Shown here one piece after another: positions 1 through 64,000 of a DNA stretch of 64,000 bases. The first letter of the stretch is position 1; each line of letters opens with the position of its first letter. The notes beneath the pieces were generated by a model, which searched no databases, was not told the DNA's origin, and saw only the letters and a program-made list of their open reading frames with translations. The DNA comes from the human T2T-CHM13v2.0 reference genome, Homo sapiens: the NCBI RefSeq assembly GCF_009914755.1, contig NC_060932.1. The stretch is one strand, 5' to 3'. The translations under genes and the position numbers were made by a program.

Positions 1-32
1 TTAAACAAGAATATCATGATTGTTAAAAATAA

Positions 33-391
<359 letters not shown>

Positions 392-1638
392 TCTAACAAA
401 TATTTCTAGATCTGCTTTAATATAGGTCAGACAGTCCACCTGGATCAAGTAGATGTATTAGTATTTGTTATTTTCAGTACACTGTTAGTGTTAAAAGTGC
501 CATTTCCCATCCCCCAAAATTGTTCTACAACCTTCCAAAAAGTGGTTTGTAGTTGTAAATCAAGTTTTAAAATCTAAAAACAGGCTGCCTTTCTCTTCAA
601 AAAATGGAATTATTTAATCACAAAGGCACAGTGTACAGTTCAGTTTTGATATCATTTTCAGTCTCCTTTTCCCTTATAAAAGGTCCTGTTCAGTATGCCA
701 AATTTTCTAAGTTGTGGTTTTTAAAATTTTAGAATTGCATAATCAGTTGTACAGTTCTACGCTGAGGCCCTAAGTACTTTTTTTTTTAATTTAAAGAGCA
801 CCTTAACTTAATGTCGTTTGCATACAATTTGCTAAAACTGATATGTGTAGTCTAATCTTTGATGAGCTAGAGGTGGATCCCATGATGAGTTTATGAACCC
901 TGAAGAAAATGGGACTGTAAGGTACCCAAACAAACTAGTCAGTTAATAACTACAGTGGTAGCTGATGAAAGATTATTGTTAAACTATATTTAATTATTTG
1001 AATGGAAATACTTATATATGTGTTACAAACTCTTATAGCTTTAATGCTTAACTGTAATTTATGGGATTCCAATGCAGTTATGATTTAATGGAAAATCTGA
1101 ATCTGAGTTATACATTTAAAAGGTACTGTGCAACCATTTATATCTACAAATAACACCCTTCTAGCACTTAGAACAATGGACAATGCTGCTCCAGGGAACT
1201 TCCCTGGAAGAGTTATAAAGTTCCAGTTTTGCTTCTTAGCAGCGGACTGAACTTACTGTTCTATGCCTGGTATTGTTCACAAAAATTGTTGACTCCATTC
1301 TTGTGTCTTGTTTTGTTAATATGCTCTACACAAATGCCTGTGCTTCTTAGTTTCCTTACTTGTTGTTACAGAATGTTATTTTACATTCCTATGGCTACTG
1401 CCAAGGCTACAAATAAAAGAAAGCCTATATTTGTATACAATGCTAAATCTTTTACTGCCAATGTAAGTTTCTGCCTGCTGTGCCTTGTTACGGCTGCTTT
1501 TCTGTGCTAATAAAGCTCCCCTGATGGTCGTCTTGTGGGAAAAAATATTTTACTCTATAAAATTTTAATGCTTTCTAAAGTGTATTTGCTTAAACATTAC
1601 CACTGATCTATACAACAAATTAATCAACCGTATTTCAG

Positions 1639-1802
1639 CTGGACTTACACTTGCATAGACCTTCTGGATCTCGTAAGAACGAAATACACTGGGACAAATG
1701 TTTCTCTTCAGAGGATTAGCTTACATAAAGCATCAGAATCACAGTCCTTCTATGTGGATGTAGTGTACATTGGACACACATCTACAATCTCAACATTGGA
1801 TG
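1639..1802 (+). CDS. PKHD1L1: PKHD1L1 coding exon (provisional exon 22)
   Basis: tttcag|C TGG ACT...GAT G|gtatgt; WTYTCIDLLDLVRTKYTG...STLD; 164 nt; joins the next exon in phase 1 (G+AA=Glu). Confidence 0.9.
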
Positions 1803-2986
1803 GTATGTTGTATCATTTTATCTCTGCTTTAATCTAAATATAGTAAAATCTTACCATGGAAATTATTTTTATATTCTGCAGTATGGATAGAAACATTAAT
1901 ATCTAAATATTAATGAGTCACTCTTTTATCTGAATAATATTATGATTTTATTTTGTAATGAATAGTGCAAAGTGATTATTCCAAGGATAAATGAATCCTT
2001 AATGAAAACTTTCTCACAATAGCAAGAATTTGCTTTATAGTCCAGGATTTTGTTTATGGATAAATACACTATGTCAAACATTTTCTTTTTGCTTTGTTTT
2101 ATTTTTGAGAAACCAACTACCATGAGAGAGATCTATTCCCAAAATGCAACTACTGACATTGACATCTGTCTACTAAGATCGACTTGAAACTTTCCATAGA
2201 CTTAAGAGTGATAATTAATAATACTACAAATGAAACCTTCATTTCAATAGTGTTAGCATTGTGTTTCTAGTCATGTTAATAGACATGACATTTATTAGAT
2301 GTAATAATAATAAAAATTAAACTCCACGATCTTTTAAAAAATTAACCTAACTCCAAACAGTCACCTTAAAAGTGACTTTTCCCATTTTTGAGAGGAACAT
2401 TAGAATCCTTTTCTTTGGAACTGCTTTCAAGTGCAAGGTGGTGAGTTAACTGATTTTTTTTTTTAATGTAAATGCTACTACTTCATTGTCACTCCTTTTG
2501 AATCTGCTGTCACCAGACTTACATTATGATTGGTAGAACATGTATAAGACAGATGGATTGTGCTGGGATAAATATTGTCGTTCATTAAATGATATTCACT
2601 TAGAACCTACTATGTGTCAGGCATTGTGTCAAGTACTAAGAAAAGAGCAATGAAGATGACAATCTTTGTCCTGCCCTCATGAAGCACACATCCTAGTGAG
2701 CACCACATTTGGGGGATGTAGAACAGAACAAAGCTAACTAACCACAGAAGGCTGCAGGAAACCCAGGGATTGGTGGCCTTTAAATATTTGGTTTTTACTT
2801 GATAGGGTTCATATGTCAAAAGACATAGAGCTTCATAATATAAAAGTGAAAGTTTAGCAAGCTTCATAAACTACTTGCCTTCAGGTCTTCTTTCTAATAC
2901 TTGATTTTAAATACTTCATGACAATGTTGATATTATTTGATGATTTTATTTTTAGCAACAGAAGCAATGCAATTTTATCTCCTCTA

Positions 2987-3037
2987 TTAGGTTAATTTTA
3001 CATGGCAAAAACCACAGTTACTTTTACACCAACCTAA
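2987..3037. mobile_element. MADE1 (Hsmar1 MITE), internally deleted
   Basis: TA-TTAGGTT...ATGGCAAAAACCACAGTTACTTTTACACCAACCTAA-TA matches the MADE1 TIRs with a TA TSD. Confidence 0.8.
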
Positions 3038-3059
3038 TATTTTTATTTATATTCTTTAG

Positions 3060-3232
3060 AAATGCCCAAGAGAAGACTTCCTGCATTAGCAAATAAAGGA
3101 ATATTCTTAGAGCACTTTCAGGTGAATCAGACCAAAACAAATGGGCCAACTATGACAAACCAATATTCTGTTACCATGACTTCATACAATTGCAGTTACA
3201 ATATACCCATGATGGCTGTGAGCTTTGGGCAG
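3060..3232 (+). CDS. PKHD1L1: PKHD1L1 coding exon (prov. 23)
   Basis: ctttag|AA ATG CCC...GGG CAG|gtaagc; MPKRRLPALANKG...VSFGQ; 173 nt. Confidence 0.92.
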
Positions 3233-4042
3233 GTAAGCCTAGAATTTTGCATTAATTTTTATGTAGTGAATTTTATTTTTAATTTTTTTAAATAACCAAC
3301 ATACAGATGGAATATTTTAACAGGAAAAGACAGCTAACTATTCTAAGGTTATATGAAGATTTGGAGTATGAAAATTGACTTTAAGTATTAAAAAAATTCT
3401 TACAGAAATATGTCTATGGGAAGGAAAACAGGGAGAAATATCCTTAAAAAACAAAGTCATATTTAAGTAGAGTTTTCTCTGTGGACGTAAAAGAAAAAAT
3501 TATGGTCTCTTCCAATAAACATCCTGAAACAGATATTATTGAGAGAAAAATTGAGATTCTGCATTATGCTTTTTAATTGTTTTGTTATAAACACCATTTA
3601 TTTTTGCTTGTATGAAAATTTATACAAGGGAAGAAAGAAGTGGTTTTTCATAATTCCAGAAGGACCTGAACAATTTTTTGTACATTTGTAATAAGATTAA
3701 TATTAAATATTACAAATATAATGAAAAATTTAAAATTAAATTTCTATAAAAATATTCAATGAGTTAATATAATTTCCTACCACAAACCAAAAACAAGTAT
3801 AATAAGCTCAAGATTAAAGATTAAATAATCATTAACCATTGTAATTGGATTAGAGCCTCACAGAAAATTTTTGCAAAGTAAACAATTTTATGATTAAAAT
3901 TACTGAAAAATTATAAAAACTCCAAAAAAATTGCCTTTATCCCATCCTGGCCCAATGTTTTAGTCTTAATATCTTCCAGATTAGCATCTTACAAATGCTT
4001 TTCAGTGCTTTACTCTTAGCTCTATTAGAAAATATAATAACT

Positions 4043-4351
<309 letters not shown>

Positions 4352-4574
4352 TCAAGGCTCTGTATTCTCAAAGCATCTGTGTCAAAATTCTCCCATTTTT
4401 CAAGATTCCTCAATAAACTAATTGGTAACTGTAACCTCTATCTTTAATTATTCATCAAAGTTTACACTGAAGAATACAGGACTTAGATTTTTGTGACCTT
4501 TTAAAAAAATTCAAGTGATAGGTACATGTAATAAATAATATGCACATATGTTAAATGTATAGATCAATAAATTG

Positions 4575-6960
4575 TTTTAAGAACTTTAACTTTGACATAA
4601 TTGTAGATTCACATGCAGTTGTAAGAAATAGCACAGAACTATTTTTATATCCTTTACCCATTTTCCCCCAATGATAATTTTTTTGTATAATATAGCATAA
4701 TATCATAACCAGGAAATTGACATGATAAAATCCACTGACCTTATTCAGATTTTTCCAGGGTTGTGTGTGTGTGTGTGCGTGTTTGTGTAGTTCTTACACA
4801 ATTTTATCATAGGTGTAGATTCATCTGACCACCACCAGAACAGTTCTATTACGAGCGTCTCTTGTGCTACCTTTTTGTAGCCATGCTGTCACAGCCATCT
4901 CCCTCGTTCCATTCCTCCTGCACTCACTTATATATGGCAACCACAAATTCATTCTCTCAATAATTTTGTCGTTTCAAGAATGCTACAAAAATGGAATCAG
5001 ATGTCATATAATCACACAAATACATAGCTTTTGTATACTGGCATTTTTTTAACTCAGCATAATTCCCTTGAGATCCATTCAAATTGTGTTGATCGATTTA
5101 TTCATTTTAATTGCTGAGTATATTTACTGTTATGGATGTACCAGTTTGTTTACTCACCCGTTGAAGGACATTTGAGTTGTTTCTTGGTTTTGGCTATTAT
5201 GAATTAAACCGCTATGAACATTCATCTGTAGGCTTTTGTGAGACATAAGTTTCCATTTTTTCTCGGTTAAATTCCCAACAGTGCAATTATAGGGTTGTAT
5301 GGTAAGAACATGTATAGTTTTTAAAGAAACTACCATATTTTTTTTCTGAAGTGGTTGTACCATTTTAGATTCCCACCAGCAGTGTACGATCCAGTTTCTG
5401 CACAATCTTGCCAGTGTTTGGTGATGTCACTATTTTTAATTTTAGGCGTTCTGGTAGGGTGTGTAACGATGGTTCATTTTCATTTTAATTGATATTTCCT
5501 AATGGCTAATGATGTTGAACATCTTTTTATGAACTTATTTGCCACCTACATATCTTCTACTGTGAAATGTCTAGGTATAATTCTTTTGTCAGATATATGG
5601 TTTGCAAATATTTTCTCCCAGACTGTACCTCACCTTTTCATCTTCTTCATAAGGTCTTTGACAGAACAAAGTTTTAAAAATTTTATGAGGCCAAATTTAT
5701 CACTTTTTTTTTTCTTTTTTGAACGGTGCTTTTGGTTTCAAGTCTAAGAACTTACTTAGCTCTAGGTCCTGAGGATTTTTCTTTTTCTAAAAATCCTACA
5801 GATTTACATTTTATATTTAAGGGCATGATCCATTTTGTGTTAATTTTTACATGTAAGATGTGATTTTTCGTTGAGGTTCATTTGTTTGCCTATGCCTCCA
5901 ATTGTTTCAGCAACATTATTGAAAAGGCTATCTTTCTTCCATTTAATTACATTGGAACCTTTGTCAAAAATCATATTTGTGTGGGCATATTTCTGAGTTT
6001 TCTATTCTTTCCATTGGTCTATGTGTCAGTCCTTCCACCAATACCACACATTCTTGACTATTGTATCTGAATAGTTAGACTTAACATTGAGTAGAGTGAT
6101 TCTTCTTACTTTATTTTTCTTGTGCAAAATTGTTTTAGCTATTCTAGGTCCTGTGCCTTCCCATATAAATTTTAAAATAAGATTATTTATGTCTACAAAA
6201 AAACCTTGCTGGTATTTTGACAATAATTACATTAAATCTATAGACTGTTTTGGAGAGAATTGACACCATTGTGATATTGAGTCTTCCAATCCATGAACAC
6301 AGTATGTCTCTCCAATTATTTGTCCTCTTCGTGCTTTACCAGCATATTTAGATCTTCATTTATTACATTTATCGGCATTTTGCAATTTTCAGTTCAGGTC
6401 TAGTACATGTTTTGTGAGATTTATAAACGTGTTTCATTTTCTTCGAGCAGTTGTAAATGGTCTTGTGTTTTTAAATTCGATTTCCACATGCTCGTTATTT
6501 GTATATAGAAATGTAATTGATTTTTGTGTCTTTATCTTGTATCTTATAACCTACTGAATTCAACACATTTTTACAAAGTAGATACACTCATGTAATCACA
6601 CCCAAATGAAGATAATCATTAGCTCCCCAAGTACCTTCCTTGAACCGCTCTTCTTTCTTAAACTCACTCCTCACCCCAATAACCACTCTTTTGACATCTA
6701 CTACCCTGAATTATTTTCGATTGTTCTTAAACTTCATATCAATAAAATCATACTGTGTGTACTCCTTTGAATCTAGCTTCTTTCATTCAATTTTGTGAGA
6801 TTCACATTGCATATACTGTAGTTTCATTCTCTTTGATTGCTGTACATTTTTCCATAGTATAAATATACCATAATTTATCCATTCTATTGAACAACTTTTG
6901 CATTATTTCCAGGTTGAGGCTATTATGAATATAGCTGCTAGGAACATTCTTGCTTATGTC
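4575..6960 (-). mobile_element. Old L1M (L1MC/L1ME-like) fragments
   Basis: Antisense L1 ORF2 end and 3'UTR remnants (minus ORFs LILKFIWEGTGPRIAKTIL, CWWESKMVQPL); boundaries approximate. Confidence 0.75.
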
Positions 6961-7626
6961 TTTTAGCACTAATGTTTATTCATTCTGTGGTCTAGAAGGC
7001 TTATCATTTTAAATTTTACAGTAGTAACAGATAACTATAAGGTATCATCAACAGGAGAATATAATTTTCATTATTGGGGTTACAATCTATGAATTTCTAC
7101 AGCATTTGCTGCTTCTGTCAATTGATTAGCACTGAACATTAAACAAGTATTTTTTTTTTTAGCCTGGGTCAGCCACTGTATAAATCATAAATTTTCTTAA
7201 ATTGTTGGTTAACTTTTCAAGACTCCATGTACTATTTTTTAAAAAATCATTTTAGTTTTTTAATAGCCAAGACCACATCTCATGCTCCTTTGCCTCTCTG
7301 CAGTGATTAGCACTGTACCTTGAACAGAGTGCCTGCTCAATAAATATTTGTTCCTTGAGTGATGGAGGGTGCATTCTGAATTAATGAGGTATTACTGCAG
7401 TTCCAGCTGATTGCTGCACAGATGAATGAGTTGACTTTGGCCTCATTATTGCAGCCATATAGGTATGGCCTGTGTTGATTTATGTGACACTCCTTAATGT
7501 TCTGAAGAATCCTGAATACATGAGGCTCATTTATGTCATGTCACAGGATTGTACCATGATGAAATAGAAATCATGTAAGCCATTGTTAAGTTTAATCATT
7601 TTATCAATATTTATTTTGGAAATTAG

Positions 7627-7774
7627 ATAATCACACATGAGACAGAGAACGAGTTTGTCTACAGAGGAAATAATTGGCCAGGCGAGTCAAAAATTCATAT
7701 TCAAAGAATTCAAGCTGCATCTCCACCTCTAAGTGGCAGCTTTGACATTCAAGCTTATGGACATATTCTTAAAG
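7627..7774 (+). CDS. PKHD1L1: PKHD1L1 coding exon (prov. 24)
   Basis: aattag|ATA ATC...AAA G|gtatat; IITHETENEFVYRGNNWPGESKIHIQRIQAASPPLSGSFDI; 148 nt; phases fit both neighbours. Confidence 0.9.
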
Positions 7775-8314
7775 GTATATGAAAAAAATTTAAAATATTG
7801 GTGTATACGCACACACATATGTATAACCTTATAAAGTGTTAAATTTTGTTTAACTTGAGAATTACTACTTATTGATACATACAAATATATTAATTATTTA
7901 TTTGATATATAAGTAAATATGTGATATATTAAAGTCACACATGCATATATATTAATATATACCATATTAGGGTCAATTAATAGCCAATCATAAAGGTGTT
8001 TCAAATCCTTCTTTTTAATAGATTAGGAAATACTTCACCCATCCAAAGCTAACATTATTTATTTTGATTGTTTTCCCTTAAAAATAATATTTTTAAAAGT
8101 CTGCAAAAATTTATAACAATTTTTTATAGCCATTTTTTAAAGGCAGTTGAAATTATGACTTTCATAAGTCAAAACTTTCTATAATACATGCATTTTAAAA
8201 AATAAGCATTCATTACCTACTGTGGTAGCCATAAACAATAACAATAATATTAAAATAGAAAAATTGAGAATTGGAATATGATTTTAAAAGTCATCTATAA
8301 TTGAATTATCTAAG

Positions 8315-8545
8315 TCTGTGCTATTCAATATGGTAGCCATGAGTCATATGTGGCTACTGAGCACTTAAAATGTGACTAGTGCCACATGTCAAAATATAAC
8401 ATTTGAATATAAGGGATTATATGCAATTTATTACTATTAAAATATTTTACCTGGTTTTGTTTTCTTTCTAAAATATAGCTACCAGAAAATATACAATTAT
8501 GTATCTGGTTCACATTATTTATCAGTTGTACGGGACTAATCTAGA
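8315..8545. mobile_element. hAT-Charlie MITE (MER33/MER3-like)
   Basis: GCTATTCAATATGGTAGCCATGAGTCATATGTGGCTACTGAGCACTTAAAATGTGACTAGT signature. Confidence 0.7.
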
Positions 8546-9186
8546 CAACTATAATAAACATTTTGGTGTACTCCTTTTTAGTAGTATTTCTCTTATAATT
8601 TACATAATTGAGAGTATGTCTGTAATATGAAGCTAAACTATTCAGGGCAAGTGACATTTTTATGTTTTTGTCACTGCTTTATCCACTACACTGGTGACAT
8701 TCTCAAATGTTTGTTTCTCTTTTATATTCATGACTTATAGGTTATCAGTATTTTCAAAGACATTACAAATTAACATTGTTATTAATTTAATCAAAATCGA
8801 TTTTAAAAATAAAAGTATTTCTATATTAAAAGATCATTTTAACACTCAATATATTCTGACACTAAAAGGATTTTATTTTTAATATCAAAATGAATTGATA
8901 TGAAAATATCGACTGATATTTGATATTTGTGAATTGATATTAAAAATATTTGGTCCAAGGCCACAGTATGAGGTACATTACTCATATAATTTTTAAAAAT
9001 AATTATTTATTATTATTTTGAAATTGATAAAATTGCATATATTTTATTTCCAGGAAATATATAAATTCTTGGCAGAAGTAGAATGCAAATTTTATTTTTA
9101 CTACATTGGAGGGGGACATAGAGTTTGCAAGTGATAATACATAGTACACATTTCATGTGCTTTAAAGATGAAATTGGTTTGTGAAT

Positions 9187-9495
<309 letters not shown>

Positions 9496-9543
9496 GTTTG
9501 TGAATTGTGACTCCTGCTGTTTGCCACCCCTCTGTGAGTGCAG

Positions 9544-9698
9544 GCCTCCCCGCTGCTGTGTCAGCTGCAGATCTGCAGTTTGCACTCCAGAGTCTGGAGG
9601 GAATGGGAAGAATCTCAGTTACACGAGAGGGAACCTGTGCTGGCTACGCGTGGAACATCAAATGGAGAAGCACCTGCGGAAAGCAGAATCTTCTACAG
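9544..9698 (+). CDS. PKHD1L1: PKHD1L1 coding exon (prov. 25)
   Basis: gtgcag|GC CTC CCC...CTA CAG|gttccc; [40 protein letters not shown]; 155 nt; weak donor. Confidence 0.88.
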
Positions 9699-10287
9699 GT
9701 TCCCTCATTTGGCTTGGCTTCTCTTTTCTTCTATGTGCTGTTTGCTTATTTGGACCCTGCCTTATTCCAAAAAGAACTGGAGGCTATGTTTATTATAAAA
9801 ATTCAAACCATAAACTAAAATTTCTTTAAAAGGAAGTTAAGGAGAAGGTTTTTTTCTAAATTAAGCTGATCCAGTGTTCTCTTTCATGGAGAATAGCTGT
9901 TGGTACTTTACTCCATATCCCACTTAGAAAAAGTCCAGAAATATGTGTGTTAGAATCCCCTTGACAGGGGCAGGTGGAGCGCAGTCAGGACCGGTCTCAG
10001 AACTAAACCGAACTAAATCCAGATGTATGCTAAGGGGGTCCCAAAGAGAATCAGCCTCACTATCATTCTACCACGAGAGCTGTATTTTGGAGCCTTGGAT
10101 ACTTTTGTGGTTATAAAGATGATTTTTTCCAAGTTCATAAGGGAGTAACACCTTAGGCTGTCATCTAATTACCTTTCTTTAGTTAGAAGGAAGAAGAGAA
10201 TGGGGGAAAGGAGTCAGGCCCAGAGTATGTGAAGGAGAGGAGTCTAGGGACTCAGATTGTCAAACATTAAAAAGATGATGCTTTCAG

Positions 10288-10596
<309 letters not shown>

Positions 10597-11881
10597 CTTT
10601 CTGGTGATGATGAGAGTGCAAGGAAATAGTTTCTTCTATGCAATGTTGGTGAGAATGAAAATTAGGACAACCTTTTGGGAAGATAACTTAGTAGTATCTT
10701 AATACAGAGACCTTATGATTCATCACTATCACTTATATAACTCTATTCTACTGAAATAATAAGATAAATGTGAAATGATATAGGCACAAAGGTAGTCACT
10801 GCAGCATTATTTGTAAAAGTAAAACCTAGAAACCTAAATCCCCATCAATAGCAGAAGGATTGGTGTAACTTTCACATTGAACACCATGCAGCCATGTGTA
10901 GACCCACATATATTTACCTGGAAAGAAATTCGTGACTTAAAGTGGAAAAAAATGCAGAACTCTACTTATGAAATCATTTGGGGAAGGAGAGGAAGTGGAG
11001 AAGATAAGGAAGTGGGGGCAAAAACAACTATGTAAACATAGAAAACAAGTCTGTATGGTTGTGCAAAATAGTAATAGTCATAAGGATATGGGGGTTATTT
11101 TAAAAAAAATACATGGCTGGGAACTGAAATTAGAGAACTCCACAATGAAGATAGGTCTAGTGACTGACCTCCCTTGGTGTCTCTGCTGGTGTCTGTGCAT
11201 CTACTCTCTTCCATCTTTTCTAATCAGTCTCTTCTGCTTATTCATTGTTTCTGTTCCATATCATTTGGCTCACACATGGCCCAGCATGGAGACTCCTATC
11301 TCTTTGCTAGTCCCTGAATACATCAGAAGGTTGCCATATTTGCAGAGGAATTTTGTAAAGAACAAATTGTATATACTGATTTAACTTGGCTTTATTTTTA
11401 CCATTGGAAGAACATATAATTCCAAAATTGGGTGAAAAACCAGGGTAAAGGTAAAAAATGATACAAGGAAAAGTTGACTCTCAGATAGAAAGATGACTCA
11501 ATTTTTCAATTATTTAAGAATAATTTATCAGTTATCATATTCAGAAAAAGCATAGGACATTTTGAGAAAATCAAGTTTAGTAGATTCATTTTTAGATTTA
11601 TTTTTTAATTATAAAAATTCAAGTTAATTTTTGTTTTAATTCAAGTTGTAATTGATGCAATGTATGATAATGCAATGGTCTTAATTTTTTTTCTTGGATA
11701 GGTTATGTTCATTTTTGAAGAGGCTCCTTTTATTTAAAAAAAGTGACTACAATGGTTTTGAATTTTATTTTACATTCTTTGACTTTTATTCACCTTTGCC
11801 TATGCTGAAATTTAAAATGAAAAACTAGTGTCGTCATATTTGTTATAACCTTTCTAGTAAAATAATTGTGTGTAAAAATAG

Positions 11882-12004
11882 ATTAATGATTCCAACATTA
11901 TTGGAGAAAAGGCTAATATGACAGTTACAAGGATAAAGGAAGGTGGCTTATTCAGACAACATGTACTTGGAGACCTACTTCGTACACCCAGTCAACAGCC
12001 ACAG
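11882..12004 (+). CDS. PKHD1L1: PKHD1L1 coding exon (prov. 26)
   Basis: aaatag|ATT AAT GAT...CCA CAG|gtattt; INDSNIIGEKANMTVTRIKEGGLF...SQQPQ; 123 nt; phase 0-0. Confidence 0.87.
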
Positions 12005-12473
12005 GTATTTTTGAAACTTTTCTCATGATGCTTAATGTAATTTTAATAGTATAACTAGTTTGTAATATGTTAAAGACCTGGTGAAACAGGAGGTTTGACT
12101 TCTGTATTTCATGGGAACATTTGTCTTAATATTGATCAACTTGATAATATTATTTTATGATTTTTGGGAAAATTATCTTCCTTATGATAAAATAGTAGAT
12201 TTTTTTAGCTCTACTATGCCAGAATTTGAAAATAGAGGAATCTTTCCTTCAATCTTTACAGCAGCTCTGTAAAGATGAAGAAATTAAAGTCAAAAGAGAT
12301 TAGGTGACTTTCCCAAGGGCAAAAATGAATGAAATATCAAAGTACAAAAAATATAGACTAATTTCAGTAAATTAGCAAACCAACAAAATTCCATCACTTT
12401 TGTTAAAACCTATTCATATTCTACTGCTGCCTCTTTGCCCATGTTCTGTAGCTTCTTGTTTCTTTACTTGAAG

Positions 12474-12579
12474 GTTGAAGTCTATGTCAATGGAATTCCA
12501 GCTAAATGTTCAGGTGACTGTGGATTTACATGGGATTCCAACATTACTCCCCTAGTCTTGGCGATAAGCCCTTCTCAAG
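12474..12579 (+). CDS. PKHD1L1: PKHD1L1 coding exon (prov. 27), entry into the IPT/TIG array
   Basis: ttgaag|GTT GAA...CAA G|gtaact; VEVYVNGIPAKCSGDCGFTWDSNITPLVLAISPSQ; 106 nt. Confidence 0.92.
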
Positions 12580-13441
12580 GTAACTTCCTGATTTTTAACC
12601 TATACTGGGTGTGAAAGATAATCAGCAAAATGTAAACTCTGATAATGACTTTTAAAACTATGTTTCTACTAGTGTCACTAGCTAAAGCAAGCAAACAGTT
12701 CTACATTGTGAAAATTAAAAACCCTATCAGAGAAAAAAACTATGGAAAGGGCACTAATTATTTATTTTTGAAAAAAAAATATTTCTTTTGAAGCTGAAAT
12801 CTTGCCTTTGAAGTAGAGGATTTACTAATCTTAAACTTCTCCAGTTTCACCAGTTAGACTCAGTCTCTAAAATTTCACTTGGACACTGAGGAACTTTTAT
12901 TCAACTGTACCAGCTAGGGTATTAAGTGGAGTCTTTTATTCTATGAGACCACTTCCTCTAGGAGAGTTAGTATTAAAAGGCTAGTAACAAGACATCTGCT
13001 GTTTCATAAAAGAATATAATCGTGTCCTAGATTTGAGAGTAAGAGATATAAAAATTATTGCCATGAACTCAATCTAAGGAACACATTATGCCATTTCTTC
13101 ATAAATGGTATTATTGCTTCAAAAATGTGATTATGCTTTGTGTCTGAGCAACTAAGGACTGAAATAAAACAGCAGGAATCAGGATAGTAAGGGATGGCTT
13201 TTTTCAATCAGAAAAATAAACTCATATGCTATAGTTACATATTTAGTCTTGGTGGATAGTAGGAAAATTCGCCAACTAATTTTATATTGGTACCTCCTAA
13301 AAAATTATTAAAATTTTAAAAGTAGTGCATTTTTGTGTTGAAAGAATATATTCTTCAGACTTTTTAAAATAGTGATGATACTAACTTTGAGATAATTCAT
13401 GTTACATGGGGTTAAAACTCACAAGAATAAGGATTTGATGA

Positions 13442-13726
<285 letters not shown>

Positions 13727-13809
13727 TGAATTCCCACTTTTACATGCACTTCCTGAAAAACTATTTCTTACCCAATATAACAATCTGAATTGTCTTTTGC
13801 CACATTTGG

Positions 13810-15330
13810 ATCATTTTTAAAATTGTGAAAATTTAAGCATAAAGAAAACTACAAAAATACATATATTTTTCACTGAAAATTAACAGCTGTTAACATTGTG
13901 TCATATTTACTTCCAATCATTAATTTAAGAAAGAAATATTATAGGAACAGCTAAATTTCTCTTTAAGCACCATCCCTAGACCTAGTCCCCTACATAACTC
14001 TCGAGGGACAATCACAGTAATTAATTATTGTGTGTGTATTCTTCCATGACATTTTAAATACCTTTTGTATATAACACACACACACACACGGTAATTTTGC
14101 CAGTTTTGTAAGCTTACAAATGAAATATTACAATGTAAATGTTATTTTGCATATTACTTTTGTCATTCAGAATTCATTTTGAGATATATTTATGTGGTTT
14201 TATGTACACCTAATCAATCACCTTAAAGTATTTCATGAGTACACCAACTTACTAGTTCCTCTATTGGTGGACATTTAGATTGTTTACAAGTTTTCACTTT
14301 TACCAATAAGACTATATTGAACTTTCTTGTACAAACCTCCTATTGCATACGTGTTAGAGCTTCTTTAGAGTATATACCCAGACGTGCTATTACTGGATAA
14401 CAATTGGTTGTATGAGTATTCGGTTTACTAGATGACCAAATTGCTCTCCCAAGTGGCTATACTACCAGCAAATGTAATAGCAACATATCCCCTACATCCT
14501 TGCCAATATTGGAAGTGATCGGCTTCCTAATTTTAACTATTCCGATGGGTGAAAGTTAACACTTTTTAGAAATTTTTCTATTCCCTTATTAGTAATGTAC
14601 ATGATCATCCTTCATATGTTTCTTGGACATTCAGATTATTTCTTCTGCAAAGTGTTAGCATCCTTTTTCCCTTTTTTATTGAATTGTCTTTTTAAAATTT
14701 ACTTGTAACCATTTACTATATTTTATGTTTACCAATCCTTTGCACATGGCTTCTCTCAGTATATTAGCTGTGCTTTGATTTAGTATCTTGTTTACAAAAA
14801 GATTTAAGTCATTGATTTATTCTAGGTTATTTATTTATTCCATTATGGTCAACCCCATGACTTCATGTATCATATTTGAGAAATCCATTTCTACCTCAAA
14901 GTCATCAAGATATTTGATTATATTTTCTTATAAAATTTTTGAGTTTTGTTTTTTGTTCTTAGCTATTTGAATCTATGTAGAATCTATATTGTGCATGGTG
15001 TTACGTAAGTAGGGTGATCATATATATATGATTTGTTATAGTTAGATATGTAATTATCTATCTATCTATCCATCTATCTATCTATCTATAATTTGTTGAT
15101 CAAACCTGGACACTTTTAAGAGGGAATGGAAGAACCTTAAGTTTAAGACGCTGGAACACAGGTGTAAACCAGAACTGTCCCAGGCACTTTGAGATGTGTA
15201 TCACCATAAACAGAAGAATCTTATTTTCTTTTCAAATGGGAAGTGTCCATACCACTAATTGCATGGTTTATCCTTTCCTCATGAATTTGCAATGGCAAGT
15301 CCATCATATACTAAGTTACCATATAGAGAT
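13810..15330 (-). mobile_element. Degenerate L1ME-like 3' region, interrupted by a small DNA-transposon-like piece and a (TATC)n repeat
   Basis: GGACATTTAGATTGTTTACAAGTTTT and ACATCCTTGCCAAT L1 3'UTR motifs; boundaries approximate. Confidence 0.55.
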
Positions 15331-15647
15331 GTCTACTTAATTTCTTTGTTATGAGAATAATTTGTTTCTTTATCTTATGCCATATTTTCAATCAGATAGT
15401 TCTTTCCACTAGTCTCTGTCAACACACAGATTCAAAATATGAAAAGATATAGAGTAATTCAATGGAAATAATGGAAATAAAATGCCATTGACAAATAAAT
15501 GTGGATTTTTCTCCCTGCTCTCCTGTTAGGCTTATTGTTTATATCTTTTGAAGATAGACTTATTTTTATTTGAGAAATGTCTGATTTCATAACAACAGGT
15601 TTTATTTTTCTAACTTTAATATTGTTATTTAAATTGATCATTTTTAG

Positions 15648-15758
15648 GGTCCTATGAAGAAGGCACAATTCTAACCATAGTGGGTTCTGGATTTTCTCCT
15701 AGTTCAGCTGTAACAGTCTCAGTTGGACCAGTAGGTTGTTCTCTTCTTTCTGTGGATG
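15648..15758 (+). CDS. PKHD1L1: PKHD1L1 coding exon (prov. 28), IPT/TIG
   Basis: ttttag|GG TCC TAT...GAT G|gtaggt; SYEEGTILTIVGSGFS; 111 nt. Confidence 0.92.
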
Positions 15759-16427
15759 GTAGGTCCTTTTAAAAACTATTAAGTCTAATTGTTCTTCTCT
15801 AAGATAAAGTGGAATCAAAGGGCAGTATTACAATTATCTTGATCGTGTACAATTATCATGATCCAGTATTACAATTATCATGATCCCTATGGGGTCATGA
15901 AATTGGCAACCTGGTCTATATAATGCCTTATCTTTGATTATGATCACAGACTATTTCATTGTTGTACGGTGTCTTTATCCCATAACAGTTTAATTTTATC
16001 CTTTTTCCCCCCTTCATTTGGAGGTTACATGAAATCTTTCTTGCATCGGTGTGTCTCTGGGACACAAAAATGTATGAAATGCTTCTCTTGTGTTCCATGG
16101 TCCTGTCTGCCCATGTTTTGACAATGCCATGCAGGAAGAGGACCTGGCCATCTCCTGACTTCCAGTCCCATTGAACCTCTCTCCATTAATGTAGAATTTA
16201 AAGATCATTCAAATTTTTTTAACATCTTGAAATAGTGAAGGCCATAGTTATTTATTTCCCTAAAAGTTGTCTTTCATAATTCTAGGAGATTTTTCTTAAC
16301 TTAAATCAATTGAAATTACATAAGTAAATTCATTTACCAAATCCTTTCTGTTGTTTTTAGTTTAGTTCTTTTATGCATTGTTAAGCTCTAAGAGTCAATA
16401 TTGCACCTGTATTATTGGTGTTCTAAA

Positions 16428-16799
16428 GAAAAAGAAAATGTGGTACATATACACCATGGAATACTATGCGGCAATAAAAAAGGATGAGTTCATATCCTTT
16501 GCAGGGACATGGATGAAGCTGGAAACCATCATTCTCAGTAAACTAACACAAGAACGGAAAACCAAACACCAGATGTTCTCACTCATAAGTGGGAGTTGAA
16601 CAATGAGAACGAGGGGAACATCACACACCAGGGCCTGTCGAGGGGTTGGGGGCTAGGGGAGGGATAGCATTAGAAGAAATACCTAATGTAGGTGACGGGT
16701 TAATGGGTGCAGCAAACCACGATGATATGTGTATATCTATGTAATAAACCTGCATGTTCTGCACAGGTATCCCAGAACTTAAAGTATAATTTTAAAAAA
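16428..16799 (+). mobile_element. L1PA 3' end fragment
   Basis: MWYIYTMEYYAAIKKDEF ORF2 terminus, G-rich tract, CCCAGAACTTAAAGTATAAT end. Confidence 0.93.
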
Positions 16800-16900
16800 G
16801 AGAGAAAAATATCACTCTTCCCAACTCATGAAATCCTCAATATCAAATTCTCCTATCACCAGTGATAGAAATTATGTTTTCATACATACATCTCTGCTGA

Positions 16901-17310
<410 letters not shown>

Positions 17311-17731
17311 TTCATTTAGTTTTTGATCATCTTTCCTGATAAAACGTAGTATTTTGCACAATTTCAGACATAATATGTTTGACCAAAAATTTTAGAATTA
17401 TTAAATAAATGAGCTTATAAACTAGTTTTTTTTTTAAAAAAATTATGACAATAGTCTGTTTTGGGTACAGTAGCATCCGAAGCAGATTGATTACTTTGCT
17501 TTCACTATTGGTTTACCTATTTTCTAGGAGTGTCTGATTCATAGCCTCAGGTAGTTTGTAAGAATTATTCCTCCTAAGATTCCCCCACACATTAATATAT
17601 GATTGGTTTTCTTTGGATATACTTCGTGAGATCTAAAAATGAAGGCCAATGTTAGTATTTGCAAGCATAACTTTTATCTCATAAAACCATTTGATTTACC
17701 ATTTTCTTCATCTTTTTCTTTTTTTCACAAG

Positions 17732-17896
17732 AAAAAGAGCTCAAGTGCCAGATTCTGAATGGAAGTGCTGGACATGCCCCCGTTGCTGTGTCCATGGCTG
17801 ATGTTGGACTAGCACAGAATGTAGGGGGTGAAGAGTTCTACTTTGTTTATCAGAGTCAGATCTCACATATCTGGCCTGATTCTGGAAGCATAGCAG
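17732..17896 (+). CDS. PKHD1L1: PKHD1L1 coding exon (prov. 29), IPT/TIG
   Basis: cacaag|AA AAA GAG...GCA G|gtaatg; KELKCQILNGSAG...ISHIWPDSGSIA; 165 nt. Confidence 0.9.
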
Positions 17897-18879
17897 GTAA
17901 TGGTTAATAGTTTAAACAGAGAGAAAATTGCATGCATTTCCATCAGTTCAATGTGCTGTTTCTAGTACAGGGTGAAGGGAGAGGATCCCAAAGCTTCCTC
18001 TTATAGAACAAAGGAAAGTCTCCTTCGAGAAGGTACAGTGATTAAATGGCTGACTAATTCTTTTGTTTCTTACAAAGCACAAGTCAGGGTGCTGCTTATA
18101 CTTACATCTTAGGTTATTGAATTAATATCATCAATTATTACATGTTTCTATAACAAGCACATCAATTATGTCAAGATAAGATTTATTAGTTATTATTCTG
18201 CTTACCAGCTGCTTCGTTTGTAACCACAGTCTCAGTGGAGCTTCTTGACCCAGACAAAGTTCTGGGAACAAACTGGGGAAAGGAGGGCTAACACACAGGA
18301 TGGAAAGAACATAACACATTTTTCCTGTCCTGCTTCATTTCCTTTGTACATTTGTTTGTTTTTTTTACCAGGCGTAGTTTAGGGTTTTGTGCTTTGATTT
18401 TGATCCTTTTGGTATGCTTTTATTTTACATTATTTCATCGCTTATTTTTAAAGTTTAGTTTTCCTTTTACTTAGAGGTATTAAAATTTGAGATTTGGCAA
18501 GAGTCTTAATTAACTCTCCTCTTCCACCCACAGAATGGTTGAGTGAATAGAAGCAGCATAATTATTCGTAGGATGAAGGCACTGTGAAAAATAGCAGATG
18601 CTGCTACCAATGCCCCAAAGCAAATGTGTGTTGCAAATCTATGTTATTTCATTAAATCACTTAGCCCAGCTCATTTATGGTTCTGAGCAAAAGCACCCAG
18701 GCTCAGGTGTGTGGTGGGGATTGCATTCATCTCAAGTCTGGTCCTTGATCTATTGGCCAGTACATCTCTTGGATCATTAGACTATTCTCAAAAGACAATT
18801 CTCAAAAAATGTTACTAACATTTCTTTTTGTTATAGTTGAACTGTTTTGTTGTTGTTTTTGTTTGCTTTTCTTATGAAG

Positions 18880-19001
18880 GTGGTACTCTACTGACTTTAT
18901 CTGGATTTGGCTTTAATGAAAATTCAAAGGTATTAGTTGGAAATGAAACCTGCAATGTGATTGAAGGGGATTTGAATAGGATAACCTGCAGGACACCAAA
19001 A
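18880..19001 (+). CDS. PKHD1L1: PKHD1L1 coding exon (prov. 30), IPT/TIG
   Basis: atgaag|GT GGT ACT...CCA AAA|gtaagg; GTLLTLSGFGFNENSKVLVGNETC...ITCRTPK; 122 nt. Confidence 0.92.
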
Positions 19002-19464
19002 GTAAGGCCTCTGATTTCAGTCACTTTTTCCTCCTAAGTCTGAAATCTTATAAATTAGGAAACATCTCAGTGGGGCGGGGGGTGAAACAAGTGGTGTATT
19101 TACTTAGGAACTGCAGGGTTTCTATTATGCTCCTTAAAACTTATTTCTTCCATATCTTTCCACTAAGATTCAAAGACAAAATATTGTCTCCACATTCAAG
19201 ATACTTAAAATCATGAAGAAAAGAGACACATAAACTAATATTAAACAATGTATTTCATTTGAATTAATAGAAGTAGTAACAAAGTAAACATAAAACACAG
19301 TGGAGAGAGGGTGTCAGAAACAGTTTCACAGAAAAGTTGATGTCCTATCAGAATTTGAGAATGAATGAGAGTTTACCATGGTAAGTTTAAGGATGAAAAA
19401 AATGAGTAGTCTAAAGATTTCAGGAAAGTAAATCTAGAAAATAATAGTTTTCAAAAAGGAATAC

Positions 19465-19756
<292 letters not shown>

Positions 19757-19887
19757 GGAATACATTTTTAAATGTGTTAAAGTTTTAGTTTAAATGTGTT
19801 AAATTTTCAGTTTCACAAAAAAAGTGAAGTTCTCTGTGGAATATTGTATCTTAGAATCAATCATTATTCTTTATTTTTAAAACAGAG

Positions 19888-20081
19888 TTTTTTTATTATT
19901 ATGCTTTAAGTTTTAGGGTACATGTGCACAACGTGCAGGTTAGTTACATATGTATACATGTGCCATGTTGGTGTGCTGCACCCATTAACTTGTCATTTAA
20001 CATTAGGTATATCTCCTAATGCTATCCCTCCCCCCTCCCCCCACCCCACAACAGGCCCCAGGGACACAGGAAGGGGAACAT
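19888..20081 (-). mobile_element. Very short L1PA 3' end with a 5' inversion
   Basis: Antisense L1 tail 19888-20059, then sense GGACACAGGAAGGGGAACAT; TSD TAAAACA(G/T)AGTTTTT at 19878 and 20081. Confidence 0.88.
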
Positions 20082-20865
20082 AAAACATAGTTTTTAAATT
20101 TAAACTGAGACTCTGGTTTCCTTATTACATGCCAAAACGTAATGAATCCTGTCACTGACTTTTTTTAAAAAGTGTAGCAGAGTAAATGGGGGTATTATGT
20201 ATTTGCAATCTGCAGGAAAAATAAATTTGTTTTTTGGACCAAATGATGGAGATGAGAATTGAGGGGATATGGTAAGCTAAAACTTACTTTGTTTACAATA
20301 TGTCATTTGGTTAAACACTGAGTGTGGATTAAATAAATACTAGATGTGAAAAAATGTTTTTCCTAGTTGGGAATCGCATGGATACTATATCTGCAAAAGC
20401 ATCAAATAGTTTTCTTAGGGGGTCCAAGTGCTTAGTCTTGGATTTTGGAGTGAGGTCTTCAAAAGATATAATGATGTGATTTGTCAGAGAAGAGAAATAA
20501 GAACTATACCTGTCTATTTTAAAAGCAAAAAGTCAAACTTTAGTATCTAATGCTTTATCAGAGAATCACTTCTCCAGAGCATCTCAACAATATTGTAGAG
20601 CCATCAGAAATCCAATAATATAGATGCATTTAAATTGATCATAAAACCCATAAAACTACTATGTCATGTAACTTTATTTTGAGAACTCAAGCATGTAACC
20701 TATATTTGACACCACAACTTTCTAAATATATGAAAACTGACTCTGATCTTGACTTTGAAGTAAAACATCTTCAGAAGTTTATTCTGAATAATCTATTTCT
20801 TTTCATCCCTTGCATTTCTGTATCTCAACAATTAATATTTTCTAATTTTTTTCCTCTTATTTTAG

Positions 20866-20998
20866 AAAACTGAGGGTACAGTTGATATTTCAGTTACTAC
20901 CAATGGATTTCAAGCCACAGCAAGGGATGCTTTTAGTTATAATTGTTTACAGACACCAATTATAACTGATTTTAGTCCAAAAGTACGAACAATACTAG
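20866..20998 (+). CDS. PKHD1L1: PKHD1L1 coding exon (prov. 31), IPT/TIG
   Basis: ttttag|AAA ACT GAG...CTA G|gtaaga; KTEGTVDISVTTNG...TPIITDFSPK; 133 nt. Confidence 0.92.
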
Positions 20999-21438
20999 GT
21001 AAGAAATTCTTCAATAAGATTGGTCATTTGTCCTATGTATAAAAAACATTTCTAGAAAGGCTTTTGAAGCATAGTTTCTTCTGTAGTTTTGTTTCTTAAA
21101 GTGAAACCAGTTATAGTGTTATGTGTGTGTATGTTTTATCATAGATTAATCTATTTATTATTTTATATTGAACATATGCAATAAGGAGAAAAATAGTAAG
21201 TTTTTTTTTTTAAAAAAGGACTTTGTCATCTTTTTTCCTTTTGAGCAATTGAATGTACATTTCATCCCTCTGTGGCTGTTACCAACTCTTTCATTGTTTT
21301 TCCTTTTGCCTCTCAAAGTGTTAGGATTTCCTAAATCCAATGAAAGATGAGAGATGAATTGATTTATTTAATATGCAAATTTCACACTGGATAACAAGTT
21401 GAACTTTTTGCATTATTTTTTAAATTTTAAAATACCAG

Positions 21439-21634
21439 GAGAAGTTAATTTAACAATTAAGGGCTATAATTTTGGAAATGAACTCACACAAAACATGGCG
21501 GTGTATGTTGGAGGAAAAACCTGCCAGATTCTTCACTGGAACTTCACAGATATTAGATGCCTTTTGCCCAAGTTGTCTCCTGGAAAACATGATATCTATG
21601 TAGAAGTCAGAAACTGGGGTTTTGCATCAACAAG
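21439..21634 (+). CDS. PKHD1L1: PKHD1L1 coding exon (prov. 32), IPT/TIG
   Basis: taccag|GA GAA GTT...ACA AG|gtatga; EVNLTIKGYNFG...VEVRNWGFAST; 196 nt. Confidence 0.92.
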
Positions 21635-23251
21635 GTATGATAATGAACATAAACTTGATGGAGTTGTAGAACACATGGGGCTAGTGGAATTGGGATAGGA
21701 AAAGAAGTGGGCATTAAGCTTTAGGTGTTAATTGTTCTCTTTACCTTCCTATATCTTCTTTGGCAAAAGATGCCGAGAATATCTCATACAACTGCAATAT
21801 GACGCATAGTTTTGAGACCAATACCATTCAGATCAGGTTGTAAAATTCTCTGTACAACTAGCCTTATGTATATGTCACATGATTTTGATTCACTCAGGAA
21901 ATGCATATCAAGTAACTTCTAGGGGCTCAGTGTTGCTGGCTGGATTTACAGTGGATTAGAGTGGCATCTCCCCTGCATTAATGGTGCTCACAATTTTCTT
22001 GGAGAGAGAGATTTCAAACAGAGGATTACCTCAAGAGTTTAATTGTAAATGTGAAAAATACTGTGAGTTAGAGGTACCAGGTGCAGTAAGAGTCTATAAT
22101 AGAGAGAGCTAACTTATCCTGAGTATCAGGGAAAAGTTCTCTGAAAAGCTGACAATTAAGCCAAGAAATGGGTAGGAGGTGGCCATCTGAAGGAGATGAT
22201 GCAGAGAGTCTTTCTCCAACTCAGTTTTCTGTAAGGACTTAGTATTTCTTTTTCCCTGAAACTGTTTGTTAACTGATAAAATGTTAGTTCTAGTATGAGG
22301 AAGTTATTGGTTTGGAATACTTAGAAAAGGAAGATACTGAAATTTTATGGATGCAAAAAGGCCAATACAGCTAATGTCAGAGTAGAAGGAGAGATGATTG
22401 CAGCAAAATCTTGCAAGAAGTAAATGAAGATGAGCAACATTAAACATAAACCTCAGCACTACATCCATCTCTTGGTTTCACAGGGCAGAGCTCACATGGA
22501 TTCTATATTGGCTTATGCTGTAGCTTGACCATATAATGGGTGAAATTGACACCATACAAAATTGCTCATTCAGATTTAAGAAATAACAAGGTTATGCTGT
22601 GGAAGTTAAAAGTTAACACAATGATTCACGTGATTTTTTCTGCCTCTCTGCAGTTACGAGGGAAGTTGGGATTTGGAAGTCAAATATGTCATATCAGAAA
22701 AGAATTTACATTTTGATGGCCTCCTAGCAGATGCATTATAACCAAGCAAAATAAATTAAAAACTCTCTCATTGAAGTAATGGGAAGGGAGACCCTGACAA
22801 GTTTTCAACAAACGTGGAATAATAACTTCAAATTAATTATACAAAACTTTGATTACTCAAATGTGTGAGATTTAATTGCTAGTTTTAAAGCAGAGCTGCC
22901 TTTTTGTTTTAGTTTAATGAAAATATAAAATATTTTTAAAAATCTAATGTATTTCTTGTGACCTCAGTTCTCATAAGCATATTTTTCCATAATATTGTAG
23001 GATCTTCCATCTCAAATTCTTCTGCCATTAGAATTTTCAGAAATGTAATTTTCATAGTTAGGGAAAATATTGAATATATCATCCAATCAAATCGAGATTA
23101 TGATAATTGCCAGATTGTCTATCTTGAAAAAGTAATGTACAGTTAAATATCCAGTTATTTCCTCTTTCTAAAGAAGTCATATCCTAGCAAGAGTTTAGCA
23201 AGATAAATCAGTAGGAAGCTCATTGAAAAATCTATTCATTTTTTTTCTCAG

Positions 23252-23394
23252 AGACAAATTAAATTCTTCAATACAGTATGTTTTAGAAGTGACCAGCATG
23301 TTTCCACAAAGAGGCTCCTTGTTTGGTGGAACTGAAATCACCATAAGGGGTTTTGGATTCAGCACAATACCAGCTGAGAATACCGTGCTGTTAG
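23252..23394 (+). CDS. PKHD1L1: PKHD1L1 coding exon (prov. 33), IPT/TIG
   Basis: tctcag|A GAC AAA...TTA G|gtaaga; VTSMFPQRGSLFGGTEITIRGFGFS; 143 nt. Confidence 0.93.
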
Positions 23395-23816
23395 GTAAGA
23401 GCTTCATTCATAGGAAAGTGATTATCATTTTTCTCAGCTTAAAGGATATACTACAGGTGCTGAGTTATTATATGAATATTCTAAATCACAGCTTTATTTT
23501 TCTAGTAGCATAAAAAAGGTAAGTGTATTTGGTTAAAGTGATAAAGAGAAACTGAATAACTACTTTTTATTTCAATAAATAATTACTGTGTATTTAATGT
23601 GTATGCGACATATAGAGTGGAGGAGTTTTTCCGCAAATAATTAGTACTCACACATGATTACTATCAGAAAAGAAGTTCTGAAGATCCTGCTATATAAGGC
23701 AGAGTTTTTTTTAGGGTCTTGGCTGTTGATGAATTATGCTTCATCTCTATAATTCACAAAAAAAAATTTGACAAAATGTTTGCTTTTTAAAAATATGCAG
23801 TATTTATTCTTTCTAG

Positions 23817-23921
23817 GGTCCATCCCTTGCAATGTTACATCATCATCAGAAAATGTCATAAAATGTATTCTTCATTCAACTGGGAATATATTCAGGATTA
23901 CCAACAATGGGAAAGATTCAG
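23817..23921 (+). CDS. PKHD1L1: PKHD1L1 coding exon (prov. 34)
   Basis: ttctag|GG TCC ATC...TCA G|gtatca; SIPCNVTSSSENVIKC; 105 nt. Confidence 0.9.
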
Positions 23922-24548
23922 GTATCAGCCATTTATATACTATGAAATAATGGAAGCACTGAAACCTGAAATTAATTTGATTTTTATTTATTTTATATTT
24001 CAAATTATTGAGAGACTAAGTATTGTTATTTCTTTTATAATTTGTCAGCAGTAACTGCTTGACATAGAGGGTCACATATAGAGCAAATTAGTGGTAGACT
24101 TGAGTCTAGAAGGCCATACTTTGCAATTTCCAACTTCAGGAATTACCATTTGGTTTTGCTCTAGTACAGAAACTCCCAGATTGTTGTAGTTTATTATCAG
24201 TCATGGATTTCCAAATGAATATTCCAATTAAAATTGATCATAGCTTTAAAAATATTCTATGTAAGATTTCTAAGCAAACTATTTATTGACTTTCCAATTT
24301 TTTTTTCAAATTGTCTGTTGATCATCGCTTTTGCAGTTTTGTGACTTAATTTTTCTTATCTTCTTATTACCTTGCTTTCCATTATTTCTATTTGTTTTTG
24401 TTAAGTGCTTAAATTATGTAAGTAATTAAGTTTTAGTGTTGATTAAAATGTTTTCACTACTGACTGTATATAAATTGCCATGTTGTCAAAGATAATTATT
24501 AAGAAATTCTCTTTTTCTTTTAAAATATTACTCAATTCTTGCCCCCAG

Positions 24549-24737
24549 TACATGGATTAGGTTATGCCTGGTCACCACCAGTCCTAAATGTGTCTGTGGG
24601 GGACACAGTGGCATGGCATTGGCAAACACATCCGTTTCTTAGAGGGATAGGATATAGGATTTTTTCTGTCTCCAGTCCTGGAAGTGTAATTTATGATGGC
24701 AAAGGATTCACAAGTGGAAGACAAAAATCTACATCAG
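24549..24737 (+). CDS. PKHD1L1: PKHD1L1 coding exon (prov. 35), first half of a cupredoxin-like module
   Basis: ccccag|TA CAT GGA...TCA G|gtatgt; WSPPVLNVSVGDTVAWHW; 189 nt. Confidence 0.92.
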
Positions 24738-25487
24738 GTATGTTTCTGCTTATTGGGTTTTGCATCATGTCACTTTTTCCTAAATGTAATAAAATGACAT
24801 TTTGTGTAGATTTAATACAGTATTTTTACATAAATAATATACACAAATGCGTAAGGTATTTGGCATTTTATTGCTGCAGTAAAAATGTTACTAATGAGTG
24901 TAAGCAAGTTATTTTATACATATTCAAGTGTGTTCTGATATTAGAAATATCTTATATTGATTCTGTGATAATCAACCAATTGAAAAACATATTGAAAAAG
25001 CAAAATGCAATAAAATAGGAATATATGTTTAAATCAAACCAATCTGGTAGCAAGCGATGAACTTTGACTGACTGAAATCAATTTAAAATCAGTGTTTCCT
25101 ACAGGACAGCTCAGTGTAAAATGTGCCTTTTAGATTGTCTGTTTTGTTTTGTACATGTAAGATTTTGAACCTTTCACTCACGAAAAAAAAATTTTCTTTC
25201 ATTTCATGTTGAATTTTCTTTAAATTTTGGTGTGTTATGCCAGACTTGCCATGGTTTTCTAGAAAATCAATGCCGGAACTTGTTTTCATGGAATGTAATT
25301 TCGTTACACAAGATAGCTTTTAATAGCGAGTTTTCTTACTACATTCTGTTGACATTTCATACACATGAAAAATAAGAAACTGTCATCTGTATGTGCATTT
25401 AAATGATCATTTCAAATTGTTTTCAGTCTCTTTTCAAATATGCATTAATTGCTTATATTTATTACGTACAATCTCATTTTATGGCAG

Positions 25488-25658
25488 GTTCATTTTCTTA
25501 CCAATTTACTTCTCCTGGAATCCATTATTATAGCAGCGGGTATGTTGATGAGGCTCACTCCATTTTTCTCCAAGGAGTCATTAATGTTTTACCAGCTGAA
25601 ACCAGACACATTCCCTTGCACCTGTTTGTGGGTCGCTCTGAAGCCACATATGCTTATG
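25488..25658 (+). CDS. PKHD1L1: PKHD1L1 coding exon (prov. 36), second half of the cupredoxin-like module
   Basis: tggcag|GT TCA TTT...TAT G|gtaaga; SFSYQFTSPGIHYYSSGYVDEAHSIFLQGVINV; 171 nt. Confidence 0.92.
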
Positions 25659-26217
25659 GTAAGATGGTTAAAGATGGAAACTCTGTTACACAGGTGACCC
25701 AGGGTGTATGTGATATTTCTGGAGCCGGTAGCAGATAACTGGGTCTAACTGTGCTTCTATCTTACTAGCCACGTGACCTTGAATAGGTTTGGGCTTCTCT
25801 GAGGCTGGAATTTATCCTCTAAAGTAAGGATCGCATTAATGTCTTCCTACCAGTCTTTCCCCCAGAATCCTTGTGTGCTTCCAATGAGAAGTAATGTAAA
25901 AAAGTTCTGACACTATGTATGTGCCTGGACGTATATTAAAATGTAAGATGACGTTGTTATTTTCCCCATGGGGTCTGACCTTGGACAAACTGAAAAATAA
26001 ATCAATTTTATATTCAGTTTTCTCTATTTACTGTGACATCTTTGATCAGGTCTTTAATACTTTTGTACTGCCTAAGACCCATTTGTCATTTTGTTTTTCA
26101 AAAAAGATTTACCAGAATTTAAACCATCATCATCAAAATAAAGAGTAACGCAGTTTGAAAACAGTTATCATTTTGGAATGTTATTCATGACTTAACGGGC
26201 AGTTCTTTTGTCTAAAG

Positions 26218-26444
26218 GAGGACCTGAGAATTTGCACTTGGGAAGCTCTGTGGCAGGCTGCCTAGCAACAGAACCCCTGTGCAGCCTGAACAATACCAGG
26301 GTTAAAAATTCAAAAAGATTGCTATTTGAGGTTTCAAGTTGTTTTTCACCATCTATAAGCAACATTACTCCGTCCACTGGAACAGTAAATGAACTAATAA
26401 CAATTATTGGACATGGCTTTAGTAATCTCCCATGGGCTAATAAG
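26218..26444 (+). CDS. PKHD1L1: PKHD1L1 coding exon (prov. 37)
   Basis: ctaaag|GA GGA CCT...AAT AAG|gtaaga; SPSISNITPSTGTVNELITIIGHGFS; 227 nt. Confidence 0.9.
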
Positions 26445-26519
26445 GTAAGAATATAAATACCTCCTTTGTACTTCTATTATATGTTCCCAATAAAAGTATT
26501 TTGACGATAACCTTGTTAT

Positions 26520-27030
26520 TTAATTTTTACCAGCTTTATTGAGCTATATCACATACCATACAATTCACCCACTTAAAGTGTACAATTCATAAACTTTTAG
26601 CATAGGCCCAGAGTTGGCATTCATCACACAATCAATTTTAGAACATTTTCATTACCTCCCCCCCCCAAAAAAAACCCTAAAGCCCTTAGATATCACACCT
26701 AACCCCTCCATCGATCCCAGCCTAAGGTGGTCTCTAATCTACTTTCTGTCTATAGATTTGGCTGTTCTGGACATTTCTTGTAAATAGAATCATACAATAT
26801 GTGGTCCATTGTGACCAAGTTTATTTATTTTTCACTCAACATAATGTTTTCAAGGTTCACACAAGTTGTACCATGTATCAGTACTTCATTTCTTTTTGTG
26901 ACCTAATAATATTCTGTTGCATGTTAAGCAACCTTTTATTTATCCATTCATCAGTTGATGGACATTTGGGTTGTTTTCACCTTTTGATTATTATGAATAA
27001 TGTAGCAATGCACATTTATGTAAAAATCAT
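26520..27030 (-). mobile_element. L1MB-like 3'UTR
   Basis: CAGCTTTATTGAG...CACATACCATACAATTCACCCACTTAAAGTGTACAATTCA signature. Confidence 0.8.
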
Positions 27031-27202
27031 AATTTAATCCAAGAGATGCGTTAATCAGCCCCTCCCAAATTAAATTTATGAATAAAAGATATTTATTTGC
27101 ACATGATTAACTTTTAAAATTTGTAGTTGTTGCTAATACAAAATTTGTTTATACTGGAGGTATGTATTGACTTGTTTTATTTTGTATTCATTTTACTTAC
27201 AG

Positions 27203-28187
27203 GTTACAATTGGTAGCTACCCCTGTGTCGTAGAAGAAAGTAGTGAGGATTCAATTACATGTCATATTGACCCTCAAAACTCAATGGATGTTGGTATCAG
27301 GGAAACTGTCACTTTGACTGTCTACAACCTGGGCACTGCTATCAATACGTTGTCCAATGAATTTGATAGGCGATTTGTACTTTTGCCAAACATTGACCTG
27401 GTGTTGCCAAATGCAGGATCAACTACAGGAATGACAAGCGTGACCATAAAAGGCTCTGGATTTGCCGTTTCTTCTGCAGGTGTAAAAGTCCTTATGGGTC
27501 ATTTCCCATGTAAAGTTCTATCAGTGAATTATACGGCCATTGAATGTGAAACATCCCCTGCTGCCCAACAGCTTGTGGATGTAGATCTTCTAATACATGG
27601 AGTGCCTGCCCAGTGCCAGGGAAACTGCACCTTTTCATACTTAGAAAGCATCACTCCTTACATAACAGGAGTCTTCCCAAACTCTGTCATAGGATCTGTA
27701 AAAGTTCTTATTGAAGGAGAAGGTTTGGGGACTGTTTTGGAGGACATTGCTGTTTTCATTGGAAATCAACAGTTCAGAGCAATAGAGGTTAATGAAAACA
27801 ACATCACTGCTCTTGTGACTCCTCTCCCAGTTGGACATCATTCTGTTAGTGTTGTGGTGGGAAGTAAAGGCTTGGCTCTGGGAAACCTGACTGTCAGCAG
27901 CCCCCCAGTAGCATCTCTATCACCAACTTCTGGAAGCATTGGTGGTGGAACTACACTGGTGATCACAGGAAATGGCTTCTATCCAGGCAACACTACAGTC
28001 ACTATTGGGGATGAACCTTGTCAAATTATTTCCATCAACCCCAATGAAGTCTACTGCCGCACTCCCGCTGGGACCACTGGAATGGTCGATGTTAAAATCT
28101 TTGTTAATACAATTGCTTATCCACCTTTGCTTTTTACATATGCCCTGGAGGATACTCCATTTCTCAGAGGAATTATCCCAAGCAGAG
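27203..28187 (+). CDS. PKHD1L1: PKHD1L1 large coding exon (prov. 38), several IPT/TIG repeats
   Basis: ttacag|GTT ACA...AGA G|gtactc; 985 nt; repeated PxxGSxxGGTxxxIxGxGF motifs (ORF 27167-28216). Confidence 0.96.
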
Positions 28188-29479
28188 GTACTCCAATATC
28201 TGCCTTATTATCTTGATATTATAGTATCGATAATATTTATTAGTATGGAATTGGAATGATATTTGTAAATAACTATTAAGGTGTGTTTATAAATGTTCCC
28301 ACTTACACTTAATACCTGGGATTCAAGCTCTGTGTAGTCTCTATTGTATGATTATTTTTCACACATTTATGGGATAACAATTTTAGCCAAATTTCAACTT
28401 CTATTTAGGAACAAAATTCCCATTAACCTGACCTAAATTTCAAATGAGGAAAAAATAAGTGAAGATAGACCAAAACTGATAATTCATTTATGTTATTGAT
28501 GTTGATTTGCACTAGAAACTCTAGTTAAAAATCAAAAGTTACAATCTTACTTACATTGAGAGTGTTTCAGAGTACCTTATTTCCATGAAACTACAAATGA
28601 ATATTAACTTATTAGCATGCCAGAATTCTTTTTAAGGAGATAATTGGCCCATTCAATGGAGAAAATATTATAAAATACGATTTTCTTAATTACTTAGCAT
28701 GACTCATTTTTCTAATTTAACAATAGGTTGATATATCTTCTTAGTCCTTTGTCATTATGCTATGCTATTTCTGATTATCTTCGAGCTATTAGAATGCTTC
28801 GAGCTATTAGAATATATGTACTGAATTCCGGAGAGGAAGCTATAGCATAATAGTTGAGAGCTTGGCTCTCAAATGGTTCAAATTTTGGTTCCTTTAATTT
28901 CCAGCGATGAAATTTTGGACAAGTTTTTTAAAACATCAATTTCCTTATTTATGCAGGTACATACATTATAAAGTTAAAGAAGTTTATTCATATAATGTAA
29001 CTTAGAATAGTACATTTAATGAAGAACTCATTAAATGTTAACCTTTTAGAAAAGTCTTTTTAGGTTACATCACAGGGAAATGTATCAGGTTTGAGTAAGT
29101 AGTATTTTCTGCCTTCAACGAGTTTGCTGTCGAAATCTTCTTTAATATGTCAAATTTGCTCATTTTGAAAAATGTGAACAATAACAATGGCACATTTCTT
29201 TTCCCATGTGGTTGTAATCATTGCAAATAATGGCATATGTTTCTTATTTCCATGGACTGTGTCTCTTCCCATCTCTGCCTTTGAATTTTTTTTTTCAAAA
29301 CAATGTATTCAAAGGTATAAGAGACTTGCAGACATGTGAGAACTGAGCTGTTTTATTTGCTGAAGAGACAGGTGACAGAGCACACTGAGAACAACGCTGT
29401 TCCATTTGAAAGGCAAAATGTCAAGCAAAATTAAATGTTAAGACCTGTAAAACTTTCTTTAGATTGTATCTTAAAACTA

Positions 29480-29958
<479 letters not shown>

Positions 29959-30684
29959 TTATGTTGACGAATTTTCATTTAAAATTTAGGTATGTGGATA
30001 TTCATTTGAACAACCTATGAAAAGTTCCACGTTTAATGCCCTTCACGTACATTTGTCAAAAGAGGGAAGCAAGAGAACAGCCAGAATCTAATTATTTGTT
30101 CTATGTGCACTCATTCAAGGCATTAACATCAACATTCACCTACAAGTCTTTAAATTAATTCCTTTTTTCTGTATTTCCTATCTTACACCCATTTACATAT
30201 CATAATTTCTTTACCAAGTCATACCTATCAAAAATGTTTGAATTAAGAAAAATGTAGTCTCTCCTCAAAAGAGCTGCTAATGTCAGGAAGGAAGCTACCA
30301 AAAATAAAGATAGTAAGCCTCATCCTTAAAATATGCTCTAACCCATGCTGCTCAGACATTCATACTTCCTAACTCTAGACCTGCTCTTTCCTCCTCCTCT
30401 ATTCTCTATTAGCGTGAATTAATAACTTACAACTCAGTAGAACGGACAGAAGGGCTGGAAAAATAATAAACATTGAGATAAATCACTTATAATTAATATA
30501 CAGTAGACTGTAGGGTATATTGTAGTCAAAATGTATTGTATGACATAGCATGTATTGTTAATATTTATATTAGTTTTAAAACACTGGTTATTCTTTTATT
30601 TGTAAAAGTAAAGAGGTATATCTTTAAATGGATGTGTATTAATAGTTAGATATATTTATATTGTGTGCTTTTTTTTTTTTTAAG

Positions 30685-30933
30685 GTCCACCAGGAACTGA
30701 AATTGAGATCACTGGATCCAACTTTGGCTTTGAGATCTTGGAAATCTCCGTGATGATAAATAACATTCAGTGTAATGTAACCATGGCCAATGATAGTGTG
30801 GTGCAGTGCATCGTGGGAGATCATGCTGGGGGCACATTTCCTGTTATGATGCATCATAAGACAAAAGGCTCAGCCATGTCCACAGTTGTATTTGAGTACC
30901 CGCTTAATATTCAAAATATTAATCCAAGCCAAG
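30685..30933 (+). CDS. PKHD1L1: PKHD1L1 coding exon (prov. 39), IPT/TIG
   Basis: tttaag|GT CCA CCA...CAA G|gtagtc; PPGTEIEITGSNFG...IQNINPSQ; 249 nt; phase 1-1. Confidence 0.92.
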
Positions 30934-30990
30934 GTAGTCATAAGTATGCAAGAACCTGCAGATATTTTGTTTCAGTAAACACTTATTTAG

Positions 30991-31260
<270 letters not shown>

Positions 31261-31879
31261 AAAATTTATAGCACAATACAAATACTTTGCTTTATGTAGC
31301 AAATAAATAAGCATGTAAGTGTATAATTATTTATTTCAAAATACTAAACTTTAAAATATAATACCTTATATTTCTTAGTGATGTATGATTAATTTACTTA
31401 AAACTTAATCCTACTTAAAATGACAGTTATACATGAAAATTTTTCTTAAATCATGTTTAGACATCACTGGTATGTAATTATTTCTACATAAATTAGTATC
31501 TTTTTTATTTAAAAAATTTTTTAGTTAAAAACCTTGAGAAAGTATAAATAAACCAATCTACTTAAAATAGTAATTGCATAGTCTATGTTTTGCCTACTCT
31601 GAAATCCTTTGTGACATCTTTTTTAAATAAAATTTTAGTTCCTCGAAATAGTTCAAATAAATTACCAGATATGACATTTACTCAGTGAAGATTTTAAAAC
31701 ACTACAATCAAAAGAGATTCAGTTGCATTAATAGAATAATGCACTATAATTTCAGTTCTAAAAAACTCTTCATTTAATGTAACTTACTTTTAACATTTAA
31801 AATAAAGGTAAAAAATATGTACACAGAAGAAGTTTTATTTTAATTAGCTTTGTTTTTCCTTTTTATTTGTCTTCACTAG

Positions 31880-32029
31880 GGAGCTTTGGTGGGGGTCAAA
31901 CCATGACTGTGACAGGCACCGGATTTAATCCACAAAATTCAATTATATTAGTTTGTGGCTCAGAATGTGCAATTGACAGGCTTAGATCTGATTACACAAC
32001 ACTATTATGTGAAATTCCATCTAATAATG
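31880..32029 (+). CDS. PKHD1L1: PKHD1L1 coding exon (prov. 40), IPT/TIG
   Basis: cactag|GG AGC TTT...AAT G|gtaagt; SFGGGQTMTVTGTGFNP; 150 nt. Confidence 0.93.
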
Positions 32030-32389
32030 GTAAGTTGTCAGAAAAAGTAATGGCAGTCTTTGAGAACTAGTTAATTTTATAAAGATCAGTTAATTTCTTT
32101 TTTCAAGTTCTTGGATTCCTTGGAGTAATTAAATCACTTTATGACTGTCCTGATTCTAAGCAATTTCTTCAGGACATTTTCTAGATTTACATGTCTTTTG
32201 AGATTCATAAATTGCAGATGGAATTGTTTATAATAAATTGCAGTTTTTCAGTTTCTGGTATAAACTGATGGTTCTTAGTTTATTGTGCATACCAAATGGA
32301 GAACACATTTTTAGTTCCCATTAGAGTATTAGGATTCCATTAAAGATAGGAGTTTCATTAATGGCTATGAGTATCAACGCCGATAGTGC

Positions 32390-32760
32390 ATTGCTAAACT
32401 CAAACCCTACTTGTGTCACTGAATAAGTTATTTAACCTCTCTATGCCTCAGTTTTTTCAACTATAAAGTGAGATGAATCACAGTAGTCTACTGGACTGTT
32501 GTCAGGTTTTATCAGTTAATGTACATAAAGTGGATGGAATGATGTCTAGGACCATATGTAATTTGCTATTATTCTTATTCTTACTTATTTATTTTTAGTT
32601 AATGGTTAAGAGCCTGGGCTCTGAGGAGTTCCTGAATCTCAATTTTGTTACTTACTGTGTAACCCTAGCCGAGTAACTTCTCTCTGCTTCAGTTTCTCCA
32701 TGTATTAAATGGGGATATTATTAACTCTAATTCAATGGATTGTTGTGAAGATTAAATATT
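32390..32760. mobile_element. Two MIR fragments
   Basis: AAGTTATTTAACCTCTCTATGCCTCAGTTT and CTCTCTGCTTCAGTTTCTCC core motifs. Confidence 0.6.
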
Positions 32761-33516
32761 TGGTACTTTGGACAACAAAACTTAGTTATTACTTAACAAA
32801 ATTTAAGAAGATATTTAAACAATGTGAATATTCTATAAGAATAAAGGATATGTTTTATGTGAACACATTTTTTAAAACCTTAGCAAAATTTGTGAAGCTT
32901 TTCTAAATATTGTTGCTTCTTTCTCTGACTTCCTTAACAAAGAATATTGAAAAATGCAATATTTTTATGACTGAGCTTATGTATCATTTCCACACCAGAG
33001 TTTGAATCCTGATTAAAAAATATATATATATATAGCAATGCTTTGAGACTTGTCAAGGTTTTAGGTTGTTTGTCTTAACACTGGCTCTGCATCTTCTCGT
33101 TATGTTTTTGCATCAGGTTTCTGTAGTCCTTGTCTCTGACCTTGCCTTCAGCTGTCACTCCTTGCTGTTGTCAGTGTGCCTGCCTTTAAGCAGTTCTTCC
33201 CTCCTTCCTGTTCTAATTTACAAAGTTGGATCCTCTAGAATTGGAAAACTAAGCAGGCAGGTTTGTAGAATGTTCTACAGGAAGAGTCTCCCCAGGAGGG
33301 TCGAAGGGCTTTTTCTTCTGTCGATAATGGGCATGAACTTTTGTAATGTTTTTGGCTATTGCTAGAGGGCCACTATTATTCACATGTAGCCTAGGTATAT
33401 TGGAAAAGGAAGATGATTGTGTGAAAAGGAAGATGTTATTGAAAATGTTTGGAGGTTTTGGAAATGAATCAGGGCCCGATGGCAGAACTGCATTCAGTCT
33501 GATCTTCCTTTCATAG

Positions 33517-33691
33517 GCACGGGAGCTGAGCAAGCCTGTGAAGTGAGTGTGGTTAATGGGAAAGATTTGTCACAGTCCATGACTCCGTTTACGTACGCAG
33601 TGTCACTGACTCCACTCATCACTGCAGTATCTCCTAAGAGAGGCAGTACAGCAGGGGGCACCAGACTGACAGTCGTGGGATCAGGATTCAG
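33517..33691 (+). CDS. PKHD1L1: PKHD1L1 coding exon (prov. 41), IPT/TIG
   Basis: tcatag|GC ACG GGA...TTC AG|gtactg; TPLITAVSPKRGSTAGGTRLTVVGSGF; 175 nt. Confidence 0.93.
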
Positions 33692-34665
33692 GTACTGTCT
33701 CCACACAAACACGCATCATTGTGCATTTCCAGACTTGAGCCATTACTCCTGCTTTCTCCTATGCCCGGACAGTGCAGAAATACAGTCATGCAATGTGTAC
33801 CTATATGCTCGTAACTTAAGCTTAAGGCAAAAATAGTACTAATTGCTAACATTTATTGAGTATTTATTTTGTGGCAACTACCTGCCTACCCACGGAGAAG
33901 TCCTGCCTTACTTCCTGAGATGTTTTTACCTCGTTTTATGGTTAGAAGACAGATTAAACAGGTTAGACATCTTGCCCCCAATCCTAGTATGTAGCATCAC
34001 AAATATAAATCACCTTCTTGTTATGCTTTCTCCATCATCTTATCTCCAGCCATGATCTGCTTCATTGGATCAAAGAAACATCTTTCCATACAGCAGTTCT
34101 ATTCCACTGTAATTGCTCAAGTTTCTTTTTCTTAAACATACTCATTATTTGGCTCAAATTTGTGTACTGCATTGTCATCATTATTCAGGTGCGGAAGGCT
34201 GAAGTCAAAACACCAGATCGCATACACCATAGAAGCTCATTGTAACTCCTCAAGCAGTTATGATTACCTTGAACTTGCATTTTTATCTGGAGGTTAAGTT
34301 CTAAAGTCCACAAACATGATGAAAATGTCACATGGACAAGTGATCCTTGAAAATCTCTTTTAAAAGTACCTGTTGGGAGATCAACATAGAATCACTGAAC
34401 AACAACAATCACTGTTTCTTTCCCCAACACTGGAACATCTGCTAGTTACAGTCCTATTTTCTGGACTCTTAACCTCTTTGTTTACTTTTTTTCAATAAAT
34501 ATTTTGAAGTCTTAATATTGAAAAAAAGCATCAATCTACACTTTGGTGGCTGATAGAATCAGGTCATTTTTTTTTTGCAATAATACATAGGAATAAAAGG
34601 GTTTGACAGTGTGATCTAGATATTTGAGAAAAACATACATGTTATGTTTTCCCTCTTTTTTACAG

Positions 34666-34822
34666 TGAAAATATGGAGGATGTTCATATCACCATAGCTG
34701 AAGCCAAATGTGATGTTGAGTATTCCAACAAGACACACATCATCTGCATGACAGATGCCCATACTCTATCAGGGTGGGCTCCAGTTTGTGTCCACATCAG
34801 AGGTGTCGGCATGGCCAAACTG
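34666..34822 (+). CDS. PKHD1L1: PKHD1L1 coding exon (prov. 42), end of the last IPT/TIG
   Basis: ttacag|T GAA AAT...AAA CTG|gtaata; ENMEDVHITIAEAKCDVEYSNKTHIICMT; 157 nt. Confidence 0.92.
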
Positions 34823-35259
34823 GTAATAGTGCTGTTGGGTATAGTAATCACAGCAATAGAAAACCAGCATTATGGGAGGTGGGCTAATTGGTAATTGTTG
34901 TTTTACTTTAATGTCTCCAAAAAAATAACTGAGCTGTGACCATAATAAATCTAAAGTAGCTTACATTTTTTGTTGCTTTTCCTAAAATTTTTATTATTTT
35001 AGATTTTTGATTTTTCTGAGTTGTGGGGTAATTGGTAATAGATTTTTTAAACTTGATCATTATTGTGAAATAAACCAAGAGGCAATTATGACACATTTTA
35101 AGTAGGTTAGATTTTATTATTAATAAAATGCTTATTGTTTATATATATTTACTATATAATATAAATATATTTATATTGTAATAAAATGCTTTTTGAAAAA
35201 TCGAATGAAAAACTCTGGTAAAATCCCTAAATTTTAAGGTCTCTTATGTTCTATTACAG

Positions 35260-35416
35260 GATAATGCTGACTTTCTTTATGTTGATGCCTGGTCCTCCAA
35301 TTTCTCATGGGGGGGAAAATCTCCCCCAGAAGAAGGATCTCTTGTTGTTATTACAAAAGGACAGACCATTCTGCTGGATCAAAGCACCCCTATTTTGAAA
35401 ATGTTGCTTATTCAGG
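35260..35416 (+). CDS. PKHD1L1: PKHD1L1 coding exon (prov. 43), start of G8 domain 1
   Basis: ttacag|GAT AAT...CAG G|gtaaat; WSSNFSWGGKSPPEEGSLVVITKGQTILLD (G8 N-terminal signature); 157 nt. Confidence 0.93.
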
Positions 35417-36708
35417 GTAAATTTCTGAATATCTGTTCATTGGACTCTGCCTGATAAATATTTCTGTGAAACTGATTTAATCAAAATCCACAATTATGAA
35501 CAAACATAGTTGCACTATCTTTTTAATATACAGTGTAGTCCTGGGCTTTCTAAATTGAGTATTACAATCCATTTGTGATTATGATATTATTTAATGTGTT
35601 GCAGCCAGCATTTTAAAAATTAAATAGGATAGACAGCATCAGAATAGATTGCATGCATATGGGTAAGTACCTTTTAAAGCTAAATGTTGTTTTATGAAAC
35701 TTTTGGTTCAATAACAATGTGGGGAGGTGTGAGCATGCCCGCCCACTTTCACTAGATCACAACAAAAAAGGTATTTTCCACTTTGAAAAACACTGATGTA
35801 GTGGGTCCCAGGAAATAAAAAGTCATCGAGATTTGTTCAGGTCTATCCTAAATGATCCCCTTGACTCCCTTTGGAAGATAGGTTGTGATTTTCACCTTTG
35901 CCTGTGAACCTGTTTATGTTGTTGCCTGGGTTTGTCTCTGCTGCTGTGTTTTATTTTTTACTATGGAAAACTAAATAACCACAACTGTGATAATTGCATG
36001 TAAAAGAATCATTAATTGGTAAGAGTAGACTGCTTGAGGATTTAGTGCACAAACTTTGCCATAACAGGCTTAGCCACCGGAAGACTCCTGCATTGTTATT
36101 TACTATTTTTAACTTCTGGGAAAATAGAAAAGTTTCAGGTTTTTGAAGTTATTAAATATTGGACCTTTGGACAAATAAAATTTTACTACTTACAAATTTA
36201 TAAATTTACACTAGTCTCATAAAAATGTATCTTGGTATGATCTTTAATAATGCTAATCAGGCTATAGCTGTTGAGAGTGCAAATTAATGGGTAAAAGTTC
36301 AAAGCTAATGTTGACATTATAATGGTTTTTATAAACATGCTTTTCTTTAATTGCTTTTGTTCTTAATTTATATTTTGAGGTGCTGTGTTTGTACAACGAA
36401 TTTGCATAGCTGAGCTATTTAGTAGCATCTAAAATAAGCTACTTTCCCAATGTTCAAGGGAAAATAATCTTCCCTGGGATTTGATTTTCTGTAAACTCCC
36501 ATGGTCTTGTCTGGAGTTTTTATGCTTTTATGTTGCCAAAGAACTGAAGTGAAGTTATATGCATAACAACAGCAGAACATGAATGAGGAATTAAATTTTA
36601 ATTTAATGTATAATTTAATAATTATGTTAAATTGTAATGAATAATTTAATAGGTAACTTTTAACAAGATTTTTCCTTGTGATGTATTTCAAAATTGTATG
36701 ATTCATAG

Positions 36709-36788
36709 GTGGGACTCTAATATTTGATGAAGCTGACATTGAACTCCAGGCAGAAAATATTCTAATTACAGATGGAGGTGTTCTTCAG
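36709..36788 (+). CDS. PKHD1L1: PKHD1L1 coding exon (prov. 44), G8
   Basis: tcatag|GT GGG ACT...CTT CAG|gtattc; GTLIFDEADIELQAENILITDGGVLQ; 80 nt. Confidence 0.92.
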
Positions 36789-37264
36789 GTATTCAAAAGA
36801 ACATAATACATATTCATTTCCAACCTGTCTCCATTCATTTTTTTAAATACTATGTGTAAAATGGATAGTTAATTATATCAACCTCTCCTAAGTTTATCTT
36901 TGTTTAGGTCTCTGTTATTGGTATAAAATCCTTTATGCAAGGAGAAAAGTTTCCCAGAATCTTGTGTTTTTAATGGGAAGATAGTAGTTTATATTCCCAT
37001 AGAGCAGAATTTAAAATAGAACAGGAAAGAATTAACTCTGAGATGTGGCTAAAGTCAATCAGTATACCTTTCAAAGGTCTGGCATAGTGTATTTATTTGG
37101 CTGACTAGAAAATTAAAGGTTTATCTTTCAAAAGAAAGATATGAACAACTGAGCAATTAATTCTCAAAAGAGAAGAGAGGATAGAAAAGAACTACTTTTG
37201 TGTGATTAGAATTGTGGATTTGGGGTTTTAATTTTCTGAATGGCATTTGTGACATCTTTTGCAG

Positions 37265-37394
37265 ATTGGAACAGAGACATCCCCATTCCAACACAAGGCT
37301 GTCATTACCTTGCATGGTCACCTGCGATCTCCTGAGCTCCCTGTCTATGGTGCCAAAACACTGGCTGTGCGGGAGGGAATCCTGGATCTGCACG
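37265..37394 (+). CDS. PKHD1L1: PKHD1L1 coding exon (prov. 45), G8 C-terminus
   Basis: ttgcag|ATT GGA...CAC G|gtactg; IGTETSPFQHKAVITLHG...GILDLH; 130 nt. Confidence 0.93.
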
Positions 37395-37597
37395 GTACTG
37401 TGGCCAAGTGGCTAAGGGAGTTGGTAGAGGAAGACTCACCAGGACACCAGGGATAATTATCCTGTGATAATTATAATTTATCCTGTGATAAAGTGAAAGT
37501 GTGTTAGGCTTCTCATGTCTTTAGATATCCCCTCTTTACCCCTTCCTTCTTTCCCACATCCAAGCCAGGCTAGCCCAGACATCAAGACTCAGAACCA

Positions 37598-37923
37598 GGC
37601 CAGGTGCGGTGGCTCATACCTGTAATCCCAGCACCTGGGGAAGCCAAAGCGGGTGAATCACCTAAGGCCAGGTGTTTGATACCAGCCTGGCCAACATGGC
37701 AAAACCCTGTCTCCACTAAAAATACAAAATTTAGCCAGGCATGGTGGTGCACACCTGTAAGCCCAGCTACTTAGGAGGCTGAGGCAGGAGAATCACTTGA
37801 ACCCAGGAGATGGTGGCTGCAGTGAGCCAAGATCACACCACTGCGCTCTAGGCTGGGCAATAGAGTGAGACTCTGTCTCTGTGTCAACAAAACAAAACAA
37901 ACAAACAAACAAAACCAAAAAAA
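37598..37923 (+). mobile_element. Alu (AluS-like)
   Basis: Full Alu with a mixed A/C tail. Confidence 0.92.
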
Positions 37924-38803
37924 CTCAGAACCAAGGTCACACTTGGGAAAGCCTTTCTGGGTCTTTTCTACATTCCTCCTCTTCCCCTTTTCCATGAGCC
38001 TCCAGGCTCTTCTCGTTTCATTTTACACTAACCGTAGTACCTGTCTGTGATTGCCTGTTTACTTTATGTATTTATATATATAAAAAGACTAAGTCTAGAA
38101 ACAGAAGAATGTAATTTCTTAAATTTGTATCTGAAAATGGGGCCTCTCTAAAATATAACAAGGGATTTATAGTTGTGGATTTCTATAACTATATCCTAGA
38201 ACCTTGTCAGCAAGTAAAAATGATTTTGATCATGTTTGAGGTACCAGGGCAACATACTATTTAAAGAAAGCATGGTGTGAATCTTTTTTATATTGACGTC
38301 TTCCACATTGCAATAATCTATCCCCTTTATAAATTTAGAATACCATAAACATGATACCTTATTATCATAAAAGTCCTACATAGGGCTCAATATATATATA
38401 CTATGTAATTTCTTAGAAAATCTACATTTGACTCTAGATTATTAGTTTAAGAAATTCCTACCAATAATGACAAAGACAATAGACTTTTGCTCATTTTGTC
38501 AATATTATCACACCCCATTTACATTGTGTCCCTGTAAAAAAAGATGGTTATAAATAGGGTATATCATTGCAGAAGAATATTTTTGAAAAGTTTTATAGTC
38601 ATATACATGTCATTACAAACACAATTGTTACTTTTATAAAGCAAGCATTCTACATATTTCTTTTTGGAGAAATGTGTGAAATGCTAAGGTAAAATGAGCC
38701 TCTCCAACATTGATTCAATTTAGGAAAAGATTAAAATGTATAAAGTTCTCAATAACAAATCAAACACATGTAAGGAAATACTCAGTGTGTATGTTGGTTC
38801 TAG

Positions 38804-38933
38804 GTGTGCCTGTTCCTGTGACCTGGACTCGCTTGGCTCATACTGCAAAGGCAGGGGAAAGAATTTTAATTTTACAAGAAGCAGTAACATGGAAACCAGG
38901 AGATAACATTGTAATTGCAAGCACAGGACACAG
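38804..38933 (+). CDS. PKHD1L1: PKHD1L1 coding exon (prov. 46)
   Basis: ttctag|GT GTG CCT...CAC AG|gtatga; TWTRLAHTAKAG...WKPGDNIVIASTG (shared with CEMIP/TMEM2/PKHD1); 130 nt. Confidence 0.93.
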
Positions 38934-41624
38934 GTATGATATCTTCTGGGCTTAATGATGTGTATTTAGAAAAGAAATTTTTATACTGTATAAAGAGGGA
39001 CAATTCAGATGGTGCATGACTATTTGGTTTAAACTTGAAATCTCTAATAAAGAAATATGAACAGCCAAATACAGATTTGCCAAGTGTTAACATTAGGTTG
39101 ATCACATTTGTATTGCATTATAATTGATAGATTTACAATAAGAAAAAACATAAATTCGAACCTATGAAATAACTATGTCCTAGTAAAATGTATGTTTTAC
39201 ACGGTTTGGCTCCCATGTAAGAATCTATTTGGAAAAAAGAAGTGTTTGACTACTAAAAGTCATTTGGAAATATCTTAGAGTTTTAAATAAATACCTTAAT
39301 GAATGCAAAAATGTAAATGAGCTTCTTAGTTGGAGGTCACCAAAGAACATGTTTGAAAGCAGCTAGTGAACTCTCTTATCTTACAGCCTTAGCAAATGGT
39401 TCCCACTGAGCAAAATCGTTAATAATGAATAAATAAAAGAGAAGAAATAATTATACAAAAAGTGATGATTCACATAACCTTTTAGGTGCCTGTTATTTTA
39501 AAACCGAAACTACTTATGACCCTTAATTTCTGTTTAATTACATTTTTTAGCAAATAAGACATAAAAGAAAGAAAATTAACATAACACCACCAAGTATCAC
39601 CTGGGTAGGGGCAAGAGGAGCATTATTTTTGCTTTATTGTTCAAATTATAGATAATAGTAAAATTGAATATGGTTGTGATTATTAGGAAATGAACAGTGA
39701 TTTATAAGAAACAGCTAAATTGTGTTAAGGCCATGATACAACTTAAATTTAAAATTCAAGATGGCATTTTGAGTTTGCCATATTCCATGTTAAAAATAGA
39801 CTTGCAGTTATTAGGAAGAATTAAATATATACTTAGCTTTAGTGCTCATTTTGTTCTGCCCTTGGAAGAAATTTTAATTATATAATGGCAAAATTAAAAA
39901 GCAGGAAAATGATAGGGGTTACTAACAGCATAGAAAATCTTCATTTATGGCTTTTTGTATGAAATGAAAGGGTTTAGAATAGGGCTATTTAGTTTTCAGA
40001 AACAAGAATTAAGGAGTTTCCCACCAAATCTAATTGTTCACTGTGTCATTGATAAATCCTATTTGAGAGTTTGCAAAGCCAGTGGTTAAGAAAATGCCTT
40101 CAAAAGTCAGTTTGTCTCTGTCTAGCTCCCTGCAATACCACTTACTAGTTCTGTAGTTATATTATTTTACTTCTCTGTGCTTCAGTAAAATTGGAATGGT
40201 ATTAGTAAGGATTACATTAGTTAATAAGTGTAAAGCAGTAAAAGCAGAACTTGGCTCAAACTAAGTGCTTATTAACACTTAGTGTTGTTATATTACAACA
40301 AAGGAAGGAAAGATGTGTTTAGGTACATACAACATATGAAAATGCTTTTCACAACTTCTTTTCTAAAGAAATCATTGTATCATCCGAATCCAGGAAAATT
40401 CAAGAGAGGCTAATCTAAGGCCTTTTTGCATACCGCCTGTGAGATCTTGTACCACTGGTTCGCCCTTATCTCTAAGCATCCTTAATCTCCACCTCTCCTT
40501 GCCCCTCCCCCACAATTTCTTCCCTCTATCTTTTGGAATGATTCTTGTCCCCATCCACCCATTGTCTTGATAAACAGCTTTGTTCTCCTGTCTCCTGTAG
40601 CATCTTTCTTTTTTTAATCCTTTATTTTAGAGTTGTAAACTGCTTAAATATTATATGCTCATTTCTTCTATTTTATCCTTACTATCCTTTGTTTTCTTTC
40701 TTTAAACACCTATAGTCTAGTTTTCTTCTTCACAAATCTTTTTCAGTGACCTTCTAATTATCATCATTCATTATTTCCTTTGTATCACCAAGTTCTTTTG
40801 GTCTGCCCTTGGCATGTCTCTCAGCTTTCTCTGCTCTCAGTTTGATTTAGATTCTCAGCCTCTCACACCTGGAATATTACATCATCTTCCTCTTTGGGCT
40901 CCATTCCACTTTCTTCCCCCCACGAATTCATTCTGCATTAATTTGTTCAATCAATCAAAACCGTTATTGAGTTGTGACAGGTGCTGTACTAAGTGCTCAG
41001 CATATAAAATGATTTCAATGGGTGTCATGCCTAGAAGAGCAGACAAGTCAGTGGAAGGGACAGAAAGGTAGATATCTCATAGGACTGCAGCGTTGTTGCT
41101 CTGAGCACTAACAGAGCTTTATGCAGAGTGTATTGAGAATGCAGAAGTAGGGTTGGGAAAGTTGAGAGAGCTGCTTTGAATCTATTTCACATGTGACACT
41201 GTCATTTGCACTGGCATTTAAAGGAGTAAAAGGATTTGTCAAGGGAGGGAAGGGTAAAAAGAAAATGTTGGGAAAACACAGAGGTAACTCCCTTAGGCTT
41301 ACCTTTGTTAACAGCAGCAATCACACTTTAGTAGATAATATATTATACAATCAAGCATTGACACACTTGTCTCCTTAAAATCAGGGAAACTTTCTACTTG
41401 GTATCCCCAGTGCTTAGTTCTATGCCTAAAATGCAGGTTAGAACCTCAATAAATGTTTGTTGAATGACTAAATGCATGAATGTGTACATTATAGAACTGG
41501 CAAATCCCTTCTGCTGTGGCTGGAATTTGGGGTATATTTGGAGGAATGGTAAAAACGAGACCTCCTAAGCTTCAACTCAATCATTTCTTTTCCTTGTTCA
41601 GGAACCTTCAGTGACTCTCCCTTG

Positions 41625-41840
41625 TAAAGGTTCTCAACTTGTGCATGACTGAAATTTTGGACCAGATAATCTTTGTTATGTTGGGGAAATCCTGTGTATC
41701 ATGGGATGCTTAGAAACACCCCTGGTCTCTACCTACCAGATGCCAGTAGCAGCCCCCAATTGTAACAACCAAAAGTGTCTTCAGGCATTGCTAAATGTCC
41801 CCTGGGAGGAATAAAATCATCCTCAATTGAGAACCACTGA
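41625..41840. mobile_element. MER20-like hAT MITE
   Basis: GGTTCTCAAC...TTGAGAACCACTG termini; TTTTGGACCAGATAATCTTTG and AACCAAAAGTGTCT motifs. Confidence 0.75.
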
Positions 41841-42136
41841 GTATGATCCTCCAAGTTATAAATGAATAGTTTTCCAAATACTTTTTATAAGCTAATCCAG
41901 TTCTAGGAACGAATGTAGACCTTGAAAAATATTTCATTGAATTGAATATATTTGTAAAACTTAGTTAATCAAGCAAGAATAAAATATTTTTTCTAATTTC
42001 TGTTCAGAATATTATATGACATAAGAATAGTTTCCTATTTTGCAGAGTATTTAAAATGAATAAAACAAATATACCAAAACAATATGTTATGTCAATTTAT
42101 ATTAATTTTAAAATTTTTTTGTCAAAATTTTTACAG

Positions 42137-42378
42137 ACACAGTCAAGGAGAGAATGAAAAAATGACCATTGCATCTGTGTCTGCTGATGGCATAAACATA
42201 ACACTAAGTAACCCACTAAATTACACACACTTAGGAATTACGGTCACACTCCCTGATGGAACTCTGTTTGAAGCAAGAGCAGAAGTTGGAATTCTTACAA
42301 GAAATATTTTAATAAGAGGATCTGATAATGTTGAGTGGAATAACAAAATTCCTGCATGTCCTGATGGATTTGACACAG
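42137..42378 (+). CDS. PKHD1L1: PKHD1L1 coding exon (prov. 47)
   Basis: ttacag|A CAC AGT...ACA G|gtaatt; PLNYTHLG...RAEVGILTRNILIRG; 242 nt. Confidence 0.94.
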
Positions 42379-43022
42379 GTAATTTTAGCAGCTCTCGTGG
42401 TTGGTATAATCATGCCATATAGTTTTACAATTTAATTGGTTTATATTGAAATACATTATTTCAATGTATTTCATTGTAAATATCATTAAATATAATTTAA
42501 TGATATTAATCTTATAAGATACCATTAAATATCTTATAAATATAATTAAATGTGGAAATTTGGAAATGCTGATAGTATTTGTGAGTAACATGAAGATATT
42601 TGAATATATTGAAGAAAAGTGGTTAATGCTGACACTATAATGGGAGAAATAAGTGCACTTGGATTCTGTTGATAAATTATCTTCCTATAATTATGATTCA
42701 TTATTATGTTTAGATTAGACCTTGATGATTAGTTTTAATATTGTCAGCAAGAAACTGCATTATTTATATTTACTCAGAAAATATGGCAAACTATATTTGA
42801 TAGTGATACAAAGATTCTGTTTAGCAAATCCTTGACTGTCAGAGCTTTTTTAATTTTCCAGAATTTGCAGTTTATCAGAACAGTGTGAGAGTGGGTTTAC
42901 TGTAAAAGATATTTTAATTAATTCCTAGACTGATGATGGATAGACAGACAAATGGATAGATGGAATGATGGGGGGAAAATCTATAGATATATAGATCTGA
43001 GCCAGTGGGGGTAGGCTAAGTC

Positions 43023-43236
43023 CGAGTTTTTCAAAGTCAGCTCTGTTGGTATTTTGGCCCAGATAATTCTCTGCTGTGGGGCACTGTCCTGTGCATCACA
43101 AGATGTTTGACAGCACACTTGGCATCTACCAACTAAATTCTAGTAGCCTCCTCTAACAACTGTGACAACCAAAAGTGTTTCCAGACTTTGCAGAAATGTT
43201 CCCTGGGGGCAAAATTGGCCTCAGTTAAGAAACACT
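43023..43236. mobile_element. MER20-like hAT MITE
   Basis: TTTTGGCCCAGATAATTCTCTGCTGTGGG and GTGACAACCAAAAGTGTTTCCAGAC motifs. Confidence 0.75.
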
Positions 43237-44313
43237 GGACTAGGTTATGCTCTATTTACAAACAAGCCCAAAATGTCAGTGATTTAAAATATAAAAGTCT
43301 ATTTCCCATTCATGCTACATGTGTCCCATATGGGTCAACAGGTGGGCTCTTCTCATTATAATTGCCTTGGGATCCAGGCTTATGAAGGATCTATCTCAGC
43401 ACGGGCTTCTGTGATGTCTGAGGCAGGAGATGAGATTACTGGAAAGTAAAGCACTAGCAACTCATTGCTTTGGTCTCAAAGTGACAGGTGTCTCTTATAC
43501 TCAAGGGTCATTGGTCAGAACTGATTCCATGGCTATGCCTAACTTGAAGAGAGTGAGTTAGTGCAAAACCCATATACCCAGAAATAGAAGGGAAATGGAT
43601 ATTGGTGAATTTTAGTGATGTTTATATCACAGTTCTCATATCTATAGCAGGAAGCAGAATGCATCTTACATGTCTCTTTTAAATTTTTTATGTAATCATT
43701 CATATCATTACAATACTATAAGTAGTTGAACAATAACTGATGCAGCTTAAATAATAGTCTTTTCTTCAAAAGGAAGTATAAGACAAAGCCCATGGGATTT
43801 TATGTCAAATGAGCTACGTTCTCATTCCAGTTCATCAGTTCATCTGCGTCAATTATCACAATGTACATGAAACCTAGTTTCATCCATTTAAATTAAGAAT
43901 ACTTCCTGTTCTATTTACTATGGTTGTAAAAAAGTAAGTGACATAATGCATATTCTCATGTTCTACAAATATAAAATTGCATTGATTATGTTAATCCTCA
44001 AATCTTGGGGAAGGCTTCATAAATAATAAAACTAAATCCCATTATCAATATTCCCTTGATCATTCAAATATTTGTTTAGTATCTTCTCTGAAAAATACTG
44101 TATAAGTACTTTAGGGAATACAAAGTTGAACAAGACAAGGTACTTACCTATCTTGCTATCTAAAAGAGGAAATGATGTGAATGCAAATAACTATGTTCTA
44201 GGATGAGGTTGAGATCATATGTGAATCAAATGATACACTTAGTTATGAGAAAATCTTCAATATAAGAGGATTCCGACAATTTTTTTAATGATGCTTTAAA
44301 AACTGTTTTGAAG

Positions 44314-44450
44314 GAGAATTTGCTACACAGACCTGTCTCCAAGGAAAGTTTGGAGAAGAAATAGGAAGTGACCAATTTGGAGGCTGCGTTATGTTTCATG
44401 CTCCTGTACCTGGTGCTAACATGGTAACTGGGAGAATAGAATATGTAGAG
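44314..44450 (+). CDS. PKHD1L1: PKHD1L1 coding exon (prov. 48)
   Basis: ttgaag|GA GAA TTT...GTA GAG|gtgaga; DQFGGCVMFH...GRIEYVE; 137 nt. Confidence 0.92.
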
Positions 44451-45015
44451 GTGAGAGGCATTATTACTAAATCACAGTGGTTTGCTCAAGGTTATCCATA
44501 CAAGAAATGTGTGTTGAACTCCTGCTGTTTGTCAATGCTACTTATAATCTGGTAGGGGAGACAGATACATAAGTAAACAATTTTAATACACCCATTTGAT
44601 CATGCCAAAATTTTGTTTCTCAAATTTTCTCACACCTCGAATCGAATTAATCAGCATTTCTATCTTCTCTACCCACAAAATGCTGTAACCAGAATCCAGT
44701 CTCTTTCCATACCTCCACCTGATCCTGTGCCTGAGCCACTATCTCCTCCCACCTGGACTGCTGTGATTTTCTCCTACCTGGTCTTCCTGCTCCCACGTTG
44801 CTCTAATAGAGTTTCCACACTTCAGTCAAAGTAAAATTTTAAAACCATGTATCAGATCTTGTTACACCCCTCTTCAAAATCCTTCAGTGGCTTCATGGTA
44901 TACGTAAAACAACAGGTCCAAGTCCATCCCATAGGAATCATGTGATCTGACCCAGAGATACCGTCTGATTTATCTCCTACGACCCTATGCCTTGCTCGTG
45001 CCATGCTAGTCATAG

Positions 45016-45435
<420 letters not shown>

Positions 45436-46757
45436 TGACACCCTAATTTCAGTCAGATCTTTTGACAAGGGTTATCGCTCCAGAGAGGACTTTTCTCACC
45501 ACTGTTATTTAAAATTGCCACCCAAACTCCTGTTTACTTTATTTATACATAACTCCTAATAGGATATCTGTTTTTATTTATTTTCAACCTCTTCCTCTAG
45601 AACATAAGCTCTATTATTTTACAGATGTTGTCTTTATGGTTCTCTGCTGATTCCCTGGAACAATGCATGGCATATAGTAGATTCTCAGTTGATTATAAAT
45701 TAAACAAATACATAAATATGCATGTTATCCCTATGACACTAGAAACTCCTGTGTATCTTATTTATATTCAGGCTGTATAATCACGGTTTGGCATAGTTCT
45801 TATCATGTATTCAGCAGAAGGAAGGAAGGGAGGGAGGAAGGGATAATAAAATCCATAAATCCATTAAACCAGGCACACCTCGACTGCATTGATGGTGACA
45901 CAGTCAGCACCTCCATTTTGTAAACTTCCCTCCTCCTGAGATATGTTACATGTGACATCTCAAATATGGACTGAGATTGCTAGGTTGATCTGGATATTGA
46001 ATATTAATAATGGTTAATTTTTAGCTTTAGATGGACAACAAAAATAGAGGAAGTAACGTTTTATTTCCTTACCCCATGAGATTATATGCTCACATGCATG
46101 CACACACGCACATACACACACACACAGACACACTGGTATCCTCTGTATTAAATTATTAAATCATAGACCATTTGAAAGAATGCACAGCAGGGTGATTAAG
46201 AGCACCAGCTCTAGAGTTAGACCAACTTGGGTTTAAATGGAACTTTGTAACCATAAACAAGATGCTCAGCCTTTCTAAACTTCCATTTATTAATCTGTAA
46301 AATAAAGTCAATGGTAAGTGCCTACTTTAGGGGATTATGGCAAAGACTAGGATCATGCATGCAAAAGAGCACAACACCTGGCACACATAAAACATTCAAG
46401 AAATGTTTCTTGTTATTACATAAGAAGCAAAGTAAAGTAAAAGAGGAAAAGAAGTCTTTCAAGATGTTTTATTTCCTAAAACACAAAAGTTTACTAATAT
46501 ACCAAGGCAAAAAGCAGAAGAGTCAAAGATGGCTTTTTACATTCTTTCATTCATTTTGTAATAAGTGTGGTCTGCTATACATTGTATAAAACATGGTGGG
46601 TTGGGGGTTCAATAACATTTTCAAATAATAAACATGAAAAATTTGGAAGAAATAAATATATTAATAATAATATAAAATTAGATATTTTTTGAAACAAGAA
46701 AATATGAGCTCAACATCTGAGCTATTACTAAATAACTGTGATTTCTGGGCTTAACAG

Positions 46758-47787
46758 GTATTCCATGCTGGCCAGGCTTTCCGGTTGGGGCGATATCCAA
46801 TACATTGGCACCTGCTTGGAGACTTACAGTTTAAATCTTATGTAAGAGGCTGTGCAATTCACCAGGCCTATAACAGAGCTGTTACTATTCATAACACACA
46901 CCATCTTCTGGTTGAGAGGAATATTATATATGATATTAAGGGAGGAGCATTTTTTATAGAAGATGGTATTGAACATGGCAATATCCTCCAGTATAACTTG
47001 GCAGTATTTGTACAGCAAAGTACCAGTCTTCTGAATGATGATGTGACCCCGGCTGCATTTTGGGTCACCAACCCGAACAATACCATACGACACAATGCTG
47101 TTGCTGGTGGCACTCACTTTGGCTTTTGGTACCGGATGAACAACCACCCTGATGGGCCATCCTATGACAGAAACATTTGTCAAAAAAGAGTTCCCCTTGG
47201 CGAATTTTTTAACAATACTGTCCATTCTCAAGGTTGGTTTGGAATGTGGATCTTTGAGGAATATTTCCCCATGCAAACGGGATCTTGTACATCTACAGTG
47301 CCTGCACCTGCAATATTTAACTCACTTACTACTTGGAATTGTCAAAAAGGAGCTGAATGGGTCAATGGAGGTGCCCTTCAGTTCCATAACTTTGTGATGG
47401 TGAATAACTATGAGGCTGGAATTGAGACTAAGAGGATCCTGGCTCCTTATGTTGGAGGGTGGGGTGAAACCAATGGAGCGGTGATTAAAAATGCCAAAAT
47501 AGTCGGCCATCTTGATGAACTGGGAATGGGGTCTGCATTTTGCACAGCAAAAGGCCTGGTTCTCCCATTTAGTGAAGGCTTGACTGTCTCTTCTGTGCAC
47601 TTTATGAACTTTGACCGTCCCAACTGTGTAGCTTTGGGAGTGACATCCATCTCTGGAGTTTGTAATGACAGATGTGGGGGTTGGAGTGCAAAGTTTGTTG
47701 ACGTCCAGTATTCTCACACACCGAACAAGGCTGGCTTTCGCTGGGAACATGAAATGGTAATGATTGATGTTGATGGCTCACTTACAG
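46758..47787 (+). CDS. PKHD1L1: PKHD1L1 large coding exon (prov. 49), PbH1 right-handed beta-helix
   Basis: taacag|GTA TTC...ACA G|gtaatg; 1030 nt; GQAFRLGRYPIHWH, FFIEDGIE, FWVTNPNN, DVDGSLTG motifs. Confidence 0.96.
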
Positions 47788-49119
47788 GTAATGTTATTTT
47801 TTAATTTGTGATAAAAATCCATTGGAAATATGTTTGTGTTAGCACAGAATTGAATTGTTAAAGCAGACTTAGGTGCCTTACAGATCTTACCCAATAGCAA
47901 ACTTTACTAATAATTTAAATGATAGAGGCAAGCACCAGGCACAGATGAGACATTCGTTTCTGGAAGAGCCCCAATCTGTCAGAGACAGCCTCCAAATATG
48001 TCCTTTTTCTCCTGCATTGGCACATTGATTTTAAATTAACAGAAAATTTTGGGCAATATTCATGGAAACATTGATCACAAAAGGAAACCATTTCAGTTTT
48101 AGAATGCCTCCATTTTAAACTCAGTTAATTGCACAGATAAGAAACTGCTTACATCACTACCCTAATTTTTCAGCCAGTCATGCTCCAGAAACATATAAAT
48201 TGCAGGCTTATTTACAAAAGCAATATAGACAGACTGTATCTATCCTTGCGAAAATACTTTTAAGAGAAGAAATAAGTCACAAACCAGCTGTGAACCCTTT
48301 TATTCCAATCTAAATCCTAAATTTGTAATTTATTCAAAGAATACCAAAAGAACAAAATTCCATATACATTGTAGGTTAAATTTTTTTAGCATTTCAAGTT
48401 CAGAGTATGTCACATTTTCAATATTTCATAAACATTCATGATTTCTAGAATTTAGCATCTTTACAAATTGTAAATGATAAAAAATCTGTCTAAATAAGAT
48501 AGCGAGGATATGTGCCTCATACTTTGTGAGTCAATCGACAGGTAAACCTATAGATGGTAATGATTTACTTTTGAAAGACTCTGAAGGATGAAAGAAGATT
48601 CATCTCAAAATTCAAATGCAAAAGTTGAGTTTTCAACCACAGTTGTTAACTTCTGTTTCAAGTATAATCGTAACTTTAAAGAGGGAGAATGTTTGGATGC
48701 CTTTGATATATAAAGCTTTGTGTAATGTTTATTGATTTACTTAATTCAGTTTAAGTTTTTAATGTTAATTGGTAGTCTACTAGTTTCGAGTAAAGGCTTT
48801 ATGGTCATAACACCTGGATTTAAATCCTCTGTGTCCTTGAATAGGCTACTCATCCCACTTCCCATTTCCAAGTTTGACTCTTATGGGTGCTTCAGACCCT
48901 GTGTTTCAGCTAAATCTACAATAATATTCCTGACCAAAGAGCCACTGCAAAGCTTCTGTATGAGATCCTCTTGCTCCATGCAAACAAGCAAACAAACAAA
49001 ACTACCCAGACTTTTAGACTGTATTAGTGGTACTATGGGTCACAATTCTGTATATTGTAGACCTTTTTTATGTTTCTTAATGTGAAATAAAAAACATATT
49101 TTGTTTGTTTGTTTCCCAG

Positions 49120-49311
49120 GGCACAAAGGACATACCGTCATTCCACACAGCTCATTGCTAGACCCTTCTCATTGTACTCAGGAAGCTGAGTGGAGCATTG
49201 GGTTCCCTGGATCAGTCTGTGATGCTTCAGTCAGCTTTCACCGTTTAGCGTTCAACCAGCCTTCTCCAGTATCTCTGCTTGAAAAGGATGTGGTTCTTTC
49301 AGACTCTTTTG
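49120..49311 (+). CDS. PKHD1L1: PKHD1L1 coding exon (prov. 50)
   Basis: tcccag|GG CAC AAA...TTT G|gtaagt; 192 nt; phase 1-1. Confidence 0.93.
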
Positions 49312-49539
49312 GTAAGTGGAATATATTAGTTTAAACAACTAATTTAAATATATCTTCCTAAACTTTTGTCATCATCTTCTTGCATTGTTACTTGGTTGTT
49401 CAAACATTGCAAAAAGTATAACATTTATATTAGAGTCCAAGCAGGAAACAAATAATACTCTCGAAGTAGGTGTTTGAGAAGCATTTTATAAATGCAGAGG
49501 CTAGCGAAATATTCTGCTGATCAAGAAACCTCCAGACAA

Positions 49540-50109
49540 TATTATGACAGAGAGAGGGAGCGTTGGCACAGCCCTTGGAGCAAGTAAAAATGTACCAGTG
49601 TTCCTGCCACTCAAAGCAAATGTTTTTGATTGTCCTTGCTGATTGAGATGGGATGGGGGAGCATTTACTAGGTTAATAGCTGCCTAACAGGTGCCAGGGA
49701 TTGTGGATTTACTGATTTGTTCCGGTAAAGGTACAATACCTGGAACACCAGATACGCTTGGCATCATTACCTGATTATGTTGCATTAATTTACTGTCATT
49801 GTTCATAATCCATCTGGCATTTGCACCAGCCAAACGAGCAAGCTAACTAAATGGGGATGTGGTGAAAATCCTGAATCTCACGTTTCTTAAATCTTCAATC
49901 ATGGCACTAATCTCTACATTCCGCCCCTGCCCCGCCCCCCTTCCCCCCACTGCCCCGCCCCAACTCAAGGATTTAAACTTGCTTTTATTTGATTAAGGAG
50001 GTGGCAAAATGGTTCCTAGAGTATAGAGTATCCACATAGTTCCTCCTACTATATTTGACCCTACTCCATTAGTTGGGGAACCAGTGTGGGAATTCTTCCA
50101 GTTATTAAG
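49540..50109 (-). mobile_element. Degenerate ERVL pol (RT N-terminus) remnant
   Basis: Minus-strand pieces LNNWKNSHTGS, EISAMIEDL, TTSPF, WLVQMPDG, AAINLVNA, PRAVPTL/QGCANA align by eye to ERVL LSSWQNPHIGS...EISATIKDL...AAIDLANA...PQGYINS. Confidence 0.72.
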
Positions 50110-50130
50110 TCTGCCTAGTCTCACTCTACC

Positions 50131-50835
50131 TGACCTAACCTACCCTGACTGGCTCAGATCTGTATCTCTATCTCTTTATCATTCCATCCATCATCTCTCT
50201 AGAAATTATTAGTTAAAATATCTATTTATAATGAATCCACTCTCACAAAATATACTGTTCTGAGGGACTGCAGATTCTGAAAAATGGAAAAAGCATTGAT
50301 GAATCAAAGATTTGCTAAACAAAATCTTTATATCATCATCAAATATGGTTTTTTACATTTTCTGGGTAAATCTAAATGATGCAGCTTCTTGACAGCAATA
50401 TGGAAAACTGTCATCATCAAGGTCTAAACACATAATAAGGAATCGTAAGTATAGAAAAAGAGTTTAATAACAGAATCCAAGTGCACTTATTTTTTCTCTT
50501 ATAGTGTCAATATTTACCATTTCTCATCAGTATTGCAAATACTTTCATGTTACTTTAAAATGCTATCAATATTGTTGAATTTCCCCCATTTAATGATATT
50601 TACAAAGTAGAGACTTGCCATTTAAAAATTTTAAACGATGTATCTCAATATAAACCAATTAAGATTTGAAAGTGTTTAGCATAATTATACCAGCCACATG
50701 ACAGCTGCTAAAATTACTTATGTCAAATCCATCAGGACATGCTGGAATTTTGTTATTACACTCCATGTTGTCAGCTTCTCTTATTAAGATATTTCTTAGA
50801 AGAATTTCAACTCCTGCCCTCATTTCAAATGGAGC
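50131..50835 (-). repeat. Inverted local duplicate of 42261-43022 (3' half of exon 47 plus start of intron 47)
   Basis: For example TGTCAAATCCATCAGGACATGCTGGAATTTTGTTATT at 50721 is the reverse complement of the exon 47 3' end; AACAGAATCCAAGTGCACTTATTT is the reverse complement of ~42647-42670. Confidence 0.92.
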
Positions 50836-50856
50836 CAGTCTTTTAGATTTTATATA

Positions 50857-51099
50857 TGATTCAGGAAGGCAGGTATTTCTGCATTTATGACATAATAGCT
50901 TTCTTGTTAAGTCTCTCTGTGCCCTTTAAGAATTAAGATTTTTTATTTAGTTACTAAACTGTGAATACCTAGAGGGCAATATCTACAAACTTACATTTCT
51001 GATGCCGTAAGACTCATCACAGAACATTGTAAATAGTAAGTACTCAGCAAGTGTTGAATTAAATGGAATTAGTTGCAATACTCAGACCATATTGCAAAT
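50857..51099 (+). repeat. Direct repeat copy 1 (pairs with 54961-55217)
   Basis: Shared AAGAATTAAGATTTTTTATT...TACTCAGCAAGTGTTGAATTAAATGGAATTAGTTGCAATACTCAGACCA; about 14 mismatches in the ~170-nt core by hand count. Confidence 0.93.
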
Positions 51100-51116
51100 A
51101 CTCAAACCAGATTTTA

Positions 51117-51440
51117 TATGTCTGTTTCCACTGTACATTCTGGAACTGGAGAAAGAACCATAATATGTCCCCATGACCCTACTGGTCTCACTGTGAGACT
51201 AAGTGAAGACTCATCCATCACTTGCCCTTGATAAGCCCCCATTCTGGCTGGTGGGCCATGTTAGCATGTTAGCATTGGTGACTTCGAGGATTATTAGCAT
51301 CAGTTTAGAGCCAGGATCTAATAATATGGAAGGTCTGGTTATTTTTCTTTCCTTAGTATAATCGGCCACATATCTCTTTCACTCAGTGGTGGGGCTTTTG
51401 GTCTGTGAATTGGCTTGGATCTAGAAAATAGGTAAGAAGC
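51117..51440 (-). mobile_element. Degenerate ERVL protease remnant
   Basis: Minus-strand LLDPGSKLMLI (cf. LLDTGSELTLI), HGPPARMGAYQGQVM, LTVRPVG...VLSPVPECTVETDI. Confidence 0.78.
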
Positions 51441-52680
51441 AGTGAATTTCTACCTAGGTAATTTGAGTTAGACTTCTGCCGTCTTAAGACCTCTGTTAGT
51501 TTTCTTCCTATATGCAAACCAAATATCACCTTAATATGCTACTCATCTAATCTTTGGAATCTCAAGATCAATCAATCAGCTATCACAGATTCCTGCAGTT
51601 CAGAGCACTCTGATTCCTCTGCCCAGTGACTATTGTGCTAATTAAACCTACCTTTATATCTAATGGTTAAGCACTGACTCCTGCCACTTTTAGATTCCGT
51701 TATTCTTACTGGGATCAAAAAACCCAATCCCATGGCACCATCCCCTACCAGCATTTCTGGCATTGAGAGAACAGCTACCATAGAACTCTTCAAAGAGCTA
51801 GTAAGGGGAAAATGCTATTACCATTACTGGCCCTGAAAAGATGAAGGGAAGGAACAGTTACATGGACCCAGAGACAGAGCTGTATGAAGAAGGCTGCCTG
51901 AAAGAAGCTGTGCCCCTTGGTTGAGAGATACAAGAGCCCACCAATATCCCCCTACATTCCCTAAGGGTGAGAATCAGGGCAATAAATACCTCTCTTTCAC
52001 CTTTCTCCTTCCCTCTCTTCTCTTTACTGTGTTTCTTACTGTCTAAACCCAACCAGAAGCTAGAAGGCAAAGGAGCAGGGTAGAGAAGGGTGAAAAGTGG
52101 ATCTACAGGAGAAAACCTAAGTGTGCAGTGCCACTTCCATCATTCCTTATGATGATATAAGTTATTACATTTAATTTTAAAACATTTTTTCTAGGTTTTT
52201 TTCCCCTGTGAATTAAAAGGGTCATGTACCTGCTATCTGAGTAATAGCTATACCCACTGTCACAGTGCCTTAATAATATAAACCCAGAAACCTTTGCTTT
52301 TCTTCTGATAACTAGATGTCCAGAATGGAATGATGTTACTTAAACTTTTAAAGTCTGTGGTACAATAAAATATTTTAAACAAAATATCTATGAATGTTTC
52401 TTCCAAATAAAAACTGAAACAAAAGTAACCAAAACATCAAAAGCAAATGAAATTATTTTATCTAATGAAGTGATATTTTAGTATTTCCCATTACTGTATC
52501 ATAGAATAGTTTCTTATTTAATCATCCTTTTACATACTTTATGGCATACCTGTGAGTAAACTGAACATTAGTACTTTATTAAAACATGATTTAAGATACA
52601 CTTTTTCAGAAACACAGACATGTGCAACCTTCCTAAGTAAATTATTTTAAATATACAACATAATAAAGTATATATTCCTT

Positions 52681-54801
52681 ACAAGTTGATCCCCAAAAAT
52701 ATTTGGATGAAGATTGGGAAAAGTATCTGGAGGATCCTGCTTTTGATACCAGTTACTCTACTGAGCCTTGTTGGAAATACTCAGATCATCATGAAAACAA
52801 ATACTGTGATCTGGAGTGTAGCCATACTTGTAACTGCAAAACGAGGTCATCATCATATTTAGATAACTTAGTTTGGAGAGAGAGTGAAGTTAACCATTAC
52901 TATGAACCCAAGCTTATTATAGATCTTTCCAATTGGAGAGAACAAAGCAAAGAAAAAACTGATAAGAAAGGCAAATCAAAATGTGAAAGGAATGGATTGG
53001 TTAAAGCCCAGATAGCGCTAGAGGAAGCATCACAGCAACTGGCTGGAAAAGAAAGGGAAAAGAAGCAGGGATTTGATTTTGATTCCTTTATTGCAGGAAC
53101 TATTCAGCTTAGTTCCCAGCATGAGCCTACTGATGTTGTTGATAAATTAAATGACTTGAATAGCTCAGTGTCCCAACTAGAATTGAAAAGTTTGATATCA
53201 AAGTCAGTAAGCTGAGAAAAACAGGAAAAAGGAATGGCAAATCTGGTTCAATTAGAAGCCTTGTACCAATCTTCTTGGGACAGCCAGTTTCTGAGTGGTA
53301 GGGAGGACTGTTTTTTCATAAATCAGTTTTGTGAGGTAAGGAAGGATGAACAAGTTGAAAAGGAAAACACACTAGTTACTTGGATAAGTTCTTTAGCAGG
53401 AAAGAAGATCCTGAAATGCTAGAAACTGAGCCAGTAGAGGATGGGAAGCCTGGGGAGAGAGAAATGAGGAAGGATTTCTGAACAACAGTGGGGAGTTCCT
53501 CTTTAACAAGCAGCTCGAGTCCATAGGCATCCCGCAGTTTCACAGTCCAGTTGGGTCACCACTTAAGTCAATACAGGCCACATTAACACCTTCTGCGATG
53601 AAATCTTCTCCTCAAATTCCTCATCAAACATACAGCAGCATCTGAAACATCTAAACTAAAACACTCAGCAGACATTTACCTTTGTATTCTTCATGAAATG
53701 TGTTTTGTCTTTTTTTATTACTAGTGTTTAAGTCATTTTTTACTTGAATCAGATGGTGTCATTTAGTAAGGGTTTTATGAGTTCTTCTTTTTTAAAATCC
53801 AGACTTTCTTTTTCTACATGTGAGATCGTTTTCATTTTAACTGGCATGTCATTTGCACACAAAAATAAAGACTAGAGCAAAATAATGCAACGCAGGAGGA
53901 GAAAAGAAATGCACAAAGACAAGTAAAGAACATTCTCTCATAGAACAATGATCTGTTTTACAGGAAACAGACCTTGCCTTGAAATTTACACAGTGAGACT
54001 GTACATAATTGCATGAAAGTAGCTATTTTTTTCTAAGACATTTTTCATTCATGAGTATTTCCAAGTATTTCATACTGTACACATTTCTTAAAACACATGA
54101 TACCAGCAGCAACTGAAAATGAATGCCGAATTTGGTTCACATGTGTTATCTACCTCACGGTAACAAGAGTATGTGGCAAAACATATACCGCCCATAGTGC
54201 TTCACAAAATGCGCTTCTATTTAGACAGCCTTTATTGTAGTAAACTGTTCTTAATGAAACTCATTCACTGTTTACAAATGTTCTGGTATGCATTCTTTAT
54301 AGTGAAGTGTTAATACATCACATCTTATTTATTTTAGCAAATCAGCATATCTTCTGTATTTAATTATAAAAATTAACTTAGTTTTTAAAATTTATTTGCA
54401 AATACACTTTTTCCATTTGACACTATGGTTTGTTGCCTACCTAGCTGAATCTATAATGTCAGCTTATCCTAAGGCTGTCCACATACTTAATTTACTTAAG
54501 TGTTCATTTTAAGTAACGTGCTCACTGTATATAGGAATTTGTATTTTGGAGGTGCTTGATCTACAAAGAAAAATTAATTAGGAATTACTTTATTATAAAA
54601 TGCTCCTAGAAGTCTTAATTGTGTTTATTTTTTTAAAAAAATAATGTTAGACTTGTGCGCATGGAAGTAATTAAGGTACATCATATTGTAGTTTAAAAGT
54701 TGTACATGATAAGACATTTTGTTTTTACTGTATGTTTTTACTGAATGATCTATCCCCCATCCCAAGGCAAGCATGAATAAAATTAAGTTAAACATAAAAA
54801 A
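52681..54801 (+). pseudogene. MAPK6P5: 5'-truncated processed pseudogene of MAPK6/ERK3 (C-terminal tail plus 3'UTR); probably MAPK6P5
   Basis: Encodes ERK3 tail motifs (YLEDPAFD, HYYEPKLIIDLSNW, FDFDSFIAGTIQL, LKHLN*). No kinase domain. Premature TGA at 53213 and later frameshifts. AATAAA at 54776, A-tract at 54796, TSD AATAAAGTATATATTCCTT at 52662-52680 and 54802-54820. The locus number is from memory. Confidence 0.93.
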
Positions 54802-54960
54802 AATAAAGTATATATTCCTTTAACTATTAATTTTTAAGCACTAATATTCAAACATCTAAGCTTTCAAATCTCTAAGCTTTCTTTTTGTGGTTATTTTTAG
54901 TGGTGGTGAGGATTTTAGAAAGGAGCTTTTGTTTGCTTATTTGTCTATATTCTGGTTTTT

Positions 54961-55217
54961 TGATTCAGGGAATCTGGTATTTCTGAATTTATAACATTTT
55001 AGCTTTCTTGTCACGTTTCTCTGCACCCTTTCATCTATTCCCTTCAAGAATTAAGATTTTTTATTGAGTTACTAAACTGTGAATACCTAGAGGGCCAGAT
55101 CTACAAACTTATCTTTCTGACGCCGCAAGGCTCAACGCAGGACATTGCAAATAGTAACTACTCAGCAAGTGTTGAATTAAATGGAATTAGTTGCAATACT
55201 CAGACCACATTGCAAAT
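54961..55217 (+). repeat. Direct repeat copy 2 (likely the template; includes an L2-like 3' end)
   Basis: See 50857-51099; has a ~14-nt extra segment near 55032. Confidence 0.9.
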
Positions 55218-55771
55218 TAGAGAAAACACTATGCTAGGCATTTTACTTCTGTGTGTGAAAAAAAAAAATCAACTGTATAGTAAAGTACATTTGGCTACTT
55301 TGATCTCCATTAAAGTCAAATAAAATTATTTACTTCTAAAAGTTAAAAACAGAAAAAGATAACTTGTCCTGATTGTATATGTATGCTGAGTGAAACAAAA
55401 GTTTAAAAAGTATACTAGATTAGTGGGAAGTAAGGGTTTGCTATAATTTTACACACGTCCATATATATCTTTATCAAAGCATCTCATGCATGATGGTATA
55501 TCTTTATGTAAATATATGTATAAAGTTATACCAGATGGCAAATTAATTTGAGACACTAACTCTTAATGATCCTATTTTTAGAAAATATCAACTTCAAAGA
55601 GTTTATATTTCAGTCCAAGACACTTAAAACCAACATACTTGAAATGAGTGCAGCTTAAAAAATTAGGAAAAACACAACTTAAAAAAATGGAAATTTGTTT
55701 CACTTGTGAAACTGAATTATTAAGAAATGTCAGGTTAAATGCAATCCCAAGCATCAGAAAACTTCACTGGA

Positions 55772-56096
<325 letters not shown>

Positions 56097-56189
56097 TCAA
56101 TTCAGTGGAATTCCACTTAATTGAGTTCTGCAAATCCAGGAGCAAATTCTAGAGGTTTTGGATGATTTTAATCAGCTCTTCTATGTTAA

Positions 56190-56597
56190 CCATTGCTTCA
56201 CAACAGACTATCTCAAAACTCAATAGCTTAAGCCTACAATCATTTATTCTTAGGTGTCCACAGGCTAGGTTGATTGATCTAGGCTGGGCTCTGCTGGAAG
56301 TCTCTGCTTCAATATAAGGCTTTGCTTCTCCCCAAGGGCTGAGCTCAGGTAACTCCACATGTACTCGTTCCAGGTGTCAGGCAAAGGGAGAGCAGTTACC
56401 TGGAGGAGGCTCTTCTCTTTGTGAAGATAGAGGCTTAAGAAGTCAAACCTCACTGAGCAAGCACTTTTCAAGCATTTACTAGTGTCAGTTCCACTAATGT
56501 CCCATTGGCCAAGATCAATGAAGCAGGGAAGTCTACTTTGCCCTCAAGGAGAAGAAAGGAGTGGATATTTGCTGAACAATAATCCAACTAGTCACAG
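56190..56597. mobile_element. MaLR MLT1-like LTR
   Basis: AAAACTCAATAGCTTAAG...CCCATTGGCCAA...TATTTGCTGAACAATAATCCA motifs. Confidence 0.6.
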
Positions 56598-57659
56598 TTC
56601 TTTTCATACTTTACGGGATTTTCTGGTAGTGAAAGTTTTTGGTGTCTCTGGTCATGAATCTTTTAAAATTAATACTAACTCATAAAGCATAGAAAATCAT
56701 GAATTTTTTCTCTCATGGCTTTGGAATTTTGTTGGGCCTTATTTCAGACAGATTATTTTATAATCTTGCTTCTAGCTTCTTCCTCCTAAATTTTTAAAAT
56801 AAGAGGTTGTTACTTTAATATAAAATCCAATCTGAGATGAAAAGTAAAGGAAGGGGGAGAAAAATAGAGGCAGTTAATGAAAGACCTTTCCTTTATATTG
56901 TAAGAGAACTTTTCAAATCTTCTATTAAAGCTATCAGGCATTCTCTTGTGACCAAAGCATTACTAAATTATATAGTTTTTCCTGTAACAGGTAGTTCAGG
57001 TTCAAGGTTTGTATTCCTAAAATGTATATATCTTCATCAGTGTTAAGTTATAGGTCTAGTTGTAGCCTTGTTCTTTAATAATTCTAAATCAAAACACCAT
57101 TAAAGTCAAACAAAATTATTTACTAGTAAACATTAATATGTGTTGTACAGATTTTAATTAGCTCAACAGACATAGAAAACTCTAATAAAGAATCAGAGCT
57201 TATGTTTTTATATATTCTACATCAAGGATTCTGAATAACTAAGTTCTTAAAGAATAAAAATGAAATTATGTTTAGATCAATGACCTTTAAATAATTATAT
57301 TAATATATTTAGGCACTTTCGTTTTAGCAGTTGTAATTTCACAATGTTTCAAGTGTATCTTTCCCTAAGGAATAAAGGCTCCATCTCAATTCAAAATTCC
57401 AGGTTTGAAAGCATTTTACTTTCCAGTTAAATATAATATTAATCATTTCAGTTCTTCAGTCAAACGAAGACATTTAGAACATAAGTAATGAAATGCCATA
57501 TTAATCTTTTTAAAGACTGTCATAGACTAAACCAATATTTGCTAAACCAACATTTGCTAAACCAACCAAACTAAACTAACTTTTGCACTTGTTTACAAAA
57601 GGAGGAGTTTATTAGAGGTAGAGATTACTATTATTTTCTTGTTCTATGTTCTCCTATAG

Positions 57660-57811
57660 GCACAAGCATTATTCCATTTCAGAAGAAACGACTGACTCAT
57701 ATGTCTGGATGGATGGCTCTGATTCCAAATGCAAATCACATTAACTGGTATTTTAAAGGTGTGGATCACATAACCAACATTTCATATACATCGACATTCT
57801 ATGGATTCAAG
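57660..57811 (+). CDS. PKHD1L1: PKHD1L1 coding exon (prov. 51)
   Basis: ctatag|GC ACA AGC...TTC AAG|gtaaaa; TSIIPFQKKRLTHMSGWMALIP; 152 nt. Confidence 0.91.
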
Positions 57812-58158
57812 GTAAAAATATTTATCTTCTAATGATTATAATTGTGTATTACCCAAACACAGCCTACATCCTCATACTTACTCACAGACATTGTCAGGCC
57901 AGAGGGACTTTCATCACAAATTGAGCTATTGAAATCCTGCACATTCTTTGTGAGCCACTCTGAATCTAAGAAGTAAGCCAAAAAAATCTCATTTGAGAAT
58001 CAGAAGTAAGCAATCTTTCTGCCACATTGCTGTAGTACTAAGCTTATTCCCCTGTCATTATTACCATGATAATAACTTACCTTTACTGAGAGTTTATGAT
58101 ATCTCAGGGACCAGCAGTTAAGGACTTTATTTTTTATATCATGAAATATATCAAACAT

Positions 58159-58405
58159 ACCTGAGGTCAAGAGTTTGAGACCAGTCTGGCCAACATGGAG
58201 AAACCTCGTCTCTATTAAAAATACAAAAAAAAAAAAAGATTAGCCGGGTGTGGTGGTGGGCATCTGTAGTCCCAGCTACTTGGGGAGACTGGGGCAGGAG
58301 AATCGCTTGAACCCAAGAGGCAGAGGTTGCAGTGAACCAAGATCGCCCCACTGTACTCCAGCCTGGGCGACAGAGGGAGACTCCATCTCAAAAAAAAAAA
58401 AAAAA
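58159..58405 (+). mobile_element. 5'-truncated Alu
   Basis: Starts at ACCTGAGGTCAAGAGTTTGAGACC; poly(A) tail. Confidence 0.9.
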
Positions 58406-58704
58406 GCCACTACCTAACTCTATCTAAATCTAACATTCTGTGAATATTTACTTTCTAATTTATAAAAAAAGTAAAATATGGTAGATAAAGTGGAAGCCTT
58501 CTGTATTATTTACTCTCATGTTATTCCCCATTCTCCACCTCTAATGGTAGCCAGTATCCTGAATTGGATGTTTTCCATCTTATACATGTTCTTCCACTTA
58601 TACTACACATTTGTGCAGCATTGTTTTAAATATTTTTAAACATTATAGAAATAAAATATTGTCTACAATTTTATCTGTCAGTTTTTAAAATAAAATATTT
58701 TCTA

Positions 58705-58838
58705 AATATATGCATATATACACACATACACACATCACATATATGTGTGTGTATGCATATATATATATACTATACATGTGTATACTTAATGTATATGTAT
58801 TTATATATACATACACACACACAGGAGAGAGAGAGAGA
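58705..58838. repeat. Mixed (TA)n/(CA)n/(GA)n low-complexity repeat
   Basis: Visible dinucleotide runs. Confidence 0.8.
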
Positions 58839-59049
58839 TCCTTTCGTTGCCTTAGTGACAGAACTAGCATTATTGTCATAGACATGTAAAACGTTAATAA
58901 ACAAAATAGAAATTCAAGACAAAAAACAAACTAAAGCCAAAACTTTTAAATCTTAACATAATATAGGGGCTAATTATATGTCATTAAAATTAATGTGTTA
59001 TACGAAGAATATTAACATACAAGTCACATTTTTCTATAAACTTTTATAG

Positions 59050-59209
59050 GAAGAAGACTATGTAATTATATCACATAACTTCACTCAAAATCCTGACATG
59101 TTTAATATTATTGATATGAGGAATGGTTCCTCAAATCCATTGAATTGGAATACTAGCAAGAATGGGGACTGGCACCTTGAAGCAAACACTAGTACTCTAT
59201 ATTACTTGG
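59050..59209 (+). CDS. PKHD1L1: PKHD1L1 coding exon (prov. 52)
   Basis: ttatag|GAA GAA...TTG G|gtatgt; EEDYVIISHNFTQNPD...TLYYL; 160 nt. Confidence 0.91.
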
Positions 59210-59766
59210 GTATGTGTCATTAGGCAGAAATGATAGTTTATCTAATGCTTTGTCTAAAAGATGAGAAAAATTGCTTAATAAGCAAATGTGTTGTGCAGTG
59301 CTTAATATATACAGGATCCAATAAATGTTTGCTGAATGGAAAAACTGGAGACAAAATTTATTCTTGAAAAGGTTTTGAGTTGAATTAAGAACTTTCATTT
59401 TATGTTGAAGGTGACACCAGCATGCTTGCACATTGACAGTTTTATTTCATGGGCTTAGAGAAAATGAATACAATGGAAGCTGGCATATGTTTTGTTTCCA
59501 TTTTTATTATTTAATTATTTGGAAAATTAAAATATTTAATAATAAGTTTTAATTAAATTCTAAAGCATTCATTTTTATCAAGATATTTTGACCGTGTATA
59601 TCTTTATAATACATACATTATCAGAATTTCTCCATACCTCTTCCATACATGTGAATTATAATTCAAGTTACTACCTAAAGAACATTTTCCAAAATTCCAT
59701 AATTTTGTTTACATTCAAGTACTTTGGTCACTATGTTCATTTAACCCACTTTTACTTCACTTTCAG

Positions 59767-59938
59767 TGTCAGGAAGAAATGACCTTCATCAGAGTCAGCT
59801 CATTTCTGGGAACCTGGATCCTGATGTGAAAGACGTTGTTATTAATTTCCAAGCTTACTGTTGTATTCTCCAGGATTGCTTTCCTGTACATCCGCCATCA
59901 AGAAAACCAATTCCCAAGAAGCGACCAGCCACATATAA
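59767..59938 (+). CDS. PKHD1L1: PKHD1L1 coding exon (prov. 53)
   Basis: tttcag|TG TCA GGA...TAT AA|gtacat; 172 nt; includes Pro/Lys-rich linker PPSRKPIPKKRP. Confidence 0.9.
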
Positions 59939-62092
59939 GTACATAGGCCTTTTGTAGTTGATACCCTTCAATATCTCTTAACATAATCCTTTTCACATGT
60001 CACTCCTGGGTGAAATAATAATGCTTTACTCTTGCACAATGTCTTGTAGGTTACAAAGTACTTTCACATTCACTGCTTTGCTTGAGCCTTACAAAAACCT
60101 TCGTGAGAAAATGAAAATGTCTTAAAAAAATTATGTGTGAAAGTTGCTGGTAACCTCACAGTTGCAGAATGTTAGATTTAGATTCTTAGACCTGGCCCAA
60201 CTCCCTTATCATATAGACGAGAAAGCTGACACCCAGTGAACATAGGTGCATTACCTAAGATCACAGAGCTCACTGATGGCATATCCAGTACAGCACCAGA
60301 AACTAAGTCTCCTCGTGAATCCAATGCTTTCTTAGCAGGTGCTGTCTCTAGAATAACCATCGTGGTCAAATCTCATAATAAAACTTAGTTAATTTTCTTT
60401 CAAATATATTTTAATTCTTTTAGTTAAAAACAATATTTCTATCTTTGTAACTTACATAGCTCTTTACCTTTATTTCTCGTGAAGCATCACTTTCTACCTT
60501 GTATTAGAGTAATTACTGGACATGATGGTACTAGCACATTCAGTATTAGTCTTTAAGATGCTGAAAGGCATGATCCTGATTTGATGTATATTTGCATCCC
60601 TTATGGACAATACTACTGACAAAACATGATGATGATGCTAAAAACTAACATTTAGTGGGCACTGAATAGCCCACTACTGTGTAACAAGTACAACTCAATG
60701 ATAATTATTAGATGAATTACATTTCAAAATAAATAGACACTGTAGTGGTTATTGTACAAAAGAACAAAAATTGAATTTGTTTATATATTCATTCAACCAC
60801 TAAAAAAAATTTACTGAGTATCCACTATGTGCCAGGCATTTTGGATTCAATTATAAACAACATAGATGTGATCTCTGATCTCATTACACTCATATTCAAT
60901 CCAAAGAGATGACAAAACAAGCAAACAAACAAAAAAGTAAACAGAAGATAAAGTATGTAAGTGTGAGTTGTGATAAATGTTATAAAAAAATGGATATGGG
61001 GCTGGGACAGAGAGCAATATGGCAGGGACAGCCTTTGGGTGGGGTGGTTAGGAACACCCTCAGGGAGGGGTTATTCCAACTGCAACCCAAAGGATAAGGA
61101 AGAGCTCGCTGCGTGAAGGGTGGGAGAAACCTAGGGAGCAACTTGTGCAAGTGCCCTGACATAGAAAGGGTGTGGCATGTCAAACAATGGAGAGAGAATC
61201 ATCAAGGCCCTTATGCATTCTGAGGTAGATATAATTATTAAATATTTAATTAACATTTATTATGACTACTATAACAGATTTAGATTGCTCTAGGCCAGAA
61301 TGTGATAAAGGTAAACTACGATAAACTACATGTATATGCCATGGTATAGTTTTTCTTTCTTCCCATGGTATGAATTTTCATCACTGGAAATAGTTATAAT
61401 TGGATTGATTAATTTGTATTATTCAGCTAGCTATGAATAATACAAGACAAAACAGAATCTTGACCCAGAAGTGCTACCTCAGGATTAGAACAGAAGGCTC
61501 AAGCTATATAACTTAATGCCTAGTTTTAGAGGGCTTTGTTGATCGTAACATGGCAAATAAGAAGGGGAATGCATAACATGATTATTGATAGTGAGTGATG
61601 GTATTAATAAGAATGAAGGGCTATGATTGTGCATATTTTCCAGTGGGAAAATATCACCAATTTTATAATAATATCCTTCATAAAAATTTGCATTAAAAGG
61701 TATTTTCTAGAAGGCATAGTGATGAAAACTGAAGACCGTCTGTCCTCCCATACACTTGATGAAATTATTTCAATTTAACCTAGCTTTCACTTTGGATACA
61801 GACCTGCCACCCCCATCCCAGCCCAGGGGCTTAATGGCATTGGTGCATCCTCGTCAACTCAGAGACCATCCTTCTACCCCTTTCTTCACAGAATCTAGCC
61901 AACTATATCCTCTACCCCTACTCCCCATGAAATAGCACCATGTGTCAAGGGTCTTTAAAAGGACAAAGCGTGCATTTTTTTTCTTCTCTACCATGTAAAA
62001 TCTTATGGGGAAATGGAACGGTTTACATTTTAGACAAAATTAGGGAATATCACAAGTAGTAATTCATGGAAGTATTTCTCTTCTCTTTTCAG

Positions 62093-62181
62093 TTTATGGT
62101 CAAATGATTCTTTTTGGCAATCATCACGAGAAAATAATTATACTGTACCTCACCCAGGGGCAAATGTGATTATACCTGAAG
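62093..62181 (+). CDS. PKHD1L1: PKHD1L1 coding exon (prov. 54), start of G8 domain 2
   Basis: tttcag|T TTA TGG...GAA G|gtaaat; LWSNDSFW...VPHPGANVIIPE; 89 nt. Confidence 0.91.
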
Positions 62182-62532
62182 GTAAATGCGTAAACACAAA
62201 TGAATGAAATGTTTGTTTTCTGCAATATTAACACTATGGCAGGGTAGATGTCACAGTTTTATCAGCACACCTTTCCAAAAGAGCAAGTGTGGAGAAGTGG
62301 ACTCTATTAATGCATCCCGGATACTAAACCTAGCCTTCTGGGGTTTCTGTGGATTTAAACCTGACCATTAATTAACAAGAGCAGATTTTCTGGGAGAGAT
62401 AGGAATCAGGTATTATATGAAAAGACATGTCATAAACACTCAAAACTAGGACTCACTGATAAGCTTGTCAATGTTTTGCTATAAGTTGTAGTTTATGGAT
62501 TATGTTATATTTCTTAAAGTATTGTTTTATAG

Positions 62533-62681
62533 GAACATGGATTGTAGCTGACATAGATATGCCATCAATGGAAAGACTCATTATTTGGGGGGTTCTAGAA
62601 CTGGAAGATAAATACAATGTAGGAGCTGCAGAATCTTCTTACAGAGAAGTTGTTTTGAATGCTACCTACATATCACTGCAG
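62533..62681 (+). CDS. PKHD1L1: PKHD1L1 coding exon (prov. 55), G8 domain 2
   Basis: ttatag|GA ACA TGG...CTG CAG|gtaaga; TWIVADID...LIIWGVLELED...VLNATYISLQ; 149 nt. Confidence 0.92.
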
Positions 62682-63974
62682 GTAAGAGTGAGGGCCTTGT
62701 AGTTTATATCTTTATTAATCTAATTCTAAAATGTGTATTTACTCAAATAATAAGAAAGAAGCATATTCAATTGGTGTGAATAAAAACACAACTGGCTCTA
62801 TCCCATTAAATGCAAGTCTCAGTTAAGTCCAATATATTTCTGTTCTCCTTTAAATTATGGACTAAACATTTCTTAGGAGTAGTTACTATAGGATTCTTGA
62901 GTCTGCAGTTGGCCCAGTTTCCATTGTGTATAGAATATCTATGTCATTATGAGGTCAGGCTAAACCAACAGCTTGTTCCAACAAAGAGTCCTAGGAGTTC
63001 TGAAACAAGTAAAAGAATTTAAGCCTTTTGTTCTTTAAATAAAACAAACAGTATTTAAAAAAAAAACCAAAGGGACATAGATGGAATTGTGAAAGCAAGA
63101 GAAAATAAATCAAAATGTTACAGTTATTCGGAACAATCCCCACATTCCTTGTAAACCCCAGATGGTCTTGAACCTGTACCAGCTTAATCAGCTCGATTGT
63201 CCTGTCAGTCTTGTAATATTGTTCATGAAAAAGAATTGCTTAGCCAAAAAGCTATTAAGCAGCATTAAAATAATAAGCAGTTAGCATTATTATTATTTCT
63301 TTGAGAAAAGGAATAAAGTCCAGAAACTTGGTTATTAATATTTTAAAAGTGCATTGTATTTTGATTAGACATATGGCTTTAAGGTAAATTAAAATTACAA
63401 CTGAATTTTACCTTATTGTTTTTTAGTTGGGTAACCATGGGTAAGTTATTTGACCTCTTTCACCATTAGTTTTCTCACCTGTGAAATAAGGATAATAATA
63501 CTAATTCATGAATTTGGTGTAAAGAAAGGTTAAAGGATATATGTGAAGCCTTACACATTATGCATGATGGAAACAGCAAGCATTTAATGATAGCTATTAA
63601 CTATTAGTATTAACAATGATGGCTCATAAATTGCATAGCTTGGGTGTAAGCGTAAAGAGTATATTTTACATATAGGATATTACTTTCAAATACATTATGG
63701 TCTGTTCAAACACCACTAGTTTAGGTCTTATGAAATCTCAGTTTTAGGTCTAGTTCTGTCAGTAAGTAGATATTGAATTTGACCTTTGAAAAATCATTTA
63801 AACTGCTTATCCAAAAGTGAAATTAAAGTCACTTCCAGTTATAATGCTGTTCTTTATATAACAAAACTCATTCCTTTTTACTAGGCTTCCAGTGACTTCT
63901 GAATTCCTTTTTTATGGGTGGATTTTTTTTCCTGGTCAATTTTTAAGTATTAACAATTTTCTGCTTCATTTCAG

Positions 63975-64000
63975 GGAGGTAGATTAATCGGTGGCTGGGA
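63975..64000 (+). CDS. PKHD1L1: PKHD1L1 coding exon (prov. 56), cut by the window end
   Basis: tttcag|GGA GGT AGA TTA ATC GGT GGC TGG; GGRLIGGW continues the G8 motif in phase 0. Confidence 0.85.

What the first reader, a model, noticed from the sequence alone, without database searches (positions are those of the whole stretch)
50110..51116. A ~1-kb composite, locally templated insertion splits an ERVL pro-pol frame
Seen: on the minus strand the ERVL protease ends ...PECTVETDI at 51117 and resumes LNNWKNSHTGS at 50109. From memory, ERVL reads ...PECIIGIDI-LSSWQNPHIGS contiguously. The gap is filled by an inverted copy of sequence ~7 kb upstream (50131-50835) joined to a direct copy of sequence ~4 kb downstream (50857-51099), ending in a short imperfect tandem (TTGCAATACTCAGACCA / TTGCAAATACTCAAACCA). 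No TSD or poly(A) is evident. A possible GGAGC microhomology lies at 50831 and 54922. Inference: an ancient multi-template-switch event (FoSTeS/MMBIR or Pol-theta-type templated insertion, or capture of unspliced pre-mRNA). The split ERVL marks these copies as the derived ones and dates them after ERVL integration.
Basis: partly seen in the sequence, partly recalled or inferred. Interest (0 to 1): 0.7.

Follow-up and report, generated by a model that had tools for sequence, protein, structure and literature searches.

The report
Two-donor DNA repair patch in intron
In an intron of human PKHD1L1, a dead retroviral remnant is split by 985 bases copied from two nearby stretches, likely the scar of an old double-strand-break repair; this kind of local duplication is already known, though this one is unusually large.

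Summary
The insert is 50132-51116 (985 nt). It holds an inverted copy of 42262-43022 (81.5% identical, including 117 nt of a PKHD1L1 exon), a 22-nt unassigned joint, a direct copy of 54961-55217 (89%) and a 17-nt re-copy of the second donor's end. The retroviral flanks are contiguous in 24 of 26 usable copies elsewhere in the genome. There is no poly(A) and no L1 endonuclease site. This fits the chimeric repair-mediated duplications of Pace et al. 2009, found by the same interrupted-transposon logic. The locus is not in their table; it is longer than their largest proximal case (619 bp) and one donor lies beyond 5 kb. The likely mechanism is a staggered break whose two ends each copied a nearby template. 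One thing is unexplained: the two halves differ in divergence (18.5% versus 11.1%, p=0.007), in transitions and gaps but not transversions. A pre-mRNA template is not excluded. New member of a known kind; modest interest.

The parts
42262..43022 (+). Donor A: last 117 nt of PKHD1L1 exon 42137-42378, its splice donor and 644 nt of intron
   Evidence: exon from the hub annotation, open frame
49475..50131 (-). Left piece of the decayed retroviral internal sequence (protease end into a truncated reverse transcriptase; ERVL name recalled), with stops
   Evidence: aligns to 29 genomic copies; copy L005 has RVT_1 and RNase H; the piece itself gave no Pfam or PDB match
50110..50131 (.). Left copy of the decayed target duplication (50110-50117 firm; 50118-50131 probable)
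50132..50834 (-). Inverted copy of donor A (703 nt; 127 mismatches in 685 columns, 17 gaps); exon part is antisense to the gene and carries 10 amino-acid changes in 38 codons
50835..50856 (.). Joint between the two copies, 22 nt, not assignable with confidence to either donor
50857..51099 (+). Direct copy of donor B (243 nt; 27 mismatches, 1 gap; one 49-nt perfect run)
51100..51116 (+). 17-nt filler that re-copies 55198-55214 after a 20-nt slip at AAT
51117..51138 (.). Right copy of the target duplication; the retroviral match restarts sharply at 51117
51117..51796 (-). Right piece of the decayed retroviral internal sequence (towards gag)
52660..54820 (+). MAPK6P5 processed pseudogene with its own 21-nt target duplication; far younger, so donor B lay about 1.7 kb from the break rather than 3.8 kb
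54961..55217 (+). Donor B (keeps 4 CpGs against 1 in the copy)

Best explanation
A 985-nt two-part copy of nearby DNA, flanked by a decayed 8-22-nt target duplication, splits an old retroviral remnant, and it likely arose in one germ-line repair of a staggered double-strand break. Inferred steps: the break left 3' overhangs (hence the duplication). The left end annealed to donor A 7 kb away and copied about 760 nt, giving the inverted half. The right end annealed to donor B, then about 1.7 kb away, made a 17-20-nt false start, re-annealed 20 nt along at AAT and copied about 260 nt, giving the direct half. The two new strands were then joined end to end at 50835-50856. This is two-ended synthesis-dependent strand annealing with ectopic templates, the model given for chimeric repair-mediated duplications. 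Both donors stayed in place. The event likely dates to early primate evolution, and the insert likely has no function.
For: Shown: two unique local donors; flanks contiguous in 24 of 26 usable copies; direction fixed by the split element and by donor A being an intact exon; target duplication; templated filler; no poly(A) at either end and no L1 endonuclease site at either edge. From the paper (PMC2671141): both ends may copy different templates and re-anneal; 20 chimeras seen, 5 with both donors local; 6 of 39 inspected proximal cases had a target duplication (4-21 nt) and none had poly(A). For one event: donor B's left 66 columns plus the filler diverge like A (16 of 83; split chosen after seeing the data, p=0.02 against the core), and transversions are equal in A and B (6.1% versus 5.3%, p=0.75).
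Against: A and B differ overall: 127 of 685 versus 27 of 243 mismatches (p=0.007), 17 versus 1 gaps (p=0.017), transitions 12.6% versus 5.8% (p=0.0025). One event then needs later conversion or constraint on B's core, which is untested. No microhomology is visible at the left junction and only a doubtful GAG at the middle. The two 22-mers differ at 8 sites, more than A's rate predicts (p=0.04). Donor A is outside the 5-kb proximal class and the insert exceeds its 619-bp maximum. Serial switching by one strand gives the same product.
Confidence: 0.5

Rival explanations
1. Serial template switching by one nascent strand (FoSTeS/MMBIR type): it left the target, copied donor A backwards, jumped to donor B, slipped 20 nt and re-entered 8-22 nt behind the exit point.
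For: Accounts for every part in one event, slip and small re-replication included. The sequence cannot tell it from two-ended capture.
Against: Needs three long jumps and a return within 22 nt of the exit; microhomology is seen only at the slip, not at the long jumps. A staggered break gives the duplication without the return.
Confidence: 0.2
2. Two separate events: the inverted copy came first with the target duplication, and the direct copy was added later at its right edge.
For: B is closer to its donor than A in substitutions and gaps; strict non-CpG divergence 0.069 versus 0.146.
Against: The second event would have to land at the first one's edge. Transversion rates are equal. B's mismatches are clustered (permutation p about 0.04), as conversion or a constrained core would give.
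Confidence: 0.17
3. Both broken ends were extended on the PKHD1L1 pre-mRNA itself, in cis, in a twin-priming-like reaction without poly(A).
For: Both halves are what each 3' end would make from the sense strand (inverted upstream piece left, direct downstream piece right); both donors are unspliced and in one transcript; a target duplication is present. With DNA templates this geometry arises 1 time in 4 (inference). PMC11702581 reports endonuclease-independent reverse transcription and joining of two extended ends (passages).
Against: No poly(A), no endonuclease site; inner breakpoints 11.9 kb apart against 1-10 bp in that paper; no left-junction microhomology; no A-to-G excess (15 A>G, 27 T>C). 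Local DNA capture is common and needs no RNA.
Confidence: 0.1

Closest known systems
Chimeric repair-mediated duplications (Pace, Sen, Batzer, Feschotte 2009, PMC2671141)
   Same: Unique local DNA inserted in an interrupted transposable element; two donors; filler; occasional target duplication; no poly(A); partial exon/intron capture (4 donors in their Table 2); primate-age divergence.
   Different: 985 nt against a proximal maximum of 619 bp; one donor 7.1 kb away; donors on opposite sides and 11.9 kb apart against 289-3,432 bp in their 5 local chimeras; halves unequally diverged; not in their Table S1.
L1 twin-primed 5'-inverted insertions and class 1 TSIPs (PMC11702581, PMC5110952)
   Same: Inverted upstream piece joined to a direct downstream piece, flanked by a target duplication.
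   Different: No poly(A), no endonuclease site, inner breakpoints kilobases apart, target inside the span of the template.
Class 2 templated sequence insertion polymorphisms (PMC5110952)
   Same: Break patched with templated sequence, no poly(A).
   Different: Class 2 has no target duplication and distant donors; this has a duplication and local donors, and is in the reference genome.
FoSTeS/MMBIR templated insertions (definition recalled; PMC8421209 seen as a search listing only)
   Same: Several nearby templates in mixed orientation, short slip at a junction.
   Different: Microhomology is not shown at the long jumps.

Membership tests
Repair-mediated duplication (Pace 2009) | Element split by 50 bp or more, halves within 30 bp of each other on the element | tested here: met
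   985-nt insert; halves overlap by 8-22 nt against genomic copies, not a Dfam consensus
Repair-mediated duplication (Pace 2009) | Inserted sequence has a single donor elsewhere | tested here: met
   one donor per half; search skips very common words
Repair-mediated duplication (Pace 2009) | At least one donor within 5 kb (their chimeric cases) | tested here: met
   donor B 3,844 nt away, 1,704 without MAPK6P5; donor A 7,109 nt away does not meet it
Repair-mediated duplication (Pace 2009) | No poly(A/T); filler, microhomology, deletion or target duplication at the ends | tested here: met
Repair-mediated duplication (Pace 2009) | Microhomology where the two donors join | tested here: inconclusive
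   only GAG, on a shifted diagonal; 22-nt joint unassigned
Repair-mediated duplication (Pace 2009) | Empty orthologous site in an outgroup | not testable with these tools
   no related genomes are held
L1 twin priming / class 1 TSIP | Target-site duplication | tested here: met
   8 firm, 22 probable; 12-18 bp in PMC11702581
L1 twin priming / class 1 TSIP | Inverted 5' part joined to a direct 3' part | tested here: met
L1 twin priming / class 1 TSIP | Poly(A) tail | tested here: not met
   last 30 nt 40% A and traceable to donor B; first 30 nt 23% T; an old tail could have decayed
L1 twin priming / class 1 TSIP | Endonuclease consensus at the duplication edge | tested here: not met
   neither edge fits
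L1 twin priming / class 1 TSIP | Inner breakpoints within about 10 bp on the template | tested here: not met
   43022 and 54961
Class 2 TSIP | No target duplication; distant donor | tested here: not met
FoSTeS/MMBIR | Microhomology at each template switch | tested here: inconclusive
   AAT at the slip only; junctions are old and decayed
ERVL (host element) | Multi-copy retroviral pol with reverse transcriptase and RNase H | tested here: met
   40 matches of 40 scored; L005 has RVT_1 and RNase H, L004 gave none
ERVL (host element) | Class III marks: dUTPase, MLT2-type LTR, primer-binding site, Dfam subfamily | not tested
   the name ERVL is recalled; no repeat library was available

The most novel reading that the evidence does not exclude
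Both ends of a break inside PKHD1L1 were extended on the gene's own nascent, unspliced transcript, so this is a fixed germ-line fossil of RNA-templated repair in cis; and the inverted arm it left now pairs with an exon's splice donor and brackets three exons (1,359 nt, in frame), shaping their skipping or circularisation.
Probability: 0.08. Interest if true: 0.65.

Novelty: new member of a known kind. Interest (0 to 1): 0.27.

Why it matters
As it stands it is an uncatalogued, unusually large example of a known class, and shows that two-donor patches near 1 kb, drawn from both sides of a break, reach fixation; a pipeline requiring one donor to cover 80% of the insert (PMC2671141 methods) would likely miss them. 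It suggests one cheap genome-wide test: whether such chimeras in genes favour the both-sense geometry, which would point to RNA templates. It also leaves a 700-nt, locus-specific inverted repeat in the PKHD1L1 pre-mRNA, predicted to pair, for which no effect is shown.

Tried and rejected
Independent repeat copies instead of duplication: rejected; each half matched only its local donor in the genome search and in 182 kb of pooled sequence. Unrelated or distant retroviral halves: rejected. Canonical L1 retrotransposition: rejected on poly(A), endonuclease site and breakpoint spacing. Edited RNA template: no A-to-G excess. Structured RNA in donors or insert: Rfam over 42000-56000 gave 7 matches, all in Alus and below gathering score. 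Pfam (3 proteins) and PDB (1 protein) gave nothing for the window's decayed pieces or the exon. An outgroup for telling which side of B changed: none found. Circular RNA of the bracketed exons: one search gave 12 papers, 4 were opened as passages; the only PKHD1L1 circles listed (PMC8232851) are from other exons, and its supplement could not be read, so a circle here may be listed unseen. A local base rate for such duplications was not measured. In one search, 14 of 29 copies were dropped because the left alignment stopped short or the right anchor was weak, and 1 of the 15 kept gave another offset, 3 of 29 were dropped.

Full report
What is there. Self-alignment of the window shows two non-Alu duplications that meet in the flagged stretch. 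50132-50834 is an inverted copy of 42262-43022: 558 matches, 127 mismatches, 17 gaps. 50857-51099 is a direct copy of 54961-55217: 27 mismatches in 243 columns, 1 gap. Each half found only its local donor in the whole-genome search, which skips very common words. Donor A holds the last 117 nt of PKHD1L1 exon 42137-42378 and its splice donor; the exon frame is open and the copy carries 10 amino-acid changes in 38 codons. This fixes the direction independently of the retroviral argument.

The split element. The left flank found 40 matches among 40 candidates scored; the best 29 non-self copies were used. With anchors placed away from the junction on both sides, 15 of 29 were usable and 14 of 15 put left position 50117 and right position 51124 on the same base of the copy. 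With a right anchor only, 26 of 29 were usable and 24 of 26 match the left flank 50088-50109 at 14 or more of 22 bases, against a median of 2 of 22 for insert sequence. Copy L005 reads through this place in one frame and has RVT_1 and RNase H matches; L004 gave no Pfam match. The window's own pieces are too decayed for Pfam or PDB. The name ERVL is recalled; class III marks were not tested.

The junctions. 50110-50117 matches the copies at a median 6 of 8, and the right-hand match restarts sharply at 51117. On that same diagonal 50110-50131 and 51117-51138 are identical at 14 of 22 (p=5e-4; neighbours 4 and 3 of 22), and the inverted copy starts at 50132. The extra 14 nt are less sure: 9 of 14 against the window's right copy, median 6 of 14 against other copies. 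The left junction is sharp, with no microhomology. On the right, 51100-51116 re-copies 55198-55214 at 13 of 17 after a 20-nt slip with AAT shared; five unrelated places in the window also reach 13 of 17. The middle 22 nt cannot be assigned; GGAGC is not a clean microhomology, since donor A shares only GAG and donor B needs a 13-nt shift. There is no poly(A) and no L1 endonuclease site.

Age. Strict non-CpG divergence is 0.146 for A, 0.069 for B, 0.108 (0.065-0.154) for 45 pairs among 10 Alus of the window, 0.019 for MAPK6P5 against its parent, and 0.264 for the retroviral flank against 29 copies. So the insert is younger than the element and much older than MAPK6P5, whose later arrival pushed donor B from about 1.7 to 3.8 kb away. 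At the rate quoted in PMC2671141 (2.2e-9 per year), K of 0.218 and 0.121 gives about 50 and 27 million years; this is inference, with no outgroup.

The loose end. A and B differ in divergence (p=0.007), gaps (p=0.017) and transitions (p=0.0025), but not in transversions (p=0.75). B's low value sits in a 177-nt core (15 mismatches) with a 49-nt perfect run; clustering p is about 0.04. B's left part and the filler diverge like A (16 of 83, a split chosen after seeing the data). The exon part of A (21 of 117) fits A's clock and not B's. One event followed by conversion or constraint on B's core fits; so does a later second event.

Mechanism. Shown: the anatomy above. Inferred: a staggered break with 3' overhangs, each end copying a nearby template, a false start at the right end, and end joining in the middle (0.5). 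Serial switching by one strand yields the same sequence (0.2). Two steps (0.17). Both new strands would have used the gene's sense strand as template, as a pre-mRNA would require; DNA gives that 1 time in 4, and the L1 hallmarks and any editing signature are absent, so RNA in cis gets 0.1.

What is known. Pace et al. 2009 (PMC2671141; main text parts 1-6 of 8 read; Table S1 part 1 of 15 read and the file searched) found 1,136 such insertions in interrupted transposons, 824 with a donor within 5 kb, the largest 619 bp, 20 chimeric, 5 with both donors local. Table S1 has no PKHD1L1 row and no chr8 row at 110.4-110.6 Mb, while the same search did return a chr6 row, so it works; the hg18 position is my estimate. 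PMC11702581 (passages and section 7) and PMC5110952 (passages) define twin priming and TSIP classes, whose key features fail here. One search for PKHD1L1, intron, duplication and ERVL together found 0 papers; that and the table search are the whole basis for 'not in print'.

Possible consequence. A and its copy are inverted in the pre-mRNA. The predicted duplex is -697 kcal/mol over 601 pairs, against -174 to -208 for 5 shuffles and -483 for the best of 45 Alu pairs, but it is weaker per pair than the nearby Alu pair (-1.16 versus -1.60). It would cover the donor of exon 42137-42378 and bracket exons 44314-44450, 46758-47787 and 49120-49311 (1,359 nt, a multiple of three). No transcript evidence was found: the two PKHD1L1 circles in PMC8232851 (passages) are other exons, and its supplement was unreadable. 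PMC9121769, PMC9695227 and PMC9666032 (passages) were irrelevant.

Verdict. Interest 0.27.

Noticed in passing
window 43023-43240 and 41629-41840: Donor A ends right at the edge of a short element that has a second copy 1.4 kb upstream (71% identical); it looks like a MER20-type DNA transposon (name recalled). The coincidence of edges is unexplained.
   Followed up: partly
window 55060-55185: Donor B resembles the 3' end of an L2 LINE (recalled); no relative was found in 182 kb of pooled sequence. It keeps 4 CpGs against 1 in the copy, a hint of constraint or low methylation.
   Followed up: partly
window 55307-55346 and 57097-57136: A 40-nt direct repeat at 88% identity, 1,790 nt apart; may be a second, small local duplication.
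   Followed up: no
window 52660-54820: MAPK6P5 keeps a short poly(A) and a 21-nt target duplication and is 96-97% identical to its parent; at least five other near-full-length copies at 86-92% exist in the genome.
   Followed up: partly
window 51800-52140: Multi-copy stretch next to the retroviral piece, matching L012-L014; likely an LTR, family not determined.
   Followed up: partly
window 45069-45384 and 55766-56100: An inverted Alu pair brackets exons 46758-47787 and 49120-49311 and the insert; predicted duplex -430 kcal/mol. It would compete with the duplicated arm.
   Followed up: partly
window 5154-5225, 6887-6949, 26948-27019: Three short similar stretches at 74-76% identity outside the masked repeats; probably an old unmasked repeat.
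   Followed up: no
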